Shown: piece by piece, positions 1-64,000 of the stretch | How the letters are laid out: every line of letters starts with the position of its first letter | How positions within the stretch are numbered: position 1 is the stretch's first letter | Position numbers and translations under genes: made by a program | The notes under the pieces: generated by a model | The model's input: only the letters and a program-made list of their open reading frames with translations | Told to the model about the DNA's origin: nothing | Database searches by the model: none | NCBI RefSeq assembly: GCF_056746865.1 | Contig: NZ_CM163382.1 | Direction: 5' to 3' (one strand) | DNA: 64,000 nt

Positions 1-496
1 TGTTGTACTTTATTCTCTTTCATTGGTACTTCCTCGCTTTAAAAAAGAGTGCACTTCGTAAGTGCCCTTATATAAATAACGAGTTTGGTCAACCAATTTT
101 TTGACATGTATCACAAATTTGAATAGATGTATTACATCAACTATCTTTTATTGCCCCAACGTCATTGATATATGTCGCCTGAAGTCAGTTCCGGGAATGA
201 GTCTGATCTCAAGACAGGCCCAGTCCTGGCGTTGATTAGCGCTGAGGAGCATATCGCATCTCATCATAATGTCGTATCTCCTGGGGTGTTATACAAGATA
301 TCGTTGTTGGTGACCTGGGAGAGGAATTGAGTTCTATTAAACCGTCAACTATGCCGGATACATACTGGATTACACAGCAGGCACGCCTTATGAGAGAACG
401 TGCCGCAGTGACGGGTTAATTATCTGAAAGAATTTGCGAGGCTGTATCGGTTACTCATTGGTTTGATAGTTTTACACTCGGGAGAGTAATAGATAT

Positions 497-1639
497 TTAA
501 TCCATTAACGGAAACCAGCCAGTTCCTTTCGATGCCTGAATTTGATCCCATAGTTTATCCGGAATGGTTAATTCAGGAACAAGTTGTGGATTAAGGGTTG
601 TTTGAATTTCATGGCTTCTACCTGATTCAGCTAAAGTCACCCATTCTGGATTTATCACCAGCCCTTTACCGATCGCAACAAGTGGCAGGCCAGTGGAAAT
701 TGCTTCTTGAGCCTGAGACGGTGTGCGTATTTTACCTGCAGCGATTACCGGCACTCTGCCTGCAATATGATTTAAAATCAATTCAATAGTTCGGGGGCCA
801 TTTGGCGACTCAACAGGGTAGCTATCGTTAATACTGACCAGCGAGGTATGTATATACGAAATACCGGATGCAATGAGCCGATCAAGGAGTTTATAAGTAT
901 CCTCTATCCGCAGCCCCCCTGTTGCAGATTCTTCAGGAGATATTCTGTAACCGATGGCAAAGGGCTTTGTCGCATATTCATAGACTACATTTTTTACTTC
1001 CTGTAATACGGCCAGCGGGAATCGCATACGTCTTTCGAGATCTCCTCCCCATCGGTCATTACGCTGGTTAAATAGAGGGGAGAAGAAATTCTGTAGAAGG
1101 AATCCGTGCGCACCATGAAGTTCAATGCCATCAAAACCTGCTTTAATCGCCCTTTTTGTGACATCTCCGAATGCTCTAATGGTTTCCTGAATTTCGTTTT
1201 CAGTCATTTCCCTGCTTTGTACCACTCTCTTCATAAAGTCACCAGATTTTACGCTTGATGCGCTGGCACTAATAACATCGTTATTTGGTACAAGCTCCGG
1301 GATGGCTTTATTACCGGCGTGGAAAATCTGCAAAATAGCCGGAGCACCGCCACTTTTGGCTGCCGCTGCTAACTTTTCAAGGCTGTTAATGAAACGGTCG
1401 TCATACGCGGCAAATTCATGAGTAAACCCAATGCCGCTTGGCGTGACATAGGTACATCCTGTTATTACTAAACCAACATTTTGTGAGCGACGTTTATAAA
1501 ATTCGAGTTCTTGCTCAGAGATGGTTCCATCAGGATTCGCTGACCAGGTCGTCATAGGAGCCATAACGATACGATTACGTAGCTTTATTTTTTCTGTCAG
1601 CATAAAAGGAGAAAACAATGATGGGTGTTTATTTGTCAT
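497..1639 (-). CDS. NADH:flavin oxidoreductase, Old Yellow Enzyme family (380 aa)
   Basis: ORF with OYE-type TIM-barrel motifs (GIELHGAHGFLLQNFFSP, RNDRWGG); recognition from memory of the family, no search run. Confidence 0.7.
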   Translation of the reverse strand: MTNKHPSLFSPFMLTEKIKLRNRIVMAPMTTWSANPDGTISEQELEFYKRRSQNVGLVITGCTYVTPSGIGFTHEFAAYDDRFINSLEKLAAAAKSGGAPAILQIFHAGNKAIPELVPNNDVISASASSVKSGDFMKRVVQSREMTENEIQETIRAFGDVTKRAIKAGFDGIELHGAHGFLLQNFFSPLFNQRNDRWGGDLERRMRFPLAVLQEVKNVVYEYATKPFAIGYRISPEESATGGLRIEDTYKLLDRLIASGISYIHTSLVSINDSYPVESPNGPRTIELILNHIAGRVPVIAAGKIRTPSQAQEAISTGLPLVAIGKGLVINPEWVTLAESGRSHEIQTTLNPQLVPELTIPDKLWDQIQASKGTGWFPLMD

Positions 1640-1883
1640 AACAATACCTCAAATGTTTATCTGATTTTGATGCGTATGTTTTAACTGGTTAGTTGTTGCC
1701 AGCTTTGGAACCAAGGTTTATGGCTTTATTTATAATTCCTTCAAAGGGTTTCTAATAATCTTAATAATTGAGTTGCTGCTTTTTTGTTTCTTTAATGAAA
1801 TTTCTTTTTGAGTAATTTTATTATTGTTGTGTAGTCAATAAAGGATAAATGTCAGGGAGATAAGGAATCTCCCTGTAAGATTA

Positions 1884-2804
1884 TTACAAATGTGTTTTAT
1901 AAAAAGGAATTAATTTATCGAGTGCCTGTTTCACAGGTTCTGGCTTATCATACAGGTCGTAATGTGAATAACCTTCAACCACGACCAGCTCTTTATGTTT
2001 TGAGGCAGCGCGGCCAATAATTTCGCAGCCGTCACGGTAGGCACCAAATGCGCCCACTCTATCGCCCACCACAACCATTATTGGTTGAGTTAACAGGACT
2101 TCTGCAAGATGAAATGCATCCCAACCCACGGCAACAGTCTGATGTGAGAATAGCGAACGATTTACCCCATTAGGTGCACAGCCTCGTGGCGAACGATAAT
2201 ATTCTGTGGCTTCAAAAAGGTCTATTTCTGTTAATCCCGCTTCAAGAGCTGCATCCGGAGAAGAGGGGAGTAAATCATCTACGCGAAGTTTTGCGCCGTT
2301 AGCTTCGTCTGTTCTTTGTTGCGCCATTGCTTCGAGTGCTCCGATAGGATTAAACGCTGTAAATCCCTCACGCATAAGACGCCCGTAGTTTGCACCCGTG
2401 ACAGTACCAATAGCTTTAATTCGACGTTCTGTCATTGCGGCATTAATGGCATATCCACCTCCACCACAAATACCCAGTACACCAATACGCCCGGCATCAA
2501 CGTAAGGTAAGGTGGTAAGGTAATCAACGACAATGCTGAAGTCTTTTACTCGCATTGTTGGATCTTCCAGATAACGCGGTTCTCCACCGCTGCTTCCCTG
2601 AAAACTGGCATCAAAAGCAATGACGATAAAGCCAGCTTTTGCCAGGGCGGCACCATACACACTACCCGATGTTTGTTCTTTGCAGCTTCCAATTGGATGG
2701 GCGCTGATAATGGCAGGATACTTTTTTTCACTATTAAAATCGTCAGGGAAATAGATATCAGCAGCTATATCCCAGTAAGTATGTTTTATCGAAACAGTTT
2801 TCAT
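1884..2804 (-). CDS. alpha/beta hydrolase, dienelactone-hydrolase-like (306 aa)
   Basis: ORF with nucleophile-elbow-like GICGGGGYA and C-terminal His region typical of alpha/beta-fold hydrolases. Confidence 0.6.
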   Translation of the reverse strand: MKTVSIKHTYWDIAADIYFPDDFNSEKKYPAIISAHPIGSCKEQTSGSVYGAALAKAGFIVIAFDASFQGSSGGEPRYLEDPTMRVKDFSIVVDYLTTLPYVDAGRIGVLGICGGGGYAINAAMTERRIKAIGTVTGANYGRLMREGFTAFNPIGALEAMAQQRTDEANGAKLRVDDLLPSSPDAALEAGLTEIDLFEATEYYRSPRGCAPNGVNRSLFSHQTVAVGWDAFHLAEVLLTQPIMVVVGDRVGAFGAYRDGCEIIGRAASKHKELVVVEGYSHYDLYDKPEPVKQALDKLIPFYKTHL

Positions 2805-2960
2805 TTCAAGCTCCGGGGAATTGCCTAAACAGATTTAAATATCATTTCTATTATCCGCAACTGGCATTCGTGTTCATGTCGAGAACGGCGTAATAGTATG
2901 ACTTGTATTGGTTATCATCAATGGTCTAATATCTATCACAGTGTTAAGTTAAGGTTTACA

Positions 2961-3887
2961 ATGATGAAAATAGAGCCTTCAATTTTGCCTTCTCTTGCCT
3001 GGTTTGCGCTGATTGTTCGTGCCGGCAGTTTTTCCAGAGCCGCTTCTGAAATGGGTATTACGCGGGCCGCATTGTCCCAGAATTTAAAATCTCTTGAGGA
3101 ACGTCTTAACACCAAGCTGATATACCGTACGACCCGCAATATGTCGCTTACTGAGGAAGGACAGCGTCTGTATGAAGTGCTGGTGTCGGCTTTGGGGCAA
3201 ATTGATGATGCTTTGAAAGATGTTGGTGATACCCAACTTGAACCTACAGGCCTGTTGAGAATAAATTCCTCCCGTGTTGCAGCACGGATGCTTGTTGAGC
3301 CTCATATTGGCGAGTTTCTTACTCGTTACCCCAAAACAAAGATAGAACTCATTATGGATGACGGTTTATCTAACATTATTGCGGACGGCTGTGATGTGGG
3401 CATACGTCTTGAGCAAGGACTGGATGAGCATATGACTGCCATTCCTGTTTCTCCGCTTATTAAACTGGTTACTGTGGCATCGCCAGATTATTTAAAAGAG
3501 CACGGTATTCCTGAAACGCCTCAGGAACTGAGTAACCATAATTGCCTTCGGTTGCGGCATAAAAGTAGTGGTGCACTCTCTGCATGGGAGTTTTCTAATG
3601 TTGCGGGGGGTAATGAAGAGTTCGAAATAGAGGTTTCAGGTAAGTATATTTCTAATGATGACGAAAGCATGATACGAATGGCGCTGAATGGAACGGGTAT
3701 CATTCAACATCTGGATTTTGCAATCGCTGAACATATCAATGCGGGCAAGTTACAGCCGATTCTTGAGGATTGGGCTGTTTCATTTCCTGGATTTTATATT
3801 TATGTTTCATCACGGGTGAGAATGCCCTCTAAAGTTCGTGCTTTTATTGATTTTATGGTGGAGAAAAGAGTAAAACTCGAAAATTGA
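2961..3887 (+). CDS. LysR-family transcriptional regulator
   Basis: N-terminal LysR HTH (SFSRAASEMGITRAALSQNLKSLEERLNTKL) plus substrate-binding domain; start trimmed to MMKIEP within the track ORF 2898..3887; divergent from the hydrolase gene. Confidence 0.7.
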   Translation: MMKIEPSILPSLAWFALIVRAGSFSRAASEMGITRAALSQNLKSLEERLNTKLIYRTTRNMSLTEEGQRLYEVLVSALGQIDDALKDVGDTQLEPTGLLRINSSRVAARMLVEPHIGEFLTRYPKTKIELIMDDGLSNIIADGCDVGIRLEQGLDEHMTAIPVSPLIKLVTVASPDYLKEHGIPETPQELSNHNCLRLRHKSSGALSAWEFSNVAGGNEEFEIEVSGKYISNDDESMIRMALNGTGIIQHLDFAIAEHINAGKLQPILEDWAVSFPGFYIYVSSRVRMPSKVRAFIDFMVEKRVKLEN

Positions 3888-4042
3888 TGATATGTGTAAT
3901 TGATGGTTGCTCTGGGCGAATATCGGTAAGAGGAATAACGTAATCATTAGGACGCGTTTACATAATAAACTTTCTGATAATTAATACTTATTTTCTATAC
4001 GGCCATAATATCAATTATCATTATCACCGGTAATGTGGTTAA

Positions 4043-6918
<2,876 letters not shown>

Positions 6919-7468
6919 TTATCGTTCATGAGAAGCATAACGTAAAGGGAAGAGCTCGATTAGACGGCAGGATTTGTCAGGGGTTATGAACGAAATTCAT
7001 AAATCTGCTTGAGTGTTGCGATGAGTCGTGCAAGTTCGATATCCCTGCAATTCACAGTCTGATGAAGAAAAATGAATATCCATAAAAAATATATTGGTTT
7101 ATCCTGGTGTATATACCTACTTCGACGTATTCCCAATAGCGATTAATTAAAGACAGGTCATTATTATTCACTCTTAATAATGAATTATTCACTGCCCGCA
7201 GAGTAAGAAATATAACTTAAGTATCTATTTAATAACTTGCACAAAAAGCTAAATTTTCACCAATAAATAAAAATATAATCCCGCGCCCAACCACCTGATG
7301 AGTGGCTACAGACACTGGATATATTAGGTGGCGGTGTACTTTCTTACATAAAGGTATTTCCTTTTCTGCGGAAAAGGAAATCGGGGATTTCCCGGTTTTT
7401 CTGACAAGCAGACGCCACTATTTGTGTCTGCCTATGTTCGTTAATTCGTTCATCAGGAAATTATCTCA

Positions 7469-10400
7469 ATGTCACGTTATAAAACAGGTCATAAACAACC
7501 ACGATTTCGTTATTCAGTTCTGGCCCGCTGCGTGGCGTGGGCAAATATCTCTGTTCAGGTTCTTTTTCCACTCGCTGTCACCTTTACCCCAGTAATGGCG
7601 GCACGTGCGCAGCATGCGGTTCAGCCACGGTTGAGCATGGAAAATACCACGGTAATTGCAGATAATAATGTGGAGAAAAATTTCGCGTCGTTTGCCGCAA
7701 ATGCCGGGACATTTTTAAGCAGTCAGCCAGATAGCGATGCGACACGTAACTTTATTACCGGAATGGCCACCGCTAAAGCTAACCAGGAAATACAGGAGTG
7801 GCTCGGGAAATATGGTACAGCGCGCGTCAAACTGAATGTCGATAAAGATTTCTCGCTGAAGGATTCTTCGCTGGAAATGCTTTATCCGATTTATGATACG
7901 CCGACAAATATGTTGTTCACTCAGGGGGCAATACATCGTACAGACGATCGTACTCAGTCAAATATTGGTTTTGGCTGGCGTCATTTTTCAGGAAATGACT
8001 GGATGGCGGGGGTGAACACCTTTATCGACCATGATTTATCCCGTAGTCATACCCGCATTGGTGTTGGTGCGGAATACTGGCGTGATTATTTGAAATTGAG
8101 CGCCAATGGTTATATCCGGGCTTCTGGCTGGAAAAAATCGCCGGATGTTGAGGATTATCAGGAACGCCCGGCGAATGGCTGGGATATTCGTGCTGAGGGC
8201 TATTTACCCGCCTGGCCGCAGCTTGGCGCAAGCCTGATGTATGAACAGTATTATGGTGATGAAGTCGGGCTGTTTGGTAAAGATAAACGCCAGAAAGACC
8301 CGCATGCTATTTCTGCCGAGGTAACCTATACACCAGTGCCTCTTCTGACACTGAGCGCCGGGCATAAGCAGGGCAAGAGTGGTGAGAATGACACTCGCTT
8401 TGGCCTGGAAGTTAACTACCGAATTGGCGAACCTCTGGAAAAACAACTCGATACAGACAGCATTCGCGAGCGTCGAATGCTGGCAGGCAGCCGCTATGAC
8501 CTGGTTGAGCGTAATAACAACATCGTTCTTGAGTACCGCAAATCTGAAGTAATCCGTATTGCTCTGCCTGAGCGGATTGAAGGTAAGGGCGGTCAGACAC
8601 TTTCCCTGGGACTTGTGGTCAGCAAAGCAACTCACGGACTGAAAAATGTGCAGTGGGAAGCGCCGTCATTACTGGCTGAAGGTGGCAAAATTACCGGTCA
8701 GGGTAGTCAGTGGCAAGTAACGCTCCCGGCTTATCGTCCAGGCAAAGACAATTATTATGCGGTTTCAGCGATTGCCTACGATAACAAAGGCAATGCCTCG
8801 AAACGTGTGCAGACAGAAGTGGTTATTAGCGGAGCTGGTATGAGCGCCGATCGTACGGCGTTAACGCTTGACGGTCAGAGCCGTATTCAAATGCTTGCTA
8901 ACGGTAATGAGCAAAAACCGCTGGTGCTGTCTCTGCGCGACGCCGAGGGCCAGCCAGTCACGGGCATGAAAGATCAGATTAAGACTGAACTAACCTTCAA
9001 ACCGGCTGGAAATATTGTGACTCGTACCCTGAAGGCCACTAAATCACAGGCAAAGCCAACACTGGGTGAGTTCACCGAAACTGAAGCAGGGGTGTATCAG
9101 TCTGTCTTTACTACCGGAACGCAGTCAGGTGAGGCAACGATTACTGTTAGCGTTGATGACATGAGCAAAACTGTCACTGCAGAACTGCGGGCCACGATGA
9201 TGGATGTGGCAAACTCCACCCTGAGCGCTAACGAGCCGTCAGGTGACGTGGTTGCTGATGGTCAGCAAGCCTACACGCTGACACTGACAGCGGTGGACTC
9301 CGAGGGTAATCCGGTGACGGGAGAAGCCAGCCGCCTGCGACTTGTTCCGCAAGACACTAATGGTGTAACCGTTGGTGCCATTTCGGAAATAAAACCAGGG
9401 GTTTACAGCGCCACGGTTTCTTCGACCCGTGCCGGAAACGTTGTTGTGCGCGCCTTCAGCGAGCAGTATCAGCTGGGCACATTACAACAAACGCTGAAGT
9501 TTGTTGCCGGGCCGCTTGATGCAGCACATTCGTCCATCACCCTGAATCCTGATAAACCGGTGGTCGGCGGTACGCTTACGGCAATCTGGTCGACAAAAGA
9601 TGCCTATGACAACCCTGTGACCAGCCTCACGCCGGAAGCGCCGTCATTAGCGGGTGCCGCTGCTGTAGGTTCTACGGCATCGGGCTGGACAAATAATGGT
9701 GATGGGACGTGGACTGCGCAGATTACTCTCGGCTCTACGGCGGGTGAATTAGAAGTTATGCCGAAGCTAAATGGACAGGATGCGGCAGCAAATGCGGCAA
9801 AAGTAACCGTGGTGGCTGATGCGTTATCTTCAAACCAGTCGAAAGTCTCCGTCGCAGAAGATCACGTAAAAGCCGGCGAAAGCACAACCGTGACGCTTAT
9901 TGCAAAAGATGCACATGGCAACGCTATCAGTGGTCTTTCGTTGTCGGCAAGTTTGACGGGGACCGCCTCTGAAGGGGCGACCGTTTCCAGTTGGACCGAA
10001 AAAGGTGACGGTTCCTATGTTGCTACGTTGACTACAGGCGGAAAGACGGGCGAGCTTCGCGTCATGCCTCTCTTCAACGGCCAGCCAGCAGCCACCGAAG
10101 CCGCGCAGTTGACGGTCATCGCTGGAGAGATGTCATCAGCTAACTCTACGCTTGTTGCGGACAATAAGACTCCAACGGTTAAAACGACGACGGAACTCAC
10201 CTTCACCGTGAAGGATGCGTACGGGAACCCGGTCACCGGGCTGAAGCCAGATGCACCAGTGTTTAGCGGTGCCGCCAGCACGGGGAGTGAGCGTCCTTCA
10301 GCAGGAAGCTGGACAGAGAAAAGTAATGGGGTCTACGTGTCGACCTTAACGCTGGGATCTGCCGCGGGTCAGTTGTCTGTGATGCCGCGAGTGAACGGCC

Positions 10401-11722
10401 AAAATGCCGTTGCTCAGCCACTGGTGCTGAATGTTGCAGGTGACGCATCTAAGGCTGAGATTCGTGATATGACAGTGAAGGTTAATAACCAACTGGCTAA
10501 TGGACAGTCTGCTAACCAGATAACCCTGACCGTTGTGGACAGCTATGGTAACCCGTTGCAGGGGCAAAATGTGACGCTGACCCTGCCGAAAGGTGTGACC
10601 AGCAAGACGGGGAATACAGTAACAACCAATGCGGCAGGTAAAGCGGATATTGAGTTGATATCAACCGTTGCAGGGGAACTTGAAATCGCGGCCGCGGTGA
10701 AAAACTCTCAGAAGACGGTCACGGTGAAATTCAACGCGGATGCCAGCACCGGTCAGGCAAACCTGCAGGTTGACACCGCCGTTCAAAAAGTGGCAAACGG
10801 CAAAGATGCCTTTACGCTGACGGCGACCGTTGAGGATAAAAACGGTAACCCTGTTCCAGGCACTCTGGTGACCTTTAATCTGCCCCGAGGTGTCAAGCCG
10901 CTTACTGGCGATAATGTCTGGGTGAAAGCCAACGATGAGGGGAAAGCAGAGTTGCAGGTGGTTTCCGTGACTGCCGGAACCTATGAGATCACGGCGTCGG
11001 CAGGAAATGACCAGCCTTCGGATGCGCAGACTATAACGTTTGTGGCCGATAAGGCGACCGCAACCGTCTCCGGTATTGAGGTGATTGGCAACTATGCACT
11101 GGCGGATGGCAAAGCCAAACAGACGTATAAAGTTACGGTGACTGATGCCAATAACAACCTGTTGAAAGATAGCGAGGTGACGCTGACTGCCAGCCCGGCA
11201 AATTTAGCTCTGGATCCCGATGGGACGGCGAAAACTAATGAGCAAGGGCAGGCTATTTTCACCGCCACGACCACTGTCGCAGCGAAATATACACTCACGG
11301 CGCAAGTGAGTCAGACCAACGGTCAGGTATCAACGAAAACTGCCGAATCTAAATTCGTCGCGGATGATAAAAACGCGGAGCTCACCGCATCATCTGATGT
11401 GCAATCGCTGGTGGCGGATGGGAAATCGACTGCGAAGCTGGAGGTTACCCTGTTCTCGGCAAATAACCCTGTTGGGGGGAATGTGTGGGTCGACATTGAG
11501 GCTCCGGAAGGAGTGACGGAGAAGGATTATCAATTCCTGCCGTCGAAAAATGACCATTTCGTGAGCGGAAAAATCACGCGTACATTTAGTACCAGCAAGC
11601 CTGGTGTCTATACGTTCACATTTAACGCCCTGACCTATGGCGGGTACGAAATGAAGCCAGTGACGGTGACCATAACCGCGGTGGATGCCGATACGGCAAA
11701 GGGCGAGGAGGCGATGAAGTAA
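7469..11722 (+). CDS. eaeH: intimin/invasin-family outer-membrane adhesin (inverse autotransporter), 1417 aa, apparently intact
   Basis: N-terminal signal and beta-barrel region followed by many tandem bacterial Ig-like (Big) domains, including recurring GELEVMPKLNGQ / GELRVMPLFNGQ / GQLSVMPRVNGQ blocks; position next to ykgA/rcl matches eaeH. Confidence 0.8.
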   Translation: MSRYKTGHKQPRFRYSVLARCVAWANISVQVLFPLAVTFTPVMAARAQHAVQPRLSMENTTVIADNNVEKNFASFAANAGTFLSSQPDSDATRNFITGMATAKANQEIQEWLGKYGTARVKLNVDKDFSLKDSSLEMLYPIYDTPTNMLFTQGAIHRTDDRTQSNIGFGWRHFSGNDWMAGVNTFIDHDLSRSHTRIGVGAEYWRDYLKLSANGYIRASGWKKSPDVEDYQERPANGWDIRAEGYLPAWPQLGASLMYEQYYGDEVGLFGKDKRQKDPHAISAEVTYTPVPLLTLSAGHKQGKSGENDTRFGLEVNYRIGEPLEKQLDTDSIRERRMLAGSRYDLVERNNNIVLEYRKSEVIRIALPERIEGKGGQTLSLGLVVSKATHGLKNVQWEAPSLLAEGGKITGQGSQWQVTLPAYRPGKDNYYAVSAIAYDNKGNASKRVQTEVVISGAGMSADRTALTLDGQSRIQMLANGNEQKPLVLSLRDAEGQPVTGMKDQIKTELTFKPAGNIVTRTLKATKSQAKPTLGEFTETEAGVYQSVFTTGTQSGEATITVSVDDMSKTVTAELRATMMDVANSTLSANEPSGDVVADGQQAYTLTLTAVDSEGNPVTGEASRLRLVPQDTNGVTVGAISEIKPGVYSATVSSTRAGNVVVRAFSEQYQLGTLQQTLKFVAGPLDAAHSSITLNPDKPVVGGTLTAIWSTKDAYDNPVTSLTPEAPSLAGAAAVGSTASGWTNNGDGTWTAQITLGSTAGELEVMPKLNGQDAAANAAKVTVVADALSSNQSKVSVAEDHVKAGESTTVTLIAKDAHGNAISGLSLSASLTGTASEGATVSSWTEKGDGSYVATLTTGGKTGELRVMPLFNGQPAATEAAQLTVIAGEMSSANSTLVADNKTPTVKTTTELTFTVKDAYGNPVTGLKPDAPVFSGAASTGSERPSAGSWTEKSNGVYVSTLTLGSAAGQLSVMPRVNGQNAVAQPLVLNVAGDASKAEIRDMTVKVNNQLANGQSANQITLTVVDSYGNPLQGQNVTLTLPKGVTSKTGNTVTTNAAGKADIELISTVAGELEIAAAVKNSQKTVTVKFNADASTGQANLQVDTAVQKVANGKDAFTLTATVEDKNGNPVPGTLVTFNLPRGVKPLTGDNVWVKANDEGKAELQVVSVTAGTYEITASAGNDQPSDAQTITFVADKATATVSGIEVIGNYALADGKAKQTYKVTVTDANNNLLKDSEVTLTASPANLALDPDGTAKTNEQGQAIFTATTTVAAKYTLTAQVSQTNGQVSTKTAESKFVADDKNAELTASSDVQSLVADGKSTAKLEVTLFSANNPVGGNVWVDIEAPEGVTEKDYQFLPSKNDHFVSGKITRTFSTSKPGVYTFTFNALTYGGYEMKPVTVTITAVDADTAKGEEAMK

Positions 11723-11755
11723 TATTAAGAATATGAAAGTAACATTCTAATAAAC

Positions 11756-11788
11756 AATAATGGCGTTGACATCTTCAACGCCATTATT
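11756..11788. terminator. hairpin (14-bp stem, 5-nt loop) between convergent eaeH and the AraC-type gene; likely bidirectional terminator
   Basis: aataatggcgttga-catct-tcaacgccattatt read directly, followed by tatt. Confidence 0.45.
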
Positions 11789-11842
11789 TATTGAATTGCC
11801 TGACAGTAGTCTCGTTATAAATTCATGTAAACATCGCTACAG

Positions 11843-12733
11843 CTAAACCGGGCGAACGGGGATAAAAATTTCGCAAACAATGTTATTGCTATCAATTTCG
11901 ACGAAGTTTTCATTGTAATAAAATCGCTCAATATCACTGCCGTTCACTCTGGCTAACCCCCTGGCAGGTAATTCCATCAGATAGAGGTTTCGCGCCCATT
12001 CAGGGTAGTGCTCCCACTCACCTTCATAGCGGAAAGAGGCATACAGTCCTCGGTTAATTGTCCACTCTTTCGACATCTCTGAATCGGTTTGTTTGCATAC
12101 CGTACCGGCAAAAGTTTCAACTGTGAGCAAATCGACCGATTTTGTTGACGGTTCGAATGTGGAGACGAAATAGATATCCGTCTTAAAATTCTTCATACAT
12201 CTGGCTAAATGATGACGTCGCAGTTTGACTTCTTCATCCGGTGATTTATTCGATACTTCAATATCATATTTAAATGAATTGCCAAAAATAGGTGTCTCAG
12301 GAAAGTTGACTAATCTACACTCCGTCTTTTGCTGTTGACGTATTAAAAAAGAAGGGAAGATATTTGCGAGATCCCAATAATCACGGTGGCGGTATTCACG
12401 GGGAGAGCAGCCGAATAACTTTTTAAATTCGCGGCTGAATGACTGCTGTGAGTCAAAATGTAAAGAGAGTGCAATATCAAGCATAGATTTCGCGGTGAGT
12501 CGGACAAGAATGGCGGCACGACAAAGCCTTCGTTTGCGAATGTATTCTCCCAAAGGCACATGCATGAAATTTCGGAACAGAAGCTGGATGTTGCGTCTGC
12601 TGTAGCCAGATTTCTGTGCGATATCTTCGATTGAAATAGGGTGCTCAAGATTGCACTCAATCCACTCCAGGAGCTGCTGTAGAATCTTCTGCCTGATCAT
12701 CACATTCTCCGTTAATTCTTTGTCATATCGCAC
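11843..12733 (-). CDS. ykgA: AraC-family regulator with C-terminal GyrI-like effector domain (up to 296 aa; true start may be internal)
   Basis: AraC-type HTH near the N-terminus (IEDIAQKSGYSRRNIQLLFRN, FDSQQSFSREFKKLFGCSPREYR); symbol assigned from position between eaeH and rclC, moderate certainty. Confidence 0.6.
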   Translation of the reverse strand: MRYDKELTENVMIRQKILQQLLEWIECNLEHPISIEDIAQKSGYSRRNIQLLFRNFMHVPLGEYIRKRRLCRAAILVRLTAKSMLDIALSLHFDSQQSFSREFKKLFGCSPREYRHRDYWDLANIFPSFLIRQQQKTECRLVNFPETPIFGNSFKYDIEVSNKSPDEEVKLRRHHLARCMKNFKTDIYFVSTFEPSTKSVDLLTVETFAGTVCKQTDSEMSKEWTINRGLYASFRYEGEWEHYPEWARNLYLMELPARGLARVNGSDIERFYYNENFVEIDSNNIVCEIFIPVRPV

Positions 12734-13521
12734 ATTTTCGTTATGTCCTGGGCCTTAAGTGTATCAAAAACAGCAAGTCCCAAGGCAAAAGCACTGATAG
12801 CGTCTGCTTCATTGCCCCAAAAATAGAGAGGTTTCAGTCCTACATTATTAATGAATTTTTTGCATAAGTGATATCAAAATCCACATACTAATTTGAGGTT
12901 ACGTTTTAACGTAGACTCATTGTTCATACCTAATGGAGGGACTGACAGTGGAATTTTCCGTATTAAGTAACAATCTGAAAATGCCGATGATGGGATTTGG
13001 TGTTTTTCAGGTTACCGATAAAGACGTGTGCAAACAGTCAGTGTTGAATGCTATCCGCACGGGTTATCGACTCATCGACACTGCAGCGGTATACGGTAAT
13101 GAAGATGCCGTCGGTGAAGCCGTTCGTGAAGCTATATCTGAAGGTTTATGTACCCGAGATGAGTTATTTATAACGTCTAAATTGTGGGTGCAGGATATGT
13201 TGAATCAGGATACGGCAAAAGCAGGTATTGAAGCATCATTAAAAAAATCGGGACTAGAATACTTCGACCTCTATTTATTGCACCAGGCTATGCGCGATTA
13301 TTTCAGTGCGTGGCGTGCACTCGAAGATGCCTATGAAGAGGGCAAATTAAAAGCAATTGGGGTTTCCAATTTCTATCCTCATGTTCTGGCGAACTTTTGT
13401 GAAACGGTAAGAGTTAAACCGATGGTCAACCAGGTCGAGTTGCATCCCTATTTTGCCCAACCAGAGGCGCTGGCAACCATGAAGTATTATAACGTGCAGC
13501 CTGAAGCATGGGCTCCGTTAG

Positions 13522-14716
<1,195 letters not shown>

Positions 14717-15175
14717 TTAGGTGGTGGACGACATAAACCCTTTGAAAATAATCTGCTTCAGAGTATTGCAGATGCCCATCAAAAATCGATTTCTCAAGTC
14801 ATTCTGCGTTGGAATATTCAACGGGGAGTGGTCGTTATTCCGAAATCGACACATCAACAGCGTATCGAAGAAAATTTTGCTATCTGGGATTTCTCACTGA
14901 CAGAGAAAGAAATGGCACAAATTAGTTCGCTTGATTTGGGTTATGTTGGGGAGTCGGTAAAACATTTTAATCCTGAATTTGTTCGTGGTTGTCTTGCTGT
15001 AAAAATACATGATTGATATTAATCATGTATTTTACCTGAGACGACAAGAATCTTTTAACAGGGGAGTGATATTGATCTTCACTCTGTCATATCTCCGGTA
15101 ATATGGCGTCAGGCTTCATCATCAGAAAGGGGGCCTGACGCCTGAAAAAGTGAACAACAGACAGTGTTCGGATTA

Positions 15176-15769
15176 TCAATATTCAGTTTTTAACGTTGAA
15201 CTGGATTCATTACTGCGTTGTTTAAGAATTTCCCGCGCCGAATCTGCCATTATCATGACAGCACCTGCCAGCATCAGAGTATCTTTCAATACCAGGCGAC
15301 CAGCACCGGATAAATAAGGGAAACCATGATGAGCGTCACCCAATGCGGGTACCCATGCCTCCGGGGTGGTGATTAAAAATGAGAGTGTTACCAACGGTGT
15401 GGTAAATGCCATCAGCCCTCCCAATAAACCTAACCAGCGATTGACAGGATTAGCCAAAACCAGCAGAGCAATAATCACCTCCACGACGCCAAGACCGTTG
15501 GAAAAACCATAGGTATTATTGGCCGATTGCCATGCCCTTGCTTCTGGTTTGTATTCGCCTTCGTGAGTCAGATACTGTTTATAGTCTTCCGGGTGTTCAT
15601 AAAAGAACGACATTAGTGGACTGTTTGCGACGAATGGTGTAATGCTGTCTGCCTCGTAAGGGACAAACTTTAATAACCCAATCCACATAAAAACAATCGC
15701 AATACTCAGACGAATCAATGTCAGGCCAATTTTATCTCCCCGACTTAACAGGTGAAGGTATTTTTCCAT
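15176..15769 (-). CDS. rclC: inner-membrane protein RclC (DUF417), 197 aa
   Basis: Hydrophobic ORF; start trimmed to MEKYLHLL; first gene on the minus-strand rclABC unit. Confidence 0.8.
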   Translation of the reverse strand: MEKYLHLLSRGDKIGLTLIRLSIAIVFMWIGLLKFVPYEADSITPFVANSPLMSFFYEHPEDYKQYLTHEGEYKPEARAWQSANNTYGFSNGLGVVEVIIALLVLANPVNRWLGLLGGLMAFTTPLVTLSFLITTPEAWVPALGDAHHGFPYLSGAGRLVLKDTLMLAGAVMIMADSAREILKQRSNESSSTLKTEY

Positions 15770-15780
15770 TGTGAACATCC

Positions 15781-16017
15781 TTATTTATACAATACTGCTG
15801 TTGCGGTTGAATTATTATCAATTCGCATCGATGTGACTTTCCAGGATGAAGCATTATATTTTCTGGCCATATCAGCAATGGCATCCTCCAGAACTGTCGG
15901 TGATGCTGATACTGACGAGACGCTGATATGTTTCAGAATTATTTTATCATCTGCATTGGTGGAAAATGCCATAACGCCAGATAATAGTGTTGCAAATAAA
16001 ACAGATTTTTTAAACAT
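15781..16017 (-). CDS. rclB: small periplasmic DUF1471 protein RclB, 78 aa
   Basis: Signal peptide plus YdgH/BhsA-like domain; start trimmed to MFKKSV. Confidence 0.75.
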   Translation of the reverse strand: MFKKSVLFATLLSGVMAFSTNADDKIILKHISVSSVSASPTVLEDAIADMARKYNASSWKVTSMRIDNNSTATAVLYK

Positions 16018-16125
16018 ATAAAATACCATCAATGAAGTGATTAAGAAGTTATAGAGTAACAGAGAATTAATAAGATTCTTTTCTCTGAGACGCCAGAATA
16101 TTTGTTCTGGCGTCTGATTTTGAGT

Positions 16126-17451
16126 TTATTTGACTAATGAAAATAGATCATTGAGTGATTCGCTCATCGACGGATGAGTAAATATCTGATCGCGTAATAT
16201 GCTATAAGGCAGCCCGGCATCCATCACCATTTTCACTATATTAATCATCTCGTGGGAGTCAACACACAGCAGTGATGCCCCTAATATACGTTGGGTTTTA
16301 TTATCAACAATCGCTTTTAATACCCCACGGGTATCGTTCATCACTCTGGCGCGCGGAATTGCAGCTACAGGCAATGTCACCACCTGAATATCAGCACCAC
16401 TCTCTCTGGCTTGTTCTTCTGTCATACCAACCCTGGACAGGGGCGGTGTCATAAATACGGAATAAGGCACATTTTTCCGATCATCAGTACTACGTTTGCC
16501 TTCACCCAGTAACTCATCACGTACAATGCGGTAATCATCCAGTGAAATATAAGTAAATTGCAGCCCGCCGGTAACATCTCCCATCGCCCAAATATTGTCT
16601 GCGGTGGTATGTAATCGCTTGTCAACGACAATTGCCCCGCGCTCGTTTACTGCGATACCGGCATTTTCTGGATGTAACGAAGCGGTAGCCGGTTGACGAC
16701 CGGAAGCTATTAACAGTGCATCCACCGCCAGTTGGGCGTGCTCGCTATGCACTTGCACTTGATTTTCATGGTGACTGATTCGCTCCACATGGGCATTGAG
16801 GATAATATCGACGCCCTGATCGCGTAAAATCGTCGCGATATTATCAGCAATATCCCGATCTTCCCGAGGCAAAAACAGCGAAGCTGCTTCTAAAATGGTT
16901 ACCTTGCTGCCAAAATTAGCGAACATAGAGGCGAACTCAACGCCAATATATCCGCCGCCTAAAATACCTAAATGCCCAGGCAATTCTTTTAGATTAAGTA
17001 ATCCGGTGCTGTCATATACTCCTGGCGTGGTGGTAATTCCAGGAATTGGCGGAACCACGGTTTGTGCACCGGTATTAATAAAAATTTTCTCGCCATGAAT
17101 TTCCAGATTTCCCTCAGGCCGATGAACACGCAGGCTATGATTATTGATAAACTCCGCCTGGCCGTCGATCACGTCGATATTGGGCATATCCGCAAGATTA
17201 TGAAAATTCTTATTACGTAAAAAATTAACCACTTCATTTTTACGCTGTATGGCACGGACAAAATCTGTGTGCTGCTGTGCGTCATGAACCAATGTTTTGG
17301 TTGGGATACAGCCGATATTAATACAGGTCCCGCCATACATTGCATTTGATTGTTCGATGAGAGCCACACGCCAACCTGCTTTTGCCAGCGTGACGGCTAA
17401 TGTTTTTCCAGCCTTGCCAAAACCAATAATAACTGCCTGATATTTATTCAT
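16126..17451 (-). CDS. rclA: pyridine nucleotide-disulfide oxidoreductase RclA, 441 aa
   Basis: FAD-binding GFGKAG, redox-active CINIGC motif, dimerization domain; start trimmed to MNKYQAV. Confidence 0.85.
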   Translation of the reverse strand: MNKYQAVIIGFGKAGKTLAVTLAKAGWRVALIEQSNAMYGGTCINIGCIPTKTLVHDAQQHTDFVRAIQRKNEVVNFLRNKNFHNLADMPNIDVIDGQAEFINNHSLRVHRPEGNLEIHGEKIFINTGAQTVVPPIPGITTTPGVYDSTGLLNLKELPGHLGILGGGYIGVEFASMFANFGSKVTILEAASLFLPREDRDIADNIATILRDQGVDIILNAHVERISHHENQVQVHSEHAQLAVDALLIASGRQPATASLHPENAGIAVNERGAIVVDKRLHTTADNIWAMGDVTGGLQFTYISLDDYRIVRDELLGEGKRSTDDRKNVPYSVFMTPPLSRVGMTEEQARESGADIQVVTLPVAAIPRARVMNDTRGVLKAIVDNKTQRILGASLLCVDSHEMINIVKMVMDAGLPYSILRDQIFTHPSMSESLNDLFSLVK

Positions 17452-17677
17452 GATGATTTCCTGTCGAAACGCGTTCATTTGACATCATGACTATAGACGC
17501 AAAAGAGCAAATAACATTTCTTCACAACGCTTGATATTTTGTCTTATCGTCTGGTATTTTCTTTTTCTTAATCAGAATCACAAAACAAAAATCATGATTA
17601 ACTATTTGATGGTATTAGATTAATTATTGACTAAGATAGTTGGTGTTTGTAATCAAAAAACTACTCAGGAGTCTGAT

Positions 17678-18532
17678 ATGGATGCTCTTAGCCGTTTGTT
17701 GATGCTTAACGCTCCACAAGGAACGATCGATAAGAATTGCGTGTTAGGAAGTGACTGGCAACTTCCACATGGTGCCGGGGAATTGTCGGTTATTCGTTGG
17801 CATGCGTTAACGCAAGGAGCGGCGAAGCTGGAAATGCCGACGGGAGAGATTTTTACATTACGCCCGGGAAATGTGGTCCTGCTACCACAAAATTCAGCTC
17901 ATCGCCTGAGCCATGTCGATAATGAATCGACCTGTATTGTCTGTGGCACTCTTCGGCTGCAACATTCGGCGCGTTATTTTTTAACGTCTTTGCCGGAAAC
18001 GCTGTTTGTAGCACCAGTGAACCATAGCGTGGAATATAACTGGCTGAGGGAGGCGATCCCGTTTTTACAACAGGAATCCAGATCGGCAATGCCGGGAGTG
18101 GATGCTCTGTGTAGCCAGATCTGCGCTACATTCTTTACCCTCGCGGTGCGTGAGTGGATTGCACAGGTTAATACAGAGAAAAACATTCTCAGTTTGCTTC
18201 TGCATCCACGTCTTGGTGCGGTAATACAGCAAATGCTGGAAATGCCAGGACACGCCTGGACCGTCGAATCGCTGGCCAGCATCGCCCACATGTCCCGGGC
18301 AAGTTTTGCCCAGCTTTTCCGTGATGTTTCCGGAACCACGCCGCTAGCTGTATTAACAAAGTTGCGTCTACAAATAGCGGCCCAGATGTTTTCCCGGGAA
18401 ATGCTCCCTGTTGTGGTGATCGCTGAGTCAGTAGGCTATGCCAGTGAATCATCTTTTCACAAGGCGTTTGTCCGCGAGTTTGGTTGTACTCCGGGAGAAT
18501 ATCGGGAAAGGGTCAGACAGCTTGCACCCTGA
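17678..18532 (+). CDS. rclR: AraC-family reactive-chlorine-responsive regulator RclR, 284 aa
   Basis: C-terminal AraC HTH; divergent from rclABC; start trimmed to MDALSRLL. Confidence 0.8.
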   Translation: MDALSRLLMLNAPQGTIDKNCVLGSDWQLPHGAGELSVIRWHALTQGAAKLEMPTGEIFTLRPGNVVLLPQNSAHRLSHVDNESTCIVCGTLRLQHSARYFLTSLPETLFVAPVNHSVEYNWLREAIPFLQQESRSAMPGVDALCSQICATFFTLAVREWIAQVNTEKNILSLLLHPRLGAVIQQMLEMPGHAWTVESLASIAHMSRASFAQLFRDVSGTTPLAVLTKLRLQIAAQMFSREMLPVVVIAESVGYASESSFHKAFVREFGCTPGEYRERVRQLAP

Positions 18533-19059
18533 ATAAAACCGCCAGCAATCGGAGCAAAGATAATCCGCATTCCGGGAGTTGTGAGCCTTTCAACTATTTC
18601 TATTTCCAACGGTGGTTTGGGCTTTATATATTTTTTTCTGATGGACTCTAGCTCAGTTTTTAAATAAAAATGCAAACTAAATTGCTTCAATTAAATAAAG
18701 TGCCGATTATTACTTGATACGTAATTATTGTTGGTGATTTTGTTTGTACACCATCAGTGTATATCTCAATAACCCCTGAATAAGTAGCACTGAATAGGTA
18801 TAAGGGATGTAGCCTTTTTAAATGGATTTCTTATGCTAAAAATGATCGTCGATTTCCCTATAAAATGTGAGCGATGCCGAAAGAAATAAAATTAGTTATT
18901 GCATTTGAAGTTTAGATGAAAGATTATCATTTGTCATACAAATGAGGGGTGGTATGTTACTAGCCAATTAAAAAAGAACGCCATATTTATTGATGATTGA
19001 TCCCCCGGAAGGGGGGAACCATCGGGCATAAATGGGTATGAAGTAATGGAGTATTAGTT

Positions 19060-19779
19060 GTGAATGTCAATTTCTTTGTCACCTGTATTGGTGACGCCCT
19101 GAAATCAAGAATGGCACGAGACTCCGTGCTGCTACTGGAAAAACTCGGCTGTCGCGTAAATTTCCCGGAGAAACAGGGATGCTGCGGTCAGCCTGCGATC
19201 AATAGCGGTTATATCAAAGAAGCGATTCCAGGGATGAAAAATCTGATCGCCGCACTGGAGGATAACGACGATCCCATTATTTCACCGGCTGGCTCTTGCA
19301 CCTATGCCGTAAAAAGTTACCCGACGTATCTGGCGGATGAACCTGAATGGGCATCACGTGCCGAAAAGGTTGCCGCGCGTATGCAGGATCTCACCTCTTT
19401 TATTGTTAATACATTAGGGGTAGTCGATGTAGGTGCCAGTTTGCAAGGGAGAGCGGTGTATCACCCATCTTGTAGCCTGGCCCGTAAGCTGGGGGTGAAG
19501 GACGAACCACTTACGCTGCTGAAAAATGTGCGTGGACTGGAGCTGTTGACCTTTGCTGAACAGGATACCTGCTGCGGATTTGGCGGCACGTTCTCGGTCA
19601 AAATGGCCGAAATATCCGGCGAGATGGTGAAAGAAAAGGTTGCGCACCTGATGGAAGTCCGCCCTGAGTATTTAATTGGTGCTGACGTGAGTTGCCTGCT
19701 GAACATCAGTGGGCGATTACAACGGGAAGGGCAGAAAGTCAAAGTAATGCATATTGCTGAAGTGCTGATGAGCCGCTGA
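19060..19779 (+). CDS. ykgE: cysteine-rich Fe-S oxidoreductase subunit (LutA-like), 239 aa, GTG start
   Basis: CCG-type cysteine motifs (CCGQP, CCGFGG); first gene of a three-gene unit. Confidence 0.8.
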   Translation: MNVNFFVTCIGDALKSRMARDSVLLLEKLGCRVNFPEKQGCCGQPAINSGYIKEAIPGMKNLIAALEDNDDPIISPAGSCTYAVKSYPTYLADEPEWASRAEKVAARMQDLTSFIVNTLGVVDVGASLQGRAVYHPSCSLARKLGVKDEPLTLLKNVRGLELLTFAEQDTCCGFGGTFSVKMAEISGEMVKEKVAHLMEVRPEYLIGADVSCLLNISGRLQREGQKVKVMHIAEVLMSR

Positions 19780-19789
19780 GGATATAAAG

Positions 19790-21217
19790 ATGTCGATCAA
19801 AACCAGTAATACAGATTTTAAGACACGCATCCGTCAGCAAATTGAAGATCCTATCATGCGCAAAGCGGTGGCAAACGCGCAGCAGCGTATTGGGGCAAAT
19901 CGGCAAAAAATGGTCGATGAATTGGGGCACTGGGAGGAGTGGCGCGATCGGGCCGCCCAGATACGTGATCATGTTCTGAGTAATCTCGACGCTTATCTGT
20001 ACCAGCTCTCAGAAAAAGTGACACAAAACGGCGGTCACGTCTATTTTGCAAAAACCAAAGAAGACGCCACCCGCTATATTTTACAGGTTGCCCAACGCAA
20101 AAATGCCCGGAAGGTGGTGAAATCTAAATCGATGGTGACCGAAGAGATTGGTGTCAATCATGTGTTGCAGGATGCTGGCATTCAGGTGATTGAAACCGAT
20201 CTGGGTGAATACATTCTCCAGCTGGATCAAGATCCGCCCTCTCATGTTGTGGTCCCGGCAATTCATAAAGATCGCCATCAGATCCGTCGAGTGCTACACG
20301 AACGTCTGGGCTATGAGGGGCCGGAAACGCCTGAAGCAATGACCTTATTCATTCGGCAAAAAATCCGCGAAGATTTCCTCAGTGCTGAAATAGGTATTAC
20401 CGGCTGTAATTTCGCGGTGGCAGAGACCGGTTCGGTATGCCTGGTGACCAATGAAGGTAATGCGCGAATGTGTACCACGCTGCCTAAAACGCATATTGCA
20501 GTGATGGGAATGGAGCGTATTGCCCCCACGTTTGCCGAGGTAGATGTATTGATCACCATGCTGGCGCGCAGTGCCGTTGGTGCACGTTTGACGGGATACA
20601 ACACCTGGCTGACAGGACCGCGCGAAGCGGGGCACGTTGATGGTCCTGAAGAGTTTCATCTGGTTATTGTCGATAACGGGCGTTCTGAGGTGCTGGCCTC
20701 TGAATTTCGGGATGTGCTGCGCTGTATTCGCTGCGGGGCTTGTATGAATACTTGTCCGGCATATCGCCATATTGGCGGTCATGGATATGGCTCTATTTAT
20801 CCAGGGCCAATTGGTGCGGTGATTTCTCCGCTACTTGGCGGCTATAAAGATTTTAAAGATTTACCCTACGCCTGCTCTTTATGCACTGCTTGTGACAGCG
20901 TGTGTCCGGTGCGTATTCCGCTGTCAAAACTGATTTTGCGTCATCGTCGGGTGATGGCTGAAAAAGGGATCACCGCAAAAGCAGAGCAACGGGCGATAAA
21001 AATGTTCGCTTATGCCAATAGTCATCCAGGATTGTGGAAAGTCGGGATGATGGCCGGCGCTCATGCGGCAAGCTGGTTTATCAATGGCGGCAAAACACCA
21101 CTCAAATTTGGCGCGATTAGCGACTGGATGGAAGCACGCGATCTTCCTGAAGCTGACGGAGAGAGTTTCCGTAGTTGGTTTAAGAAACATCAGGCGCAGG
21201 AGAAAAAGAATGGATAA
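19790..21217 (+). CDS. ykgF: 4Fe-4S ferredoxin-domain lactate-utilization protein (LutB-like), 475 aa
   Basis: CIRCGACMNTCPAY and CSLCTACDSVCP ferredoxin motifs; DUF162 region. Confidence 0.8.
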   Translation: MSIKTSNTDFKTRIRQQIEDPIMRKAVANAQQRIGANRQKMVDELGHWEEWRDRAAQIRDHVLSNLDAYLYQLSEKVTQNGGHVYFAKTKEDATRYILQVAQRKNARKVVKSKSMVTEEIGVNHVLQDAGIQVIETDLGEYILQLDQDPPSHVVVPAIHKDRHQIRRVLHERLGYEGPETPEAMTLFIRQKIREDFLSAEIGITGCNFAVAETGSVCLVTNEGNARMCTTLPKTHIAVMGMERIAPTFAEVDVLITMLARSAVGARLTGYNTWLTGPREAGHVDGPEEFHLVIVDNGRSEVLASEFRDVLRCIRCGACMNTCPAYRHIGGHGYGSIYPGPIGAVISPLLGGYKDFKDLPYACSLCTACDSVCPVRIPLSKLILRHRRVMAEKGITAKAEQRAIKMFAYANSHPGLWKVGMMAGAHAASWFINGGKTPLKFGAISDWMEARDLPEADGESFRSWFKKHQAQEKKNG

Positions 21218-21905
21218 TCGGAGCGAATTTTTGAATAACGTTGCTCAGGCACTGGGTCGCCCGTTGCGACTTGAACCGCAAGCAGAAGATGCGCCGCTTA
21301 ACAACTATGCTAACGAGCGGCTTACCCAACTTAACCAACAGCAGCGCTGTGACGCGTTTATTCAGTTTGCCAGCGATGTTATGTTGACGCGCTGTGAGCT
21401 GACCAGCGAGGCGAAGGCGGCAGAAGCTGCAATACGTCTGTGTAAAGAGCTGGGAGATCAGTCGGTCGTGATTAGCGGTGACACGAGGCTGGAGGAATTG
21501 GGGATTAGCGAACGTTTGCAGCAGGAATGCAATGCCGTTGTTTGGGATCCGGCGAAAGGTGCCGAGAATATCTCGCAGGCAGAGCAGGCTAAAGTGGGTG
21601 TCGTGTATGCTGAATATGGTTTAACCGAATCGGGAGGCGTGGTTCTTTTTTCCGCCGCCGAGCGCGGGCGTTCATTGAGCCTGCTCCCGGAATCTTCTCT
21701 TTTTATCCTGCGTAAAAGCACAATCCTGCCGCGTATAGCGCAACTTGCAGAAAAATTGCATCAGAAAGCGCAGGCCGGTGAACGAATGCCGTCATGTATT
21801 AACATCATCAGTGGTCCCAGTTCAACGGCGGACATTGAGCTTATCAAAGTCGTCGGGGTTCATGGTCCGGTGAAAGCGGTGTATCTGATTATTGAGGATT
21901 GCTGA
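21210..21905 (+). CDS. ykgG: LutC-like protein (DUF162), 231 aa
   Basis: Start MDNRSEF overlaps the ykgF stop by 8 nt (translational coupling); track ORF 21063..21905 trimmed. Confidence 0.75.
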   Translation: MDNRSEFLNNVAQALGRPLRLEPQAEDAPLNNYANERLTQLNQQQRCDAFIQFASDVMLTRCELTSEAKAAEAAIRLCKELGDQSVVISGDTRLEELGISERLQQECNAVVWDPAKGAENISQAEQAKVGVVYAEYGLTESGGVVLFSAAERGRSLSLLPESSLFILRKSTILPRIAQLAEKLHQKAQAGERMPSCINIISGPSSTADIELIKVVGVHGPVKAVYLIIEDC

Positions 21906-22011
21906 GAGTGATATGAAGTCTGGACATAAACCTGAAGTCGGCATACGAGGTTGTGAATAGCGTTAAGGACAACCTGACTTAACCCCGTTCCGTCATGGTT
22001 ATGCTGCTCTT

Positions 22012-22052
22012 CTGTAAATATCCTGGCATTAGTAATGCCAGGATATTTACAG
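22012..22052. terminator. 41-bp perfect palindrome (20-bp arms, single central base) between convergent ykgG and ykgH; probable bidirectional terminator
   Basis: ctgtaaatatcctggcatta-g-taatgccaggatatttacag read directly. Confidence 0.5.
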
Positions 22053-22147
22053 TGAAAAAGACAGGAATCCATTCCTGAAGACGGGCTCCCTTCCCGGTCA
22101 TTGTCACTATAGTTTTATACAGGCACTCTCTGTCAGAATGCTGTTTA

Positions 22148-22816
22148 TTACTGCCCAGAGTTTTGTTGGTATTCATCTACCATTTTTTTGACAAGGCAAA
22201 ACATTACAGAAATTACAATGCTTATAAAAAATCCCAGAGCCAGGCAAATGGCAGCAGGGTATTTATTTTTTATTTCTGGTGAGCTTATAGTTACACAGCC
22301 ATCACCGTTCGGATACAATGACCAGTTCCTGGTCAGGTATATCATTTTTGTATAAAGCTCACTGTTAATTGCTGAAGGTGTTTGTATCTCATCGAGAACT
22401 TGCCTGCCATTATGATATTCTGACGCATACCATTTGATAATAGACGCCTGCACGCGAGATATTTCCGCTTCAGCAGTTGGTAAATCTCTCTTATCTCCTG
22501 ACCATTCCAGCTTTATTTCTCTGTTCTTGACATCTGGGCTGGTCTGAAAAAATGTAGTAATTCGCTGAATAACATCTTCAGTCATTGTGGTCTGACAGGC
22601 AAAGTTATTATTGCTATCACAGCTAACAAGTATGCCTGGTGTTGTCTGGTTTATTTTTAGGCTGTAACTCACTTTTATATTATCTTTATTGATATACAGA
22701 AACAACAGCACCATTGCCATACAGATAGTTATAATAAAAAGGATAATACGAATCTTTTTCTTCAGATAAAATAAAATCTCAATCAGATCGATATCCTGTT
22801 TGATTTGTTCACTCAT
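22148..22816 (-). CDS. ykgH: predicted membrane protein, 222 aa
   Basis: ORF with N-terminal transmembrane segment and a second near the C-terminus; position between ykgG and betA. Confidence 0.7.
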   Translation of the reverse strand: MSEQIKQDIDLIEILFYLKKKIRIILFIITICMAMVLLFLYINKDNIKVSYSLKINQTTPGILVSCDSNNNFACQTTMTEDVIQRITTFFQTSPDVKNREIKLEWSGDKRDLPTAEAEISRVQASIIKWYASEYHNGRQVLDEIQTPSAINSELYTKMIYLTRNWSLYPNGDGCVTISSPEIKNKYPAAICLALGFFISIVISVMFCLVKKMVDEYQQNSGQ

Positions 22817-23026
22817 AATATATCCAGAAAATAAAATCTGCCGCAGATAAATGAATTAATAGGCTGTATCAGGAGTGTTCGGGTTAAATATCAGCAAAAA
22901 ACCAGCATCATGAATACTGGATATGAAGCATGAGAGTTACCTCAGTGTTTTATATAAGGATTCGGTCCTCATAGTAGAACGGTAACTCTCAATCTGATAG
23001 GTTCCTGAGTCAGTTCACATCACGAC

Positions 23027-24697
23027 TCATTTTTTCGCTCTCACCGGCCTCCCATTTGCCACATAATATCCCGCCGTGCTCCTCGGCAACGCATCCTTCC
23101 CGCGAATCATATCCGCCATTTTCTCGCCAATCATAATAGTCGTGGCGTTCAAATTGCCGGTGATAATCTGCGGCATAATTGACGCATCCACCACGCGCAG
23201 GCCTTCCAGCCCGTGTACGCGGCCTTCGCCGTCAACCACTGCCATCTCGTCATAACCCATTTTGCAGGTACCGCACGGGTGGAAGGCGGTTTCGGCGTGG
23301 TTACGCACGAACTCATCGAGCTGCTCATCCGTCTGGCATTCGACACCGGGGCTGATTTCGCGGCCACGATACTGATCCAGCGCCGGTTGATGCATGATCT
23401 CGCGGGTGATGCGAATTGCGTCGCGGAACTCCTGCCAGTCCTGCTCGTGCGACATGTAGTTAAACAGAATCGCTGGATGCTGGTGCGGGTCGCGGGATTT
23501 AATCCGCACATGCCCACGGCTTGGCGAGCGCATCGATCCGACGTGGCACTGGAAGCCGTGCTCTTTCACTGCGTTCGAGCCGTTATAGTTAATCGCCACT
23601 GGCAGGAAATGGTACTGAATATTCGGCCACGCAAATTCCTCACGGCTGCGAATAAATCCGCCTGCTTCAAAGTGGTTGCTGGCACCAACGCCGGTGCCGC
23701 CAAACAGCCACTCCGCACCGATTTTCGGCTGATTCCACCACTGCAGGGCAGGGTAGAGGGAAACCGGTTCTTTGCACTCATATTGCAGGTACATCTCCAG
23801 GTGATCCTGAAGATTTTCGCCGACGCCGGGTAAATCATGCACCAGCGGAATATCAAACTCCGCCAGCAGTTCAGCGCTACCCACGCCGGAACGTTGCAGG
23901 ATCTGCGGAGAGGCGATCGCACCTGCACATAACAGCACCTCTTTATTCGCTGTCGCGCGGGTTGGAATGGTGCTGTCGCCTTCCAGCCACTCGACGCCCA
24001 CCGCGCGTTTGCCGTCAAAAATGATGTGATCGGTCATGGCGTGAGTACGAATGGTCAGGTTAGGGCGCGATTTGGCCTGATCGAGATAGCCACGCGCGGT
24101 GCTGGCGCGACGGCCATGCGGCGTGACGGTGCGATCCATCGGGCCAAAACCTTCCTGCTGATAGCCGTTGAGATCGTCCGTGCGCGGGTAGCCTGCCTGC
24201 ACGCCCGCTTCAATCATCGCTTCAAACAGCGGATTGACGCCGGGTTTGGAGGTAGTGACGCTCACCGGGCCATCGCCACCGTGGTAGTCGTTCTCGCCTA
24301 CATCGCGAGTCTCGGCCTTGCGGTAGTAGGGCAGGCAGTCGAGATAACTCCAGTTCTCCAGACCGGGTTCTTGCGCCCAGTTATCGAGATCCAGCGCGTT
24401 ACCACGGATGTAACACATGCCGTTGATCAGTGATGACCCGCCAAGCCCCTTACCGCGTCCGCACTCCATGCGACGGTTGTTCATAAACGGTTCCGGTTCC
24501 GTCTCATAGGCCCAGTTATAGCGTTTACCCTGTAGCGGGAATGCCAGCGCGGCGGGCATCTGGGTGCGGAAGTCAAAGCGATAGTCCGGGCCGCCTGCTT
24601 CAAGCAGCAGCACGGTTGTGTTCGGATCTTCAGTCAGACGGGTAGCGAGAACGTTGCCGGCTGAGCCGGCACCAATAATGATGTAGTCAAATTGCAA
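23027..24697 (-). CDS. betA: choline dehydrogenase (GMC oxidoreductase), 556 aa, probable TTG start
   Basis: FAD-binding [13 protein letters not shown] and GMC signatures; track ORF 23027..24742 extends upstream into betB, so the start was trimmed to the TTG preceding QFDYIII. Confidence 0.9.
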
Positions 24698-24710
24698 ATA
24701 AACCTCCTGG

Positions 24711-26183
24711 TTAGAATATGGACTGGAATTTAGCCATCTCAACCTGGATGGACTTCACCTGGGTGTAACTCTGGAGCGTCATCACGCCGTTCTCGCGACC
24801 AATGCCGGAGTGTTTGTAGCCGCCAACGGGCATCTCAGCAGGGGATTCGCCCCAGGTGTTGATCCAGCAAATACCCGCTTCCAGCTGATGAATGACGCGA
24901 TGCGCGCGGTTCAGGTCCGCCGTCACGATGCCCGCCGCTAGGCCGTAGTCGGTATCATTGGCGCGGCGAATCACTTCGTCCTCAGATTCATAAGTGAGAA
25001 GCGACATCACCGGACCGAAGATCTCTTCGCGCACGATGGTCATTTCGTCGCGGCAATCGGTGAACACGGTCGGTGCAACCCATGCGCCGTTATCGAAGCC
25101 ATCGCCTTTCAGTACATCGCCGCCGCACAGTACGCGCGCGCCTTCCTCTTTGCCTTTGGCGATGTAACGCAGCACGTTATCGCGATGCGGGAAGCTGACC
25201 AGCGGGCCAAAGTTAGTTTGCGGATCGAAAACGTCGCCCGCGCGAATGCGCTCAACGCGCGCCAGAATCTTTTGTTCAAATGCGGCTTTGCATTTCGCCG
25301 GAACGAAGACGCGGGTGCCGTTGGTACACACCTGACCGGAGCTGAAGAAGTTCGCCATCATGGCGATATCAGCGGCGAGATCGAGATCTGCATCGTCGAA
25401 AACGATCAGCGGCGATTTACCGCCCAGTTCCATGGTCACTTCTTTCAGGGAGGAAGCTGCCGAGTTAGCCATCACTTTTTTGCCGCTGGCGACACCGCCG
25501 GTAAATGACACTTTGGCAATGCCCGGATGATCGGTCAGATATTGCCCGGTCTCCGCGCCCACGCCCGGCAACACGTTAAATACACCGTCCGGCAGGCCCG
25601 CTTCGCTGTAAATTTCAGCCAGCTTTAACGCGGTAAGCGGGGTGACTTCGCTCGGTTTGAAGATCATTGCATTGCCTGCCGCCAGCGCCGGGGCGGATTT
25701 CCACAGGGCAATCTGGATCGGGTAGTTCCATGCGCCAATCCCTGCCACTACGCCCAGCGGTTCGCGGCGGGTATAGACAAATGACGTCTCACGCAATGGG
25801 ATCTGGCTGCCTTCCAGCGACGGGATCAGCCCGGCGTAGTACTCGAGCACGTCCGCGCCGGTAACGATATCGACGGTTGAGGTTTCCGAATACGCTTTTC
25901 CGGTGTCGAGGGTTTCCAGTTTTGCGAGTTCGTTATTGCGTTCACGCAGAATATCAACGGCCCGACGCAGAATACGCGAGCGTTCCATAGCGGTCATCGC
26001 CGCCCAGATTTTTTGCCCCTGTTGGGCACTCTTCACGGCGCGATCGACATCCTCACGCCCGGCGGCCTGCACGGTCGCCAGCACGTTACCGTTGGCCGGG
26101 TTAATGGTCTCGAAGGTGCGACCGCTGGTGGCGGAGGTATAACCACCATGTATATAAAGCTGCTGTTCTGCCATTCGGGACAT
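24711..26183 (-). CDS. betB: betaine-aldehyde dehydrogenase, 490 aa
   Basis: Aldehyde dehydrogenase motifs (ELGGKSP, catalytic-Cys region); start at MSRMAEQQ. Confidence 0.9.
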
Positions 26184-26196
26184 CACGTCTCCTCGG

Positions 26197-26784
26197 TTAA
26201 TCGGTGGGTAAATGCTGAGTAATAAAGTGACGGGTCAGCGAGTGTGCGAGAGGTTTATCCAGCGGTTTGCCGCTCAGTGCCGCGCGCAGCCATAATCCGT
26301 CAATCAGCGCGGCAAGGCCGTAGCCCGCTTCCTGTGCCTGTTGGCGCGGTAACTCGCGGTGAAATTCGCTCACCAGATTCGACAACAAGCGGCGGCTGCT
26401 CACCTGCTGCAAACGGTAAAGCATTGGCTGATGCATACTGCTGGCCCAAAACGCCAACCAGGCTTTCATCGCAGCATTACTGACCTGCGTTTCATCGAAA
26501 TTCCCGTCAACAATCGCCTGTAATCGCTGCTCTGCACTGCCCTGCGGAAGTGCATGTAATCGATTCAAAACCGCGTCACGCAGCTGACTGGTGATATCGC
26601 GCATGGTTGCTTCCAGCAGACCATTTTTGTCCCTGAAATAGTGGCTGATGATCCCCGTAGAAACGCCTGCACGGCGGGCGATCTGCGCGATCGTTGCATC
26701 GTGCATGCCCACTTCATTTATTGCTTCCAGCGTGGCGTCGATCAGTTGTCTGCGCCGGATCGACTGCATCCCCAATTTGGGCAT
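26197..26784 (-). CDS. betI: TetR-family choline-responsive repressor, 195 aa
   Basis: TetR HTH ([21 protein letters not shown]); start trimmed to MPKLGMQS. Confidence 0.9.
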
Positions 26785-26912
26785 TTTCGCCACTCCATTC
26801 ATCAGCGTTGTTTATCTATTAAAGCGGTTATTGATTGGACGTTCAATATAAAATGTGTCTTAATTGTTACGAATTTGATTTTAAATGGTAACAATAACAG
26901 TGGGGATACTGG
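26785..26912. promoter_or_regulatory. divergent betIBA / betT promoter-operator region
   Basis: 128-bp AT-rich spacer between divergently transcribed betI and betT; the regulatory role is from established knowledge of the bet locus, individual sites not mapped here. Confidence 0.5.
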
Positions 26913-28946
26913 ATGACAGACCTTTCACACAGCAGGGAAAAGGACAAAATCAATCCGGTGGTGTTTTACACTTCCGCCGGACTGATTTTGTTGTTTTCCC
27001 TGACAACGATCCTGTTTCGCGACTTCTCGGCCCTGTGGATTGGACGCACGCTGGACTGGGTCTCTAAAACCTTCGGTTGGTACTATCTGCTGGCGGCAAC
27101 GCTCTATATTGTCTTTGTGGTCTGTATCGCTTGTTCGCGTTTTGGTTCGGTGAAGCTCGGGCCAGAACAATCCAAACCGGAATTCAGTCTGCTGAGTTGG
27201 GCGGCGATGCTGTTTGCTGCCGGGATCGGTATCGACCTGATGTTCTTCTCCGTAGCCGAACCGGTAACGCAGTATATGCAGCCGCCGGAAGGCGCGGGTC
27301 AGACGATTGAGGCTGCGCGTCAGGCGATGGTCTGGACGCTGTTTCACTACGGCTTAACCGGCTGGTCGATGTATGCGCTGATGGGCATGGCGCTCGGATA
27401 CTTTAGCTATCGTTATAATTTGCCGCTCACCATCCGCTCGGCGCTGTACCCGATCTTCGGTAAACGGATTAACGGGCCGATTGGTCATTCAGTGGATATT
27501 GCAGCGGTAATCGGCACCATCTTCGGTATTGCCACTACGCTCGGTATCGGTGTGGTGCAGCTTAACTATGGCTTGAGCGTACTGTTTGATATTCCCGATT
27601 CAATGGCGGCGAAAGCGGCACTGATCGCCTTGTCGGTGATCATCGCCACGATCTCTGTCACCTCCGGTGTCGATAAGGGCATTCGTGTGTTATCGGAACT
27701 TAACGTTGCGCTGGCGCTGGGATTGATCCTTTTCGTGCTGTTTATGGGCGACACCTCGTTCCTGCTTAATGCGCTGGTGCTGAACGTTGGCGACTATGTG
27801 AATCGCTTTATGGGCATGACGCTCAACAGTTTTGCCTTCGACCGTCCGGTTGAGTGGATGAATAACTGGACGCTCTTCTTCTGGGCATGGTGGGTGGCAT
27901 GGTCGCCGTTTGTCGGCCTGTTTCTGGCGCGTATCTCGCGCGGGCGTACCATTCGCCAGTTCGTGCTGGGCACGTTGATTATTCCGTTTACCTTCACGCT
28001 GTTATGGCTCTCGGTGTTCGGCAATAGCGCGCTGTATGAAATCATCCACGGCGGCGCGGCATTTGCCGAGGAAGCGATGGTCCATCCGGAGCGCGGCTTC
28101 TACAGCCTGCTGGCGCAGTATCCGGCGTTTACCTTTAGCGCCTCCGTCGCCACCATTACTGGCCTGCTGTTTTATGTGACCTCGGCGGACTCCGGGGCGC
28201 TGGTGCTGGGGAATTTCACCTCGCAGCTTAAAGATATCAACAGCGACGCCCCCGGCTGGCTGCGCGTCTTCTGGTCGGTGGCGATTGGCCTGCTAACGCT
28301 CGGCATGCTGATGACCAACGGGATATCCGCGCTGCAAAACACCACGGTAATCATGGGGCTGCCGTTCAGCTTTGTGATTTTCTTCGTGATGGCGGGGTTG
28401 TATAAATCTCTGAAGGTAGAAGATTACCGCCGTGAAAGTGCCAACCGTGATACCGCGCCGCGACCGCTGGGGCTTCAGGATCGCCTGAGCTGGAAAAAAC
28501 GTCTCTCGCGCCTGATGAATTATCCGGGCACGCGTTACACTAAACAGATGATGGAGACGGTCTGTTACCCGGCAATGGAAGAAGTGGCGCAGGAGCTGCG
28601 GTTGCGCGGCGCGTACGTGGAGCTAAAAAGCCTGCCGCCGGAAGAGGGACAACAGTTGGGGCATCTGGATTTGTTGGTGCATATGGGCGAAGAGCAAAAC
28701 TTTGTCTATCAGATTTGGCCGCAGCAATATTCGGTGCCGGGCTTTACCTACCGCGCACGTAGCGGTAAATCGACCTACTACCGGCTGGAAACCTTCCTGT
28801 TAGAAGGCAGCCAGGGCAACGACCTGATGGACTACAGCAAAGAGCAGGTGATCACCGATATTCTTGACCAGTACGAGCGGCATCTTAACTTTATCCATCT
28901 CCATCGTGAAGCGCCGGGCCATAGCGTGATGTTCCCGGACGCGTGA
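26913..28946 (+). CDS. betT: choline transporter, BCCT family, 677 aa
   Basis: Twelve-TM BCCT-type ORF with long hydrophilic C-terminal tail. Confidence 0.9.
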   Translation: MTDLSHSREKDKINPVVFYTSAGLILLFSLTTILFRDFSALWIGRTLDWVSKTFGWYYLLAATLYIVFVVCIACSRFGSVKLGPEQSKPEFSLLSWAAMLFAAGIGIDLMFFSVAEPVTQYMQPPEGAGQTIEAARQAMVWTLFHYGLTGWSMYALMGMALGYFSYRYNLPLTIRSALYPIFGKRINGPIGHSVDIAAVIGTIFGIATTLGIGVVQLNYGLSVLFDIPDSMAAKAALIALSVIIATISVTSGVDKGIRVLSELNVALALGLILFVLFMGDTSFLLNALVLNVGDYVNRFMGMTLNSFAFDRPVEWMNNWTLFFWAWWVAWSPFVGLFLARISRGRTIRQFVLGTLIIPFTFTLLWLSVFGNSALYEIIHGGAAFAEEAMVHPERGFYSLLAQYPAFTFSASVATITGLLFYVTSADSGALVLGNFTSQLKDINSDAPGWLRVFWSVAIGLLTLGMLMTNGISALQNTTVIMGLPFSFVIFFVMAGLYKSLKVEDYRRESANRDTAPRPLGLQDRLSWKKRLSRLMNYPGTRYTKQMMETVCYPAMEEVAQELRLRGAYVELKSLPPEEGQQLGHLDLLVHMGEEQNFVYQIWPQQYSVPGFTYRARSGKSTYYRLETFLLEGSQGNDLMDYSKEQVITDILDQYERHLNFIHLHREAPGHSVMFPDA

Positions 28947-28959
28947 TTGTTATTGCATA

Positions 28960-28998
28960 AAACCGCGCCATGTCTGCATATGGCGCGGTTTCTCTTAC
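28960..28998 (+). terminator. rho-independent terminator after betT
   Basis: GC-rich hairpin aaccgcgccat-gtctgcat-atggcgcggtt followed by a T-rich tract (tctctt). Confidence 0.6.
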
Positions 28999-29822
28999 CT
29001 CTTGATACGTTATATCTGTGTACAGTTAAGCCCTTAGTATCGATTGATGATTGCCAGGCAACAGATAATAAAAAAGAAAAGAACTATTGAAGCCCAAAAC
29101 CTACGCTTGGACTGTTGTGAATGTTCAATAAGCTTAGTCTTATTTAATGTAAATATTGGTGCTAATTTGAAATGACGCTTTATTCATGGGAAACGCGTAG
29201 CGCAAATCAACTAAAATCAATGTAACTGTTTGTTGTTTAAGGTTTAATTGTCTGTGTCTGATATTTTATTGATTGTTTTAAATATTGTTTTTATTGTCAT
29301 TGTTATAATGTTGGCTATCTATTGCTGAATGGATTCAGCCTTAAAAGGCAGGTTGTTAAGGGATAGGCATAGAGTAATGACGTGTATGCATAACCAACAT
29401 CTTTACTCATTATGTCATTGAATGTTGACGCTATGTGTTTATGAGGTTGAGGTATTTTCAGTTGATCTGGATTGTTAAATTCATATAATGCGCCTTTACT
29501 CATGAATGGGCGTCAATACGTAGTGGGAAATTATAAATATTGAAATAGTCCAACTACTTCTTTATTACCAAAAATGAGTATCTGAATTTTAATATTGCAT
29601 TCTTGCGTGATTATCTCCTGAGTTTGACTTGTGATTACCTTTTTAAGGTATTTAGCGTAACTGTTTTTGAGCGAGCATCAGAGGTAAAGATAATCTTTTT
29701 GATAGTAATGTGGGATGTTATGCGTATGGCATCGCTGATGTTTATGGTTACCCCTTATGTGTGCTCAGGAATCCACAGGTAATCACTCATACTGAACAGC
29801 GATAAAAGATAAAGGTGTGTTC

Positions 29823-30911
29823 ATGAATTCATGTGATTTTCGTGTTTTTCTGCAAGAGTTCGGTACAACGGTTCATTTGTCATTGCCTGGTAGCGTATCC
29901 GAGAAAGAACGACTGCTACTCAAGCTGCTGATGCAGGGAATGTCTGTAACAGAAATATCACAGTACAGAAATCGCAGTGCAAAGACCATTTCACATCAAA
30001 AGAAACAGCTCTTTGAGAAACTGGGGATTCAGAGCGATATTACTTTCTGGCGGGATATTTTCTTTCAGTACAATCCGGAGATCATATCCGCCACGGGTAA
30101 TAATAGTCACAAATATATTAATGATAATCACTATCACCATATCGTCACGCCTGAAGCCATCAGTCTGGCGTTGGAAAACCATGAGTTTAAACCGTGGATC
30201 CAACCGGTTTTCTGCGCGCAGACTGGGGTACTGACGGGCTGTGAGGTGCTTGTCCGCTGGGAACATCCACAAACGGGAATTATCCCACCGGATCAGTTTA
30301 TTCCTCTGGCGGAGTCATCTGGTCTTATCGTCATAATGACTCGCCAGTTGATGAAACAGACTGCGGATATTCTGATGCCGGTAAAACATTTGCTGCCGGA
30401 TAATTTCCATATTGGCATCAACGTCTCGGCGGGTTGTTTTTTGGCCGCGGGATTTGAAAAAGAATGCCTGAACCTGGTCAAGAAATTAGGAAACGATAAA
30501 ATCAAACTGGTTCTCGAGCTAACGGAACGTAACCCTATTCCGGTAACGCCAGAAGCCAGAGCGATATTTGACAGCCTTCATCAGCACAACATTACCTTTG
30601 CGCTGGATGACTTTGGTACGGGTTATGCGACCTATCGTTACTTGCAGGCGTTCCCGGTCGATTTTATTAAGATCGATAAGTCATTTGTGCAAATGGCGAG
30701 CGTGGACGAAATATCCGGTCATATTGTGGACAATATTGTCGAACTGGCGCGTAAGCCTGGTCTGAGTATCGTGGCGGAAGGGGTAGAAACCCAGGAGCAG
30801 GCGGATTTAATGATCGGCAAAGGCGTTCACTTTTTGCAGGGCTATTTGTACTCTCCGCCAGTACCGGGTAATAAATTTATCTCTGAATGGGTAATGAAAG
30901 CAGGTGGTTGA
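29823..30911 (+). CDS. pdeL: c-di-GMP phosphodiesterase with N-terminal LuxR-type HTH and C-terminal EAL domain, 362 aa
   Basis: LuxR HTH (LLKLLMQGMSVTEISQYRNRSAKTISHQKKQLFEKLG) and EAL-domain motifs (ELTE, DDFGTGYA). Confidence 0.85.
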   Translation: MNSCDFRVFLQEFGTTVHLSLPGSVSEKERLLLKLLMQGMSVTEISQYRNRSAKTISHQKKQLFEKLGIQSDITFWRDIFFQYNPEIISATGNNSHKYINDNHYHHIVTPEAISLALENHEFKPWIQPVFCAQTGVLTGCEVLVRWEHPQTGIIPPDQFIPLAESSGLIVIMTRQLMKQTADILMPVKHLLPDNFHIGINVSAGCFLAAGFEKECLNLVKKLGNDKIKLVLELTERNPIPVTPEARAIFDSLHQHNITFALDDFGTGYATYRYLQAFPVDFIKIDKSFVQMASVDEISGHIVDNIVELARKPGLSIVAEGVETQEQADLMIGKGVHFLQGYLYSPPVPGNKFISEWVMKAGG

Positions 30912-30952
30912 TGTAAACCGCTATTCACAGCGCATCGGGAGGTTGGCAGCGA

Positions 30953-31885
30953 TTAATTCTCCCGATGCAGTAAATCCTGATAGATCCCCGTTAATATGCC
31001 ATTTGGCGAAAATTGTTTTTTAATCCACTGCGTCACCTGACCGGTGGCAGAGTGCTGGGTCGCCAGTAACATGCGTGAATCCTGGCGCGGATTATGGATT
31101 TGGCGGGTAACCAGCAGGGATTGCTCCATCGCCTCGCGAACCATGTAATCCGGCAAAAAACCAATTCCTTCACCTAAAATCTGGCACTGACATTTGGTGT
31201 TGAAATCTGGCACCAGAATCGACTCCTGCCCATGCAGCAACCAGCCCACTTTTTTATTAATCGTATGCGCGGTGTCTTCCACCATGATATTGGGATAGAG
31301 ACGCAGCTGGCTTTCGGCGATGGGTTCCGGCACAAAGGCTAACGGGTGATCCGGGGCGATAGCAAAAGCCCAGCGAATCGCGCCAATCTCCGTGTAATCA
31401 ATGCCGCCACCGTCCAGCAGCGTGTCGGGTGCGCCGATAGCAATATTCGCCTGATTATTAATAATCGCATCCCAGACGCCGTTATACACTTCGGTCGTCA
31501 CGGTAATCTGGCAGGTTGGAAACTGCTTTTTCAGTACCTGTAATAAGCGTGCGGTGTGTTTGGGCGTATAAAGCAGTTGGTTAATACAAATGCGCACCCG
31601 TGCTTCTATACCCTGCGAAATAGTATCGATGCTGCGTTTGATGGCGTGAAAATCATTCAGCAGGTCGGTAGCTTTGCGGAAAAAATAACGCCCGGACTCC
31701 GTTAACTCAATGCTGCGGGTACTGCGAGTGAACAGCACCACATCCAGCCCTGTTTCCATTCGCTTGATGGTGTAGCTAATGGCGGAAGTGGTTAAACCCA
31801 ACTCTTCTGCGGCTTTACTGAAGCTGCCAAAACGCGCAGCGGTAGTAAATGCCAACAGATTCTCTTCGGTAAAAATTGAGTTCAT
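30953..31885 (-). CDS. yahB: LysR-family regulator, 310 aa
   Basis: LysR HTH (FSKAAEELGLTTSAISYTIKRMETGL); divergent from the yahC–yahJ side. Confidence 0.75.
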   Translation of the reverse strand: MNSIFTEENLLAFTTAARFGSFSKAAEELGLTTSAISYTIKRMETGLDVVLFTRSTRSIELTESGRYFFRKATDLLNDFHAIKRSIDTISQGIEARVRICINQLLYTPKHTARLLQVLKKQFPTCQITVTTEVYNGVWDAIINNQANIAIGAPDTLLDGGGIDYTEIGAIRWAFAIAPDHPLAFVPEPIAESQLRLYPNIMVEDTAHTINKKVGWLLHGQESILVPDFNTKCQCQILGEGIGFLPDYMVREAMEQSLLVTRQIHNPRQDSRMLLATQHSATGQVTQWIKKQFSPNGILTGIYQDLLHREN

Positions 31886-31976
31886 TAAACCATTCCCGCC
31901 ATTATCGAATATGAATTTCTCCAGCCATGACTGTAGAGGTATCGGTTAAAGATAGATAATCATTTTTGAATAACTT

Positions 31977-32474
31977 TTAATACCCGTCGCGTTTAGTCGT
32001 CGCTTCGCTTAATTTTTGTCCGCCATATTCTGAAATTATCCCCACGCAGTTACCCGCCAGAAAACCCAGTAATGTCACCGTCCAGTTCATCCCGCTGGCA
32101 AAAAATAGCGTCATGCCGAGAAAGCCTCCGGGAATAAAAGACAATAAACCGAAACGTCCTTGCCAGACCACCACCGCCGAGAAGGGTACAGTCATAATCA
32201 CGCTCGCCCAGAACGTGGACAATCCACTCACCGAGGCCAGCCAACCGGCAGCCAGCGCGGCGAAAAACGCCCACACCATCCCAGAATAATTAACCGCCAG
32301 GCTTCTGATAAACCCCGATTTACCGCCGCCTGCGGCATAAAAACTGCAAAAGGCGACGAAGCCAATAGTTCCTAATAATTCCCATCCCTGAGAGAGCCCG
32401 ACATGTGAAGACACTAACTGCCAAAGCCCTGCACAAATACCGACGGTGACACCCGTTGCCGTGAGTCCGTTCAT
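31977..32474 (-). CDS. yahC: small integral membrane protein, 165 aa
   Basis: Highly hydrophobic ORF with multiple predicted TM segments. Confidence 0.65.
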   Translation of the reverse strand: MNGLTATGVTVGICAGLWQLVSSHVGLSQGWELLGTIGFVAFCSFYAAGGGKSGFIRSLAVNYSGMVWAFFAALAAGWLASVSGLSTFWASVIMTVPFSAVVVWQGRFGLLSFIPGGFLGMTLFFASGMNWTVTLLGFLAGNCVGIISEYGGQKLSEATTKRDGY

Positions 32475-32731
32475 CTTGTTCCCCTCTGGTTAGACATGGA
32501 CGAAAGCTACTCTTACATGTGCAGACTATAGAGAAATAAAACCTGATTGAGTGAAAGGGTATCGGGTCAAAGAAACAAATATTGCACTACCGCACACTGC
32601 GAAAAGATTGTTGAACATCATTCAACAAAAAGGCGAAATACGGCGAATTAAATTTAAGCGGGTTCTTTTATCAGATTATCGTTGCTATTCTCAATTCATC
32701 GAAAACAGCCACAAAAACCAGGGGAATGTGA

Positions 32732-33337
32732 ATGACTATAAAAAATCTACCTGCCGACTATTTATTGGCTGCGCAACAGGGTGATATCGATAAAGTAAAA
32801 ACATGCCTTGCGCTGGGTGTCGATATTAATACTTGCGATCGTCAGGGGAAAACGGCAATTACGCTGGCAAGTTTATATCAGCAATATGCTTGCGTTCAGG
32901 CATTAATTGATGCCGGAGCGGATATTAATAAGCAAGATCAAATATGTTCAAATCCTTTTTTAATTAGCTGCCTGACCGGCGATTTAACCCTGTTACGGAT
33001 TATTTTACCGGCTAAACCTGATCTTAATTGCGTCACCCGTTTTGGCGGTGTCGGCCTGACGCCTGCCTGTGAAAAAGGCCATTTAAGTATTGTAAAAGAG
33101 CTTTTGGCGCATACGGAGATTAACGTTAACCAGACCAACCATGTTGGCTGGACGCCGCTACTGGAAGCAATTGTGCTTAATGATGGCGGGATTAAACAGC
33201 AGGCGATTGTCCAGTTATTGCTGGAACACGGTGCCAGCCCGCACATGACGGATAAATATGGCAAAACGCCGCTGGAACTGGCGCGGGAACGAGGCTTTGA
33301 AGAGATTGCGCAGTTACTGATTGCCGCAGGTGCATAA
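32732..33337 (+). CDS. yahD: ankyrin-repeat protein, 201 aa
   Basis: Repeated ankyrin-like units (GKTAITLASLYQQYACVQALIDAGADIN; GWTPLLEAIV...LLLEHGASPHMTDKYGKTPLELA). Confidence 0.75.
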   Translation: MTIKNLPADYLLAAQQGDIDKVKTCLALGVDINTCDRQGKTAITLASLYQQYACVQALIDAGADINKQDQICSNPFLISCLTGDLTLLRIILPAKPDLNCVTRFGGVGLTPACEKGHLSIVKELLAHTEINVNQTNHVGWTPLLEAIVLNDGGIKQQAIVQLLLEHGASPHMTDKYGKTPLELARERGFEEIAQLLIAAGA

Positions 33338-33376
33338 ACCGGGAGGCTTGCTATCAACACACCAGAAAGACGGTGT

Positions 33377-34240
33377 GTGTGGGCGCTAACTGCGGATGCT
33401 GATTTTCTAGCGCAGCGGGGGCAAGGACAGGTTGAACAGGTCTTTGCCAGAGCGGTAAATATCGCACTTCCGGCCCGCCAGCAGTTGCTGACGCTGCTTT
33501 GTGAAGAGTACGACAATGCGCCAAACAGTTGTCGGTTGGCACTCACTCACTTTGATGGTCTGTTCCGGCATGGTGATAAGGTTCAGTTTGACGATCAAGG
33601 CATTACGATTGGTCAACATCTTCATATAGAGATGAGTCATTGCCTGCGTTGGCTGTCCCCAACCTTGCAAATGGCCGCTGTGAATTTTCACCTTATCGCC
33701 TGGCAACAGTGGCATGACATTATTCATCAGCACCTGGGGGAAAATGAAACCCTGTTTAATTATCGCGGCGATAATCCGTTTTATCAGGCGTTAAATAAAG
33801 CACTACATATTAAACGTCGGGCAGTTATTCAGGCAGTAAACGATAAACAAAATATCGCCTCAGCAGTCGCCAGTATGATGGGCTTAGGGATTGGCCTTAC
33901 GCCATCAGCCGATGATTATTTAACAGGTCTGGCGCTTATTTTATTTATTTCCGGGCATCCGGCAGAAAAATACAAAGAGGAATTTTATCGCGGTCTGCAA
34001 CGCGGCAGAAATAATACCACGTTATTAAGTGCCATAACGCTGGAAGCCGCATTACAACAACGCTGCCGGGAAAATATTCATCGTTTTATTCATAACATTA
34101 TTTATGACATCCCTGGGAACGCAACTCAGGCAATAGAAAAAATTAAACATATTGGCTCCAGTTCCGGCTGCGACATGCTGTATGGCATGGCCGATGGTTG
34201 TGCGCTGAGCCAAACCTACGGAGGGAATTATGTCAGTTAA
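33377..34240 (+). CDS. yahE: DUF2877-family protein (YlbE-like), 287 aa
   Basis: ORF upstream of and overlapping yahF by 11 nt; family assignment from memory. Confidence 0.65.
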   Translation: MWALTADADFLAQRGQGQVEQVFARAVNIALPARQQLLTLLCEEYDNAPNSCRLALTHFDGLFRHGDKVQFDDQGITIGQHLHIEMSHCLRWLSPTLQMAAVNFHLIAWQQWHDIIHQHLGENETLFNYRGDNPFYQALNKALHIKRRAVIQAVNDKQNIASAVASMMGLGIGLTPSADDYLTGLALILFISGHPAEKYKEEFYRGLQRGRNNTTLLSAITLEAALQQRCRENIHRFIHNIIYDIPGNATQAIEKIKHIGSSSGCDMLYGMADGCALSQTYGGNYVS

Positions 34241-35777
34241 AATAGTCATTAAACCGAATACCTATTTTGATTCTGTCTCGCTGATGTCTATCTCCACGCG
34301 TGCAAATAAACTCGACGGCGTCGAGCAGGCATTTGTGGCGATGGCGACCGAAATGAACAAAGGCGTGCTGAAGAATTTAGGACTGCTGACGCCGGAGCTG
34401 GAGCAGGCGAAAAACGGCGACCTGATGATTGTCATCAATGGTAAATCGGGTGTGGACAACGAGCAGTTGCTGGCGGAGATTGAAGAACTGTTCAACACCA
34501 AAGCGCAAAGTGGCTCGCACGAGGCGCGTTACGCCACTATTGCCAGCGCCAAAAAGCATATCCCGGAAAGTAACCTGGCGGTGATTTCGGTCAACGGTCT
34601 GTTTGCCGCTCGCGAAGCGCGTCAGGCGCTGCAAAACGATCTTAACGTGATGCTGTTTTCCGATAACGTCTCAGTTGAAGATGAACTGGCGCTCAAACAG
34701 TTGGCCCACGAAAAAGGGCTGCTGATGATGGGGCCAGACTGCGGTACGGCGATTATCAACGGCGCGGCGCTCTGCTTTGGTAACGCCGTGCGTCGCGGCA
34801 ACATCGGCATTGTTGGCGCATCCGGCACCGGTAGCCAGGAACTGAGCGTCCGTATCCATGAATTTGGCGGCGGCGTTTCGCAACTGATCGGCACCGGCGG
34901 GCGCGACCTGAGCGAGAAAATCGGCGGCCTGATGATGCTCGACGCCATCGGGATGCTGGAAAACGATCCGCAAACTGAAATCATTGTGCTTATCTCCAAA
35001 CCGCCTGCGCCTGCGGTGGCCCGCAAAGTGCTGGAACGCGCGCGCGCCTGCCGCAAGCCAGTGGTGGTTTGCTTCCTCGGTCGTGGCGAAACGCCGGTGG
35101 ATGAGCAGGGGCTACAGTTTGCCCGCGGCAGTAAAGAGGCGGCGCTGAAAGCGGTAATGCTCTCCGGCGTGAAACAGGAACATCTCGACCTGCATACCCT
35201 GAACCAGCCATTGATTGCTGACGTGCGCGCTCGCCTGCAACCGCAACAGAAATACATTCGTGGCCTGTTCTGCGGCGGCACGCTGTGCGACGAAACGATG
35301 TTCGCGGTGATGGAAAAACACGGCGATGTCTACAGCAACATTCAGCCCGATCCGGAATTCCGCCTGCAAGATATCAGCCGCAGCATCAAACACACCTTCC
35401 TCGACTTTGGTGATGACGACTTCACCAACGGCAAGCCGCATCCAATGATTGACCCGACCAACCGCATCAGTCGCTTGATCGAAGAAGCGCGCGATCCAGA
35501 AGTGGCGGTGATCGTGATGGATTTTGTGCTCGGATTTGGATCGCATGAAGATCCGGTCGGCTCCACCATCGAGGCGATCAAAGAAGCGAAAGCGATCGCC
35601 GCTGCCGAAGGACGTGAGTTGATCATTCTCGCCTATGTGCTGGGTACCGATCTTGATACGCCATCATTAGAACAACAAAGCCAGATGCTGCTTGATGCCG
35701 GAGTGATTCTGGCCAGCAGTAGCACCAATACCGGATTGCTGGCGCGTGAATTTATCTGCAAAGGGGAGGAAGCCTGA
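34230..35777 (+). CDS. yahF: FdrA-like protein with CoA-binding/succinyl-CoA-synthetase-like fold, 515 aa
   Basis: Gly-rich Rossmann-like motifs (IGIVGASGTGSQE, LFCGGTLCDE); stop overlaps the yahG start (TGATG). Confidence 0.7.
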   Translation: MSVKIVIKPNTYFDSVSLMSISTRANKLDGVEQAFVAMATEMNKGVLKNLGLLTPELEQAKNGDLMIVINGKSGVDNEQLLAEIEELFNTKAQSGSHEARYATIASAKKHIPESNLAVISVNGLFAAREARQALQNDLNVMLFSDNVSVEDELALKQLAHEKGLLMMGPDCGTAIINGAALCFGNAVRRGNIGIVGASGTGSQELSVRIHEFGGGVSQLIGTGGRDLSEKIGGLMMLDAIGMLENDPQTEIIVLISKPPAPAVARKVLERARACRKPVVVCFLGRGETPVDEQGLQFARGSKEAALKAVMLSGVKQEHLDLHTLNQPLIADVRARLQPQQKYIRGLFCGGTLCDETMFAVMEKHGDVYSNIQPDPEFRLQDISRSIKHTFLDFGDDDFTNGKPHPMIDPTNRISRLIEEARDPEVAVIVMDFVLGFGSHEDPVGSTIEAIKEAKAIAAAEGRELIILAYVLGTDLDTPSLEQQSQMLLDAGVILASSSTNTGLLAREFICKGEEA

Positions 35778-37195
35778 TGAGCCAGTCACTGTTTAGCCAA
35801 CCGTTGAACGTTATTAACGTCGGTATCGCCATGTTTAGCGATGATCTGAAAAAACAGCATGTAGAAGTGACCCAACTCGACTGGACGCCGCCGGGGCAGG
35901 GCAATATGCAGGTGGTGCAGGCGCTGGATAACATTGCCGATTCGCCGCTGGCAGACAAAATCGCCGCCGCTAACCAGCAGGCGCTGGAGCGCATTATCCA
36001 GTCGCATCCGGTGCTGATTGGTTTTGATCAGGCGATTAACGTGGTGCCGGGCATGACGCCGAAAACCATTCTTCACGCCGGGCCGCCGATCACCTGGGAA
36101 AAAATGTGCGGCGCGATGAAAGGCGCGGTCACCGGGGCGCTGGTGTTCGAAGGGCTGGCGAAAGATCTCGACGAGGCGGCTGAACTGGCGGCCTCCGGGG
36201 AGATCTCCTTCTCGCCGTGCCACGAACATGACTGCGTGGGATCGATGGCGGGTGTTACCTCGGCCTCGATGTTTATGCACATCGTAAAAAACAAAACCTA
36301 CGGCAACATCGCTTACACCAATATGAGCGAGCAGATGGCGAAGATTTTGCGTATGGGCGCTAACGACCAGAGCGTGATTGACCGCCTCAACTGGATGCGC
36401 GATGTGCAGGGGCCAATGCTGCGCGACGCGATGAAAATTATCGGCGAGATCGATCTGCGCTTAATGCTGGCGCAAGCGCTGCATATGGGCGATGAATGCC
36501 ATAACCGCAATAACGCCGGGACGACGCTGCTGATTCAGGCGCTGACGCCGGGGATTATTCAGGCGGGTTATTCCGTCGAGCAACAGCGCGAAGTGTTTGA
36601 GTTTGTCGCCAGCAGCGACTACTTCTCCGGCCCGACGTGGATGGCGATGTGTAAAGCGGCGATGGATGCGGCGCACGGCATCGAATACAGCACCGTGGTG
36701 ACCACCATGGCGCGTAACGGCGTCGAGTTCGGCCTGCGGGTCAGCGGCCTGCCGGGGCAATGGTTTACCGGTCCGGCGCAGCAGGTCATCGGCCCGATGT
36801 TTGCCGGTTATAAGCCGGAAGATTCGGGGCTGGATATCGGCGACAGCGCCATCACCGAAACCTACGGCATTGGCGGATTTGCTATGGCGACCGCGCCCGC
36901 GATCGTCGCGCTGGTGGGTGGCACGGTGGAAGAGGCTATCGATTTCTCCCGTCAGATGCGTGAAATCACCCTTGGCGAAAACCCCAACGTCACCATTCCG
37001 CTGCTCGGTTTTATGGGCGTGCCATCGGCAATCGACATCACCCGCGTGGGTAGCAGTGGCATTCTGCCGGTGATCAACACCGCCATCGCTCATAAAGATG
37101 CGGGCATCGGCATGATTGGCGCGGGCATTGTGCATCCACCATTCGCCTGCTTCGAGAAAGCCATTCTTGGCTGGTGCGAACGTTACGGCGTTTGA
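35777..37195 (+). CDS. yahG: DUF1116-family protein (YlbF-like), 472 aa
   Basis: ORF translationally coupled to yahF; family assignment from memory. Confidence 0.65.
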   Translation: MSQSLFSQPLNVINVGIAMFSDDLKKQHVEVTQLDWTPPGQGNMQVVQALDNIADSPLADKIAAANQQALERIIQSHPVLIGFDQAINVVPGMTPKTILHAGPPITWEKMCGAMKGAVTGALVFEGLAKDLDEAAELAASGEISFSPCHEHDCVGSMAGVTSASMFMHIVKNKTYGNIAYTNMSEQMAKILRMGANDQSVIDRLNWMRDVQGPMLRDAMKIIGEIDLRLMLAQALHMGDECHNRNNAGTTLLIQALTPGIIQAGYSVEQQREVFEFVASSDYFSGPTWMAMCKAAMDAAHGIEYSTVVTTMARNGVEFGLRVSGLPGQWFTGPAQQVIGPMFAGYKPEDSGLDIGDSAITETYGIGGFAMATAPAIVALVGGTVEEAIDFSRQMREITLGENPNVTIPLLGFMGVPSAIDITRVGSSGILPVINTAIAHKDAGIGMIGAGIVHPPFACFEKAILGWCERYGV

Positions 37196-37290
37196 CTCTC
37201 CAACCGCACCTTACGATCCCTTCTCCCTTCAGGGGAGAGGGGCAACCTCACTCTCATAACCCCATCACCCTCTGTAGCGGACATAACAAC

Positions 37291-38241
37291 ATGAAAGAAC
37301 TTGTGGTCGTTGCCATTGGTGGCAACAGCATTATCAAAGATAACGCCAGCCAGTCGATTGAGCATCAGGCGGAGGCGGTGAAAGCCGTCGCTGATACGGT
37401 GCTGGAAATGCTGGCTTCCGATTACGACATTGTGCTGACCCACGGCAACGGGCCGCAGGTCGGGCTGGATTTACGCCGCGCGGAGATAGCCCACGAGCGC
37501 GAAGGGCTGCCCTTAACGCCGCTGGCGAACTGTGTGGCGGATACGCAAGGCGGCATTGGCTATCTGATCCAACAGGCGCTGAATAACCGACTGGCGCGTC
37601 ACGGTGAGAAAAAAGCCGTCACCGTGGTGACTCAGGTGGAAGTGGATAAAAACGATCCGGGGTTTGCCCATCCCACCAAGCCCATCGGCGCATTCTTTAG
37701 TGAAAGCCAGCGTGACGAATTACAAAAGGCAAACCCTGACTGGCGTTTTGTTGAAGATGCCGGACGGGGCTATCGCCGCGTGGTCGCCTCGCCGGAACCG
37801 AAACGTATTGTCGAAGCACCGGCCATTAAGGCGCTGATCCAACAAGGCTTTGTGGTGATTGGCGCGGGCGGCGGCGGAATCCCGGTGGTGTGCAGTGAAG
37901 CGGGGGATTACCAAAGCGTGGACGCGGTTATCGACAAAGATCTCTCTACCGCGCTATTGGCCCGTGAAATTCACGCTGACATTCTGGTGATCACCACTGG
38001 CGTCGAAAAAGTGTGTATTCACTTTGGCAAACCGCAGCAGCAGGCGCTGGATCGCGTAGATATTGCCACCATGAACCGCTATATGCAGGAAGGGCATTTT
38101 CCGCCTGGCAGCATGTTGCCAAAAATCATCGCCAGCCTGACGTTCCTGGAACAGGGCGGCAAAGAAGTGATTATCACCACGCCGGAATGCCTGCCTGCGG
38201 CGCTGCGCGGTGAAACGGGCACCCATATTATTAAAACGTAA
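37291..38241 (+). CDS. yahI: carbamate kinase-like protein, 316 aa
   Basis: Amino-acid-kinase fold motifs (VVVAIGGNSI, LTHGNGPQVG, GAGGGGIPVV); track ORF 37174..38241 trimmed to MKELVVV. Confidence 0.8.
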   Translation: MKELVVVAIGGNSIIKDNASQSIEHQAEAVKAVADTVLEMLASDYDIVLTHGNGPQVGLDLRRAEIAHEREGLPLTPLANCVADTQGGIGYLIQQALNNRLARHGEKKAVTVVTQVEVDKNDPGFAHPTKPIGAFFSESQRDELQKANPDWRFVEDAGRGYRRVVASPEPKRIVEAPAIKALIQQGFVVIGAGGGGIPVVCSEAGDYQSVDAVIDKDLSTALLAREIHADILVITTGVEKVCIHFGKPQQQALDRVDIATMNRYMQEGHFPPGSMLPKIIASLTFLEQGGKEVIITTPECLPAALRGETGTHIIKT

Positions 38242-38250
38242 GGACGTAAG

Positions 38251-39633
38251 ATGAAAGAAAACAATAGCCGCCGTGAATTTCTGAGCCAGAGCGGTAAGAT
38301 GGTCACCGCCGCCGCGCTGTTTGGTACGTCTGTGCCGCTCGCCCATGCGGCAGTCTCTGGCACAATCCATTGCGACGCGAATAACACCATGAAAATCACT
38401 GACCCGCACTACTATCTCGACAACGTGCTGCTGGAAACCGGTTTTGACTACGAAAACGGTGTGGCGGTACAGACCCGCACGGCGCACCAGACCGTAGAGA
38501 TTCAGAACGGCAAAATTGTTGCCCTGCGCGAGAACAAGCAGCATCCGGACGCCACGCTGCCGCACTATGACGCTGGCGGTAAGCTGATGCTGCCCACCAC
38601 CCGCGACATGCATATTCATCTCGACAAAACCTTTTACGGCGGGCCGTGGCGCTCGCTCAATCGCCCGGCAGGCACCACCATCCAGGACATGATCAAACTC
38701 GAGCAGAAAATGCTGCCGGAGCTGCAACCGTACACTCAGGAACGAGCGGAAAAACTGATCGATTTATTGCAGTCGAAAGGCACTACCATTGCCCGCAGCC
38801 ACTGCAATATCGAACCGGTTTCCGGCCTGAAAAATCTGCAAAATTTGCAGGCGGTGCTGGCGCGACGTCAGGCGGGCTTCGAGTGTGAAATTGTCGCCTT
38901 CCCGCAGCACGGTTTGCTGCTGTCGAAATCGGAACCCTTAATGCGTGAAGCGATGCAGGCGGGGGCGCATTACGTCGGCGGTCTGGATCCGACCAGTGTT
39001 GATGGCGCGATGGAAAAATCCCTCGATACCATGTTCCAGATTGCGCTGGACTACGACAAAGGCGTTGATATTCACCTGCACGAAACCACTCCGGCAGGCG
39101 TGGCAGCCATCAATTATATGGTTGAAACGGTGGAGAAAACGCCGCAACTGAAGGGCAAGCTGACCATCAGCCACGCCTTTGCGCTGGCAACGCTCAATGA
39201 GCAACAGGTAGATGAACTGGCGCACCGGATGGCGGCGCAGCAAATTTCTATCGCCTCGACGGTGCCGATTGGCACGCTGCATATGCCGCTCAAACAGTTG
39301 CACGACAAAGGCGTAAAAGTGATGACCGGCACCGACAGCGTTATCGACCACTGGTCGCCTTACGGCCTGGGCGACATGCTGGAAAAAGCCAATCTGTACG
39401 CGCAGCTCTATATTCGTCCTAACGAACAGAACCTCTCCCGCTCGCTGTTTTTAGCCACTGGCGATGTATTGCCGCTCAACGAAAAAGGCGAGCGCGTGTG
39501 GCCCAAAGCGCAGGATGATGCCAGCTTTGTGCTGGTGGACGCCTCCTGTTCCGCCGAGGCGGTGGCGCGTATCTCGCCGAGAACGGCGACGTTCCATAAA
39601 GGGCAACTGGTGTGGGGGAGTGTGGCAGGTTGA
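38251..39633 (+). CDS. yahJ: amidohydrolase-superfamily deaminase with Tat-type signal peptide, 460 aa
   Basis: N-terminal twin-arginine motif (SRREFLSQSGKMVTAAALFG...AHA); metal-dependent hydrolase His motifs (HIHLDKT, HLHET). Confidence 0.75.
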   Translation: MKENNSRREFLSQSGKMVTAAALFGTSVPLAHAAVSGTIHCDANNTMKITDPHYYLDNVLLETGFDYENGVAVQTRTAHQTVEIQNGKIVALRENKQHPDATLPHYDAGGKLMLPTTRDMHIHLDKTFYGGPWRSLNRPAGTTIQDMIKLEQKMLPELQPYTQERAEKLIDLLQSKGTTIARSHCNIEPVSGLKNLQNLQAVLARRQAGFECEIVAFPQHGLLLSKSEPLMREAMQAGAHYVGGLDPTSVDGAMEKSLDTMFQIALDYDKGVDIHLHETTPAGVAAINYMVETVEKTPQLKGKLTISHAFALATLNEQQVDELAHRMAAQQISIASTVPIGTLHMPLKQLHDKGVKVMTGTDSVIDHWSPYGLGDMLEKANLYAQLYIRPNEQNLSRSLFLATGDVLPLNEKGERVWPKAQDDASFVLVDASCSAEAVARISPRTATFHKGQLVWGSVAG

Positions 39634-39927
39634 TACGCATTTGAAACGCCTGCAATGGTGAATCGTAAGAGATTTAAAGCCCCAGGGAGTGGGGCGGGAA
39701 TGGTTTGTTAATGAATGATCCTGAACTTTATAATCTCCCGGCATAATTTCCAGGGGATTATTTGAGAGAAATACACAAAAGTGAGTTTTAACAATATTTA
39801 TCAAGCCATAAATGTGACCGGCTTCGGATAAAAAAGATTAAACATAGAAAAACCAATGATCCTCTTGCTGATGGTTATCAACAGTAATTAAGATGTGATT
39901 TTTTTCCGTAATCGCGAAAATATTCTC

Positions 39928-40338
39928 ATGACCATAAAAGAAAAAATCTCACAAAAATATCCCCATGCTTCCTTTTGTACTTTTGGCGATTCAGCAGCGT
40001 TGGCCGATCACCTCGCAACGTTGATTGCGACAGGTGTTAAAACAGCTTCCTGTGGTTCGCTGGCGGGATGTATTGAAGACAACGCATTTCCGATGATTGG
40101 TGAGTATAAGATTGTAGAAAATAGCCGTGGTGAGCCTGTCTGTGTTATCAGAGTGATTGGCCTGCATTTACTGCGCTTTTCTGATGTCACCGCGGAGCTT
40201 GCCCGTAAGGAAGGTGAAGGTGACCTCAGTCTTGAATATTGGCGTAATGAACACCGTCGTTTTTTCCAGGCAGAAGGATGCTATTCACCCGAAATGGACG
40301 TTATCTTTGAAGAATATGCCCTTATTGACGTTGTGTAG
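39928..40338 (+). CDS. ASCH-domain protein (about 136 aa; start uncertain, track ORF begins at 39895)
   Basis: ASCH-like GxKT motif (LIATGVKTASCG) and C-terminal ELARKEGEG...EYWRNEHRRFF segment; lies in an AT-rich stretch. Confidence 0.5.
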   Translation: MTIKEKISQKYPHASFCTFGDSAALADHLATLIATGVKTASCGSLAGCIEDNAFPMIGEYKIVENSRGEPVCVIRVIGLHLLRFSDVTAELARKEGEGDLSLEYWRNEHRRFFQAEGCYSPEMDVIFEEYALIDVV

Positions 40339-40588
40339 ATAACTATTTTTCTACGCGAAATAAGCTCACAAACATAAAATATCGCTAATTTTGTTTATTT
40401 TGCTATTTTTTACGTGATGAATGTCACACTTATTATTGCTGCCCGTTTTGTCCATATTTATAACCAAATTTTTAATAGCTGCCTGAAATAGGGCTGTTTA
40501 TTCTGCATAAAAATATTCGAAAATTCTTATTCTCTCCAGCGCGCTAATTTGGGCGAACACTTCCTGACTACCCTGCAATGAGGCTGAA

Positions 40589-41575
40589 ATGATGAATAAA
40601 CGTTTTGTTATCAATATGGTGTCTTCGCTGTTATTAGGCGCTGCGCTAATTTCTGCGCCGCTCCAGGCAGCGGAAAAAGTCGTGGTGAATATCTCTAAAG
40701 TCGATGGTATGCCGTGGTTTAATCGCATGGGCGAAGGTGTGGTCGAGGCGGGTAAAGCCTTTGGTGTTAATGCGTCACAGGTGGGGCCTTCAAGTACTGA
40801 TGCTCCGCAACAGGTTAAAATCATTGAGGATTTAATCGCCCGTAAGGTTAATGCAATTACAATTGTGCCAAACGATGCCAACGTGCTGGAACCGGTATTC
40901 AAAAAAGCGCGAGATGCCGGAATTGTGGTTCTGACCAACGAATCCCCCGGTCAGCCAAGTGCTAACTGGGATATCGAAATCATTGATAACGAAAAATTTG
41001 CCGCTGAATATGTTGAACATATGGCGAAACGCATGGGTGGCAAGGGCGGCTATGTGATTTACGTGGGTAGTTTGACCGTGCCGCAGCATAACTTATGGGC
41101 TGACTTGCTGGTGAAATACCAGAAAGAGCATTACCCGGATATGCATGAAGTTACCCGCCGCATGCCGGTTGCCGAGAGTGTGGATGACTCACGTCGTACC
41201 ACACTGGACCTGATGAAAACCTATCCTGACTTGAAAGCGGTTGTCTCCTTTGGTTCAAACGGTCCGATTGGCGCGGGACGTGCAGTGAAAGAGAAACGGG
41301 CGAAAAATAAAGTCGCAGTCTATGGCATGATGATCCCTTCACAGGCGGCATCACTGATTAAAAGTGGTGATATCACCGAAGGGATTACTTACGATCCGGC
41401 CTCTGCAGGTTACGCACTCGCGGCCGTCGCCAGCACGTTGCTGAAGGGTGAAGAGATCAAACCTGGATTAGAAATGCAGAATCTGGGGAAGGCCGACGTA
41501 GATATAGATAAGCGAATTATCCGTTTCCATAAGGTACTGCTGGTCAACAAAGACAATATCGACTCACTTTATTAA
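40589..41575 (+). CDS. periplasmic substrate-binding protein of a ribose/AI-2-type (CUT2) ABC importer, LsrB/RbsB-like, 328 aa
   Basis: Signal peptide (LLLGAALISAPLQAAEK) and type-I periplasmic binding fold; C-terminal ...NKDNID... resembles LsrB as I recall it. Confidence 0.7.
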   Translation: MMNKRFVINMVSSLLLGAALISAPLQAAEKVVVNISKVDGMPWFNRMGEGVVEAGKAFGVNASQVGPSSTDAPQQVKIIEDLIARKVNAITIVPNDANVLEPVFKKARDAGIVVLTNESPGQPSANWDIEIIDNEKFAAEYVEHMAKRMGGKGGYVIYVGSLTVPQHNLWADLLVKYQKEHYPDMHEVTRRMPVAESVDDSRRTTLDLMKTYPDLKAVVSFGSNGPIGAGRAVKEKRAKNKVAVYGMMIPSQAASLIKSGDITEGITYDPASAGYALAAVASTLLKGEEIKPGLEMQNLGKADVDIDKRIIRFHKVLLVNKDNIDSLY

Positions 41576-41623
41576 TCCATTTCTTCGGGGCGAAAGCCCC
41601 GATTCTTATTGCCAGGGGATGTT

Positions 41624-43108
41624 ATGGAAACCTTCCTTTCCCTTCGTCATATCAACAAAACGTTTCATGCCACGCGAGCGCTGCGCGATGTTTCTCTCGA
41701 CTTTATGTCGGGTGAAGTGCACTGTCTTGCCGGGCAAAACGGCTGTGGTAAATCGACGTTGATTAAAATTATGTCCGGAGTTTATCGCCCGGATGAGGGA
41801 GCGGAAATTACGCTTGGTGGGAAAAACTGGTCAAAGCTGACACCCGCCGCTTCGGTGGCGCAGGGGATTCAGGTGATTTATCAGGACCTCTCTTTATTTC
41901 CTAACCTGAGTGTCTGGGAGAATATCGCCGTGAATCACTATCACCACGGTCTGTTTGTTAACCGCCGTCGTCTGCGTGAGGTGGCGCAGGCGGCAATGAC
42001 CAGTATTAACGTCACATTGCCACTGGATACGCTCGTTTCTGAGCTTTCAATTGCCCGCTGTCAGCTGGTGGCAATTTGCCGTGCACTGGCGCAGGACGCA
42101 CGGTTGATCGTGATGGATGAACCAACCGCTTCGCTGACCCATCAGGAAGTGCAAGGGTTATTACAGGTGGTGCATCAATTGCGGGAACGCGGGATCTGCG
42201 TGGTCTTCGTCAGTCATCGTCTGGAAGAGGTGATGGAAGTTTCCGACCGTATTTCAGTGTTGAAAGATGGTGAGCTGGTCGGGACCTTTCCGGCTGCAGA
42301 GATGACCACAAAACAACTCGGTTTCCTGATGACCGGCCAGGAGTTTGAATATCAGGTGCGAGAGTTGTGGCAGGGAAAATCCAGCATCCCAGTGCTGGAG
42401 GTGCGTAATTTAAGTCGTCATGGGGAATATCAAAATATTAACTTGCGGGTGGAAGCGGGCGAAGTGGTGTCGATTGTTGGCCTGCTTGGTGCGGGGCGCA
42501 CGGAATTATGTCTGAGTCTGTTTGGTATGACCCGACCGGATGCTGGCGAGATCCTCATCAACGGCCAGCTGGTTACACTGCATAGTAACCAGGACGCCAT
42601 CCGCCACTGTATTGGTTATGTTTCGGAAGATCGCATGTCGCGTGGTTTGGTGATGGCGCAATCTATTGAAGACAACATCATTAGCACTGTTTTTCACAAG
42701 GTAAAAGATCGCTTCGGCTTTCTGAGTGAAGCTAAAGTGCGTGACCTGGTGGACAGGCTAATCAAGGCATTGACCATCAAAGTCTCTGACCCACATCTCC
42801 CGGTGAATACGCTTTCTGGGGGTAACGCGCAGCGAGTATCGATCGCCAAATGGCTGGCGATTGGGCCACGACTGTTGATTCTCGATAGCCCGACTGTCGG
42901 TGTTGATATCGCCAACAAAGCAGGAATATACGGCATTATCAGCGATCTGGCGGCTCATGGCATTGCGGTATTGATGATCTGCGATGAAATTGAAGAAGCG
43001 TGGTATCAAAGCCACCGGATTTTGGTAATGCAGAAAGGTCAGATCACCCATAGCTTCCTGCCTGACAGCAGTTCTCAGGCCAGGATTGCGGAGGTGGTAA
43101 ATGGCTGA
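41624..43108 (+). CDS. ABC transporter ATP-binding protein with two fused nucleotide-binding domains (about 494 aa)
   Basis: Two Walker A-type (GQNGCGKST; GLLGAGRTEL) and two signature/Walker B regions (LSIARCQLVAI...IVMDEPTASL; LSGGNAQRV...LILDSPTVGVD). Confidence 0.8.
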   Translation: METFLSLRHINKTFHATRALRDVSLDFMSGEVHCLAGQNGCGKSTLIKIMSGVYRPDEGAEITLGGKNWSKLTPAASVAQGIQVIYQDLSLFPNLSVWENIAVNHYHHGLFVNRRRLREVAQAAMTSINVTLPLDTLVSELSIARCQLVAICRALAQDARLIVMDEPTASLTHQEVQGLLQVVHQLRERGICVVFVSHRLEEVMEVSDRISVLKDGELVGTFPAAEMTTKQLGFLMTGQEFEYQVRELWQGKSSIPVLEVRNLSRHGEYQNINLRVEAGEVVSIVGLLGAGRTELCLSLFGMTRPDAGEILINGQLVTLHSNQDAIRHCIGYVSEDRMSRGLVMAQSIEDNIISTVFHKVKDRFGFLSEAKVRDLVDRLIKALTIKVSDPHLPVNTLSGGNAQRVSIAKWLAIGPRLLILDSPTVGVDIANKAGIYGIISDLAAHGIAVLMICDEIEEAWYQSHRILVMQKGQITHSFLPDSSSQARIAEVVNG

Positions 43109-44072
43109 ACTGAAAAAACGTCATGAATTCTGGCTGGCATTACTGATTGTGGGGCTGTTTGTCGGCCTTGCCTGGCGCAGCGACGAGTTTCTGACATTCG
43201 GTAATTTGTACGATCTCGCCAATAACTATGCCATGTTGACTATTCTCGCCTGTGGTTTGTTTGTGGTGTTGATTTCCGGTGGAATTGATATTTCGTTTCC
43301 AGCAATGACCATCATTGCGCAATACGGCATGGTGCTGTTGCTGCAAAAAATTGGTGGCAACTTCGCTGTCGCGTTTGCCCTGGCGGGCGGCATCGGCATT
43401 TTACTTGGCTTAATTAACGCCTTACTGGTTAATCGCCTACGGGTGCCTTCTATTATCATCACTATCTCGACGCTGAATATTTTCTATGGCCTGCTGTTAT
43501 GGTTGAGTAAAGGTGTGTGGCTGTACGACTTTCCGCCGTGGTTTGAGCAGGGGGTTATGTTGTTCAAGTACACCGATGCTGATGGCTATGACTATGGCCT
43601 TGGTCTACCGCTGATCGCCATGATTACGGTGGTGCTGCTAACAGCGTTTATCATGAATTTCACCAGTGTAGGGCGCAAAATTTATGCCCTTGGCGGGAAC
43701 CGTGAATCCGCCAGTCGCATCGGCTTTAGCGTGCTGAAACTGCAACTTTTCGTCTACGGCTATATGGGATTGATGTCTGGTGCTGCGGGTGTAGTGCAGT
43801 CGTGGACGGTGATGACTGTCGCCCCCGATTCTCTTCTGGGTTATGAGCTGACAGTACTGGCTGCGGTGGTGCTTGGCGGCACTAGTTTGCTCGGCGGGCG
43901 CGGCACGTTAACCGGTACTTTGCTCGGCGTGGTGTTGTTGGCAGTGATGCAAAACGGGCTAAATTTATTGGGAGTCTCGTCTTACTGGCAAACATTGATC
44001 ACAGGCATCATCATCGTTGCCAGCATTAGCGCCACGGCGTGGAGTCAGCATCAGAACCGGAGTCTGCTATGA
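43101..44072 (+). CDS. ABC transporter permease (RbsC/LsrC-like), 323 aa
   Basis: Polytopic membrane ORF overlapping the ATPase stop by 8 nt. Confidence 0.75.
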   Translation: MAELKKRHEFWLALLIVGLFVGLAWRSDEFLTFGNLYDLANNYAMLTILACGLFVVLISGGIDISFPAMTIIAQYGMVLLLQKIGGNFAVAFALAGGIGILLGLINALLVNRLRVPSIIITISTLNIFYGLLLWLSKGVWLYDFPPWFEQGVMLFKYTDADGYDYGLGLPLIAMITVVLLTAFIMNFTSVGRKIYALGGNRESASRIGFSVLKLQLFVYGYMGLMSGAAGVVQSWTVMTVAPDSLLGYELTVLAAVVLGGTSLLGGRGTLTGTLLGVVLLAVMQNGLNLLGVSSYWQTLITGIIIVASISATAWSQHQNRSLL

Positions 44073-45025
44073 AAAAATCGTGGCGTAATAACGTTGAGTT
44101 TTACTTGATCGGCCTGTTGGTGCTAACTGTTGCCGCCTTCAGCATTACTATGCCGGAGATTTTCTGGTCGATAAGTAATTTCCAGTCCGTCGCTTCGCAA
44201 ATGCCCGTGCTGGGCATTCTGGCGTTGGCTATGGCGGTGACCATGCTTTGCGGTGGCATTAACTTGTCAATTATAGCCACTGCTAACGCCTGTTCACTGG
44301 TGATGGCGTGGGTGGCGACTCAGTATCCACCGGGTATTGCTACGGTTGTCGCTACGCTGCTGGCGGGCGCTGGCGCGGCGGTGATAATCGGTTTATGTAA
44401 CGGCGTATTGATTGCTGGTATTCGAGTGTCGCCAATTCTTGCAACACTCGGGATGATGACGTTGCTCAAAGGGGTAAATATTCTGGTGACAGGCGGTAGC
44501 GCCATTGCCAATTATCCCTCATGGGTGCTGTGGTTGAATCATGCACAGTGGTTCGGTATTCCGCTACCGATGTGGTTGTTTGCCGCAGTGGCGCTGGGGC
44601 TGTGGATATTGCTGGAGAAAACGCCGCTCGGTAAATCCATTTATCTGATTGGTTCTAACGAACGAGCAACACTTTACTCCGGCATTAACACTCGTCGGGT
44701 GCTGATTTGGGTTTATGTCATTTCCGCCTTGCTTTGTGCGGTAGCGGCATTTTTGATGATGTCGAAACTCAACTCGGCTAAGGCCTCTTATGGCGAATCG
44801 TACTTGCTGGTGTCAATCCTCGCGGCAGTACTCGGCGGGGTTAATCCGGACGGCGGCAGCGGGCGGATAATTGGTATGGTGCTGGCGCTGTTTCTTCTGC
44901 AAATTATTGAAAGCGGCTTCAATATTCTCGGTATAAGCCCCTACCTGACGATGGCCTTATGGGGAACGTTGCTGCTCTGTTTCATTCAGGCTCGCGGCAT
45001 GTTGGGGCTGGATCGGGTGGTTTAA
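44069..45025 (+). CDS. ABC transporter permease (RbsC/LsrD-like), about 318 aa
   Basis: Polytopic membrane ORF; ATGA start/stop overlap with the preceding permease; track ORF 44039..45025 trimmed to MKKSWRNN. Confidence 0.7.
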   Translation: MKKSWRNNVEFYLIGLLVLTVAAFSITMPEIFWSISNFQSVASQMPVLGILALAMAVTMLCGGINLSIIATANACSLVMAWVATQYPPGIATVVATLLAGAGAAVIIGLCNGVLIAGIRVSPILATLGMMTLLKGVNILVTGGSAIANYPSWVLWLNHAQWFGIPLPMWLFAAVALGLWILLEKTPLGKSIYLIGSNERATLYSGINTRRVLIWVYVISALLCAVAAFLMMSKLNSAKASYGESYLLVSILAAVLGGVNPDGGSGRIIGMVLALFLLQIIESGFNILGISPYLTMALWGTLLLCFIQARGMLGLDRVV

Positions 45026-45111
45026 ATATTGGCTATATTCAATGGACGCGTTTTGCCGCGATGACATATCAGGCATCGCCAAATACACATAGCTAATCAG
45101 GAGTAAACACA

Positions 45112-46161
45112 ATGAAGATCAAAGCTGTTGGTGCATATTCCGCTAAACAACCACTTGAATCGATGGATATCACCCGGCGTGAACCGGGACCGCATGATGT
45201 CAAAATTGAAATCGCTTACTGTGGCGTCTGCCATTCCGATCTCCACCAGGTCCGTTCCGAGTGGGCGGGGACGGTTTACCCCTGCGTGCCGGGTCATGAA
45301 ATTGTGGGGCGTGTGGTAGCCGTTGGTGATCAGGTAGAAAAACATGCGCCGGGCGATCTGGTCGGTGTCGGCTGCATTGTCGACAGTTGTAAACATTGCG
45401 AAGAGTGTGAAGACGGGCTGGAAAACTACTGTGATCACATGACCGGCACCTATAACTCGCCGACGCCGGACGAACCGGGCCATACTCTGGGCGGCTACTC
45501 ACAACAGATCGTCGTTCATGAGCGATATGTTCTGCGTATTCGTCACCCGCAAGAGCAGCTGGCGGCGGTGGCTCCTTTGTTGTGTGCAGGGATCACCACG
45601 TATTCGCCGCTACGTCACTGGCAGGCCGGGCCGGGTAAAAAAGTGGGCGTGGTCGGCATCGGCGGTCTGGGACATATGGGGATTAAGCTGGCCCACGCGA
45701 TGGGGGCGCATGTGGTGGCATTTACCACTTCTGAGTCAAAACGCGAAGCGGCAAAAGCCCTGGGGGCCGATGAAGTTGTTAACTCACGCAATGCCGATGA
45801 GATGGCGGCTCATCTCAAGAGTTTCGATTTCATTTTGAATACAGTAGCTGCGCCACATAATCTCGACGATTTTACCACCTTGCTGAAGCGTGATGGCACC
45901 ATGACGCTGGTTGGTGCGCCTGCGACACCGCATAAATCGCCGGAAGTTTTCAACCTGATCATGAAACGCCGTGCGATAGCCGGTTCTATGATTGGCGGCA
46001 TTCCAGAAACTCAGGAGATGCTCGATTTTTGCGCCGAACATGGCATCGTGGCTGATATAGAGATGATTCGGGCCGATCAAATTAATGAAGCCTATGAGCG
46101 AATGCTGCGTGGTGATGTGAAATATCGTTTTGTTATCGATAATCGCACACTAACAGACTGA
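45112..46161 (+). CDS. yahK: zinc-dependent alcohol/aldehyde reductase (MDR family), 349 aa
   Basis: Zn-binding GHEIVG and C-x2-C-x2-C-x7-C motif; Rossmann GVVGIGGLGHMG. Confidence 0.85.
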   Translation: MKIKAVGAYSAKQPLESMDITRREPGPHDVKIEIAYCGVCHSDLHQVRSEWAGTVYPCVPGHEIVGRVVAVGDQVEKHAPGDLVGVGCIVDSCKHCEECEDGLENYCDHMTGTYNSPTPDEPGHTLGGYSQQIVVHERYVLRIRHPQEQLAAVAPLLCAGITTYSPLRHWQAGPGKKVGVVGIGGLGHMGIKLAHAMGAHVVAFTTSESKREAAKALGADEVVNSRNADEMAAHLKSFDFILNTVAAPHNLDDFTTLLKRDGTMTLVGAPATPHKSPEVFNLIMKRRAIAGSMIGGIPETQEMLDFCAEHGIVADIEMIRADQINEAYERMLRGDVKYRFVIDNRTLTD

Positions 46162-46433
46162 AAAAATTAATAAATACCCTGTGGTTTAACATATTAACTT
46201 CGCTCTCCACTTAACTTTTTAGTTAAGGAGAGCGAAATAATATCAAAGTAGCAGTAAAACCTATAACGTAAATTCAAATTGTTAAATTAACTCCCTCCAG
46301 TACACAATACTTCACACGTTAGTTATGAGCGATTTCTGATAGTAGACTGGCCCCCTGAATCTCCAGACAACCAATATCACTTAAATAAGTGATAGTCTTA
46401 ATACTAGTTTTTAGACTAGTCATTGGAGAGCAG

Positions 46434-46799
46434 ATGATTGATGTCTTAGGACCGGAGAAACGCAGACGGCGTACTACACAGGAAAAGATCGCTATTGTTC
46501 AGCAGAGTTTTGAACCGGGAATGACGGTCTCCCTTGTTGCCCGGCAACACGGTGTGGCAGCCAGCCAGTTATTTCTCTGGCGCAAGCAATACCAGGAGGG
46601 AAGTCTTACTGCTGTGGCCGCAGGAGAGCAGGTCGTTCCTGCCTCTGAACTTGCTGCTGCCATGAAGCAGATTAAAGAACTCCAGCGCCTGCTCGGCAAA
46701 AAAACGATGGAAAATGAACTCCTTAAAGAAGCCGTTGAATACGGGCGTGCAAAAAAGTGGATAGCGCACGCGCCCTTATTGCCCGGGGATGGGGAGTAA
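46434..46799 (+). CDS. insC: IS2 OrfA (InsC), 121 aa
   Basis: Matches recalled InsC ([29 protein letters not shown]...). Confidence 0.9.

Positions 46800-64000: not shown

Follow-up and report, generated by a model that had tools for sequence, protein, structure and literature searches.

The window analysed here is a stretch of 64,000 nucleotides (contig NZ_CM163382.1 of RefSeq assembly GCF_056746865.1), in which one long gene lies together with its upstream intergenic region and a downstream hairpin:

6904..7468, + strand: upstream intergenic region, 565 nt, AT-rich (GC content, sequence reading)
7469..11722, + strand: fdeC (eaeH) coding sequence, 1417 codons plus stop (ORF list, nucleotide identity to annotated fdeC)
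7469..7609, + strand: predicted Sec signal peptide, aa 1-47 (hydropathy scan and inspection)
7694..8539, + strand: inverse autotransporter (IAT) beta-barrel and linker, aa 76-357 (Pfam PF11924, PDB barrel matches)
8540..8872, + strand: domain D1, aa 358-468, barrel-proximal and D00-like (match to the intimin fragment PDB 6tqd)
8873..9523, + strand: D2, aa 469-582, and D3, aa 583-685 (jackhmmer 469-577 and 583-680; Pfam Big_1/Invasin_D3)
9524..10465, + strand: D4, aa 686-788; D5, aa 789-890; D6, aa 891-999 (PDB 4e9l, motif)
10466..11719, + strand: D7, aa 1000-1096; D8, aa 1097-1201; D9, aa 1202-1308; D10, aa 1309-1417 (jackhmmer)
11756..11788, no strand assigned: 33-nt hairpin (terminator scan, 14 pairs on the - strand)

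On inspection, the open reading frame starts with ATG, runs for 1417 amino acids without internal stops, and carries one stop only, at its end. The chance of 1417 consecutive sense codons is about 3e-30 by our own arithmetic. The frame is real and lies, uninterrupted, exactly where the preliminary description had placed it. Its DNA is 100% identical to the RefSeq-annotated fdeC of the uropathogenic E. coli (UPEC) strain 118UI (WP_000092574.1), with which it shares the locus, and the start and stop chosen by RefSeq for that identical gene are those of the window ORF; this confirms the earlier assignment to an eaeH-type adhesin. The encoded protein shares 92.6% amino acid identity with FdeC of CFT073 (1415 residues compared), and the fdeC alleles compared (CFT073, O157:H7 SS52, ETEC TW10590, E138, and G5) range from 92.4 to 96.2% identity with the ten-domain layout in all of them, alongside a published within-species identity of >91% (PMC3324786). 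The crystallised FdeC chain (PDB 4e9l) aligns to aa 595-1008 with an E-value of 1.2e-248 and, by our own count, 17 mismatches in 414 residues (~96% identity). High full-length identity and a conserved chromosomal position, the marks of an FdeC/EaeH orthologue, are thus both found, and the window ORF is, on sequence grounds, almost certainly an intact allele of fdeC (eaeH), a chromosomal E. coli adhesin of the type Ve inverse autotransporters.

The aldo/keto reductase gene on the - strand ends at 6903 and is divergent from fdeC. The 565 nt between the two genes are presumed to be the promoter or regulatory region of fdeC; the GC content is 0.36 at 7000-7499 versus about 0.50-0.55 in the flanks, and a Shine-Dalgarno-like AGGA is located at 7455-7458. 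A sigma-70 consensus scan returned no site upstream of the fdeC ATG, and its total number of matches was at shuffle expectation. On the other side, the hairpin at 11756..11788 (AATAATGGCGTTGACATCTTCAACGCCATTATT, then TATT on the + strand) sits between the stops of fdeC and of a convergent AraC/Rob-like regulator gene (11843-12733, - strand) and looks like a bidirectional terminator. The neighbours of fdeC, namely the ykgR-side reductase/regulator cluster before it and the AraC-type regulator with rclCBA-rclR after it, are conserved in 118UI, CFT073, O157 SS52, E138, G5, TW10590, and a K-12-type strain, and this setting has already been published (PMC3324786). An IS5 element adjoins the locus in the window.

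The sequence features by which inverse autotransporters are recognised are present in the window protein. The predicted signal peptide, judged by inspection only, combines a basic N-region with a hydrophobic core around aa 22-45, where hydropathy peaks at 1.9, and an A-R-A preceding Q48, before which cleavage would be expected. The barrel is matched by Pfam IAT_beta (PF11924) at aa 76-350 (E 1.1e-108; score 363.5 bits, cut-off 22.3), so that the inverse-autotransporter N-terminal region proposed earlier is well founded. C-terminal to the barrel follows an Ig-superfamily (Big) passenger of ten domains (aa 358-1417), in which Pfam finds nine Invasin_D3 and six Big_1 stretches, the best Big_1 stretch being aa 1000-1089 (D7). 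Comparison of the protein and the gene with themselves by blastp and blastn gave the diagonal alone, with no off-diagonal match, and jackhmmer self-profiles were therefore used to delimit the domains. This separated nine Ig-like domains (D2-D10), and D1, whose residues 358-466 match PDB 6tqd (E 7.3e-13), brings the total to ten. The preliminary count of at least 8 to 10 Big-type repeats agrees with what Pfam, jackhmmer, and PDB 6tqd give, and the Pfam annotation as a whole supports an inverse autotransporter with Ig-like repeats. Ten Big domains have likewise been published for FdeC (PMC4943183). The recurring (G)EL-x-VMP-x-NGQ blocks that had been noted do exist, but as G[EQ]LxVMPxxNGQ in three copies only (aa 759, 861, and 967); they are restricted to D4-D6, a sub-family with 37-43% mutual amino acid identity, and are absent from the rest of the array. 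Residues 678-991 of FdeC have been solved as three Ig-like domains (Nesta 2012, PMC3324786).

By homology and published work, the Sec signal peptide would deliver FdeC to the periplasm, where the N-terminal 12-stranded beta-barrel is expected to insert into the outer membrane with assistance from BAM/TAM and the C-terminal rod of ten Ig-like domains would be threaded outward through it. Once on the surface, the passenger is predicted to bind collagens and epithelial cells and to promote aggregation and biofilm formation. For CFT073 FdeC, insertion into the outer membrane and display of the passenger on the surface, dependent on BAM/TAM, have been published; assembly was reported to be enhanced by TAM, and passenger fragments were protease-accessible on intact cells (PMC4943183). 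Binding to collagens I, III, V, and VI, aggregation, kidney colonisation, and induction on host contact have also been described for FdeC (PMC3324786). The gene would normally be silenced, with control by H-NS, temperature, and host contact as published: expression is temperature-dependent (PMC11143625), and regulation by H-NS and temperature is attributed to Easton 2014, as cited in PMC4943183 and PMC11143625. Because deletion of fdeC raised adhesion in one APEC study (PMC11143625), the label "adhesin" misses some of the reported phenotypes. The function of the window allele is carried over from alleles that are 92-96% identical, and its surface display and its binding to collagen and epithelial cells are predictions from the published ones.

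The characterised forms of FdeC/EaeH (ECOK1_0290 of the ExPEC strain IHE3034, CFT073, ETEC H10407, and the K-12 pseudogene eaeH) all represent one gene at one chromosomal locus, that of the window ORF; the characterised alleles have an architecture identical to that of the window protein (signal peptide, IAT barrel, ten Ig-like domains), from which they show allelic differences only. Since 2010-2012, FdeC/EaeH has received its name, part of it has been crystallised, its function has been studied, and it has been assessed as a vaccine antigen against ExPEC. The copy in the window is thus already known, an ordinary intact copy of a well-studied gene. As RefSeq already annotates the exact protein, it has little value as a discovery; its practical value lies in annotation, as an intact fdeC with ten Ig-like domains.

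Among complete E. coli genomes, fdeC was matched in 5078 of 5426, 4585 of these with at least 80% of the gene, and it is full length in ~85%. The window allele belongs to a minority class, with 144 of 5083 matching records at least 99% identical to it. The earlier statement that the gene is truncated by an insertion sequence in K-12 was correct: the K-12-type laboratory strain ME8067 retains fdeC nt 1-876 only, next to IS3, and the remainder is absent and has not moved elsewhere. This pseudogene state was published in 2012 (PMC3324786). The interest that the earlier description implied in a gene intact here though broken in K-12 was overstated and has to be corrected, since an intact fdeC is the norm in E. 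coli and not an exception to K-12.

Across six alleles, dN/dS is 0.04-0.44 in every region of fdeC, which indicates that the gene is under purifying selection, strongest on the barrel. This bears on the idea that fdeC, although intact in sequence, might be a silent relic here that is never expressed and is decaying as in K-12. FdeC has indeed been reported as undetectable in standard laboratory conditions and repressed by H-NS (PMC4943183, PMC11143625), and the locus draws insertion elements and deletions (IS3 in K-12, ISEc52 in FDAARGOS_1255, and the adjoining IS5 in the window). The constraint throughout the gene argues against a relic, as do the preservation of full-length fdeC in most complete genomes and the published induction by host contact and temperature (PMC3324786, PMC11143625), and we regard it as very unlikely.

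Divergence among the alleles is unevenly distributed over the protein. D7-D10 form the distal, most allele-variable stretch of the passenger, with 71-96% amino acid identity to the five other alleles compared with 98.6-99.6% in the barrel, and a dN/dS of 0.21-0.44. Mean dS reaches 0.51 in D10 versus 0.05-0.15 in D2, D5, and the barrel, and in D8-D10 and D4 the identity between alleles drops to 71-77%. It is conceivable, though rather doubtful, that D8-D10 and D4 are deeply diverged allelic cassettes that are exchanged between E. coli lineages by recombination and specify different ligands or antigenic types. If so, the minority allele in the window could differ from IHE3034 and CFT073 FdeC in binding specificity or vaccine cross-reactivity. 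Since D4 and D8-D10 are also where the window allele departs most from the characterised CFT073/IHE3034-type alleles (75-87% amino acid identity), its ligand specificity could differ from theirs. The divergence of the distal domains bears on vaccine coverage, as already noted in the literature.

The preliminary description had further suggested that internal duplication could support repeat-number variation. This would make the tandem Ig repeats a contingency locus, in which recombination or slippage alters the number of domains and hence stalk length or antigenicity. In its favour, ten homologous domains stand in tandem in the passenger, members of the inverse-autotransporter family differ widely in how many Big domains they carry (PMC4943183), and natural internal deletions exist, namely 528 nt in LR-58-1 and 656 nt in IAL7250. 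Contingency genes are marked by near-identical tandem repeats and by alleles that differ in whole units, and neither was found for fdeC. No two Ig domains are more than 43% identical in protein or 52% in DNA sequence, and the longest exact DNA repeat inside the gene is 16 nt. Tandem Repeats Finder (minimum score 30) reported no arrays between 7000 and 12000, and a direct-repeat search gave only imperfect matches of 15-29 nt, such as chance or remote homology between domains would produce. This degree of similarity was judged insufficient for RecA-mediated recombination or slippage. Lengths are constant as well: of 60 alleles taken at even spacing, 56 have a passenger of 3366-3378 nt, a variation of at most 12 nt, and all six reference alleles encode 1415-1418 aa with ten domains each.

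The two deletions join non-equivalent domain positions through 2-nt or short imperfect microhomology. That of LR-58-1, in frame and seen in 4 of 5426 genomes, was considered as the loss of a domain unit and rejected, as it joins position ~16 of D1 to position ~81 of D2 with 2-nt homology. That of IAL7250 connects, by local junction alignment, position ~7-12 of D7 to position ~28-34 of D9; its reading as an in-register loss of two domains was likewise rejected, because the junction is out of register and the gene is frameshifted. With diverged domains, constant lengths, and out-of-register deletions, repeat-number variation is not borne out, and the contingency-locus reading is largely refuted and highly improbable. 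As a further correction to the earlier picture, this array does not behave like one whose copy number varies; the domains of fdeC are ancient duplicates that form a stalk of fixed length and offer no substrate for present-day copy-number change.

Intimin (Eae) of EPEC/EHEC is, like FdeC, of type Ve and has a homologous barrel (PDB 4e1s matches aa 113-357, E 8.8e-71) and a D00-like first Ig domain (6tqd). It has fewer Ig domains than the ten of FdeC. In contrast to the window protein, it carries a periplasmic LysM domain and a C-terminal lectin-like, Tir-binding domain, and it is encoded in the LEE. Invasin (InvA) of Yersinia pseudotuberculosis also has a barrel homologous to that of FdeC (PDB 4e1t matches aa 113-357, E 1.9e-82), the Ig domains of FdeC match Invasin_D3/Big_1 and PDB 1cwv, and the structure of FdeC D4-D6 superimposes on invasin (Nesta 2012, PMC3324786). 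Its integrin-binding D4-D5 lectin-like superdomain is absent from FdeC, the stalk of FdeC is longer, and the ligands reported for FdeC are collagens, not beta-1 integrins (PMC3324786). About 75 aa, including the signal peptide, precede the barrel in the window protein; Pfam matches at E <=0.01 included neither LysM nor Intimin_C, and no lectin-like C-terminal domain was detected by Pfam or the self-profile. That the window encodes a Tir-binding intimin or integrin-binding invasin proper instead of the FdeC type deserves practically no credit, because the NCBIfam intimin and Inv N-terminal models, despite strong matches (E 2e-114 and 3e-91) and the shared barrel homology, score far under their curated cut-offs (intimin_all 383 vs 1400 bits, Inv 306 vs 710 bits), the neighbours are reductases and regulators and not LEE genes, and the last domain, D10, occupies the place of the lectin-like tip with a match to the Big_1-like self-profile (iE 6.8e-13).

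The gene fdeC (synonym eaeH) lies at window positions 7469..11722 (+) and is read from an ATG start through 1417 codons to a single, terminal stop codon. The RefSeq annotation of the identical gene in the urinary isolate 118UI has the same start and stop, so the intact single ORF of the preliminary description stands. With 3 stop codons in 64, the chance probability of so long an ORF is ~3e-30, which marks it as a real gene. A megablast search of 5426 complete E. coli genomes returned the 118UI gene as a full-length, 100% identical match, annotated as "fdeC: inverse autotransporter adhesin FdeC" (WP_000092574.1); RefSeq already contains this exact protein. Window and 118UI are collinear with 99.98-100% identity, the sole exception being one extra IS2 in the window. 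Judged by its sequence, the gene encodes a type Ve inverse autotransporter of the FdeC/EaeH orthologue group and carries all defining features of that group that can be tested on sequence.

A long Sec signal peptide is predicted, on inspection, from a basic N-terminal region followed by a hydrophobic core (aa ~22-45) and by A-R-A ahead of Q48. The inverse-autotransporter N-terminal region that had been proposed was confirmed by Pfam (PF11924, aa 76-350, E 1.1e-108) and by structural matches of aa 113-357 to the invasin barrel 4e1t (E 1.9e-82) and the intimin barrel 4e1s (E 8.8e-71). In the passenger, Pfam reports nine Invasin_D3 and six Big_1 stretches, and a jackhmmer self-profile search delimited nine Ig-like domains (D2-D10), to which the barrel-proximal D1 is added.

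Ig-like domains of the FdeC passenger, numbered from the barrel outward (D2-D10 by jackhmmer self-profile)
D1, aa 358-468, barrel-proximal Ig-like domain
D2, aa 469-582
D3, aa 583-685
D4, aa 686-788
D5, aa 789-890
D6, aa 891-999
D7, aa 1000-1096
D8, aa 1097-1201
D9, aa 1202-1308
D10, aa 1309-1417

The total of ten agrees with the first estimate of at least 8 to 10 Big-type repeats and with the ten Big domains given by Heinz et al. (PMC4943183). The intimin fragment 6tqd is matched by aa 358-466. For aa 595-1008 the match is to chain 4e9l (E 1.2e-248), where a hand count on the alignment gives 17 mismatches over 414 residues; 4E9L is "FdeC region B" in Heinz et al. 2016 (PMC4943183). A crystal structure of FdeC residues 678-991 comprises three Ig-like domains (Nesta et al. 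2012, PMC3324786).

The NCBIfam models for intimin, IatC, Ilp, SinH, YchO, and Inv all gave strong N-terminal matches with scores far under their curated cut-offs; this makes FdeC related to those proteins, but a member of none of the groups. Pfam reports neither a LysM domain nor a C-terminal lectin-like domain, which sets FdeC apart from both intimin and invasin. An identity with either was rejected given these absences, the subthreshold scores, and the lack of an LEE context.

It had further been proposed that internal duplication could support repeat-number variation, which is not supported. The recurring (G)EL-x-VMP-x-NGQ blocks are present, but the motif G[EQ]LxVMPxxNGQ occurs just three times (aa 759, 861, and 967), confined to D4-D6. 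The closest domain pair, D4/D6, shares 43% protein identity, no pair exceeds 52% codon-aligned DNA identity, and the longest exact repeat inside the gene is 16 nt. TRF at a minimum score of 30 found no tandem arrays, and a repeat finder returned nothing beyond short imperfect matches. From these values, homology between the repeats is judged too low for homologous recombination or slippage.

Allele lengths point the same way. The window allele and five reference alleles (CFT073, O157:H7 SS52, E138, G5, and ETEC TW10590) all encode the same ten domains in 1415-1418 aa; indels among them are limited to a single residue near aa 1310 and two C-terminal residues. The passenger spans 3366-3378 nt in 56 of 60 alleles sampled evenly along the ranking; the four exceptions are one ISEc52 insertion, two remnants, and one internal deletion. 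In LR-58-1, 528 nt are deleted in frame (product of 1242 aa, WP_061361607.1; 4 of 5426 complete genomes), joining D1 position ~16 to D2 position ~81 with a junction homology of 2 nt. This variant, otherwise intact at L004 625-4353 (LR-58-1, NZ_AP027553.1; junction at L004 ~1741), lacks aa ~373-548, most of D1 and D2, and would keep a chimeric partial Ig domain beside the barrel. In IAL7250, which came from the first search, a 656-nt deletion connects D7 (positions ~7-12) with D9 (positions ~28-34) through an imperfect microhomology (AATAAC..CAAC) and causes a frameshift, with the ORF ending at 1012 aa. Neither deletion represents a domain-unit change, as both end at non-equivalent domain positions.

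The window allele is of a minority class (at least 99% identity in 144 of 5083 matching records, most of which are 90-95% identical), and its product shares 92.4-96.2% full-length aa identity with the five reference alleles. By region, this identity is 98.6-99.6% in the barrel, mostly 97-100% in D2, D3, and D5, 87-97% in D4, 88-92% in D7, 71-96% in D8, 81-92% in D9, and 76-94% in D10. Mean dS between alleles is only 0.05-0.15 in D2, D5, and the barrel, and reaches 0.29 in D8 and 0.51 in D10 (maximum 0.89); the high synonymous divergence is located at window 11393-11719 (D10) and 10757-11392 (D8-D9). Because of this very high distal dS, fdeC appears to be a mosaic whose allelic segments are old or imported, with somewhat relaxed purifying selection apparently acting on the distal ones. 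Nei-Gojobori dN/dS is 0.04 in the barrel and 0.21-0.44 in D7-D10; these region-averaged values do not suggest positive selection on the distal domains. The pattern is not new, since Heinz et al. coloured their model of FdeC for conservation among subtypes, over a range of 95% to 60% (PMC4943183), and a 2024 study compared variants of APEC and non-pathogenic strains (PMC11143625).

Intact fdeC is the normal state among complete E. coli genomes: 5078 of the 5426 match the gene, 4730 match its passenger part (nt 877-4254), and 4585 retain at least 80% of it. Subtraction leaves 348 genomes with the 5' stub only and a further 348 without any match. In the K-12-type laboratory strain ME8067 and in TG1, the match is limited to nt 1-876. 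In ME8067 this stub is an annotated pseudogene directly followed by IS3, which bears out the proposed truncation at an IS in K-12; the pseudogene was reported earlier by Nesta et al. (PMC3324786). Blastn mapping showed that window 8345-12095 (the remaining 3.4 kb of fdeC and the 3' end of the AraC-type gene) is missing from ME8067, which makes this a deletion associated with IS3 rather than a simple insertion.

For close alleles, published work shows that FdeC is surface located and induced on host-cell contact, recombinant FdeC-AB binds epithelial cells and collagens I, III, V, and VI, over-expression leads to aggregation, and protection was obtained in a UTI model (PMC3324786). Its assembly is enhanced by TAM, and proteinase K cleavage of the cell-associated protein yields a barrel fragment of ~50 kDa and a passenger fragment of ~100 kDa (PMC4943183). 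The window allele, with its order of signal peptide, barrel, and Ig-domain passenger and its orthology to FdeC, would by analogy use the same export pathway and have the same adhesive role as close alleles. H-NS and temperature control of fdeC has been described (Easton 2014, as cited in PMC4943183 and PMC11143625), and expression is temperature-dependent in APEC (PMC11143625). GC content is 0.47-0.55 along the gene and falls to 0.36 in the 565-nt upstream intergenic region, an AT-richness consistent with putative H-NS silencing.

Two features lie directly downstream:
11756-11788, 33-nt hairpin in the gap between the stop codons of fdeC and the convergent regulator gene
11843-12733, AraC/Rob-like regulator gene, convergent to fdeC

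The hairpin looks like a putative bidirectional terminator. From the ykgR side, the gene order is a flavin oxidoreductase, an alpha/beta hydrolase, two LysR regulators, two aldo/keto reductases, fdeC, the AraC/Rob-like regulator, an aldo/keto reductase split by IS5, rclCBA-rclR, ykgEFG, ykgH, betABIT, pdeL, yah genes, prpRBCDE, codBA, and cynRTSX. Upstream of fdeC, a reductase/regulator block of 6.3 kb (window ~589-6917) is present in the window and 118UI and absent from K-12-type, IAL7250, LR-58-1, and G5 backgrounds, where a short 'hypothetical protein' remnant is found instead. It is a presence/absence polymorphism adjoining the adhesin gene, in agreement with Nesta et al. (PMC3324786), who describe a variable locus of "up to three regulators and five reductases/hydrolases". 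The IS5-split reductase gene spans window 12933-14800 (N-terminal part 12933-13544, transposase ORF 13554-14570); the insertion is also annotated in 118UI, and the gene is annotated as uninterrupted at this position in CFT073, O157 SS52, E138, and TW10590.

Elsewhere in the window, a complete IS2 (1331 bp, 46343-47673; TnpA 46389-46799, TnpB 46757-47662) with imperfect terminal inverted repeats lies between yahK and yahL, flanked by a duplicated 5-bp target site (GATAG, 46338-46342 and 47674-47678). Since this IS2 is missing from the otherwise near-identical 118UI, it is probably a recent insertion. Tandem arrays of Rfam naRNA4 (RF02564, +), known repeated elements of E. coli, with a spacing of ~94 nt, are found at 53226-53576 (4 copies) and 58350-58990 (7 copies), which by position in the collinear 118UI are the prpB-prpC and prpE-codB intergenic regions. 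In 118UI, to which alone the call applies, yahN (a LysE-family transporter gene) is an annotated pseudogene with an internal stop (L010 33778-34449), corresponding to window ~49230-49900.

Follow-up and report, generated by a model that had tools for sequence, protein, structure and literature searches.

Why does E. coli keep a long stretch of apparently empty DNA between rclR and ykgE, and what is the GC-rich hairpin near its downstream end? We addressed this question in a stretch of 64,000 nucleotides from contig NZ_CM163382.1 (RefSeq assembly GCF_056746865.1), hereafter the window, which contains rclA on the minus strand, rclR on the plus strand (17678-18532), and ykgE-ykgF-ykgG reading from a GTG at 19060. 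A preliminary description made from the letters of the window alone had noted an unusually long noncoding gap, and this was borne out. The stop codon of rclR ends at 18532, leaving 527 bp (18533-19059) ahead of the GTG, and RefSeq annotates nothing between the two genes in strain 118UI, W3110, or MG1655. The gap is 100% identical to that of E. coli 118UI and 96% identical to that of K-12. It was found in 5,168 of 5,426 complete E. coli genomes (95%), with a median of one and a maximum of two copies per genome (5,160 genomes). We consider it probable that the gap is an ordinary control region of ykgEFG that has been lengthened by gene decay, and that the hairpin is at most a passive structure of the leader. 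The functional core of the gap, a YieP-repressed and anaerobically activated ykgEFG promoter, is already published. What we add is that the hairpin probably belongs to the transcribed leader and lies outside the promoter and operator; that E. coli appears to have lost the adjacent lactate permease, and its lineage dld, from an ancestral lctP/dld-ykgEFG lactate cluster; that the YieP-controlled promoter of this cluster seems to have been retained; and that the link between the YieP operator and ykgE is kept as far as Proteus, Pragia, and Leminorella.

The promoter of K-12 ykgE was dissected on a 160-bp tile by Reg-Seq (Ireland et al. 2020, eLife, PMC7567609). Using the published YieP energy matrix, we anchored this tile on the window, such that tile index i corresponds to position 18849+i and the tile ends at 19008, covering only part of the hairpin. 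K-12 and the window differ at three positions in 18860-18960, none of which falls within the promoter, operator, or activator elements. The -35 hexamer is TTGCAT (18899-18904, plus strand), which coincides with the Reg-Seq information footprint at tile indices 48-55 and is invariant in Escherichia and Citrobacter. The -10 hexamer is GATTAT (18922-18927, plus strand), at Reg-Seq RNA polymerase position 74, where the strongest positions of the footprint are A2 and T6 (peaks at indices 74 and 78). Together they form a sigma-70 promoter (TTGCAT-17-GATTAT) whose spacer lies within the usual 16 to 18 nt; in Escherichia and Citrobacter this spacer is constant in length and drifts in sequence, and GGATTAT at the -10 region is invariant across genera. 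From the position of the -10 hexamer we infer that transcription starts at about 18934, which would give ykgE a 5' untranslated region of about 126 nt. Such a start places the YieP operator over the start site and gives the FNR-type site a class-I position near -61.

That activator site corresponds to a footprint assigned to FNR at -102 to -80 of the tile, on the basis of an anaerobic footprint (PMC7567609). According to the source data of figure 6 in that study, it occupies 18862-18884 of the window (plus strand), centered at about -61 from the inferred start. An FNR or CRP site is taken here as two inverted half-sites (TTGAT-N4-ATCAA or TGTGA-N6-TCACA). The footprint contains a single CRP/FNR-type half-site, TGTGA at 18866-18870, with a poor partner half, CCGAA, and the surrounding block AAAATGTGAGCGnnGCCGAAAGAAATAAA hardly varies among Escherichia and Citrobacter. 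We picture a weak sigma-70 promoter that would be aided by a class-I activator of the FNR/CRP family. The product of the operon is homologous to the L-lactate oxidase of the lutABC type: YkgEFG is a respiratory L-lactate dehydrogenase whose fitness defect on L-lactate depends on nitrate (PMC9701030).

Several other candidate elements were rejected. A simple promoter scan missed the true ykgE promoter, in which TTGCAT matches at just three of six positions, and picked TTGTCA-16-TATGTT (18931-18958) instead. This alternative is the one on which the Reg-Seq design was centered, with a computationally predicted start at 18964 (PMC7567609). It shows no footprint in the yieP deletion, and in the cryptic clades it is destroyed by a 4-nt indel together with sequence changes. 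A NarL heptamer on the minus strand (TACCCAT) depends on a T that is specific to the window, other E. coli having C, and an ArcA box reaches only 8 of 15 matches. The AtoC motif GAAATAGAAATAGTTGAAAG, predicted at 18587-18606 on the minus strand (PMC3118216), was ChIP-negative in the same study.

Overlapping the predicted start site is the operator of the GntR-family (FadR-type) regulator YieP, the palindrome ATTTGTCATACAAAT at 18929-18943. Its sequence in the window is the same as in K-12 and matches exactly both the Reg-Seq energy matrix and logo (indices 80-94) and the motif derived by ChIP-exo, atTTGTaTGAcaAAT (PMC7642389). The footprint of YieP at ykgE is lost in a yieP deletion, and the protein was named by mass spectrometry and knockout (PMC7567609); ykgEFG rises about 10-fold in yieP deletion strains in the study combining ChIP-exo and RNA-seq (PMC7642389). 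Between them, these two studies demonstrated binding and repression at ykgE in K-12 and W. Bound to the start site, YieP would block initiation at the ykgEFG promoter. The published locus and ours are thus the same, with -35, -10, operator, and activator elements identical or near-identical; they differ in strain (K-12, as opposed to a 118UI-like strain in the window) and in extent, since the published tile stops at 19008. The preliminary description had suggested that the gap might hold the ykgEFG promoter or operator. This was right, given published footprints that span 18862-18943, but the hairpin it pointed to lies downstream of them, within the predicted leader.

To place these elements in an evolutionary context, we scanned one genome per species, which yielded 72 ykgE loci. 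Three blocks are essentially invariant among three cryptic-clade Escherichia and about 12 Citrobacter species: AAAATGTGAGCG..GCCGAAAGAAATAAA; TATTGCAT; and GGATTAT with TTTGTCATACAAAT. In the cryptic clades the gene upstream of ykgE is an aldo/keto reductase and not rclR; the control block therefore travels with ykgE. Conservation across Enterobacteriaceae, which had been proposed as a check, thus extends to the promoter elements and YieP operator from Escherichia to Citrobacter, the operator having the same sequence in all loci of both genera. Further out, Leminorella, Pragia, and Proteus likewise carry a TTGTnnnACAA site ahead of ykgE; about 0.006 such sites per locus are expected by chance. 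Judged from these sequences, the regulatory link between YieP and ykgEFG appears to be ancient. The YieP-type palindromes in Leminorella, Pragia, and Proteus vulgaris (ATTTGTAATACAAAT, AATTGTCATACAAAT) lie 79 to 185 nt before ykgE.

The length of the gap has a separate explanation. Its left end carries a fragment of an L-lactate permease gene (LctP, PF02652) on the minus strand at 18520-18657, corresponding to residues ~321-365 of 524. A tblastn search of the window with LctP of Citrobacter braakii recovered 46 amino acids at 48% identity (E = 9e-8), extending to 18657, and BLASTP of the core VERLTTPGMRIIFAPIAGGFIQGAS (18520-18594, minus strand) gave 76% identity over 25 amino acids (residues 341-365, E = 6e-10). 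The full-length Citrobacter protein, 524 amino acids encoded divergently upstream of ykgE, matches PF02652 with an E value of 1e-124; the window fragment alone is too short and received no Pfam assignment. The 77-amino-acid minus-strand open reading frame at 18457-18690 is, by this homology, a relic and not a gene. Because the last 13 nt of rclR lie within the fragment, RclR may take its C-terminal tail from the antisense strand of a dead gene.

Between this relic and the activator footprint lies an AT-rich spacer (18658-18861, 26 to 35% GC) that is collinear with the part of the Citrobacter lctP-ykgE spacer lying upstream of lctP. In a global alignment, window positions 18640-19059 ran collinear with the 559-bp divergent spacer of one Citrobacter locus (L012, 2420-2979), and blastn returned blocks for 18661-18731 in about nine Citrobacter loci. 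Open reading frames of the spacer are at most 31 amino acids and unconserved, and no small open reading frame of the gap is conserved. A terminator for rclR, sought in 18533-18645, yielded no convincing structure (z = +0.7). The gap is long, then, because it is a scar, made up of a ~140-bp fragment of the lactate permease and about 200 bp of AT-rich former divergent spacer.

The same homology ties the locus to a known class of gene clusters. In Bacillus, Shewanella, and Vibrionaceae, lutABC or lldEFG clusters encoding an L-lactate oxidase homologous to YkgEFG have a lactate permease adjacent. Relatives of ykgEFG with lctP alongside have it divergent in Citrobacter and codirectional in Pectobacterium and Photobacterium. 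E. coli differs in that its permease has been cut down to the ~140-bp fragment, with rclR abutting.

The hairpin sits about 60 to 100 nt downstream of the -10 hexamer and operator, within the predicted leader. In the preliminary description it ran from about 18995 to 19020, roughly 40 bp before the GTG. Its end and its distance from the start codon were correct, the stem ending 43 nt before the GTG, but it begins at 18999, so that its start had been placed 4 nt early. This GC clamp, gatcccccggaaggggggaacc (uCCCCC-GGAAG-GGGGGa; 18999-19020, plus strand; -15.1 kcal/mol), has the core CCCCC-GGAA-GGGGG(G) at 19002-19016. It forms the apex of an imperfect stem-loop of 59 nt (18982-19040, plus strand; approximately +49 to +107), which has a basal stem rich in AU and GU pairs and a middle stem, GATTGAT/ATCGGGC. 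By energy alone the hairpin is marginally beyond chance: the 30-nt clamp folds at -15.1 kcal/mol (z = -1.9), matched by 12 of 200 dinucleotide shuffles, and the 59-nt stem-loop at -21.7 kcal/mol (z = -2.2), matched by 7 of 200. Folding of the whole 5' untranslated region is not unusual (z = -0.6).

An RNAalifold consensus of 12 distinct Escherichia leaders returned the same 59-nt structure, with 95.8% of paired cells in the alignment able to pair, compared to 40 to 48% when partners were slid by one to three columns. In the lower helix of 16 bp, six pairs show a one-sided change, all of which are still paired (G.U to A-U or G-C). Of the four pairs in the clamp helix, three vary solely by breaking. 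Overall, one pair in Escherichia changes on both sides and seven change on one side while preserving pairing, for a covariation score of 0.117 compared to 0.095 in shuffles (reached by 4 of 500), in a sample that amounts effectively to three or four lineages. Within E. coli, no part of the leader is more polymorphic than the apex: its loop reads either GGAA or GGTG, slippage has given G-runs of five, six, or seven residues, and O157 has CCCCGGG. The ST131 allele, GGAGG, breaks the clamp (-9.0 kcal/mol, z = 0).

Outside E. coli, the cryptic clades have the middle stems GTCTGAT/ATCAGGC and GCCTGAT/ATCGGGC, and Citrobacter has GCTTGAT/ATCAAGC or GTTTGAT/ATCAAGC with an apex that is just ATCGCGAT. 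E. coli has U.G at one middle-stem position where the cryptic clades have C-G and Citrobacter has U-A; with a hand-anchored alignment of few lineages, this is suggestive only. The hairpin keeps its distance to the ribosome-binding site and not to the promoter, as the 5' untranslated region of Citrobacter is about 90 nt longer and still has a hairpin at the same place before ATGAAGCAATGGAG. Downstream of the clamp comes the translation initiation block GCATAAATGGGTATGAAGTAATGGAGTATTAGTT (19024-19059, plus strand), with the Shine-Dalgarno sequence GGAG at 19048-19051 before the GTG. Within it, ATAAAyrG.AATGAAGyAATGGAGTA is common to Escherichia and Citrobacter, with a diverged form in Tenebrionibacter and Intestinirhabdus. 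When metagenomes were scanned for diverse leaders, all sequences recovered were of the Citrobacter type, and they contributed one further U.G variant; the block is invariant in all of these contigs except one (L104).

Taken together, these data indicate that the hairpin is probably a weakly conserved stem-loop of the ykgE mRNA leader and neither an operator nor a small RNA. Its 6-bp clamp (-15.1 kcal/mol) is a GC-rich stem-loop of the kind found in intrinsic terminators. The resemblance to a terminator or intercistronic attenuator goes further: the GC-rich stem tops an extended stem rich in AU, and an A-run precedes it. However, no U-tract follows either the clamp (AACCAUCGGGCAUAAAU) or the extended stem (AAGUAAUGG), and a terminator scan of the gap, including the hairpin, found no terminator-like site. 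In E. coli the hairpin would be transcribed as part of the leader and, lacking a U-tract, would not terminate transcription. Two other classes were rejected. A REP/BIME or boxC-type repeat does not fit an element at a single place per genome, with one exact copy in the window, and a CsrA-binding hairpin does not fit a loop whose GGA is not conserved (GGAAG in the window, GGUGG in K-12, BL21, and O157, and CGCG in Citrobacter).

A plausible origin for the hairpin comes from Citrobacter gillenii. There (locus L008, 1030-1120), the same activator block, -35, -10, and YieP operator lead into a Shine-Dalgarno sequence and the beginning of dld, whose product carries PF09330 and PF01565. Downstream of dld comes a hairpin, CCGGCGGC-GATGT-GCCGCCGG-UUUU, 30 nt before the ribosome-binding block of ykgE; its tract of only four U residues is below the threshold of the terminator scan. 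In species of the C. freundii complex, the leaders consist of the 5' untranslated region of dld joined to the last ~85 nt of that gene, a sequence arrangement that indicates an internal deletion of dld. On the simplest history, the ancestral cluster had lctP reading leftward and, rightward from the YieP-controlled promoter, dld, the hairpin, and ykgEFG, with different lineages losing different parts. The hairpins of E. coli and C. gillenii occupy the same position, and their flanks are alike only patchily (TTTTTATT... upstream; an A-rich stretch and ATGAAG downstream). Because of this shared position with a terminator-like hairpin, we read the E. coli hairpin as a decayed intercistronic hairpin, which on these sequence comparisons is its most likely identity. 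It would descend from the terminator-like element between dld and ykgE, any U-tract having been lost. As a separate observation, C. gillenii (L008, 1030-3000; also L010) has a degraded lctP upstream, with its start codon changed from CAT to TAT and no open reading frame, and the C. freundii complex has kept lctP alongside its internally deleted dld.

If the hairpin acts at all today, its role would be at most passive, protecting the 5' end of the mRNA or insulating the ribosome-binding site. Stabilizing stem-loops of the ompA/papA type occur in 5' untranslated regions, and hairpins that insulate a ribosome-binding site are likewise known. By analogy, the ykgE stem-loop resembles both in being stable, in occupying a long leader at a constant distance upstream of the ribosome-binding site, and in keeping its pairing while its sequence drifts. 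It differs from the ompA/papA type in that it begins near +49 and not at the extreme 5' end of the predicted transcript. We have low confidence in any specific present-day function. The conservation of the arms and the pair-preserving changes could reflect selection for an active role.

Such an active role is the alternative that fares best, and we regard it as unlikely. It holds that the 59-nt stem-loop and the conserved 35 nt before the GTG form a cis-regulatory leader RNA that controls translation of ykgEFG or the stability of its mRNA. It would respond to a signal as a thermosensor, as a binding target for a small RNA or protein, or by switching the C-run between pairing to the G-run and pairing to the GGAG Shine-Dalgarno sequence. 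Both arms of the stem and the block before the start codon are the best-conserved parts of the leader apart from the promoter, and every substitution in the lower stem keeps pairing. A different hairpin at the same place in Citrobacter, another in the leader of Proteus, and one in Photobacterium with clear compensatory changes 1 to 3 nt before the Shine-Dalgarno sequence of lldE also speak for activity. However, Rfam 15 covariance models matched nothing in 17500-20000 on either strand (E ≤ 10), the folding energy is just marginally better than that of shuffles, and the apex is polymorphic and broken in ST131. Furthermore, the loop GGA is absent in K-12 and the C-run in Citrobacter, we found no literature on posttranscriptional control of ykgE in E. 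coli, including control by Hfq or small RNAs, and the independent lineages are too few for statistics. A broader version, somewhat less likely again, would make the stem-loop and the invariant ~35 nt an undescribed, YieP-independent cis-regulatory RNA of lutA/lldE/ykgE-type operons; it draws by analogy on the covarying hairpins just upstream of the ribosome-binding site in Citrobacter, Proteus, and Photobacterium.

It is quite improbable that the palindrome of the hairpin acts as DNA, as an operator at which a second transcription factor would form a roadblock downstream of the promoter. The Citrobacter element is a perfect and nearly invariant 22-bp palindrome (GCTTGATATCGCGATATCAAGC), and Lrp and Nac are listed as regulators of ykgE (PMC10100675). 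Against this, it is pairing and not sequence that is kept between Escherichia and Citrobacter, and the variants are of the G.U type, meaningful in RNA but not in duplex DNA. Moreover, the arms are separated by an 8-nt apex in Citrobacter compared to 19 nt in E. coli, and Reg-Seq, whose tile reached half of the element (tile indices 150-159), recorded no footprint there.

Least probable is an unannotated small RNA, as the preliminary description had also raised, or a small protein: the gap is long, is present in 95% of E. coli genomes, and has one weak plus-strand promoter-like match (18603-18632), but it lacks the own promoter, own terminator, and conserved unit of a small RNA gene, its three promoter-like matches are no excess over the 1.9 in shuffles, the only promoter is that of ykgE, Rfam and the terminator scan came back empty, a pseudogene fragment makes up the left part and a poorly conserved AT-rich spacer the middle, its open reading frames are at most 31 amino acids besides the 77-amino-acid permease relic and plus-strand frames of 55 and 28 amino acids at the left end, and the supplements of an eLife 3'-end mapping study contain no entries for ykgE or rclR. 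The evidence points to no transcript besides the 5' untranslated region of ykgE, which the preliminary description had named as part of what would refute its reading.

We are left with an ordinary control region that, beyond housekeeping, is of little significance. The analysis may be useful to studies that ask how gut Enterobacteriaceae wire their use of lactate and why laboratory strains of E. coli keep ykgEFG silent.

Some further features of the leader were observed along the way. Just 5' of the Shine-Dalgarno sequence there is a mini-open reading frame, AUG AAG UAA (19038-19046), which has no Shine-Dalgarno sequence of its own and whose ATGAAG is invariant. In the cryptic clades and Citrobacter its TAA is CAA, and the frame continues across the start of ykgE, out of frame. 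In Photobacterium and relatives (loci L045-L065), a short GC-rich hairpin lies 15 to 35 nt before the start of lldE/ykgE and 1 to 3 nt 5' of the ribosome-binding site ACUGGAGCAAU. It lies downstream of a terminator-like hairpin of lldP, and its compensatory changes, identified by eye, are GGCGG/CCGCC, AGCGG/CCGCU, ACGGU/ACCGU, GACAGC/GCUGUC, and GGUAGC/GCUGCC. This hairpin may be a functional intercistronic element.

Individual strains and contigs carry variants of the control region. In a Citrobacter-type metagenome contig (PPYF01430986.1), a microhomology deletion has fused the -35 sequence, TATTGC, to TTGATATCGCG of the hairpin, so that the -10 and the YieP operator are gone, along with most of the leader. 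In O157:H7 strain F6321, compared to window positions 18922-18945, the -10 has changed from GATTAT to GACTAT and the operator flank from CAAATGA to CAAATAA, and the 3' arm of the stem carries a C-to-A substitution. Expression of ykgEFG may differ in the O157:H7 lineage. E. coli 1218KP (NZ_CM173878.1; locus L003, 1-4100) has a second, divergent copy of ykgEFG directly upstream; after this copy come a truncated GntP-family permease and, about 100 bp before ykgE, an IS5-like element, ISKpn26. The ISKpn26 insertion has replaced the native promoter and YieP operator and kept the hairpin. For BL21(DE3), a difference in the ykgEFG promoter sequence and a weaker derepression upon yieP deletion have been reported, with yohJK behaving likewise (PMC7642389). 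Over the 205 nt before ykgE, the sole change in BL21 relative to K-12 is a T-to-A substitution at window position 18988, which turns CATATTTATT into CATATTAATT within the 5' arm of the basal stem. Because yohJK shows the same behavior in BL21(DE3), a cause acting in trans is likelier than the promoter difference.

Follow-up and report, generated by a model that had tools for sequence, protein, structure and literature searches.

A 41-bp perfect palindrome between the convergent genes ykgG and ykgH of Escherichia coli and its possible role at transcript 3' ends

The stretch of DNA analysed here (64,000 nt of contig NZ_CM163382.1, hereafter the window) includes the 3' ends of two convergent genes, the positions of which were taken from the annotation of E. 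coli strain 118UI, whose sequence is 100% identical to the window at this locus. On the plus strand, ykgG (21210 to 21905; LutC/YkgG) represents the last gene of the lactate-utilisation operon ykgEFG, while the AT-rich gene ykgH (22148 to 22816) converges with it on the minus strand and exhibits a GC content of 30-42%, as compared with 50-58% in its neighbours. The two genes are separated by a spacer of 242 bp, within which a palindrome at positions 22012-22052 starts 106 nt past the ykgG stop codon and ends 95 nt past the ykgH stop codon; on the plus strand, the untranslated tail of ykgG leads into this palindrome. When mapped on NC_000913.3, the palindrome occupies positions 324560-324600 of MG1655, and the RefSeq record of that strain holds no annotated feature at this site.

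The promoter region of ykgH has been flagged as associated with H-NS (PMC3946193). The gene itself was frequently found to be damaged: AR_0013 (contig L021, 1049-1549) and two metagenome contigs lack ~165 bp of its interior, O157:H7 carries an internal stop codon and RM9088 a frameshift. ykgH may be dispensable.

The presence of a 41-bp perfect palindrome between convergent ykgG and ykgH, as proposed in the initial annotation, was borne out by the gene annotation and by all 20 of the 20 arm pairs. The left arm (22012-22031, CTGTAAATATCCTGGCATTA) and the right arm (22033-22052, TAATGCCAGGATATTTACAG) are 100% complementary and flank a single central base, G22032, corresponding to a perfect 20+1+20 arrangement on both strands. 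The outer 10 bp of each arm (CTGTAAATAT and ATATTTACAG) are A/T-rich (80% A/T), the inner 10 bp (CCTGGCATTA and TAATGCCAGG) form a core of 50% GC with two CCWGG sites, and the 20-bp stem as a whole has a GC content of 37%. Further, imperfect complementarity of the CUCUU/AAGAG type was observed in the sequences flanking the palindrome.

Across the 64 kb window, no other tight inverted repeat comes close to the palindrome in length and no other one of at least 12 nt is perfect, the runners-up displaying matches of 73-92%, and none of 100 dinucleotide shuffles of the window yielded a comparable match. Folding of the 41-mer as RNA gave -27.8 kcal/mol on either strand, and folding in a 76-nt context gave -33 to -35 kcal/mol (z of -7 to -9); as single-stranded DNA, the 41-mer folded at -19.1 kcal/mol (z of -11.9). 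The inner core stem by itself accounted for -12.4 kcal/mol, with a loop of effectively 3 nt.

To place the palindrome among known elements, its distribution was surveyed. The locus was identified in 5141 of 5426 complete E. coli genomes (95%), once in each; where two places were reported per genome, these represent the two strands of one palindrome. The check for other genomic copies that had been suggested for this site thus returned a single locus per E. coli genome. The palindrome was absent from the phage genomes and viral contigs searched, and matches in plasmids corresponded to F-primes or to chromosomes filed as plasmids, with no true plasmid copy among them. Since it is confined to a single locus and absent from phages and viral contigs, the palindrome is not a REP, MITE or IS-derived repeat. 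Specifically, membership of the REP/BIME family was rejected on the basis of one locus per genome and 37% GC versus hundreds of dispersed, GC-rich and imperfect copies of ~35 bp, and a MITE, an IS remnant or abutted IS ends were rejected as no further copies were found in E. coli genomes, phages or viral contigs. An Rfam scan of positions 21700-22400 returned only matches resembling miRNA precursors or hairpins, far under their gathering scores.

A search of metagenome contigs with one arm produced 14 matches, 7 of which represent the locus described here; each of the remaining 7 consists of a lone arm that is not paired with a second one, and several of these seem to lie in coding sequence. 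Three contigs from short-read metagenome or SRA assemblies were shown to break inside the palindrome (L013, with its end at 1472; L014, with its end at 1192; and L032, at its start), indicating that the palindrome breaks de Bruijn or short-read assemblies. In a further metagenome contig (L035), similarity to the E. coli spacer stops at ~946, which corresponds to window ~22062 and lies 10 nt past the right end of the palindrome, with unrelated sequence beyond; this break may reflect an insertion or rearrangement. As regards the suggested recombination-prone cruciform, the palindrome was retained in 95% of complete genomes and is hence stable in evolution. One insertion was observed: E. coli RM9088 (contig L009, 1528-2350) carries IS1A inside the right arm, at window positions ~22038-22046, with a 9-bp target duplication (CCAGGATAT).

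Three major alleles were found to cover 97% of genomes. The perfect allele, with G or C at its centre, was present in ~1956 records (38%), the K-12-type allele (C16T and T22C) in 1875 (36%) and the B2-type allele (G15A, with A at the centre) in 1171 (23%), while rare alleles exhibited changes in the outermost 3 bp. The RNA duplex comprises 20 perfect base pairs in the window; in the K-12 and B2 alleles it measures 19-20 bp and includes one wobble or mismatch. All three major alleles were predicted to fold at -20 to -28 kcal/mol. Since the perfect allele occurs on both flank haplotypes and forms the hub of the allele network, it is probably ancestral, as judged from these sequence relationships. 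The centre base (22032) is G, C or A depending on the lineage. If template switching inverted the hairpin loop, G would be exchanged for its complement C, and point mutation accounts for this swap equally well. A template-switch 'correction' of the K-12 allele to the perfect allele was rejected, as correction from either arm predicts sequences that were not observed.

Every arm substitution proved to be one-sided, and no compensatory base-pair changes were found across lineages; this absence of covariation is not counted against the structure, divergence being too low. Variable columns were equally frequent in the palindrome (6 of 41) and in its flanks (15 of 106 and 10 of 95). At the level of sequence comparison, selection on the palindrome structure is thus neither supported nor excluded.

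Homologues of YkgH were essentially restricted to E. coli and Shigella. In the search for outgroups, a single scan of genome contigs with YkgH retrieved just two tiny E. coli-like contigs of 256 and 272 bp, from the Nocardioides malaquae Y6 and Amycolatopsis orientalis KCTC 9412 assemblies, respectively (L003 and L004). Both consist of E. coli ykgH and spacer sequence, the latter bearing the K-12-type palindrome allele, and they look like E. coli contamination. A divergent ykgH-like gene, with 67% nucleotide identity and an internal stop codon as assembled, was observed in a metagenome contig (L012, 280-1098), where it adjoins a fragment of an autotransporter beta-domain; its context is a different one and the palindrome is absent.

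Relatives that possess ykgEFG, namely Shimwellia and metagenome or assembly contigs, resemble E. coli as far as the ykgG stop codon and not beyond. No spacer homology was detected at these YkgG orthologue loci, the palindrome is absent, and ykgG is followed by a different gene, encoding a GntP permease, Hcp, IS1 or DUF386. An unrelated GC-rich hairpin of 10-11 bp, distinct for each locus, was identified 10-15 nt past the ykgG stop codon, and in the one locus for which the flanks were read it is not followed by a U-run. Hairpins thus recur at the end of the operon, while the palindrome described here is a novelty of E. coli.

Immediately to the left of the palindrome, seven E. coli lineages share a block of 40 nt (21966 to 22005) without any variation, while the 60 nt before it contain 13 variable sites. 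The block holds a plus-strand bubble of C over G and the end of a minus-strand ORF of 65 codons. Two minus-strand ORFs extend over the palindrome, of 65 aa (21979-22176) and 70 aa (21860-22072), and both are open in the seven lineages. Between this strain and K-12, ~11 nucleotide differences in these palindrome-spanning ORFs lead to 7 amino-acid changes, and because of this substitution pattern and of an abundant RNA that ends inside the ORF, both were judged to be non-coding. The 65-codon ORF runs from within the 3' end of ykgH over a U-run and the palindrome, the latter encoding a hydrophobic stretch (...WIPVFFTVNILALLMPGYL...). It is labelled as a hypothetical protein in some genomes, and gaps in the locus tags of MG1655 (b0309) and 118UI (RS01800) suggest that it was formerly called as a gene.

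The initial annotation had also stated that the palindrome is longer and more perfect than typical intrinsic terminators. Canonical terminators possess a G+C-rich stem of ~5-14 bp with a short loop; the palindrome forms a hairpin too, but its perfect 20-bp stem, about twice the usual length and with 37% GC (50% in the inner 10 bp), falls outside this range of size and composition. The convergent arrangement of ykgG (plus) and ykgH (minus) is that of bidirectional terminators of the SEnd-seq class. For a U-tract, at least 5 U among the 8 nt directly 3' of the stem were required, and no such tract follows the full stem on either strand (UGAAAAAG on the plus strand and AAGAGCAG on the minus strand). 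As no U-tract follows on either strand, the palindrome is not a canonical intrinsic terminator. In agreement, a terminator scan reported none at the palindrome on either strand.

Published transcript data for this region were all obtained from K-12, which carries the imperfect allele. In the curated K-12 Term-seq lists, covering three conditions, no RNA 3' ends were found 7-9 nt past the stem or at the distal edges of the palindrome, the plus strand offering little information owing to repression by YieP. Neither were convergent 3' ends observed that flank or overlap one another across the hairpin, the minus-strand end lying before it and a plus-strand end being unlisted (again under YieP repression). 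The supplementary data of TERMITe contain no entry for the palindrome site, and PMC9262186 holds nothing on it.

The minus strand does possess a mapped end close by. The sole terminator-like site found by the scan of the region is a small minus-strand hairpin with a U-run (22055 to 22077), composed of CAGGAAUGGAUUCCUG (22077-22062) followed by UCUUUUU (22061-22055). Its stem of 6 bp has a predicted stability of ~-6 kcal/mol in the window, and of -4.4 kcal/mol in K-12, where it does not adjoin the U-run. Using Term-seq of K-12, Adams et al. (2021) mapped a strong 'orphan' minus-strand 3' end at 324603 (PMC7815308), which was listed for two or more of the growth conditions tabulated in that study. 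This position equals window 22055 and lies 3 nt ahead of the palindrome on the minus strand (...CAGGAATGGATGCCTGTCTTTTT|CACTGTAAAT). The ykgH transcript thus ends at the last U of UCUUUUU, 7 nt past the small stem, and the site at 22055-22077 is likely to be a weak intrinsic terminator of ykgH and of its 3'UTR RNA.

The resulting ykgH 3'UTR (22055 to 22147, minus strand) comprises ~93 nt and represents a putative Hfq-associated sRNA that stops 3 nt short of the palindrome. The 'ykgH 3'UTR' was reported as a candidate Hfq-bound sRNA by RIL-seq (PMC5145812), and in the study of Bar et al. (2021) its northern blots were negative while RNA-seq reads accumulated (PMC8175672), the northern probes of that study mapping to window ~22069-22110. 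A role for the palindrome as terminator hairpin of this Hfq-dependent sRNA was rejected, as the mapped end at 324603 precedes it.

A minus-strand Rho termination region was assigned to MG1655 324578 (PMC7815308), with upstream/downstream reads of 160/16 in untreated cells and of 572/199 in the presence of bicyclomycin, as measured over windows of 800 nt. Beyond the palindrome, the minus strand contains a rut-like, C-rich and G-poor tract (21880 to 21980), in which windows of 40 nt hold 11-13 C and 2-7 G. Its most skewed windows (21880-21929) show a C-G difference of +9 to +10, at or above the 99th percentile of the window, and the remainder one of +4 to +7. Judged by its composition, this tract is a candidate Rho loading region for ykgH read-through.

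The curated K-12 Term-seq lists, which cover three conditions, report no plus-strand 3' end for the spacer (PMC7815308). YieP represses ykgEFG ~tenfold in standard media (PMC7642389), and the plus-strand data are silent because of this repression. A perfect match to the YieP operator motif (ATTTGTATGACAAAT) was identified at 18929-18943, ~120 bp upstream of ykgE, in a spacer of low GC content (31-39%), which fits repression of ykgEFG by YieP. A plus-strand Rho termination region, with a Rho score of 6.7 in the bicyclomycin data and likewise measured over windows of 800 nt, is located at 324913, antisense to ykgH; in the presence of bicyclomycin, downstream reads (260) exceed upstream reads (172). 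Much of the RNA in this region may derive from antisense promoters within the AT-rich ykgH, not from ykgEFG. A modest plus-strand bubble of C over G lies just upstream of the palindrome (21970-22009).

These observations bear in two directions on the earlier proposal of a bidirectional terminator: the convergent position and the very stable hairpin hold, while the missing U-tract and a minus-strand 3' end that precedes the palindrome do not fit. Transcripts reading through on both strands with no 3' end at the site had been named as the outcome that would contradict termination, and the published K-12 Term-seq data come close to this on the minus strand, with Rho-sensitive read-through at ~324578. 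A role in transcript 3'-end biology is most likely, and one as primary terminator unlikely.

The explanation favoured here, tentatively and with a likelihood somewhat short of even, regards the palindrome as a REP-like 3'UTR hairpin that lacks a U-tract and is common to both tails, serving as a read-through back-stop or insulator and as a cap against 3' exonucleases. Upon transcription, the palindrome would form a very stable RNA hairpin within both convergent 3' untranslated tails. On the minus strand, most ykgH transcripts stop 3 nt ahead of it, at the weak hairpin and UCUUUUU, as Term-seq showed in K-12, and polymerases that read through would copy the palindrome and then the C-rich, G-poor tract, where Rho would halt them. 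On the plus strand, the ykgEFG mRNA, for which the spacer offers no intrinsic terminator, would probably be ended by Rho further downstream, after which 3' exonucleases would trim it back to the base of the hairpin, leaving a defined and protected 3' end. The hairpin would in this manner act as a two-way insulator and 3'-end cap for convergent ykgG and ykgH.

This cap and insulator reading is supported by the extreme stability of the hairpin on both strands in the three major alleles, by the missing U-tracts, with the small minus-strand hairpin as the only terminator-like site, and by the 3' end at 324603 together with the Rho regions at 324578 (minus) and 324913 (plus). It is further supported by the C-rich tract on the minus strand and the C-over-G bubble on the plus strand, by the recurrence of operon-end hairpins in relatives, and by the published analogues among REP elements and stem-loops. 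Conversely, the reading is weakened as no plus-strand 3' end is listed at the palindrome in the curated Term-seq data (YieP-repressed), as the plus-strand Rho signal may start inside ykgH, and as the palindrome varies like its flanks, by one-sided changes, which provides no positive evidence of selection. The 20-bp stem is, moreover, far longer than needed against exonucleases, which also counts against it. The stability of the hairpin, the missing U-tracts, the minus-strand 3' end ahead of the palindrome and the Rho-sensitive read-through are matters of record, while the role on the plus strand and any stabilising effect are inferred. The palindrome is real and statistically striking, yet a biologically modest and fairly ordinary feature.

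A weak, symmetric intrinsic terminator appears an unlikely alternative, in which the inner stem (CCUGGCAUUA/UAAUGCCAGG) would be followed on both strands by the outer arm (AUAUUUACAG) in the role of an imperfect U-tract and preceded by its A-rich counterpart, as in a two-way terminator. The site between convergent genes suits such a layout, as do the -12.4 kcal/mol of the inner stem by itself and the 80% A/T of the outer 10 bp, which would make for a weak RNA-DNA hybrid past the core stem; SEnd-seq work likewise describes many non-canonical-looking bidirectional terminators at convergent E. coli genes. Yet both strands read AUAUUUAC after the inner stem, and its 4 U among 8 nt are too few for the criterion of the scan; K-12 Term-seq in three conditions places no 3' end within or directly past the distal arm of either strand, and minus-strand read-through beyond the palindrome is Rho-sensitive.

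It is also improbable, if conceivable, that the palindrome has no present function and arose as a by-product of the origin or insertion of the ykgH segment (e.g. by inverted duplication or template switch), followed by neutral drift. Its lineage-specific occurrence would be in keeping with this, the homology of relatives ending at the ykgG stop codon and ykgH being an AT-rich orphan, as would a perfect allele that acts as network hub on both haplotypes, with derived alleles that are one-sided and uncompensated, a rate of variation equal to that of the flanks, and flanks that are imperfectly complementary too. A chance origin is nevertheless vastly improbable, yet 95% of genomes keep the palindrome with a strong hairpin in every allele, and it would be remarkable if its placement right next to a mapped RNA 3' end and between two rut-like tracts were accidental.

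Processing by RNase III, as in retroregulation by lambda sib, was considered a decidedly doubtful explanation, according to which only read-through RNA would contain the full 20-bp duplex and then be cut. Cleavage would either destabilise the read-through RNA or, after trimming to the Hfq-bound U-run, generate the 324603 end. A perfect RNA duplex of ~20 bp is about the minimal good substrate of E. coli RNase III, and the uninterrupted duplex encoded in the window reaches this length. The K-12 hairpin before 324603 is furthermore very weak (-4.4 kcal/mol) and set off from the U-run, which makes simple intrinsic termination uncomfortable, and the ykgH 3'UTR RNA is Hfq-associated. Against this, the 3' end lies 7 nt past the CAGG...CCUG stem, at the end of the U-run, an arrangement that is usual for intrinsic termination. 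There is correspondingly little likelihood that the palindrome acts as an RNase III-dependent switch common to both convergent units, which would silence read-through and yield the Hfq-bound 3' end of the ykgH 3'UTR.

Concerning proteins acting on the DNA, a peak of 5.6 (cut-off 4.0) for RpoE holoenzyme was reported by genomic SELEX at old coordinate 323832, in the convergent spacer (PMC5493296). A sigma-E promoter behind this peak was rejected, as no convincing -35/-10 pair was found in the region. The old coordinate presumably corresponds to ~324610 on the current map (window ~22060), assuming an offset of ~778 nt. An operator of the GntR-type regulator YieP within the palindrome was likewise rejected, its motif being absent from the ykgG-ykgH spacer, and a TGGTATTACCA dyad is confined to the K-12 allele. 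For the protein-binding site envisaged in the initial annotation, no evidence was found, the YieP motif matching upstream of ykgE instead. A DNA-level site, be it an operator for a dimeric or tetrameric protein or a cruciform for a structure-specific one, is thus very improbable in spite of its perfect dyad symmetry and the weak RpoE peak in the spacer, as 41 bp is much longer than usual operators, the site lies downstream of both genes, its single copy offers no regulon-like motif family, centre and arm positions vary freely, and neither a sigma-E-like promoter nor a YieP motif is present.

If the palindrome does cap and insulate transcripts, U-tract-less palindromes besides REP repeats would shape 3' ends between convergent genes. 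Such a hairpin would affect expression of the lactate-utilisation operon ykgEFG, which is reported to be implicated in the fitness of E. coli in the inflamed gut (PMC9701030), and could affect the candidate Hfq-bound small RNA from the ykgH 3'UTR too. The three natural alleles (perfect, K-12 and B2) provide a ready-made comparison for the importance of stem perfection. The spacer also adjoins ykgH, a gene mentioned in several metabolic-engineering and synthetic-biology papers.

Among known systems, REP/BIME elements share with the palindrome an extragenic position, a stable 3'UTR hairpin without a U-tract (here between convergent genes) and the proposed dual role of limiting read-through and blocking 3' exonucleases. 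They differ as a repeat family that is GC-rich, with shorter and imperfect stems, whereas the palindrome is single-copy, has 37% GC and a perfect 20-bp stem, and exhibits no sequence similarity to REP. REP elements were described as partly Rho-dependent attenuators and as mRNA stabilisers, including at convergent genes (bioRxiv 10.64898/2026.03.23.713779). Intrinsic and bidirectional terminators resemble it as strand-symmetric hairpins of convergent genes, with a GC-richer core in an A/T-rich outer part; unlike these, the palindrome lacks a real U-tract, has a stem of about twice the usual length and is preceded by the minus-strand 3' end. The lambda sib/tI system shows a purely structural likeness, with a long duplex downstream of a gene that is completed only on reading past a weaker stop. 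In the study of Dar and Sorek (2018), Rho-terminated transcripts, once trimmed, are described to end at protective stem-loops (PMC6061677). The palindrome is comparable as a stable, U-tract-less hairpin upstream of a Rho region that could halt 3'-to-5' trimming, and differs from those stem-loops in its unusually long and perfect stem and in that its plus-strand 3' end at the hairpin base is a prediction. By analogy, the palindrome would functionally most resemble REP-type 3'UTR hairpins and the protective stem-loops of Rho-terminated transcripts.

Follow-up and report, generated by a model that had tools for sequence, protein, structure and literature searches.

Background

There are H-NS-silenced promoters that are relieved by a specific DNA-binding anti-silencer, e.g. 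bgl and the LeuO-dependent loci. In Escherichia coli K-12, H-NS represses pdeL (yahA), while Cra and the PdeL protein act together as its activators, with an input from c-di-GMP (bioRxiv 10.1101/2021.10.01.462762). There, pdeL is derepressed in hns mutants, PdeL and H-NS compete at the distal, Cra-independent PdeL box (CIB), and expression is lost upon mutation of cra or scrambling of the Cra box (bioRxiv 10.1101/2021.10.01.462762). Cra sitting on its box enables the adjacent binding of PdeL and, when c-di-GMP is low, PdeL assembles into tetramers that occupy the two boxes, counter H-NS and aid the recruitment of RNA polymerase, the outcome being a cooperative, bistable self-activation of pdeL (bioRxiv 10.1101/2021.10.01.462762). 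In addition, SELEX with the RpoD holoenzyme gave a peak in the spacer between betT and yahA, and this peak carries an H-NS flag (PMC3946193).

Two further described elements concern the same spacer. The production of the small protein YahV in K-12 was shown by chromosomal epitope tagging and immunoblot (PMC6001520), and yahV has been reported as an accessory gene of certain phylogroups, with a role in osmotic stress or motility proposed from its co-occurrence and location (PMC9976479). As for O-island 15 (OI-15), it is described as a 4643-bp island with ehaA as its sole ORF (PMC8565820).

Boundaries and base composition of the betT-pdeL region

The region analysed belongs to the betT-pdeL locus of E. 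coli, and the 1-kb stretch around it is 100% identical to strain CFSAN061770. Within the window, i.e. the whole 64-kb stretch of DNA under analysis, betT ends at position 28946 and, according to RefSeq, the pdeL ATG is found at 29823, which leaves 876 bp from coding sequence to coding sequence and 824 bp from the betT terminator to the ATG. The features of the region are listed in Table 1. The hairpin of the betT terminator, found by an inverted-repeat search and folding, has a dG of -22.5 kcal/mol and a z-score of -5.3 vs. shuffles. Its stem, up to position 28988, is common to the genomes carrying ehaA at this site (ehaA-type, as opposed to the short-type genomes represented by the window), and a homologous hairpin is retained even in Escherichia genomes without the bet operon.

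The GC content of positions 28989-29822 is 0.34 vs. 0.50 for the whole window, and the GC minimum of the window for such a length falls here (0.339 at 29001, the first percentile being 0.371). A preliminary description, made from the sequence alone, had given a gap of about 820 bp between the betT terminator and pdeL and a strong AT-richness, and both agree with these measurements. The curved-DNA-like A/T tracts that it had also reported did not stand up to comparison with composition-matched shuffles: the 15 tracts of at least 4 nt in the region compare with 13.8 +/- 3.2 in the shuffles, and a phasing of AA/TT at 10-11 bp is absent, the observed power being reached by 46% of the shuffles, so that count and phasing are both at chance for this composition. 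Besides the terminator hairpin, a repeat search of the region returned only two short direct repeats at chance level.

Table 1. Features of the betT-pdeL region (positions in the window)
Feature	Position	Strand	Description
betT intrinsic terminator	28960..28998	+	14-bp stem hairpin 28960-28991, followed by TTTCTCTT to about 28998
Replaceable segment, short form, 820 bp	28989..29808		Swapped for a 4641-bp ehaA segment in other E. coli
Distal Cra-independent PdeL box (CIB) fragment	29115..29181		Mapped from K-12 gel-shift primers 4991/4997
yahV ortholog	29254..29328	+	GTG start, 24 codons and stop TGA; peptide VSDILLIVLNIVFIVIVIMLAIYC; collinear with K-12 yahV (b4730)
Cra (FruR) box GCTGAATGGATTCAGC	29324..29339		15/16 positions match the consensus gcTGAAtCGaTTCAgc (PMC5888115)
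Position of the proximal Cra-dependent PdeL box (CDB)	29337..29352		Mapped from K-12 oligonucleotide 4695; diverged here
Conserved block CATCTTTACTCATTATGTCATTGAATGTTGACGC	29395..29431		About -100 to -65 from the predicted start
Sigma-70 promoter	29462..29489	+	-35 TTGATC 29462-29467, 16-bp spacer, -10 TATAAT 29484-29489
pdeL 5' leader, ~327 nt	29496..29822	+	From the predicted start; Shine-Dalgarno AAGGTG 29812-29817
pdeL coding sequence	29823..30911	+	RefSeq; 362 aa; LuxR-type HTH and EAL domain (NCBIfam)

Regulatory elements upstream of pdeL

The published K-12 oligonucleotides (bioRxiv 10.1101/2021.10.01.462762, Table S4) were placed on the window through a K-12/window alignment. The CIB fragment contains the palindrome AATAAG-N6-CTTATT at 29127-29144, which overlaps an H-NS site in K-12, and the motif AATAAG-N5-7-CTTAT has this single occurrence in the whole 64 kb. 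Although the 67-bp fragment is only 60-64% identical overall across species, the palindrome is kept, TTCAATAAGCTTAkTCTTATTT being conserved in all five short-type sequences.

The Cra box begins about 200 bp downstream of the CIB and is present once per locus, the TGA inside it being the yahV stop codon. It is invariant across eight Escherichia sequences, short-type and ehaA-type together, and the K-12 CB/CDB oligonucleotide containing this same box is bound by Cra with a Kd of 49 nM (bioRxiv 10.1101/2021.10.01.462762). At the CDB position, K-12 oligonucleotide 4695 reads TGCTGAATGGATTCAGTCTTAATGAGTGGG vs. ...CAGCCTTAAAAGGCAGG in the window. As 6 of the 14 bases after CAG differ, autoregulation by PdeL is no more than an assumption for the window strain.

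Further downstream, the block at 29395-29431 is 100% identical to K-12 and 81-84% identical to the distant short-type genomes, vs. 45-59% for the adjoining spacers. Conservation across species is concentrated on the regulatory elements rather than on the spacers: identity reaches 100% for the Cra box, 90% for the promoter and 81-84% for the block, vs. 44-70% for the intervening spacers.

With 10 of 12 consensus matches, TTGATC-16-TATAAT is the best promoter match of the region in a consensus scan, and the same hexamers and spacing are given for the betT>yahA RpoD SELEX peak (PMC3946193). The K-12 fragment used for RNA-polymerase gel shifts (4695-4283; bioRxiv 10.1101/2021.10.01.462762) ends just past this TATAAT (29484-29489). 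ATATTTT.AGTTGAT.TG and TATAATGCG are invariant in the eight Escherichia sequences, across E. coli, E. whittamii and E. albertii. The sole GATC of the region (29464-29467) is located within the -35 hexamer; pdeL is expressed much less strongly in dam mutants. Judging from the position of the promoter, transcription would start at about 29496.

With a probability that we put at roughly 85%, the interval comprises the whole of the pdeL leader and of the control region upstream of it, the workings of which are known from K-12; all the binding and expression data concern the K-12 allele and are carried over to the window by homology. The AT-rich DNA downstream of the betT terminator would thereby be coated and silenced by H-NS, and the distal CIB palindrome would be buried in this silenced DNA. 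Some 200 bp past the CIB would come the Cra box, together with the site of the proximal PdeL box, and then the sigma-70 promoter, whose transcript would run through the leader of about 327 nt to the pdeL ATG. Several points count against this explanation. The centre of the Cra box lies near -164, a long way from the start for an activator that acts directly. The K-12 allele behind the experiments is 12% divergent from the window in its upstream half and differs at the proximal PdeL-box position, as described above. Lastly, the last ~120 nt of the leader (29701-29822), which are 87-88% identical to the distant short-type genomes, are left unexplained by it. The H-NS-silenced promoter and complex control of pdeL proposed in the preliminary description are borne out by the published K-12 data and are established knowledge; the region as it was described there, i.e. 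the K-12 pdeL control region together with yahV, is already known.

The yahV open reading frame

In the K-12 annotation, a 24-aa 'protein YahV' is located between betT and pdeL, and the RefSeq record identical to the window has no yahV. The window nevertheless contains an intact ortholog, situated between the two PdeL boxes, where IHF and Fis sites have also been reported in K-12. The ORF has an in-frame TTG at 29248 and a weak Shine-Dalgarno sequence (AAGG, 29239-29242) at 11 nt from the start. The 'untranslated region' of the preliminary description is thus an apt term for the predicted 5' UTR of about 327 nt, but not for the part holding the ortholog of a gene that is translated in K-12. 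In PGAP annotations, the name 'protein YahV' is confined to the K-12-type allele, whereas an intermediate allele has a 'hypothetical protein' and the window-type allele has no call; the exact YahV peptide of the window is missing from a collection of 15 billion proteins. Since the gene is called under its name only on the K-12-type allele, its accessory status (PMC9976479) is probably in part an annotation artefact.

Could yahV then be the main content of the interval, as a genuine gene for a small membrane protein, transcribed from a promoter of its own and acting through its product, e.g. in osmotic stress or motility? The intergenic region would in that case be long because there is a gene inside. 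We consider this unlikely. The detection of the tagged protein in K-12 speaks for it, as does the ORF itself, which is open in 6 of 6 E. coli short-type loci examined, covering three haplotype classes and about 3700 genomes. The proposal of a role (PMC9976479) points the same way, and the peptide is hydrophobic throughout, like a single membrane helix; hydrophobic peptides are, however, the default product of T-rich DNA. No Pfam or NCBIfam model corresponds to YahV, and a Pfam scan of the region's six ORFs of this size class (26-62 aa) gave no credible match.

Comparison with relatives speaks against a conserved protein. All eight differences between the K-12 and window ORFs are nonsynonymous and affect 7 of the 24 residues, although they are too few to be decisive, with a chance of about 10% under neutrality. 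In Escherichia sp. E1V33 the ORF is destroyed (GTG to GTA and an early TGA), SCPM-O-B-8794 has a different ORF of 17-20 codons instead, and the ehaA-type genomes have no such ORF. At the DNA level, only the first ~40 nt are conserved, the 3' half being 44-46% identical in the distant genomes. Neither the substitution pattern nor phylogenetic retention among K-12, the window and relatives supports selection on the YahV protein. Concerning its expression, no good promoter match was found upstream of 29254 and the Shine-Dalgarno sequence is weak, as mentioned above; a candidate yahV promoter may lie in a block of conserved sequence at about 29034-29080. On these comparisons, yahV would fit better as a young, fast-changing ORF translated from regulatory DNA than as a conserved protein gene.

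Alternation with the ehaA segment

In a sequence search, about 1500 genomes matched just the first 89 nt of the query and have, O157:H7 included, the order betT, ehaA, pdeL, where ehaA is an autotransporter adhesin gene of 3984 bp. The short form is found in 3762 of 5426 complete genomes (69%) and the ehaA form in 1402 (26%). Between the window and the O157:H7 locus, blastn detects homology only over 28900-28988 and from 29809 on, so that one breakpoint (28988) falls in the stem of the betT terminator and the other (29809) at 14 nt before the pdeL ATG. The interval marked in the preliminary description is almost exactly this replaceable segment, a point that had been missed.

The Cra-box/promoter module, of about 190 bp and reaching to about +30, is common to both forms (MAFFT, nhmmer). 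Upstream of ehaA, the same Cra box (GCTGAATGGATTCAGT) and promoter core (AGTTGATTTG ... CATATAATGCGC) are present, the distance from the start of the Cra box to that of the -35 being 138 bp in the window and 135 bp in the ehaA form. With a profile built on five short-type sequences, nhmmer found the module in every ehaA-type locus, with E-values from 1.6e-7 to 8e-5. In addition, the ehaA-type loci each carry, once, the palindrome AATAAGACGATTCTTAT, 23 bp downstream of the Cra box and thus between it and the promoter, with half-sites and spacing as in the K-12 CIB. This palindrome is conserved in E. whittamii, and the E. albertii copy has one mismatch. PdeL of the ehaA-type strains probably recognises the same box, since it shares 93% amino-acid identity with the window PdeL and its HTH (residues 36-66) is nearly identical. 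Read-through from ehaA into pdeL is plausible, since the hairpin in the 141-bp gap between the two genes is followed by a poor T-tract only, and nothing resembling a promoter is found there.

The two forms are also distributed outside E. coli. E. whittamii has the ehaA form, and in E. albertii fragments only of ehaA (about 700 of 3984 nt) are found between the same promoter and pdeL, which indicates that ehaA does decay in place. The short form is present in Escherichia sp. E1V33 (intergenic region 75% and pdeL 96% identical to the window) and in the Escherichia strain SCPM-O-B-8794 (71 and 92%, respectively). We infer that the module is an old Escherichia promoter, which drives ehaA where that gene is present and acts directly on pdeL in the short form.

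A tentative joint reading, to which we would give somewhat less than an even chance, goes further. The Cra-box/PdeL-box/sigma-70 module would originally have been placed upstream of ehaA, as it still is in about one quarter of E. coli, including EHEC O157:H7, where EhaA, and possibly pdeL via read-through of the weak terminator, would be under the bistable control of Cra, H-NS and PdeL/c-di-GMP. The short form, as in K-12 and the window, would then represent a rewiring in which the switch acts directly on pdeL, the strong PdeL box has been moved to ~240 bp further upstream and yahV was created from the new regulatory DNA. In the literature found, nothing links ehaA with pdeL, yahA, Cra, H-NS or c-di-GMP, except for a gene list of a Shigella sonnei deletion. 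Likewise, the searchable literature contains no statement of the alternation of O-island 15 with a segment sharing its Cra/promoter core, nor of the presence of a Cra box and a PdeL-type palindrome upstream of ehaA.

The existence of decaying ehaA copies raises the question of whether the short form is itself what remains of a lost ancestral ehaA, with mutation bias keeping AT-rich what would, for most of the 820 bp, be non-functional debris. The ehaA form of E. whittamii, the fragments of E. albertii and the module common to both forms would all fit such a history, which we nonetheless judge improbable. No trace of ehaA was detected in four short-type intergenic regions, either by tblastn with EhaA or by word-7 blastn, all E-values being above 0.5; the blastn queries were the E. 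albertii ehaA debris and the ehaA flanks, and only the shared promoter matched. Moreover, 290 bp of the leader and 335 bp of the upstream DNA are unrelated to the other form, which a simple deletion does not account for, the GC content of the leader (0.355) is well below that of ehaA (0.44-0.58), and parts of the DNA specific to the short form are strongly conserved, including the experimentally bound CIB. Distant-mode searches with this short-specific DNA revealed no relatives in collections of plasmids or phages, the plasmid matches being F-prime plasmids or mislabelled chromosomes and no phage matching at all.

Within the short form, K-12 and the window diverge by 12% over 29000-29399 vs. 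about 2% in the flanking DNA. The upstream halves of the two alleles are two old haplotypes of weakly constrained DNA, since the derived states are split evenly between them (16 and 16). The allele class of the window comprises about 1700 complete genomes. Insertion sequences are frequent in the region among E. coli lineages.

Possible alternative promoter and leader RNA

The unusually conserved last 120 bp before the ATG and the unusual distance of the Cra box (about -164) from the distal start would speak for another origin of most pdeL transcripts, namely a promoter within these 120 bp that has escaped recognition, with TTGATC-16-TATAAT serving something else. A promoter-like site with 9 of 12 matches does exist at 29667-29694. 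Its -10 is, however, not conserved among the short-type sequences, GATAAT being replaced by GATAAG or AATAGG, and this second promoter was rejected on that ground. The consensus scan found no promoter-like site in 29700-29822, the published fragment for RNA-polymerase recruitment stops just after the TATAAT ending at 29489, and the TTGATC and TATAAT hexamers are those given in the SELEX paper (PMC3946193). A proximal origin of the pdeL transcript is consequently held to be decidedly improbable.

That the leader (29496-29822) holds an independent sRNA, a riboswitch (e.g. c-di-GMP-sensing) or a structured cis-regulatory RNA is very improbable and already weakly refuted: its length of ~327 nt, the 87-88% identity of its last ~120 nt where the whole intergenic region has only 71-75%, and the RNAalifold prediction of a long hairpin (29668-29769) with pairing over the Shine-Dalgarno sequence are set against the lack of any Rfam family at E<=1 on both strands of 28000-31000, fold z-scores vs. 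shuffles of -0.60 (entire leader) and -0.56 (long hairpin), a covariation term of just -0.94 kcal/mol with one compensatory pair in four diverged leaders, the lack of a terminator-like site within the region and the retention of pdeL by ehaA-type strains that are without this entire leader. The preliminary description had considered the region large enough for an sRNA or a small protein gene; the latter is indeed present, as yahV, while the Rfam and folding results speak against the former.

Significance and comparison with known systems

As the upstream control region and leader of pdeL, the interval is largely known, and its alternation with the ehaA form is the point absent from the literature found. 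Three aspects deserve attention. Firstly, yahV is intact yet uncalled in the commonest allele class. Secondly, the cis-elements of the PdeL switch have been dissected in K-12 only, although there is sharp variation in them from one E. coli lineage to another. With an upstream half that is 12% divergent, a changed sequence at the proximal PdeL-box position and frequent insertion sequences, the switch may not behave alike in all strains. Thirdly, in the ehaA-carrying strains a biofilm/adhesion factor is preceded by the homologous promoter, which has the Cra box in common with the short form and also a good palindrome of the PdeL type. This gives a candidate link from central metabolism and c-di-GMP to an EHEC adhesin, and the lead to follow would be the control of ehaA by Cra and PdeL/c-di-GMP.

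Of the known systems, the pdeL (yahA) promoter region of K-12 (Reinders et al., bioRxiv 10.1101/2021.10.01.462762; Shimada et al., PMC3946193) has the same locus and element order as the window. A single base differs in the Cra box (the last one) and a single one in the CIB palindrome (in its spacer), the promoter is the same in its hexamers and their spacing, and identity in the leader is 95-99%, depending on the segment. The differences lie in the upstream half (29000-29399), with 49 differences in 400 bp, in the already mentioned 6 of 14 bases at the position of the proximal PdeL box, and in a second GATC beside the CIB, which is absent from the window.

As for the small hydrophobic proteins detected by epitope tagging (VanOrsdel et al. 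2018, PMC6001520), the window ORF likewise has 24 codons, is GTG-initiated and encodes a fully hydrophobic peptide. Compared with K-12 YahV, 29% of its residues are replaced, and it is not conserved outside E. coli.

O-island 15 of O157:H7 (ehaA, Z0402) occupies the same site and shares with the window the Cra box, the -35/-10 core and nearly the same spacing; its upstream DNA is AT-rich too, with a GC content of 0.29. It differs by its size of 4641 bp and by the absence of both yahV and the distal CIB. Furthermore, its -35 is TTGATT, so that its promoter has no Dam site.

Finally, the silenced promoters of the bgl/LeuO type resemble the pdeL region in their AT-rich DNA far below the genome GC, in binding sites spread across several hundred bp, in an activator competing with H-NS and in frequent insertion-sequence hits. 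In contrast to these loci, the pdeL region shows no excess of phased A-tracts, and its anti-silencer is encoded by the very gene under control and is a c-di-GMP-degrading enzyme, hence the bistability of the system.

Insertion sequences and the bet operon

The betT-pdeL intergenic region is a repeated target of insertion sequences (loci L051-L056). In strain AF14, an IS1A copy lies within the palindrome of the distal Cra-independent PdeL box (CIB), where it is framed by a 9-bp target duplication corresponding to the first of the listed insertion sites, while CUWW06 carries IS1B in the stretch that runs from the Cra box to the promoter, and MY504 has an IS3 within the pdeL leader. In the three other strains, EC5931, GN25 and S1-KEN-05-A, IS1 is accompanied by adjoining deletions, the one in GN25, an ehaA-type strain (i.e. 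with the longer intergenic form carrying the adhesin gene ehaA), spanning pdeL through the cyn region.

On the other side of the intergenic region, betABIT is wholly missing in Escherichia sp. E1V33, SCPM-O-B-8794 and E. whittamii (loci L007, L008 and L010). At the junction, these genomes retain a homologue of the "betT terminator" hairpin, a pattern indicating that the bet operon itself is a presence/absence segment adjoining the betT-pdeL site. In betI lies a second hot spot at which the window strain diverges locally from K-12 (31 differences in 300 bp); for most of betT, the same comparison gives 1-2 differences per 100 bp. The betI hot spot suggests that recombination has made the DNA around the bet locus a mosaic.

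Features of the window
Feature	Position	Strand	Sequence or unit
betABIT region	about 21915-29008
betI divergence hot spot	26200-26499
Conserved block	29034-29080		TTAGTATCGATTGATGATTGCCAGGCAACAGATAATAAAAAAG
Insertion-sequence sites	29136-29144, about 29400-29416, 29731-29736, 29429
Dam site	29464-29467		GATC
Leader ORF, 24 codons	29708-29782	+	MWDVMRMASLMFMVTPYVCSGIHR
Tandem array	58277-58993		94-bp unit

Elements upstream of pdeL

A block located upstream of CIB and the yahV ORF is kept in 5/5 sequences of the short type (the form of the site without ehaA, 820 bp in the window). It could be a yahV promoter or a protein-binding site, and it fell below threshold in the promoter scan.

The sole GATC site of the region forms part of the pdeL promoter, within its -35 hexamer (TTGATC). 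With a log2 fold change of -3.08, pdeL (yahA) ranks with the most strongly down-regulated genes of a K-12 dam mutant (PMC11741368). In the ehaA-type and non-coli short-type promoters, the -35 hexamer is TTGATT, which lacks the Dam site.

The last 120 nt of the pdeL leader are strongly conserved. The leader also contains an upstream ORF, which is open and has the same stop position in both distant short-type genomes (E1V33 and SCPM-O-B-8794). As its substitutions are all non-synonymous and no Shine-Dalgarno sequence precedes it, its conservation looks to be at the nucleotide level.

In E. albertii NBRC 107761 (L009, 1-1185), the DNA upstream of pdeL still has the shared promoter, along with a PdeL-type palindrome that carries one mismatch. 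Its ehaA is reduced to three fragments (about 700 of 3984 nt), the adhesin gene having decayed independently in this species, and the promoter is now separated from pdeL by about 1 kb of non-coding DNA.

Tandem array

Elsewhere in the window, a tandem array of 7.6 copies (96% matches) first surfaced as multiple matches in the flanking-DNA comparison; we take it to resemble palindromic units of the REP/BIME type.

Follow-up and report, generated by a model that had tools for sequence, protein, structure and literature searches.

The yahB-yahJ locus of Escherichia coli as a probable sister copy of the oxalurate-splitting decarbamoylation module

Results and Discussion

We conclude that the yahB-yahJ genes of E. 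coli, by analogy with the allantoin (all) cluster, probably encode a sister copy of the oxalurate-splitting enzyme and its carbamate kinase, which would obtain ATP and ammonia from a nucleobase-like nitrogen compound. In this reading, to which we assign a probability of about 0.55, the locus is a substrate-specific version of the energy-conserving decarbamoylation module formed by AllFGH and AllK. We found no publication that assigns a function to the yah genes, and this old "unknown function" locus is now directly testable.

Organization of the yah locus

An earlier, sequence-only reading that recognized yahB-yahJ at 30953-39633 of the window (the whole 64,000-nucleotide stretch of DNA analyzed) was correct, and these are the E. 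coli genes. The segment matches E. coli 118UI at 100% identity, and of 5426 complete genomes of the species, 4980 contain it at 80% coverage or more. Its features are as follows.

30953-31885, minus strand: yahB, LysR-type regulator, AllS paralogue
31977-32474, minus strand: yahC, DUF1097 small polytopic membrane protein
32608-32628, unstranded: dyad TTGTTGAA-N5-TTCAACAA, candidate YahB operator
32732-33337, plus strand: yahD, ankyrin-repeat protein conserved as an accessory partner of the cassette
33377-34240, plus strand: yahE, AllH/DUF2877-family subunit
34230-35777, plus strand: yahF, AllF/FdrA-family subunit, like the alpha subunit of succinyl-CoA synthetase (SCS-alpha) but without the phosphohistidine loop
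35777-37195, plus strand: yahG, AllG/DUF1116-family subunit
37196-37290, plus strand: yahG-yahI spacer, position of a permease gene in most other genera
37291-38241, plus strand: yahI, carbamate-kinase-family protein
38251-39633, plus strand: yahJ, amidohydrolase of the AtzC/CodA deaminase branch, predicted to be Tat-exported

The overlaps reported earlier, 11 nt between yahE and yahF (34230-34240) and 1 nt between yahF and yahG (35777, within TGATG), both hold, and the gaps are 39 nt (yahD-yahE), 95 nt (yahG-yahI), and 9 nt (yahI-yahJ). For yahI, the annotated ATG at 37291 is to be preferred to the longer GTG open reading frame at 37174 given previously. No terminator was predicted within the yah genes, which, with their close spacing, is compatible with co-transcription. 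Purifying selection acts on all eight genes, with yahG the most strongly constrained; with dS saturated, the dN/dS values (0.015-0.05 for yahB, 0.06-0.10 for yahC, and 0.08-0.13 for yahD) are approximate.

In the pathway that we propose, YahJ would fold with its metal and then be exported by the Tat system to the periplasm, where its substrate would be an amino-oxo N-heterocycle resembling cytosine, ammelide, or guanine; removal of the exocyclic amino or alkylamino group would convert an amidine-urea motif into an acyl-urea (-CO-NH-CO-N-) motif. The deaminated product would be taken up in most genera by a 517-aa AzgA-like permease; in E. coli, which has lost the permease gene, YahC may replace it. 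[quoted passage not shown] The AllS-like LysR regulator YahB would control the yahD operon through the dyad. The sequence comparisons themselves show the gene anatomy, the paralogy, the conservation, the patterns of gene context, and the missing phosphohistidine loop; the Yah reaction and its substrate, the parts played by YahC, YahD, and YahE, and the sequence of steps are inferred.

Relationship to the all cluster

When the Yah proteins were compared by BLASTP with those of the all cluster of the same genome, five paralogue pairs were found: YahG and AllG (45% identity over 415 aa, E 5e-118), YahF and AllF (38% over 513 aa, E 2e-99), YahB and AllS (39% over 290 aa, E 2e-73), YahI and AllK (39%, E 4e-58), and YahE and AllH (25% over 265 aa, E 4e-10). 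This five-fold paralogy, regulator included, supports the proposed module. The resemblance of yahEFG to fdrA, ylbE, and ylbF suggested by the sequence-only reading is thereby found to be homology, at 25-45% identity, and profile comparison agrees, matching YahE to Pfam AllH/DUF2877, YahF to the FdrA model NF004760 (491 bits; cut-off, 433), and YahG to the DUF1116/AllG family. The oxamate carbamoyltransferase role that it mentioned as proposed for those genes is experimentally established: AllFGH was demonstrated biochemically in 2024 to be oxamic transcarbamylase (OXTCase), which catalyzes oxalurate + Pi <-> carbamoyl phosphate + oxamate (PMC11326118), and AllK serves the all system as its catabolic carbamate kinase (PMC9843812). 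With five paralogue pairs and this activity, the analogy between the clusters holds. The shared architecture, however, extends to the subunit families, the adjacent carbamate kinase, and the related LysR activator and not to gene order, which is H-F-G in yah and F-G-H in all, F adjoining G in both. A segment of ~45 aa is found at the N terminus of YahG but at the C terminus of AllF. The accompanying genes also differ: allantoin enzymes in all, but in yah an ankyrin gene that is obligatory, along with a deaminase and a permease of the nucleobase type. YahG is 76-79% identical to its Bacillales and Betaproteobacteria orthologues versus 45% to AllG, and the entire Yah-type clade falls into one 50%-identity cluster. 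By these comparisons, the Yah type forms a clade of its own, tightly conserved and far more so than its all counterpart.

Of the alternatives, the one that survives best, although unlikely, is that YahEFG and YahI duplicate the function of the oxamic transcarbamylase/carbamate kinase pair, using oxalurate that comes from a precursor other than allantoin; urate or guanine oxidation products of the parabanate or imino-parabanate type, for example, could give oxalurate spontaneously after deamination by YahJ. In keeping with this, YahF and YahG are 38-45% identical to their all counterparts and the regulator is AllS-like; a ring-opening enzyme would then be unnecessary; and complementation shows that partial gene sets retain function, the oxamate formed with allGH without allF, 16% of the wild-type level (PMC11326118), being one that could reflect help from YahF. 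However, an isofunctional pair would hardly be expected to stand so sharply apart from the AllG of the same cell while remaining so uniform across phyla, and its permease and deaminase partners are distinct. Moreover, an allFGH deletion mutant produces no oxamate from allantoin, indicating that the chromosomal yah genes do not cross-complement under those conditions (PMC11326118).

Deaminases and co-inherited partners

The sequence-only reading rightly remarked that the ankyrin gene is unusual, and we note that no other accessory gene is co-inherited so faithfully with the cassette across phyla. YahD has ankyrin-repeat matches, and its orthologue (53-71% identity) stands first in the clusters of Enterobacterales, Aeromonas, Janthinobacterium, and Brevibacillus; the Sporosarcina cluster encodes an Ank-TPR protein. 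The core of ankyrin gene, E, F, G, permease, and carbamate kinase recurs in Gammaproteobacteria, Betaproteobacteria, and Bacillales, which, like the purifying selection on the eight genes and the operator-like dyad, supports the proposed module.

The Tat signal already seen in YahJ (SRREFL at residues 6-11 and AHA/AV at 31-35) is accompanied by conservation of the twin-arginine motif in at least 62 of 75 orthologues, and YahJ is among listed Tat substrates (PMC7549933). The closest solved structures are those of AtzC (N-isopropylammelide isopropylaminohydrolase; 6nbo, 4e-44, and 2qt3, 3e-30), followed by cytosine deaminases (1e-20 to 1e-14), including CodA. Across 76 sequences, there is no or almost no variation at H121-x-H123, Q219, H275, E278, H308, and D362 (0.99 for D362); these residues make up the metal/catalytic set (HxH, Q, H..E, H, D), which would map onto that of CodA. 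YahJ differs from AtzC and CodA in its Tat signal and predicted periplasmic location, is of low identity to them, and is placed by NCBIfam in a subfamily of its own (PRK06846, 716 bits). It had been proposed to deaminate or ring-open a precursor; its place in the deaminase branch, nearer to AtzC than to CodA and apart from the ring-opening amidohydrolases, favors the former and not the latter.

A deaminase usually accompanies the cassette, either YahJ or, in Bacillales, a guanine-deaminase-like protein of the CDA fold, nearest to B. subtilis guanine deaminase. These are unrelated folds that were both recruited to the cassette, which, together with the nucleobase-type permeases, supports the proposed module. 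The predicted periplasmic location of YahJ contrasts with the lack of a signal peptide on the Bacillales enzyme, which leaves the order of the steps unfixed and counts against the module. Also counting against it, the deaminase is absent from the Janthinobacterium, A. allosaccharophila, and IncF plasmid copies of the cassette, and yahJ stands alone in Xenorhabdus, whereas Erwinia keeps just yahB, yahD, and yahJ, which implies that YahJ can function without E, F, G, and I.

Further, none of the Yah-type clusters has a conserved ring-opening hydrolase, and one step of the module would be missing if the deaminated compound were a stable ring. An AtzD/barbiturase-family protein adjoins one related cassette, and a BiuH-like hydrolase and an allophanate-hydrolase C-domain protein adjoin another; being makers of acyl-ureas, these neighbors support an acyl-urea substrate for Yah. 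In nitrifiers, an allFGHK-like cassette adjoins biuH and trtA (PMC12625717). A third module of the E. coli pan-genome, in the APEC O1 tkt1 island, resembles yah in its DUF2877, FdrA, DUF1116, and carbamate kinase genes, LysR regulator, and NCS1 permease, its G protein being 46% identical to YahG and 48% to AllG, but lacks the ankyrin gene and YahJ. Its feeders are instead a cysteine hydrolase of BiuH type, which scores 280 bits with the biuret amidohydrolase model, and a protein that matches the allophanate hydrolase C-domain.

It is improbable that the Yah complex instead phosphorolyzes the deaminated heterocycle itself, a cyclic acyl-urea, in a hydrolase-free, energy-conserving ring cleavage that would give an N-substituted carbamoyl phosphate from which YahI makes ATP. 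Such a reaction would explain why nucleobase-type permeases and deaminases are conserved and a ring-opening hydrolase is not; the YahI subfamily, distinct from AllK and slightly below the arcC equivalog cut-off, would suit it, and the Yah-specific ankyrin protein and extreme conservation of YahG suggest a demanding, specialized reaction. However, it is without precedent, phosphorolysis of a resonance-stabilized ring imide is thermodynamically doubtful, AtzD-family and BiuH-like hydrolases provide linear substrates in relatives, and the sole characterized relative uses a linear acyl-urea (PMC11326118).

Transport and regulation

YahC, previously read as a small membrane protein, bears a DUF1097 annotation and has strongly hydrophobic segments. 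Among 80 related loci, about 59 carry the 517-aa permease-like gene between yahG and yahI and 17 carry yahC; the two are mutually exclusive (both, 0/80), and the permease gene is absent from Escherichia, Kluyvera, Raoultella, and Pseudocitrobacter. The permease is nucleobase-permease-like (xanthine/AzgA-like in source labels), and the Bacillales clusters encode an NCS1 allantoin-permease-like protein. Across Escherichia species, the yahG-yahI spacer measures 95, 234, or 318 nt, and in K-12 the spot holds a REP-filled "yahH" (PMC11551758). A hairpin at about 37218-37242 in this spacer does not fold significantly (z -1.1).

The absence of a dedicated permease in E. coli counts against the module and raises the equally improbable case that the Escherichia cluster is an evolutionary remnant which, irrespective of its role in other genera, no longer supports a pathway. 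The loss lies exactly at this length-variable junction, the yah genes are still in the "uncharacterized" y-ome (PMC11551758), and an M9 evolution experiment (PMC6306219) gave rise to a nonsense mutation in a gene of the DUF1116 family, which is probably yahG, judging only by a near-identical protein accession. A remnant, however, would not be expected to show purifying selection on every gene, yahC included, in a permease-less lineage of several genera, to be retained so widely in E. coli, or to have yahC exactly where the permease was lost, and a yahJ deletion mutant has a small in vivo fitness defect (competitive index of 0.70 in mice) (PMC7549933).

YahB was correctly called a LysR regulator by the sequence-only reading, which missed its paralogy to AllS; among NCBIfam models it scores best with AllS (269 bits, short of the cut-off of 372) and PunR. 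Among the 80 related loci, nearly every one that extends far enough has yahB divergent to the yahD operon. The dyad, 124 nt 5' of yahD, occurs once in the 64-kb window versus 0.01 times by chance. In orthologous upstream regions its arms are conserved and its spacer is free, and with up to 3 mismatches in 16 arm positions it is present in 75 of 81 such regions versus 1 of 81 shuffled ones. We consider it a candidate YahB operator of the LysR T-N11-A type.

Carbamate kinase and the E, F, and G subunits

YahI matches carbamate kinase subfamily NF009007, distinct from that of AllK, over its full length (645.7 bits; cut-off, 266) and scores slightly below the cut-off of TIGR00746 arcC (347 versus 358 bits). 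That YahF and YahI exceed the FdrA and carbamate kinase subfamily cut-offs supports the proposed module. The logic of Yah can also be compared with that of ygeW-yqeA of E. coli. There, in anaerobic purine breakdown, phosphorolytic decarbamoylation is followed by ATP formation via a carbamate kinase paralogue (PMC12623156). The transferase of that module has the classical ATCase/OTCase fold, unrelated to F, G, and H. Operation in the synthetic direction, YahI making carbamoyl phosphate with which YahEFG would carbamoylate an amide or heterocycle to modify or detoxify an imported compound, seems very unlikely: OXTCase is reversible and its kinetics were taken in the carbamoylating direction (PMC11326118), but the context of uptake permeases, deaminases, and LysR or PucR regulators is catabolic, as is AllK (PMC9843812), and downstream biosynthetic genes are absent.

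YahF aligns to SCS-alpha of the NDP-forming acyl-CoA synthetase/SCS superfamily over the CoA-binding and next domain, followed by a further Ligase_CoA domain. Unlike that superfamily, it has no partner ATP-grasp subunit in the cluster, and in alignment to 2yv2 the MGHAGA loop is deleted; FdrA likewise lacks the phosphohistidine loop, which fits a reaction ending at a free acyl phosphate that is used by a separate kinase. The leaving group is presumably an amide and not CoA. We hardly credit the database name "acyl-CoA synthetase FdrA" (RefSeq), by which the cluster would activate an organic acid, since despite the CoA_binding and Ligase_CoA domains the catalytic loop and ATP-grasp partner are missing and the namesake FdrA is an oxamic transcarbamylase subunit (PMC11326118). 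YahE is absent from Enterobacter-type clusters that are otherwise intact, which counts against the proposed module, as allH is required for full OXTCase activity (PMC11326118). Three YahF motifs, GASGTG, GTGGRD, and GKPHPMIDP, show no variation across 86 sequences. Fusions of F to G (F::G, about 1000 aa) also occur and, together with the ~45-aa segment carried by either AllF or YahG, argue for an F-G complex.

Gene map and occurrence of the yahB–yahJ cluster

We delimited the genes of the cluster from an ORF map, the RefSeq annotation and our own translations, which were all in agreement and confirmed exactly the overlaps described in the sequence-only reading (11 nt between yahE and yahF and 1 nt between yahF and yahG). 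Domain and profile matches also upheld the families that it had named for YahB, YahD, YahE, YahF, YahG, YahI, and YahJ.

Genes of the yahB–yahJ cluster (window coordinates, strand, description)
yahB, 30953-31885, minus strand, LysR regulator
yahC, 31977-32474, minus strand, small membrane protein
yahD, 32732-33337, plus strand, ankyrin-repeat protein
yahE, 33377-34240, plus strand, Pfam AllH/DUF2877
yahF, 34230-35777, plus strand, FdrA model, above cut-off
yahG, 35777-37195, plus strand, DUF1116/AllG
yahI, 37291-38241, plus strand, carbamate kinase subfamily, above cut-off
yahJ, 38251-39633, plus strand, Amidohydro_1/3

The yahI gene lies 95 nt 3' of yahG on the same strand, a transferase–kinase operon pairing that is retained in nearly all related loci reaching that far, and yahJ follows yahI after 9 nt; the Sporosarcina cluster has no kinase gene. 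The stretch at 30953-39633 is 100% identical to the yahB–yahJ region of E. coli strain 118UI, and the region was found at a coverage of at least 80% in 4980 of 5426 complete E. coli genomes. When one genome per species was scanned, 491 stretches matched, and the best 80 of these 491 loci, all from Enterobacterales or Aeromonas, were mapped by tblastn.

Directly upstream of yahB, on the opposite strand, lies pdeL (29823-30911), which encodes a c-di-GMP phosphodiesterase and transcriptional regulator; because the two genes are adjacent only in Escherichia loci, pdeL is probably unrelated to the yah cluster. Beyond yahJ, we note an ASCH-domain gene (39928-40338) and then an ABC transporter annotated as AI-2/sugar-type, extending to ~45000, before yahK; in K-12, yahK presumably follows yahJ directly. 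We did not find the ASCH gene beside yahJ in any of the other 80 mapped loci (best 80 of 491).

A 2024 re-survey of the y-ome still counts yahC, E, G, H, I, and J among the uncharacterised genes, in a dense cluster (PMC11551758). We found no published functional assignment for the yah genes in the literature, and the papers related to AllFGH (PMC11326118, PMC9843812, PMC12535856) do not mention the yah paralogues.

Five Yah proteins have paralogues in the all cluster

Kinship of yahE/F/G and yahI with fdrA-ylbE-ylbF-ybcF had been proposed from the sequence. Direct protein versus protein BLASTP against the all cluster of the same genome (L002) detected homology for every pair and revealed an additional paralogy, between YahB and AllS, that was absent from the earlier account.

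Paralogous protein pairs of the yah and all clusters (BLASTP)
YahF and AllF (FdrA), 38% identity over 513 aa, E = 2e-99
YahG and AllG (YlbE), 45% identity over 415 aa, E = 5e-118
YahE and AllH (YlbF), 25% identity over 265 aa, E = 4e-10
YahI and AllK (YbcF), 39% identity, E = 4e-58
YahB and AllS, 39% identity over 290 aa, E = 2e-73

The oxamate carbamoyltransferase role that had been proposed for fdrA-ylbE-ylbF is now established for AllFGH: Kim & Kim (2024) purified AllF-AllG-AllH as the oxamic transcarbamylase (OXTCase), which catalyses oxalurate + Pi <-> carbamoyl phosphate + oxamate (PMC11326118), an idea traced to the CanOE study of 2012. AllK acts as the catabolic carbamate kinase, and the allF operon, the oxamate branch, is activated by AllS (PMC11326118, PMC9843812, PMC12535856). 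The general reaction, acyl-urea + Pi <-> carbamoyl phosphate + amide by a co-purifying F-G-H complex, has been demonstrated for AllFGH only (PMC11326118), and by analogy the Yah proteins would catalyse it as well. As far as sequence evidence reaches, the carbamoyltransferase interpretation of the cluster is supported.

The paralogy might be taken to mean that Yah is a second oxalurate enzyme. We consider this unlikely: relative to the oxalurate-specific OXTCase (EC 2.1.3.5), Yah is a paralogue in a separate clade rather than the AllFGH orthologue, and an allFGH deletion mutant produced zero oxamate although the yah genes were present (PMC11326118). The same mutant supplied with allGH alone or allFG alone gave 16% and 7%, respectively, of wild-type oxamate (PMC11326118, Table 3). 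It is possible that YahF or YahE stands in for the missing subunit under these conditions, which the authors did not consider.

Subunits of the putative Yah transferase

YahF scored 491 bits against the FdrA model NF004760 (cut-off 433) and contains the Pfam domains CoA_binding and Ligase_CoA, with HMA_AllF_N recorded on its orthologues. YahG carries PF06545 (DUF1116/AllG), the mark of the G subunit, and YahE carries PF11392 (DUF2877/AllH; Pfam AllH E = 1.6e-28); YahE did not match the ring-opening amidohydrolases of the AtzD/barbiturase type (Toblerone fold/PF09663). YahI matched the carbamate kinase subfamily model NF009007 over its full length (645.7 bits, cut-off 266) and scored 347, slightly under the cut-off of 358.25, against the arcC equivalog TIGR00746.

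YahF aligns with the alpha subunit of succinyl-CoA synthetase (SCS), but both YahF and FdrA have a deletion in place of the MGHAGA phosphohistidine loop, and the alignments to 2yv2 and 3dmy show no evident equivalent histidine in FdrA; we therefore rejected an SCS-type phosphohistidine enzyme. Further, the yah cluster has no ATP-grasp partner. Together, the deleted loop and the missing partner fit a chemistry that ends at free carbamoyl phosphate, which a separate kinase would use.

Single-chain F::G fusions of about 800-1000 aa occur among many relatives (compared stretches L091, 3924-6953, and L090, 1-2388; representative sequences P0132-P0146). The F/G boundary is shifted by ~45 residues between the two paralogous E. 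coli systems, such that the counterpart of the AllF C-terminal tail is found in YahG, at residues 12-53. The fusions and this correspondence indicate that F and G almost certainly form one enzyme. YahG has no fold relatives except its own orthologue 3clq, and its fold therefore yields no mechanistic clue; the folds of the G and H subunits have no characterised structural relative.

Yah is a separate and constrained clade

YahG shares 88% identity with its Aeromonas counterpart, 79% with that of Janthinobacterium, and 76-77% with those of Brevibacillus, Paenibacillus, Psychrobacillus, and Sporosarcina, whereas YahG and AllG of the same cell are only 45% identical. When the library was clustered at 50% identity, the entire Yah clade collapsed into one representative, its next relatives being at most 49% identical. 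In comparisons with five other genera, dN/dS was 0.02-0.07 for yahG and below 0.27 for every yah gene, including yahC, yahD, and yahE, values that are approximate because dS is saturated. By these sequence comparisons, Yah forms a clade of its own that is under strong constraint.

Conservation is lowest in YahE (26-64% identity). In Enterobacter, Leclercia, Lelliottia, Silvania, Huaxiibacter, and Aeromonas cavernicola, yahE is absent, with no space for an ORF, and the remaining cluster is intact, yahD being followed directly by yahF (junctions in L052, L050, L057, and L080). This natural loss fits the 7% of wild-type oxamate published for allFG without allH (PMC11326118).

Loss of the permease gene in E. 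coli

The type A arrangement, yahB(-) / yahD-E-F-G-(517-aa gene)-I-J, occurs in Citrobacter, Enterobacter, Serratia, Buttiauxella, Providencia, Proteus, Trabulsiella, Yokenella, and others, and type B, yahB(-) yahC(-) / yahD-E-F-G-I-J, in Escherichia, Kluyvera, Raoultella, Pseudocitrobacter, C. amalonaticus, and K. spallanzanii. Among the best 80 of 491 loci, yahC and the 517-aa gene never occurred in one locus; YahC is found precisely where the 517-aa permease is gone. This distribution indicates that E. coli lost the dedicated permease of the cassette at the yahG–yahI junction, and K-12 may thus be ill suited to a search for the phenotype. The yahG–yahI spacer (37196-37290) is 95, 234, or 318 nt long among Escherichia species, and in K-12 it is occupied by yahH, a phantom gene filled with REP elements (PMC11551758). 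A hairpin with an 11-bp stem, CCCTTCTCCC..GGGGAGAGGG, lies at ~37218-37242 in this spacer; its folding is not significant (z = -1.1).

The 517-aa protein, in which we count at least 11 hydrophobic segments, shares 72-78% identity with its counterparts in Brevibacillus and Janthinobacterium. It had no match in Pfam, NCBIfam, or the PDB and no similarity to E. coli NCS1 (AllW) or NCS2 (YbbY); its link to xanthine/AzgA/adenine/guanine/hypoxanthine permeases comes only from the source annotations of relatives and one PF00860 label. We also note that a membrane family of 500-517 aa is repeatedly tied to AllF/G-type cassettes of differing kinds (L006, 11540-13093; L005, 11656-13209; L094, 12167-13717; L097, 1711-3216 and 3876-5399).

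Outside Enterobacterales, the order is Ank-E-F-G-permease-CK-LysR in Janthinobacterium and PucR / Ank-E-F-G-NCS1 permease-CK-small deaminase in Brevibacillus (Ank, ankyrin-type gene; CK, carbamate kinase gene), with variants on the latter in Paenibacillus and Sporosarcina. The Brevibacillus-type NCS1 protein scored 435 bits against the allantoin permease model and shares 35% identity with E. coli AllW. The small deaminase is a protein of the cytidine-deaminase fold, with B. subtilis guanine deaminase as its closest solved relative (1.5e-31).

YahJ and YahD

The N terminus of YahJ, MKENNSRREFLSQSGKMVTAAALFGTSVPLAHA/AV, is a textbook twin-arginine signal, in keeping with the Tat signal claimed by the sequence-only reading: SRREFL at residues 6-11 conforms to S/T-R-R-x-F-L and is followed by a hydrophobic stretch and an AxA site (AHA/AV, 31-35). 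The twin-arginine motif is present in at least 62 of 75 YahJ orthologues, and YahJ is among the predicted Tat substrates of ExPEC PCN033 (PMC7549933). We therefore predict that YahJ is Tat-exported. Its closest solved structures are AtzC (4e-44, 3e-30) and then cytosine deaminases/CodA, and His-121/His-123, Gln-219, His-275/Glu-278, His-308, and Asp-362 (0.99) are invariant or nearly so across 76 sequences. YahJ is thus a predicted deaminase of the amidohydrolase superfamily, in the AtzC/CodA branch.

YahD is present in every type A or B locus that extends that far (best 80 of 491) and is 53-71% identical in Janthinobacterium, Aeromonas, and Brevibacillus; in Sporosarcina, an Ank-TPR protein takes its place in the cluster. 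In Erwinia rhapontici (L092, 8279-11389), just yahB / yahD-yahJ is left, with an 8-nt overlap, and Xenorhabdus (L093, 10001-11389) has yahJ alone. Because YahD co-occurs with the transferase as well as with the predicted Tat-exported amidohydrolase, it could plausibly act as a scaffold or chaperone. PDB entry 3hra, which we take to be the product of the E. faecalis gene ef_0377, belongs to the ankyrin family and resembles YahD. The gene ef_0377 is transcribed together with ef_0378, a gene of the amidohydrolase family, and its expression is induced during infection of insects and mice (PMC2912369). An ankyrin–amidohydrolase pair may form a separate unit of its own.

Regulation

A perfect dyad, TTGTTGAA-N5-TTCAACAA, occurs only once in the window, at 32608-32628, and is located 124 nt upstream of yahD. 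It has the T-N11-A shape expected for a LysR site, and its arms are conserved, with a free spacer, in 75 of 81 orthologous upstream regions as opposed to 1 of 81 shuffled controls, making it the obvious candidate for the YahB operator. In the allD–allF intergenic region, we found no AllS-type site similar to this dyad. By its score, YahB is an AllS/PunR-like LysR regulator rather than the AllS equivalog (269 bits, cut-off 372). Rfam detected no riboswitch or other RNA element in 30000-41000, and the search for consensus promoters and terminators in the yah region gave nothing above chance and no terminator between yahG and yahI.

Feeder enzymes and a proposed mechanism

Relatives of the F/G(/H) and kinase unit adjoin varied feeder enzymes. 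On a metagenome contig (L089, 7614-11428), a genuine gene of the AtzD/TrzD (cyanuric acid hydrolase/barbiturase) family stands immediately before AllF-like and AllG-like genes, in the AllH position, with no carbamate kinase gene within the examined stretch. The E. coli pan-genome contains a third E/F/G and carbamate kinase module, in the APEC O1 tkt1 island (L095, NC_008563.1; 7797-15993), which includes a BiuH-like cysteine hydrolase, a cytosine-permease-like protein, an AllS/YahB-like LysR regulator, and a 129-aa protein matching the allophanate hydrolase C-terminal domain; its feeder genes suggest a biuret/allophanate-type substrate. Further relatives lie beside isochorismatase, two 517-aa-family permeases, and UPRTase, or beside molybdenum-hydroxylase maturation genes, and in nitrifiers an allFGHK-like cassette lies beside biuH and trtA (PMC12625717). 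The AtzC-, AtzD-, and BiuH-type enzymes all make or process acyl-ureas, which supports a role of the module in acyl-urea phosphorolysis and ATP recovery. The unit resembles a plug-in module, suggesting that gut, urinary, and soil bacteria share a general way of conserving energy from acyl-urea nitrogen.

That two unrelated deaminase folds and two unrelated families of nucleobase-type permease have been recruited suggests that the input is an amino-substituted, nucleobase-like heterocycle. On chemical grounds, a deaminated cytosine-, ammelide-, or guanine-type motif would present a -CO-NH-CO-N- acyl-urea, the motif that OXTCase cleaves in oxalurate. We propose a mechanism of five steps, to which, as a whole, we assign a probability of roughly 0.55: YahJ would deaminate the substrate in the periplasm, the deaminated product would be taken up, YahF/G, with YahE and YahD, would phosphorolyse the acyl-urea, YahI would form ATP, and YahB would exert control. 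Its weak points are that no ring-opening step is conserved and that E. coli is without the permease.

The first of these would not arise if Yah opened the ring directly by phosphorolysis, which we regard as quite unlikely; a ring hydrolase accompanies the AllF/G-like genes on the metagenome contig. A fuller version, also a long shot, is that Ank, E/F/G, and the kinase constitute a hydrolase-free ring-cleaving machine, in which a deaminated cyclic acyl-urea (cyanurate-, barbiturate-, uracil-, or xanthine-type) would be phosphorolysed and the resulting N-substituted carbamoyl phosphate would yield ATP, the ankyrin protein being an indispensable subunit or a chaperone shared with the Tat-exported deaminase. 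The second weak point could mean that the Escherichia cluster is a non-functional remnant, which is rather improbable beside the low dN/dS of every yah gene. Flux in the biosynthetic direction, conceivable for a reversible reaction, is very improbable, AllK being catabolic. That YahF is a true acyl-CoA synthetase, as its Pfam domains might suggest, is scarcely credible given its deleted loop.

E. coli has three carbamate-kinase paralogues, two of which have been placed, in allantoin/oxalurate (AllFGH-AllK) and in anaerobic purine breakdown (YgeW-YqeA). The yah cluster is therefore the last orphan carbamate-kinase module of E. coli, within one of the densest y-ome blocks, and merits follow-up because it is so and is now testable. 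As a distinct, conserved, mobile cassette with permease, deaminase, and ankyrin partners, and with the permease lost in E. coli, the locus is experimentally tractable, best in a permease-bearing genus.

Mobile copies of the cassette

A type A copy that is flanked by IS1/IS100 and lacks yahJ is present on around 70 large conjugative plasmids of the IncF type from E. coli and Klebsiella. In plasmid pHS13-1-IncF (L094, NZ_CP026494.1; 6273-14706), the order is LysR / Ank-E-F-G-permease-CK. Judging from its occurrence on chromosomes across phyla and on IncF plasmids, the Yah cassette is horizontally mobile. The G and F proteins of the plasmid are 91% and 83% identical, respectively, to their chromosomal counterparts, and the plasmid copies imply that some strains have two yah-type cassettes.

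Follow-up and report, generated by a model that had tools for sequence, protein, structure and literature searches.

This analysis revealed that the strong hairpin between yahG and yahI is probably a decayed, hairpin-only relic of the BoxC repeat family, also called PIT or TMECO, lying in a slot that is prone to sequence turnover, and not a dedicated regulatory switch. The window that was analysed comprises 64,000 nucleotides of contig NZ_CM163382.1 (assembly GCF_056746865.1). Given that the slot holds what appears to be a worn BoxC copy where other strains carry REP sequences, we read the hairpin as an ordinary repeat relic rather than as a regulator specific to this locus.

The first-pass annotation had described a structured 95-bp spacer at 37196-37290 within a tightly coupled gene series, and both parts of this description hold. 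There is an 11-nt overlap between yahE and yahF and a 1-nt overlap between yahF and yahG, and 9 nt separate yahI from yahJ; according to the ORF list, the yahG-yahI spacer is the sole sizeable gap in the yahEFG-yahIJ series. An inverted repeat was also found as described, except that its left arm, given as CTCTCCC, actually reads TTCTCCC. The base at 37221 is a T and therefore pairs as G·U in RNA. RNA folding extends the stem beyond the initial description, to 11 bp including two G·U pairs (37218-37228 with 37232-37242), closed by a UCA loop at 37229-37231. The stem begins 22 nt past the yahG stop codon.

The hairpin is real and statistically striking, and lies far from chance expectation. The inverted-repeat pattern did not occur once in 100 shuffles of the 64-kb window. 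With a folding energy of -19.0 kcal/mol in the sense orientation, the hairpin is the most stable of about 128,000 25-nt segments obtained by folding both strands of the window. The antisense fold is weaker (-14.2 kcal/mol), because the sense G·U pairs turn into C·A mismatches. For the entire 95-bp spacer, the folding z-score against shuffles was -2.1.

Features of the yahG-yahI region in the window and of comparison loci (given by their L handles)
Feature	Location	Strand	Basis or remark
yahG (DUF1116 / YlbE family), upstream gene	35777..37195	+	TGA stop at 37193-37195; ORF list and RefSeq annotation of strain 118UI (identical over the 496 bp compared)
Strain-variable 58-nt segment ("hairpin allele")	37196..37253	+	Single copy in 654/5426 genomes; most E. 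coli carry 1-5 REP-pair (BIME) units instead
AACCGCACC-TTACGAT, putative decayed counterpart of BoxC tail and third block	37202..37217	+	Alignment with Kluyvera and Klebsiella spallanzanii spacers
Hairpin CCCTTCTCCCT-TCA-GGGGAGAGGGG, putative counterpart of BoxC/TMECO blocks 1 and 2	37218..37242	+	Folding, rarity scan, two-block pattern match
Right flank of hairpin allele, CAACCTCACTC	37243..37253	+	Spacer sequences; copy CCTTACTC beside BIME in E. whittamii
Conserved CA-rich, G-poor yahI leader TCATAACCCCATCACCCTCTGTAGCGGACATAACAAC	37254..37290	+	Genome matches, cross-genus alignment
yahI (carbamate kinase family), downstream gene	37291..38241	+	ATG at 37291; ORF list and RefSeq annotation
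BoxC-before-yahI loci	L041, L042, L047, L049, L052, L056, L061, L063, L066 and others, at about 2430-2500		
Membrane-protein gene between yahG and yahI, examples	L045:951-2504 (Enterobacter sichuanensis), L024:926-2476, 54 other loci		

To our knowledge, no function at the RNA level has been demonstrated for BoxC/PIT elements, which were treated by Bachellier et al. in the 1990s and by Hoyne et al. in 2000. In E. coli, BoxC measures 56 bp and 32 copies have been listed (PMC2267715). The element was later named PIT and then TMECO; Holder et al. (2015; PMC4666352) give the consensus as 5'-CCCTCNCCC-N3-6-GGGNGAGGG-N3-GGGNGAGGG-3' and list 23 copies in MG1655 (K-12). One of the listed K-12 copies reads CCCTCTCCCTTCCAGGGAGAGGG... 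(PMC4666352), and the stretch CCCTTCTCCCTTCAGGGGAGAGGG of the window is nearly identical to it.

Membership in the family was judged by explicit pattern matching; MAFFT, applied to the 34-37-nt Table 1 sequences, placed gaps on the 5' side and not in the loop. The window hairpin, written as CCCTTCTCCC-TTCA-GGGGAGAGGGG, fits the two-block part of the TMECO pattern if one inserted T is allowed. This T lies in block 1 (37218-37227), where the window otherwise follows the consensus CCCTCNCCC. Block 2 was found as GGGAGAGGG at 37233-37241, in agreement with GGGNGAGGG, and it pairs with block 1 across a loop of 3-5 nt. The minus strand gives an exact block 1 (CCCTCTCCC), but its block 2 then has one mismatch. 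The third block, expected either as GGGNGAGGG 3 nt after block 2 or as CCCTCNCCC 3 nt before block 1, is absent at the hairpin, whose surroundings at these places read CAACCTCACTC on the 3' side and CCGCACCTTACGAT on the 5' side. A strict three-block TMECO had no match in the whole window; at the locus, the closest fuzzy match required 4 substitutions and 1 deletion.

When E. coli genomes were searched by BLAST (E<=10) with the 61-nt hairpin segment, only the segment itself was matched. The family link was drawn from other genera and from the literature. The element of Kluyvera intermedia, taken from a spacer with two intact copies, matched 5418 of 5426 E. coli genomes, at a median of 19 places per genome; BoxC is a multi-copy family with about 20 members per E. 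coli genome, and the hairpin copy is likewise intergenic.

Support for a descent from BoxC comes from the same slot in other genera, for which yahI loci were fetched from 80 species and the yahG-yahI spacers were extracted. Intact BoxC elements of the form ...CCCTCACCCC-NN-CCCTCTCCC-loop-GGGAGAGGG... occupy the spacer, in one or two copies, in Kluyvera genomosp. 1, K. intermedia, K. cryocrescens and Klebsiella spallanzanii. In the Kluyvera species and in Klebsiella spallanzanii, the copy proximal to yahI is spaced from the conserved yahI leader exactly like the hairpin of E. coli, and its flanks can be aligned, so that the hairpin and the intact element are positionally homologous. At the site of the third block, E. 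coli CCGCACC-TTACGAT aligns with Kluyvera CAGCGCACC-A-CCCCTCACCCC-GA.

The resemblance to BoxC/PIT/TMECO comprises the CCCTCTCCC-loop-GGGAGAGGG core, the strictly intergenic position, the GC-rich imperfect palindrome, the strain-variable locus and the presence of intact family members at the same site in other genera. The copy in the window differs in that the third GGGNGAGGG block, which confers the potential for an intrastrand triplex, is unrecognisable, in the extra T of block 1, and in having no BLAST link to the other copies in the genome. The proposed derivation draws on 23 nt of similarity together with positional homology, and it is possible that the hairpin is a palindrome of independent origin. 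TMECO loci are described as unusually variable between strains, with copies that are frequently mutated or deleted, and what remains after a partial deletion tends to resemble a hairpin (PMC4666352). A hairpin-only relic between yahG and yahI corresponds to this very outcome.

We thus regard the hairpin as a previously uncatalogued copy of BoxC/PIT/TMECO. It falls outside the 23 listed K-12 copies because the K-12 site holds a BIME. Judged from its sequence, the relic derives from the family and lacks the triplex feature that defines it; as the third block is missing, the relic is unlikely to form an intrastrand purine triplex as single-stranded DNA.

Separately from the E. coli spacer, an intact BoxC (CCCTCTCCCTGTGGGAGAGGGCCGGGGTGAGGGCACCAGAACGCACC) was observed directly before yahI, after a membrane-protein gene, in many Enterobacter, Leclercia and Huaxiibacter genomes. 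As many genomes of the Enterobacter group have one there, BoxC upstream of yahI is recurrent across genera.

With regard to variation within E. coli, the full spacer was present in 654 of 5426 complete genomes (~12%), and the first 58-61 nt, including the hairpin, occurred as a single copy in these same genomes. The last 38 nt of the spacer alone (query positions 59-96) were matched in ~4400 genomes, and the leader was matched in ~5000 overall. The hairpin is therefore not a conserved feature of the yah operon. K-12, O157 and B2 strains, as well as most others, carry 1-5 REP-pair (BIME) units at the slot: a 421-bp insert of four tandem units in K-12, about five units in O157, and a single unit in strains M3 and SaT040, whose spacers measure 142 and 152 bp, respectively. 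For a 496-bp query, the records spanned 496, 543, 553, 646, 730, 822, 833 and 915 bp. The other Escherichia and Pseudocitrobacter species sampled all had BIME alleles (3/3). The alleles of K-12, M3, SaT040, E. albertii and E. whittamii contain the REP consensus; the spacer in the window has no consensus palindrome of the GCCGGATG..N..CATCCGGC type in alternating orientation.

Remnants of common flanks are shared by the different alleles. On the left, CCTGCAAA is common to them; the BIME alleles of B2 strains and E. albertii start with CCTGCAAAG, and the hairpin haplotype AR_0013 starts with CCTGCAAAC. On the right, E. whittamii has CCTTACTC-TCATAA beside its BIME, compared with CCTCACTC-TCATAA in the hairpin allele (CCTYACTC-TCATAA). 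From this pattern we infer that a hairpin-type sequence gave way to a BIME early in the history of the genus; the flank remnants are our only basis for taking the hairpin allele to be the older state.

The hairpin allele itself occurs as four haplotypes, with sense folds ranging from -16.1 to -19.0 kcal/mol and one antisense fold of -7.4 kcal/mol. Two of the three stem substitutions among them keep the pairing of the sense RNA (G·U to A-U and C-G to U·G), and the third breaks the terminal pair only. This is a weak hint of constraint at the RNA level, given that four haplotypes and three stem changes, all but one of them transitions, are far too small a sample.

Three further observations were made on these alleles. 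First, the annotated K-12 gene yahH (YahH, 106 aa; L001:1142-1462, strain J53) lies wholly inside the array of four REP-pair units, and its ORF is missing or of another length in other strains, which makes it most likely a spurious ORF. Second, part of the spacer of E. albertii NBRC 107761 (L012:2186-2500) is duplicated in tandem. The duplication takes in the final ~45 nt of yahG with the stop codon, together with the left flank and a REP pair, which suggests that BIME arrays at this site grow by duplication of REP and flank together. Third, NZ_CP132021.1 (L009), a circular 40.5-kb 'plasmid' of E. coli JCH8249, joins Mu-like phage genes (Mor, gp16, Gp27 family) to yahG, and also carries the spacer of the hairpin allele and the initial ~30 codons of yahI. 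The record has the appearance of a transposable prophage that was inserted in yahI and assembled or excised with host flanks.

The variability of the slot could also point to a role at the DNA level, in which a non-B-DNA structure (cruciform or partial triplex) would promote replication slippage or recombination and would explain the turnover of alleles without any part in gene expression. TMECO loci have indeed been linked to raised local variability and small deletions (PMC4666352), the slot is hypervariable, and the duplication in E. albertii extends into the 3' end of yahG. However, the third block required for an intrastrand triplex is gone, a stable triplex in vivo is unsupported even for intact TMECO (PMC4666352), and REP/BIME dynamics account for much of the turnover. 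We consider such a role improbable.

The first-pass annotation had further proposed that the hairpin might be an attenuator, or an RNase processing site, separating the expression of yahEFG from that of yahIJ. A Rho-independent attenuator or terminator would be in keeping with a strong GC-rich stem-loop in an untranslated gap downstream of a gene, and an analogous hairpin in a Citrobacter MAG is followed by TTTCTTTCTC. The stem in the window, however, is followed by CAACCTCACTC, without a U/T run, and a terminator scan of the + strand from 36500 to 38000 returned no site. The scan did not call the Citrobacter hairpins in the equivalent gap as terminators either, and for this reason we do not claim the slot as a terminator in any genus. 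Folding and the leader alignment gave no evident alternative antiterminator pairing for the hairpin; the yahI leader is CA-rich and essentially unstructured, so that no partner for an attenuator is seen in it. In addition, PIT/BoxC elements are reported to have neither promoter nor terminator activity and to leave RNA polymerase unaffected (PMC4666352). The attenuator proposal was consequently abandoned as very unlikely, and we give it almost no credence.

Other elements were also sought in this region. No sigma-70-like promoter was predicted in the yahG-yahI spacer by a promoter scan, and Rfam cmscan of 36900-37600 (E<=10) returned only two chance matches, both outside the spacer. A hidden small ORF after the hairpin was considered and rejected: the 3' arm resembles a Shine-Dalgarno sequence, but no start codon follows within 5-12 nt.

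The second part of the proposal, an RNase processing site, is plausible, as is an RNase barrier, only by analogy with REP stabilisers. As the hairpin lies inside the co-oriented yahDEFG-yahIJ series, its sense strand should be transcribed as part of one yah operon and should fold in the mRNA as an 11-bp stem-loop. The relic would thus be co-transcribed with the yah genes, and its RNA would form a stable stem-loop without terminating transcription. If this stem-loop is effective at all, its effect would most likely be passive, impeding 3'→5' exonucleases as a REP stabiliser does, and such a barrier would benefit the upstream portion of the transcript, yahEFG, more than yahIJ. Our literature search on yahG, yahI and yahJ found no functional or transcript studies; the roles of REPs in the stabilisation of mRNA have been summarised (PMC3333891).

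Like REP/BIME sequences, of which the malE-malF REP stabiliser is an example, the hairpin is a stable extragenic palindrome in an operon gap after a stop codon. It occupies the same slot as the REP pairs of most E. coli, and its expected effect on RNA, a barrier to 3'→5' exonucleases, is the same. It differs in the lack of the REP consensus (GCCGGATG...CATCCGGC) and of Y/Z pairs, and in having no known association with RAYT/TnpA-REP. A further difference is the distance from the yahG stop codon, which is 22 nt for the hairpin stem and 13 nt for the first REP of K-12. REPs located within ~15 nt of a stop codon are said to reduce the translation of the upstream gene through ribosome stalling, a finding reportedly made by Liang, Rudd and Deutscher in 2015. 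Because of this limit of ~15 nt, the effect could apply to the K-12 allele and not to the hairpin described here.

The occupation of the slot in other lineages raises the question of whether any hairpin would serve. In 56 of the 80 Enterobacterales species, a gene for a multi-pass membrane protein of ~510-517 aa lies between yahG and yahI; among the carriers are the Citrobacter freundii group, Enterobacter, Leclercia, Buttiauxella and Providencia. From Providencia to Enterobacter, the protein sequences share 83-100% identity, and searches of Pfam and NCBIfam gave no match. It is probably a transporter of the uncharacterised yah catabolic cluster. The gene is absent from the whole window, from Escherichia, Pseudocitrobacter, Kluyvera and Raoultella, and from C. 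amalonaticus. The E. coli spacer thus corresponds to the position that this gene holds elsewhere, which plausibly explains why a series of otherwise coupled genes has an untranslated gap.

A GC-rich hairpin, with folding energies of -16 to -32 kcal/mol, is present in all of the 21 other spacers examined in which yahG directly neighbours yahI, so that each species without the membrane-protein gene has some palindrome of this kind. These hairpins represent at least four sequence types that are unrelated to each other: BoxC, E. coli-type REP/BIME, Klebsiella/Kluyvera-type REP pairs, and the hairpins of Raoultella and Citrobacter. Such a pattern could reflect selection for any stable RNA stem-loop in the slot, the different lineages having recruited whichever palindromes were available; in that case the hairpin would have a function, as a decay barrier or processing signal by which the yahEFG:yahIJ ratio is set. 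The stem substitutions described above, which mostly preserve the fold of the sense RNA, are in line with this explanation. Nevertheless, REP and BoxC sequences have settled in many intergenic gaps of enterobacteria with no known selection for them, repeats would accumulate anyway in a permissive gap where a gene is absent, and the range of 1-5 REP pairs within E. coli looks neutral. We therefore regard a functional signal of this kind as rather unlikely. The wider proposition that selection has kept the slot filled by convergent recruitment of a BoxC relic, 1-5 REP pairs, other REP types and plain GC-rich hairpins appears somewhat less likely still. If it were true, the E. coli alleles would set differing yahEFG:yahIJ expression ratios, and in the BIME alleles a REP would, in addition, follow the yahG stop codon within ~13 nt, compared with 22 nt for this hairpin.

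The most constant part of the spacer is the 37-nt leader (…ATCACCCTCTGTAGCGGA…) directly upstream of yahI. It is common to all E. coli alleles, although the sequence upstream of it varies, and it is conserved across Escherichia, Kluyvera, Raoultella, Klebsiella and C. amalonaticus; the other genera that share it have no intervening membrane-protein gene. Its only Shine-Dalgarno-like element is a weak GGA. The leader may serve as a standby or translation-initiation region for yahI. An RNA motif in the leader was considered and ruled out, since the consensus fold obtained with RNAalifold from the cross-genus alignment amounts to -0.99 kcal/mol and shows no covariation.

The composition of the spacer suggests a further, speculative explanation in which the hairpin is incidental. 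The untranslated, C-rich and G-poor spacer could act as a Rho loading (rut-like) region that imposes polarity on yahIJ whenever the hand-over of translation from yahG to yahI fails. The spacer contains 38 C, 23 A, 19 T and 15 G, with only 4 G in its last 48 nt, and its leader is unstructured. On the other hand, 95 nt, of which ~50 nt are unstructured, is short for a rut site, and a CA-rich leader is equally typical of regions in which translation initiates efficiently. The chance that Rho loading is the correct explanation seems slight.

We accordingly retain the reading of the hairpin as a BoxC relic. As the probable fossil of a known interspersed repeat, and not a dedicated switch, it carries little weight for the biology of the operon. 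Its value is modest and lies in providing a clean natural case of repeat turnover at a single intercistronic site, where strains and genera differ in what occupies one stretch of a few dozen bases: a BoxC relic, BIME arrays of 1-5 units or a missing gene. These alleles constitute ready natural swaps for studying how palindromes tune relative expression within operons.

Follow-up and report, generated by a model that had tools for sequence, protein, structure and literature searches.

Deletion scars and a predicted AraC/CRP promoter at the Escherichia yahJ-yahK locus, site of the D-ribulose importer Aau

The segment between yahJ and yahK at positions 39634-45111 of the window (the whole stretch of DNA that was analysed, 64,000 nucleotides of contig NZ_CM163382.1, RefSeq assembly GCF_056746865.1) is very probably the D-ribulose importer AauABCD together with an unrelated upstream ASCH-domain gene, at an ancestral locus that has been deleted in K-12-type strains. 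Aau ("accessory L-arabinose uptake"; Cottam et al.) corresponds to Z0415-Z0419 on O-island 17 (OI-17) of EHEC (PMC11127945; Cottam et al., Nat Commun 2024 and 2025). The locus is already known, its ligand, structure, regulator, kinase partner and in vivo fitness role having been published, and it needs no further discovery work in itself. A first-pass annotation had held that the substrate could not be inferred from context, but publications of 2024-2025 identify it and include a crystal structure. A broader reading, to which we give somewhat better than even confidence, is that the Aau cassette belongs, as an old and mobile member, to the AraC/CRP regulon of Enterobacterales and Pasteurellaceae, carrying its own PBAD-like promoter, and is not a pathogen-specific, horizontally acquired island hijacking the arabinose machinery; it would have stood at yahJ-yahK in an Escherichia ancestor, with K-12 and roughly half of E. 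coli being double deletions (aau, then ASCH).

Beyond yahJ (38251-39633; ORF listing and RefSeq annotation of 118UI, a 100%-identical genome), the block lies on the + strand and begins with a yahJ-downstream spacer that is kept in K-12 (39634..39695, BLASTN of the K-12 spacer against the window) and holds the hairpin GCCCCA-GGGAG-TGGGGC at 39679-39695. The ASCH-domain gene follows (39928..40338, 136 aa; ORF listing and 118UI annotation; Pfam ASCH, E 8e-22), with a possible alternative start at a GTG at 39895, and then aauA (40589..41575), encoding a periplasmic binding protein of 328 aa with a signal peptide, aauB (41624..43108; ORF listing and profile alignments), encoding a fused two-NBD ATPase of 494 aa, and the permease genes aauC (43101..44072, 323 aa) and aauD (44069..45025, 318 aa), both from the ORF listing with profile matches. 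An aauD-yahK spacer common to all alleles (45026..45111, BLASTN of the K-12 spacer) leads to yahK (45112-46161; ORF listing and 118UI annotation). The ORFs, the 118UI annotation and Pfam/NCBIfam matches thus bear out the composition first proposed, an ASCH gene plus a complete four-gene CUT2-type importer, as they do the overlapping start and stop codons of the permeases: aauC and aauD share 4 nt (ATGA), and aauB and aauC overlap by 8 nt (ATGGCTGA).

In the aauA-aauB gap a terminator-like scan found a GC-rich hairpin at 41585..41602 on the + strand (TCGGGGC-GAAA-GCCCCGA, with TTCTTATT after it), which is likely to act as an intra-operon attenuator or mRNA stabiliser favouring an excess of binding protein. 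An Rfam search of 39400-45300 returned no RNA family at E <= 0.1. The sole insertion sequence is an IS2 at about 46345-47673, on the far side of yahK, and the otherwise identical strain 118UI does not have it. The closest matches to the window are human and environmental isolates, among them 118UI, which came from urine.

The importer combines AraH/RbsC-type permeases, a Peripla_BP_4 binding protein and a single two-NBD ATPase, the composition of a CUT2-type system. The profile search that had been proposed for the binding protein recovered the periplasmic-binding fold (Peripla_BP_4, E 6e-63), and the NCBIfam RhaS and LsrB models scored below their cut-offs; the rhamnose-binding RhaS model (TIGR02637), for instance, gave AauA 136 bits against a cut-off of 342. 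The models of AraG, YtfR, XylG, RbsA, MglA and LsrA align with AauB (494-499 aa) over its whole length. All matches of the block proteins to the NCBIfam equivalogs RhaS, LsrB, AraG, AraH and RbsC fall under the curated cut-offs, so that no such model can name the substrate of Aau. The canonical AraC-regulated L-arabinose ABC importer, AraFGH, shares the AraC/CRP regulon with Aau and supplies the best matches of AauB (AraG, 418 bits) and AauC (AraH); however, AauA is closest to RhaS and LsrB and not to AraF, every one of these matches is under its equivalog cut-off, Aau has two permease genes where AraFGH has one, and the L-arabinose affinity of Aau is low.

The assignment to Aau is carried by AauA, which in a PDB search is identical at 326/328 residues (99.4%) to PDB 9I1M, the AauA of EHEC. 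The two differences, D202V and I306M in 9I1M numbering, are not at ligand contacts, and all six published ribulose contacts (K37, W43, E118, H167, E196 and S223) are present. A ketopentose has no ring form other than the furanose, and the early guess of a furanose substrate agrees with the furanose ring of the published ligand, alpha-D-ribulose. The 9I1M structure is a complex with D-ribulose, the crystal ligand being the alpha form, and isothermal titration gave KD values of 1.98 uM for D-ribulose and 598 uM for L-arabinose (PMC12307932). The block also matches the OI-17 site upstream of yahK in position and content (binding protein, fused ATPase, two permeases), lying as in EHEC between yahJ/ASCH and yahK with the same gene order, and its genes are 98.3-98.5% identical in nucleotides to those of O157:H7. 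The window differs in having an intact aauB, with CAG at codon 87 (41882-41884), whereas the O157:H7 genome compared carries an amber codon (TAG) there and in O55:H7 DEC5D the gene has lost 1 bp. The amber codon fits the split naming Z0416/Z0417, as well as the published statement that Aau is non-functional in TUV93-0/EDL933 (PMC12307932).

In EHEC, expression of aau is AraC-dependent and L-arabinose-induced, and aau was associated with a fitness defect in the mouse gut (PMC11127945), while AraB phosphorylates the D-ribulose that Aau imports (PMC12307932). The capture, transport and AraB phosphorylation steps have been shown experimentally in EHEC (Cottam et al.) and can be transferred to the window on the strength of the 99.4% identity of AauA, the six ligand contacts and intact aauBCD. 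L-arabinose-bound AraC and cAMP-CRP would activate a PBAD-like promoter at about 40413-40504, the AraC dependence being published and the sites predicted; periplasmic AauA would bind alpha-D-ribulose with a KD of about 2 uM, and L-arabinose weakly at about 0.6 mM, and would pass the captured sugar on to the paired permeases AauC and AauD, with the fused ATPase AauB as the energy source; the unlinked L-ribulokinase AraB would then phosphorylate the imported D-ribulose and feed it into the pentose-phosphate pathway. The statement that no kinase, isomerase or regulator adjoins the importer holds in cis, AraC and AraB acting in trans according to the published work.

The region upstream of aauA contains, on the + strand, a predicted CRP-like site, CGTGATGAATGTCACA (40413..40428; 9/10 to TGTGA-N6-TCACA), and, beginning 27 bp after its start, a predicted pair of tandem AraC half-sites in a 21-bp register (40440..40477), laid out as araBAD I1-I2. 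The I1-like half-site is TGCCCGTTTTGTCCATA (40440-40456), which has no good TAGC box, and the I2-like half-site is TAACCAAATTTTTAATA (40461-40477). The tandem site scores 15/20, the best in the 64-kb window on both strands, the next best being 13 and PBAD scoring 17; the K-12 derivative used for this araBAD promoter comparison carries an araBA deletion. A search for single half-sites (TAGC-N7-TCCATA) showed no enrichment in the window, with 34 matches where 44.9 were expected, and was replaced by the tandem 21-bp-register model and cross-species comparison. I2 had at first been placed at TAGCTGCC, at 40476 and 36 bp from I1, a placement dropped as orthologous promoters show the 21-bp register. 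Among regions upstream of aauA orthologs, 53/81 score at least 14 for the tandem site, compared with 1.3% of shuffles; the AraC/CRP promoter is kept across Klebsiella, Franconibacter, Mangrovibacter, Symbiopectobacterium, Yersinia and Pasteurellaceae, and the CRP-like site stands at a fixed offset of 27-28 bp in most Aau-type loci of other genera. Sequence comparison further points to a candidate -10 hexamer, TATTCT, at 40499..40504 on the + strand (TACTGT in PBAD), within a conserved motif, TGTTTAYTCT, that is also found in Klebsiella and Franconibacter. We infer from this arrangement that AraC would bind the tandem half-sites directly and that CRP would act at the CRP-like site; neither the CRP site nor the tandem half-sites are described in the Aau publications (Cottam et al.).

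Counted over other genera, relatives of the cassette stand beside araC at 27 loci and beside araB at 9, and at 19 more distant loci they adjoin an FGGY pentulose kinase; the Aau publications do not describe these placements either (Cottam et al.). The orphan aauABCD cassette of Klebsiella is 92% identical in protein and its AraC/CRP promoter is laid out in the same way, but it occupies another chromosomal site, with no ASCH, yahJ or yahK neighbours; the K. pneumoniae structure PDB 3D02, very close to AauA over residues 27-328 (627 bits), belongs to it, and its structural-genomics name, "putative LacI-type transcriptional regulator", is misleading. More distant is Rbl of Citrobacter rodentium (RblABCD-RblK-RblI, ROD_24811-61), a CUT2-type D-ribulose importer whose components are reported to be about 60% identical to those of Aau. 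Rbl is D-ribulose-induced and has its own kinase and isomerase, whereas the ORF listing shows neither an FGGY D-ribulokinase nor a KpsF-like isomerase between yahJ and yahK. Morganella, Vibrio and Photobacterium carry a group of the same architecture at 55-58% identity, in which the cassette is followed immediately by an FGGY pentulose kinase; such Rbl-like loci have no AraC/CRP promoter, unlike the window locus with its predicted one.

These comparisons bear on two other proposals for the cargo. The resemblance of AauA to LsrB had raised the idea of a second AI-2 uptake system, in which R-THMF/DPD would be the ligand of AauA and the quorum signal would be taken up; the PGAP product name "autoinducer 2 ABC transporter substrate-binding protein", the 111 bits given to AauA by the LsrB model NF011937 and the presence of LsrB structures among its PDB matches all lean that way, and LsrACDB does share the ABC subfamily, the binding-protein fold and a furanose-type five-carbon ring in its ligand. 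Yet those 111 bits are far under the 384-bit cut-off of NF011937 and less than the RhaS score, and the criteria of Pereira for LsrB-type receptors are more than 63% identity to Salmonella LsrB together with K35, D116, D166, Q167, P220 and A222 (quoted in PMC3386761). AauA has 27% identity to E. coli LsrB and reads K37, E118, Q166, H167, G222 and N224 at the six positions, so that one AI-2 contact of six (K35) is kept; the binding-protein gene is last in lsr and first in aau, and no lsrK, lsrR, lsrF or lsrG lies in or beside the block (ORF listing and 118UI annotation, compared with the K-12 lsr operon). With D-ribulose as the published crystal ligand (PMC12307932), AI-2 import is extremely improbable, and the RefSeq name is wrong and should be D-ribulose/L-arabinose-binding protein AauA. 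It is less far-fetched, though still unlikely, that the physiological cargo of Aau-type importers is a sugar of the arabinose pathway (L-arabinose or L-ribulose) and D-ribulose a fortuitous high-affinity ligand, a proposal that draws on the CRP and AraC I1-I2 promoter kept before aauA orthologs in several genera and on the cassettes beside araC or the L-ribulokinase gene araB. Set against it are the affinities (KD about 600 uM for L-arabinose versus 2 uM for D-ribulose) and the crystal complex, an aau-dependent growth advantage that needs D-ribulose plus L-arabinose and does not appear with L-arabinose alone (PMC12307932), and the dedicated pentulose kinase that adjoins the more distant Rbl-like relatives. 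L-ribulose is not among the sugars listed for AauA binding, and D-ribulose, the preferred cargo, may therefore not be the sole one of high affinity.

The ASCH gene encodes a stand-alone protein of the COG "YhfF" type and is no part of the transporter. It has no NCBIfam or PADLOC family match, and its PDB relatives, 1T62 and 3S9X, are both function-unknown entries. Homologs at 50-65% identity occur in Kosakonia and Yersinia in unrelated contexts with no conserved neighbour, and in the neighbourhoods of cassette relatives the gene was not found beside aauABCD outside Escherichia. YqfB-type ASCH amidohydrolases acting on N4-acetylcytidine carry a GKTR/GKER octapeptide motif with a catalytic Lys and Thr/Glu, plus an Arg (bioRxiv 10.64898/2026.02.27.708502); the window protein reads GVKTASCG by eye, with Lys and Ser/Thr present and Arg absent, and a PDB search detected no similarity to a YqfB entry. 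Judged by sequence and gene context, the gene is merely a neighbour of Aau, with no basis for a link to Aau or the yah cluster, a status not described in the Aau publications (Cottam et al.).

In agreement with the first-pass annotation, K-12 lacks the block, its yahJ-yahK spacer being 376 bp. The presence/absence mapping it suggested, over 5,426 complete E. coli genomes, gave the full block in 2,211, a partial match (scar) in 2,828 and no match in 387. The scars are informative: K-12-type genomes keep 48 bp of the 3' end of the ASCH coding sequence, in-frame, and a diverged stretch of the ASCH-aauA spacer that runs as far as the CRP half-site; of the CRP-like site, the right half survives. 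Of the two K-12 deletions, the one numbered 1 has its left edge at 39695/39696, and the last 72 bp of aauD (44954-45025) survive both in K-12, where they are in-frame, and in the cryptic Escherichia sp. E2593, in which an intact ASCH gene is joined to the same aauD remnant, a state produced by the aau deletion alone. The in-frame 3' remnants of both genes mark K-12 as a double-deletion derivative and, with the E2593 junction, indicate that the difference from K-12 is a deletion there and not an insertion here. Aau would have stood at yahJ-yahK in an Escherichia ancestor; K-12-type lineages would then have lost aau and afterwards, by a second deletion, the ASCH gene.

The Aau papers speak of a "horizontally acquired O-island" (Cottam et al.), and the AT-rich 5' end of the block had been taken as a horizontal-acquisition junction. 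Insertion of a recent genomic island between yahJ and yahK would accord with the absence from K-12, the patchy distribution of the cassette across Gammaproteobacteria, the failure of representative E. albertii, E. fergusonii and Salmonella genomes to give a match in the genome scan, and the base composition, which does fall to a GC of 0.37-0.44 over about 39600-40800, where yahJ has 0.55-0.58 and the transporter genes 0.47-0.55. However, the AT-rich part consists of the ASCH gene and two promoter-bearing spacers; a search of the block edges for an integrase, transposase or IS, a tRNA or attachment site, and direct repeats found none; and the divergent Escherichia genome L033 has aau beside yahK at about 91% nucleotide identity, similar to its flanks. 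Together with the ASCH, spacer and aauD remnants of K-12-type genomes and the fusion in E2593, this makes a recent island quite unlikely, and the supposed junction is unsupported within E. coli. Acquisition by an Escherichia ancestor may nevertheless have occurred, since no E. albertii or E. fergusonii representative matched in the scan.

If the ancestral-locus reading is true, carriage of Aau in EHEC would represent retention and not gain; the deletion scars explain the presence/absence pattern in E. coli and bear on the published "acquired by EHEC" narrative. The conserved CRP and AraC I1-I2 promoter could account at the molecular level, in a testable way, for the AraC dependence that has been reported, and from its conservation Aau-type importers would seem to form part of the arabinose regulon in many genera.

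The stretch between yahJ (38251-39633) and yahK (45112-46161) contains an ASCH-domain gene (39928-40338; Pfam ASCH, E 8e-22), followed by genes for a periplasmic binding protein (aauA, 40589-41575; Pfam Peripla_BP_4, E 6e-63), a fused two-domain ABC ATPase (aauB, 41624-43108) and two permeases, aauC (43101-44072) and aauD (44069-45025). This layout was taken from an ORF listing and from the RefSeq annotation of strain 118UI, which is 100% identical over the block, and both agree. The ATPase and first permease reading frames overlap by 8 nt, the two permease frames share an ATGA overlap, and GC content is 0.37-0.44 across ~39600-40800 versus 0.55-0.58 in yahJ, while the yahJ-yahK spacer of K-12 is only 376 bp long. 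The first-pass annotation, which had described an accessory block with an ASCH gene and a complete importer that K-12 lacks, is borne out in every particular (ORFs, Pfam domains, overlaps, GC and K-12 spacer), and its account of the gene content is correct.

The importer matches the accessory L-arabinose uptake (Aau) system of EHEC, whose ligand, structure, regulator and phenotype were published in 2024-2025. The Aau locus lies on O-island 17, where Z0415 encodes the binding protein, Z0416-7 the ATPase and Z0418/Z0419 the permeases (PMC11127945). L-arabinose is the sole inducer of the aau promoter, induction disappears in an araC mutant and returns on complementation, and an aau mutant loses in competition in the streptomycin-treated mouse gut (PMC11127945). 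The binding protein AauA (PDB 9I1M; Cottam et al., Nat Commun 2025, PMC12307932) binds D-ribulose with a KD of 1.98 uM, versus 598 uM for L-arabinose; in the crystal complex alpha-D-ribulose contacts Trp43, His167, Glu118, Lys37, Glu196 and Ser223, and after import D-ribulose is phosphorylated by the L-ribulokinase AraB (PMC12307932). The window protein is identical to 9I1M at 326 of 328 residues and keeps all six contact residues, neither difference falling at a ligand contact. Together with a gene-by-gene nucleotide identity of 98.3-98.5% to an O157:H7 genome, these matches identify the block, at the level of sequence, as the published Aau locus.

The first reading had raised the possibility of a furanose or AI-2-like uptake system, and the two halves of that guess fared differently. 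RefSeq names the window AauA an "autoinducer 2 ABC transporter substrate-binding protein". However, the LsrB model scores 111 bits on it against a cut-off of 384, lower than the rhamnose-binding RhaS model (136 bits), and AauA is only 27% identical to E. coli LsrB. The criterion for the AI-2-binding family, as quoted in PMC3386761, comprises K35, D116, D166, Q167, P220 and A222, a numbering checked on E. coli LsrB; these align with K37, E118, Q166, H167, G222 and N224 of AauA, with one of six identical. None of lsrK, lsrR, lsrF or lsrG is found near the block. The score below cut-off, the low identity, the single shared contact and the missing lsr neighbours argue strongly against an LsrB-type AI-2 receptor, and the product name is misleading. 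The furanose guess fits, because the sugar bound by AauA is a ketopentose with a five-membered ring.

The AT-rich 5' end of the block had been taken to suggest a horizontal-acquisition junction. When the K-12 spacer is aligned to the window by BLASTN and in a five-way alignment (A1), it instead resolves into pieces of the block: 62 bp 3' of yahJ; the final 48 coding bp of the ASCH gene with its stop codon; a diverged ASCH-aauA spacer, which extends as far as the CRP-like site and includes its right half (TCACACTTA); and the final 72 bp of aauD, followed by an unchanged aauD-yahK spacer. RefSeq annotates a 75-bp C-terminal pseudogene fragment at this scar. Since aauD is conserved through its C-terminus in other genera, the K-12 fragments must derive from genes that were once complete, which points to an origin of the K-12 allele through two deletions, ~39696-40290 and ~40433-44953. 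The AT-rich part is the ASCH gene with two promoter-bearing spacers, and relative to K-12, which retains ASCH and aauD remnants, it is not an acquisition junction. The block edges carry no integrase, IS, tRNA or flanking repeat.

A K-12-like scar is present in nearly all non-carrier genomes sampled. Escherichia sp. E2593 has a third allele, in which yahJ and an intact ASCH gene are separated by 57 bp from the aauD remnant also found in K-12, whose right breakpoint is at window 44952, with yahK next; its intact ASCH gene beside the shared remnant indicates that aau would have been lost first and ASCH second. In L033, a divergent Escherichia labelled E. coli (83-93% nucleotide identity to the window), pdeL, an ASCH 3' remnant, aauABCD and yahK follow one another, and block identity (~91%) matches the level of the flanks. 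Of 5,426 complete E. coli genomes, 2,211 carry the full block and 2,213 match the ASCH segment on its own, an almost perfect co-occurrence; no aau locus of E. albertii, E. fergusonii or Salmonella was among the genome-scan matches.

Other rearrangements were also seen. At 5684-7700 of L033 (NZ_JAATUR010000022.1), compared with window 29010-31011 and 40239 onward, pdeL is fused straight to the final ~100 bp of the ASCH gene; the yahB-yahJ cluster is entirely absent, as is most of ASCH, and aauABCD-yahK is kept. One E. coli genome (NZ_AP027754.1, 3288-4044) has a larger IS1-mediated deletion, from the 3' part of yahE through yahJ-aau, with IS1B adjoining yahK, and the 387 genomes with no block match may include deletions of this kind. 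A few matches fall on plasmid-typed records, in nine places for the whole block and in two for the ASCH segment. A 4.7-kb contig of a "Bacteroidales bacterium" MAG (SFEK01000152.1), 98.6% identical to the window aau locus, is almost certainly a mis-binned E. coli contig.

The window, SE11 and L033 all carry an intact aauB gene. In the O157:H7 genome used for comparison, Gln87 is replaced by an amber codon (locus L085, 3751-3753; codon 87 is window 41882-41884), and O55:H7 DEC5D has lost 1 bp around nt 809 (locus L090). The amber codon fits the annotation of Z0416 and Z0417 as separate genes and a published remark that Aau is non-functional in EDL933/TUV93-0 (PMC12307932), so the reference EHEC lineage seems to be losing a system that was described as an EHEC fitness factor.

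The ASCH gene encodes a stand-alone protein of 136 aa; structures are available for its relatives 1T62 and 3S9X, neither of which has been assigned a function. Enterobacterales commonly carry homologs that share 50-65% identity with it, some of them under the name "YhfF", in unrelated neighbourhoods, and the adjacency to aau is treated as incidental. The ASCH proteins that have been characterised act as amidohydrolases on N4-acetylcytidine and contain a GKTR or GKER motif (bioRxiv 10.64898/2026.02.27.708502); by eye, the window protein reads GVKTASCG and lacks the arginine, and a catalytic lysine and hydroxyl residue are plausible.

Elsewhere in the window, an IS2 copy lies between yahK and yahL (about 46345-47673; TnpA 276 bits, TnpB 708 bits) and is missing from strain 118UI. 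Two tandem arrays of REP/BIME-like palindromes, at 53161-53632 and 58277-58993, comprise 5.1 copies of 93 bp and 7.6 copies of 94 bp, with 96% matches; related units fill the yahG-yahI spacer ("yahH") of E2593. A yahH ORF is annotated in that spacer in K-12 and O55:H7, while the window has no yahH and a spacer of only about 95 bp. ARAGORN calls a tRNA-Ser(GGA) between yahL and yahM (48898-48978), where the Rfam tRNA model gives no match even at E <= 1; the call is likely to be spurious or to mark a degenerate tRNA-like sequence.

A keyword search of the text of PMC11127945 and PMC12307932 found no description of an AraC binding site or EMSA, and the two papers are thus believed to give AraC dependence of aau without a binding site. 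Upstream of aauA, a CRP/AraC promoter is predicted, with a CRP-like site (CGTGATGAATGTCACA, 40413-40428), two 17-bp AraC-like half-sites (TGCCCGTTTTGTCCATA, 40440-40456, and TAACCAAATTTTTAATA, 40461-40477) and a PBAD-like -10 candidate, TATTCT (40499-40504). The half-sites keep a 21-bp register, and the first begins 27 bp after the start of the CRP-like site. Across both strands of the 64-kb window the aau site has the top tandem half-site score (15/20; runner-up 13), and K-12 araBAD I1-I2 scores 17. Among regions upstream of aauA orthologs, 53 of 81 score at least 14, versus 1.3% of shuffled controls, and a CRP-like site recurs with a constant offset of 27-28 bp in Klebsiella, Franconibacter, Mangrovibacter, Symbiopectobacterium, Sodalis, Yersinia and Pasteurellaceae. 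The tandem motif is missing in the distant group (55-58% identity: Morganella, Vibrio, Photobacterium).

The aauABCD genes are conserved as a unit across the genome-scan loci, with binding-protein identity falling from 92% in Klebsiella to 55% in Vibrio, and ASCH, yahJ and yahK adjoin the cassette only in Escherichia. When flanking ORFs were clustered and annotated with NCBIfam, araC (491 bits, cut-off 208) was found to adjoin it in 27 loci, the L-ribulokinase gene araB (801 bits) in nine, and a XylB-like FGGY kinase gene in 14 Pasteurellaceae loci. An FGGY pentulose kinase gene (TIGR01315, 720 bits) lies directly downstream in 19 loci, a layout like that of Rbl in Citrobacter rodentium. This context independently supports a role of the cassette in pentulose/arabinose pathways. 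With Aau itself already known, what is left of value is the K-12 deletion scars, the predicted CRP/AraC promoter, the misleading product name and the ara-regulon context across genera, which suggests that the cassette has long belonged to the AraC regulon and that this is not an EHEC innovation.
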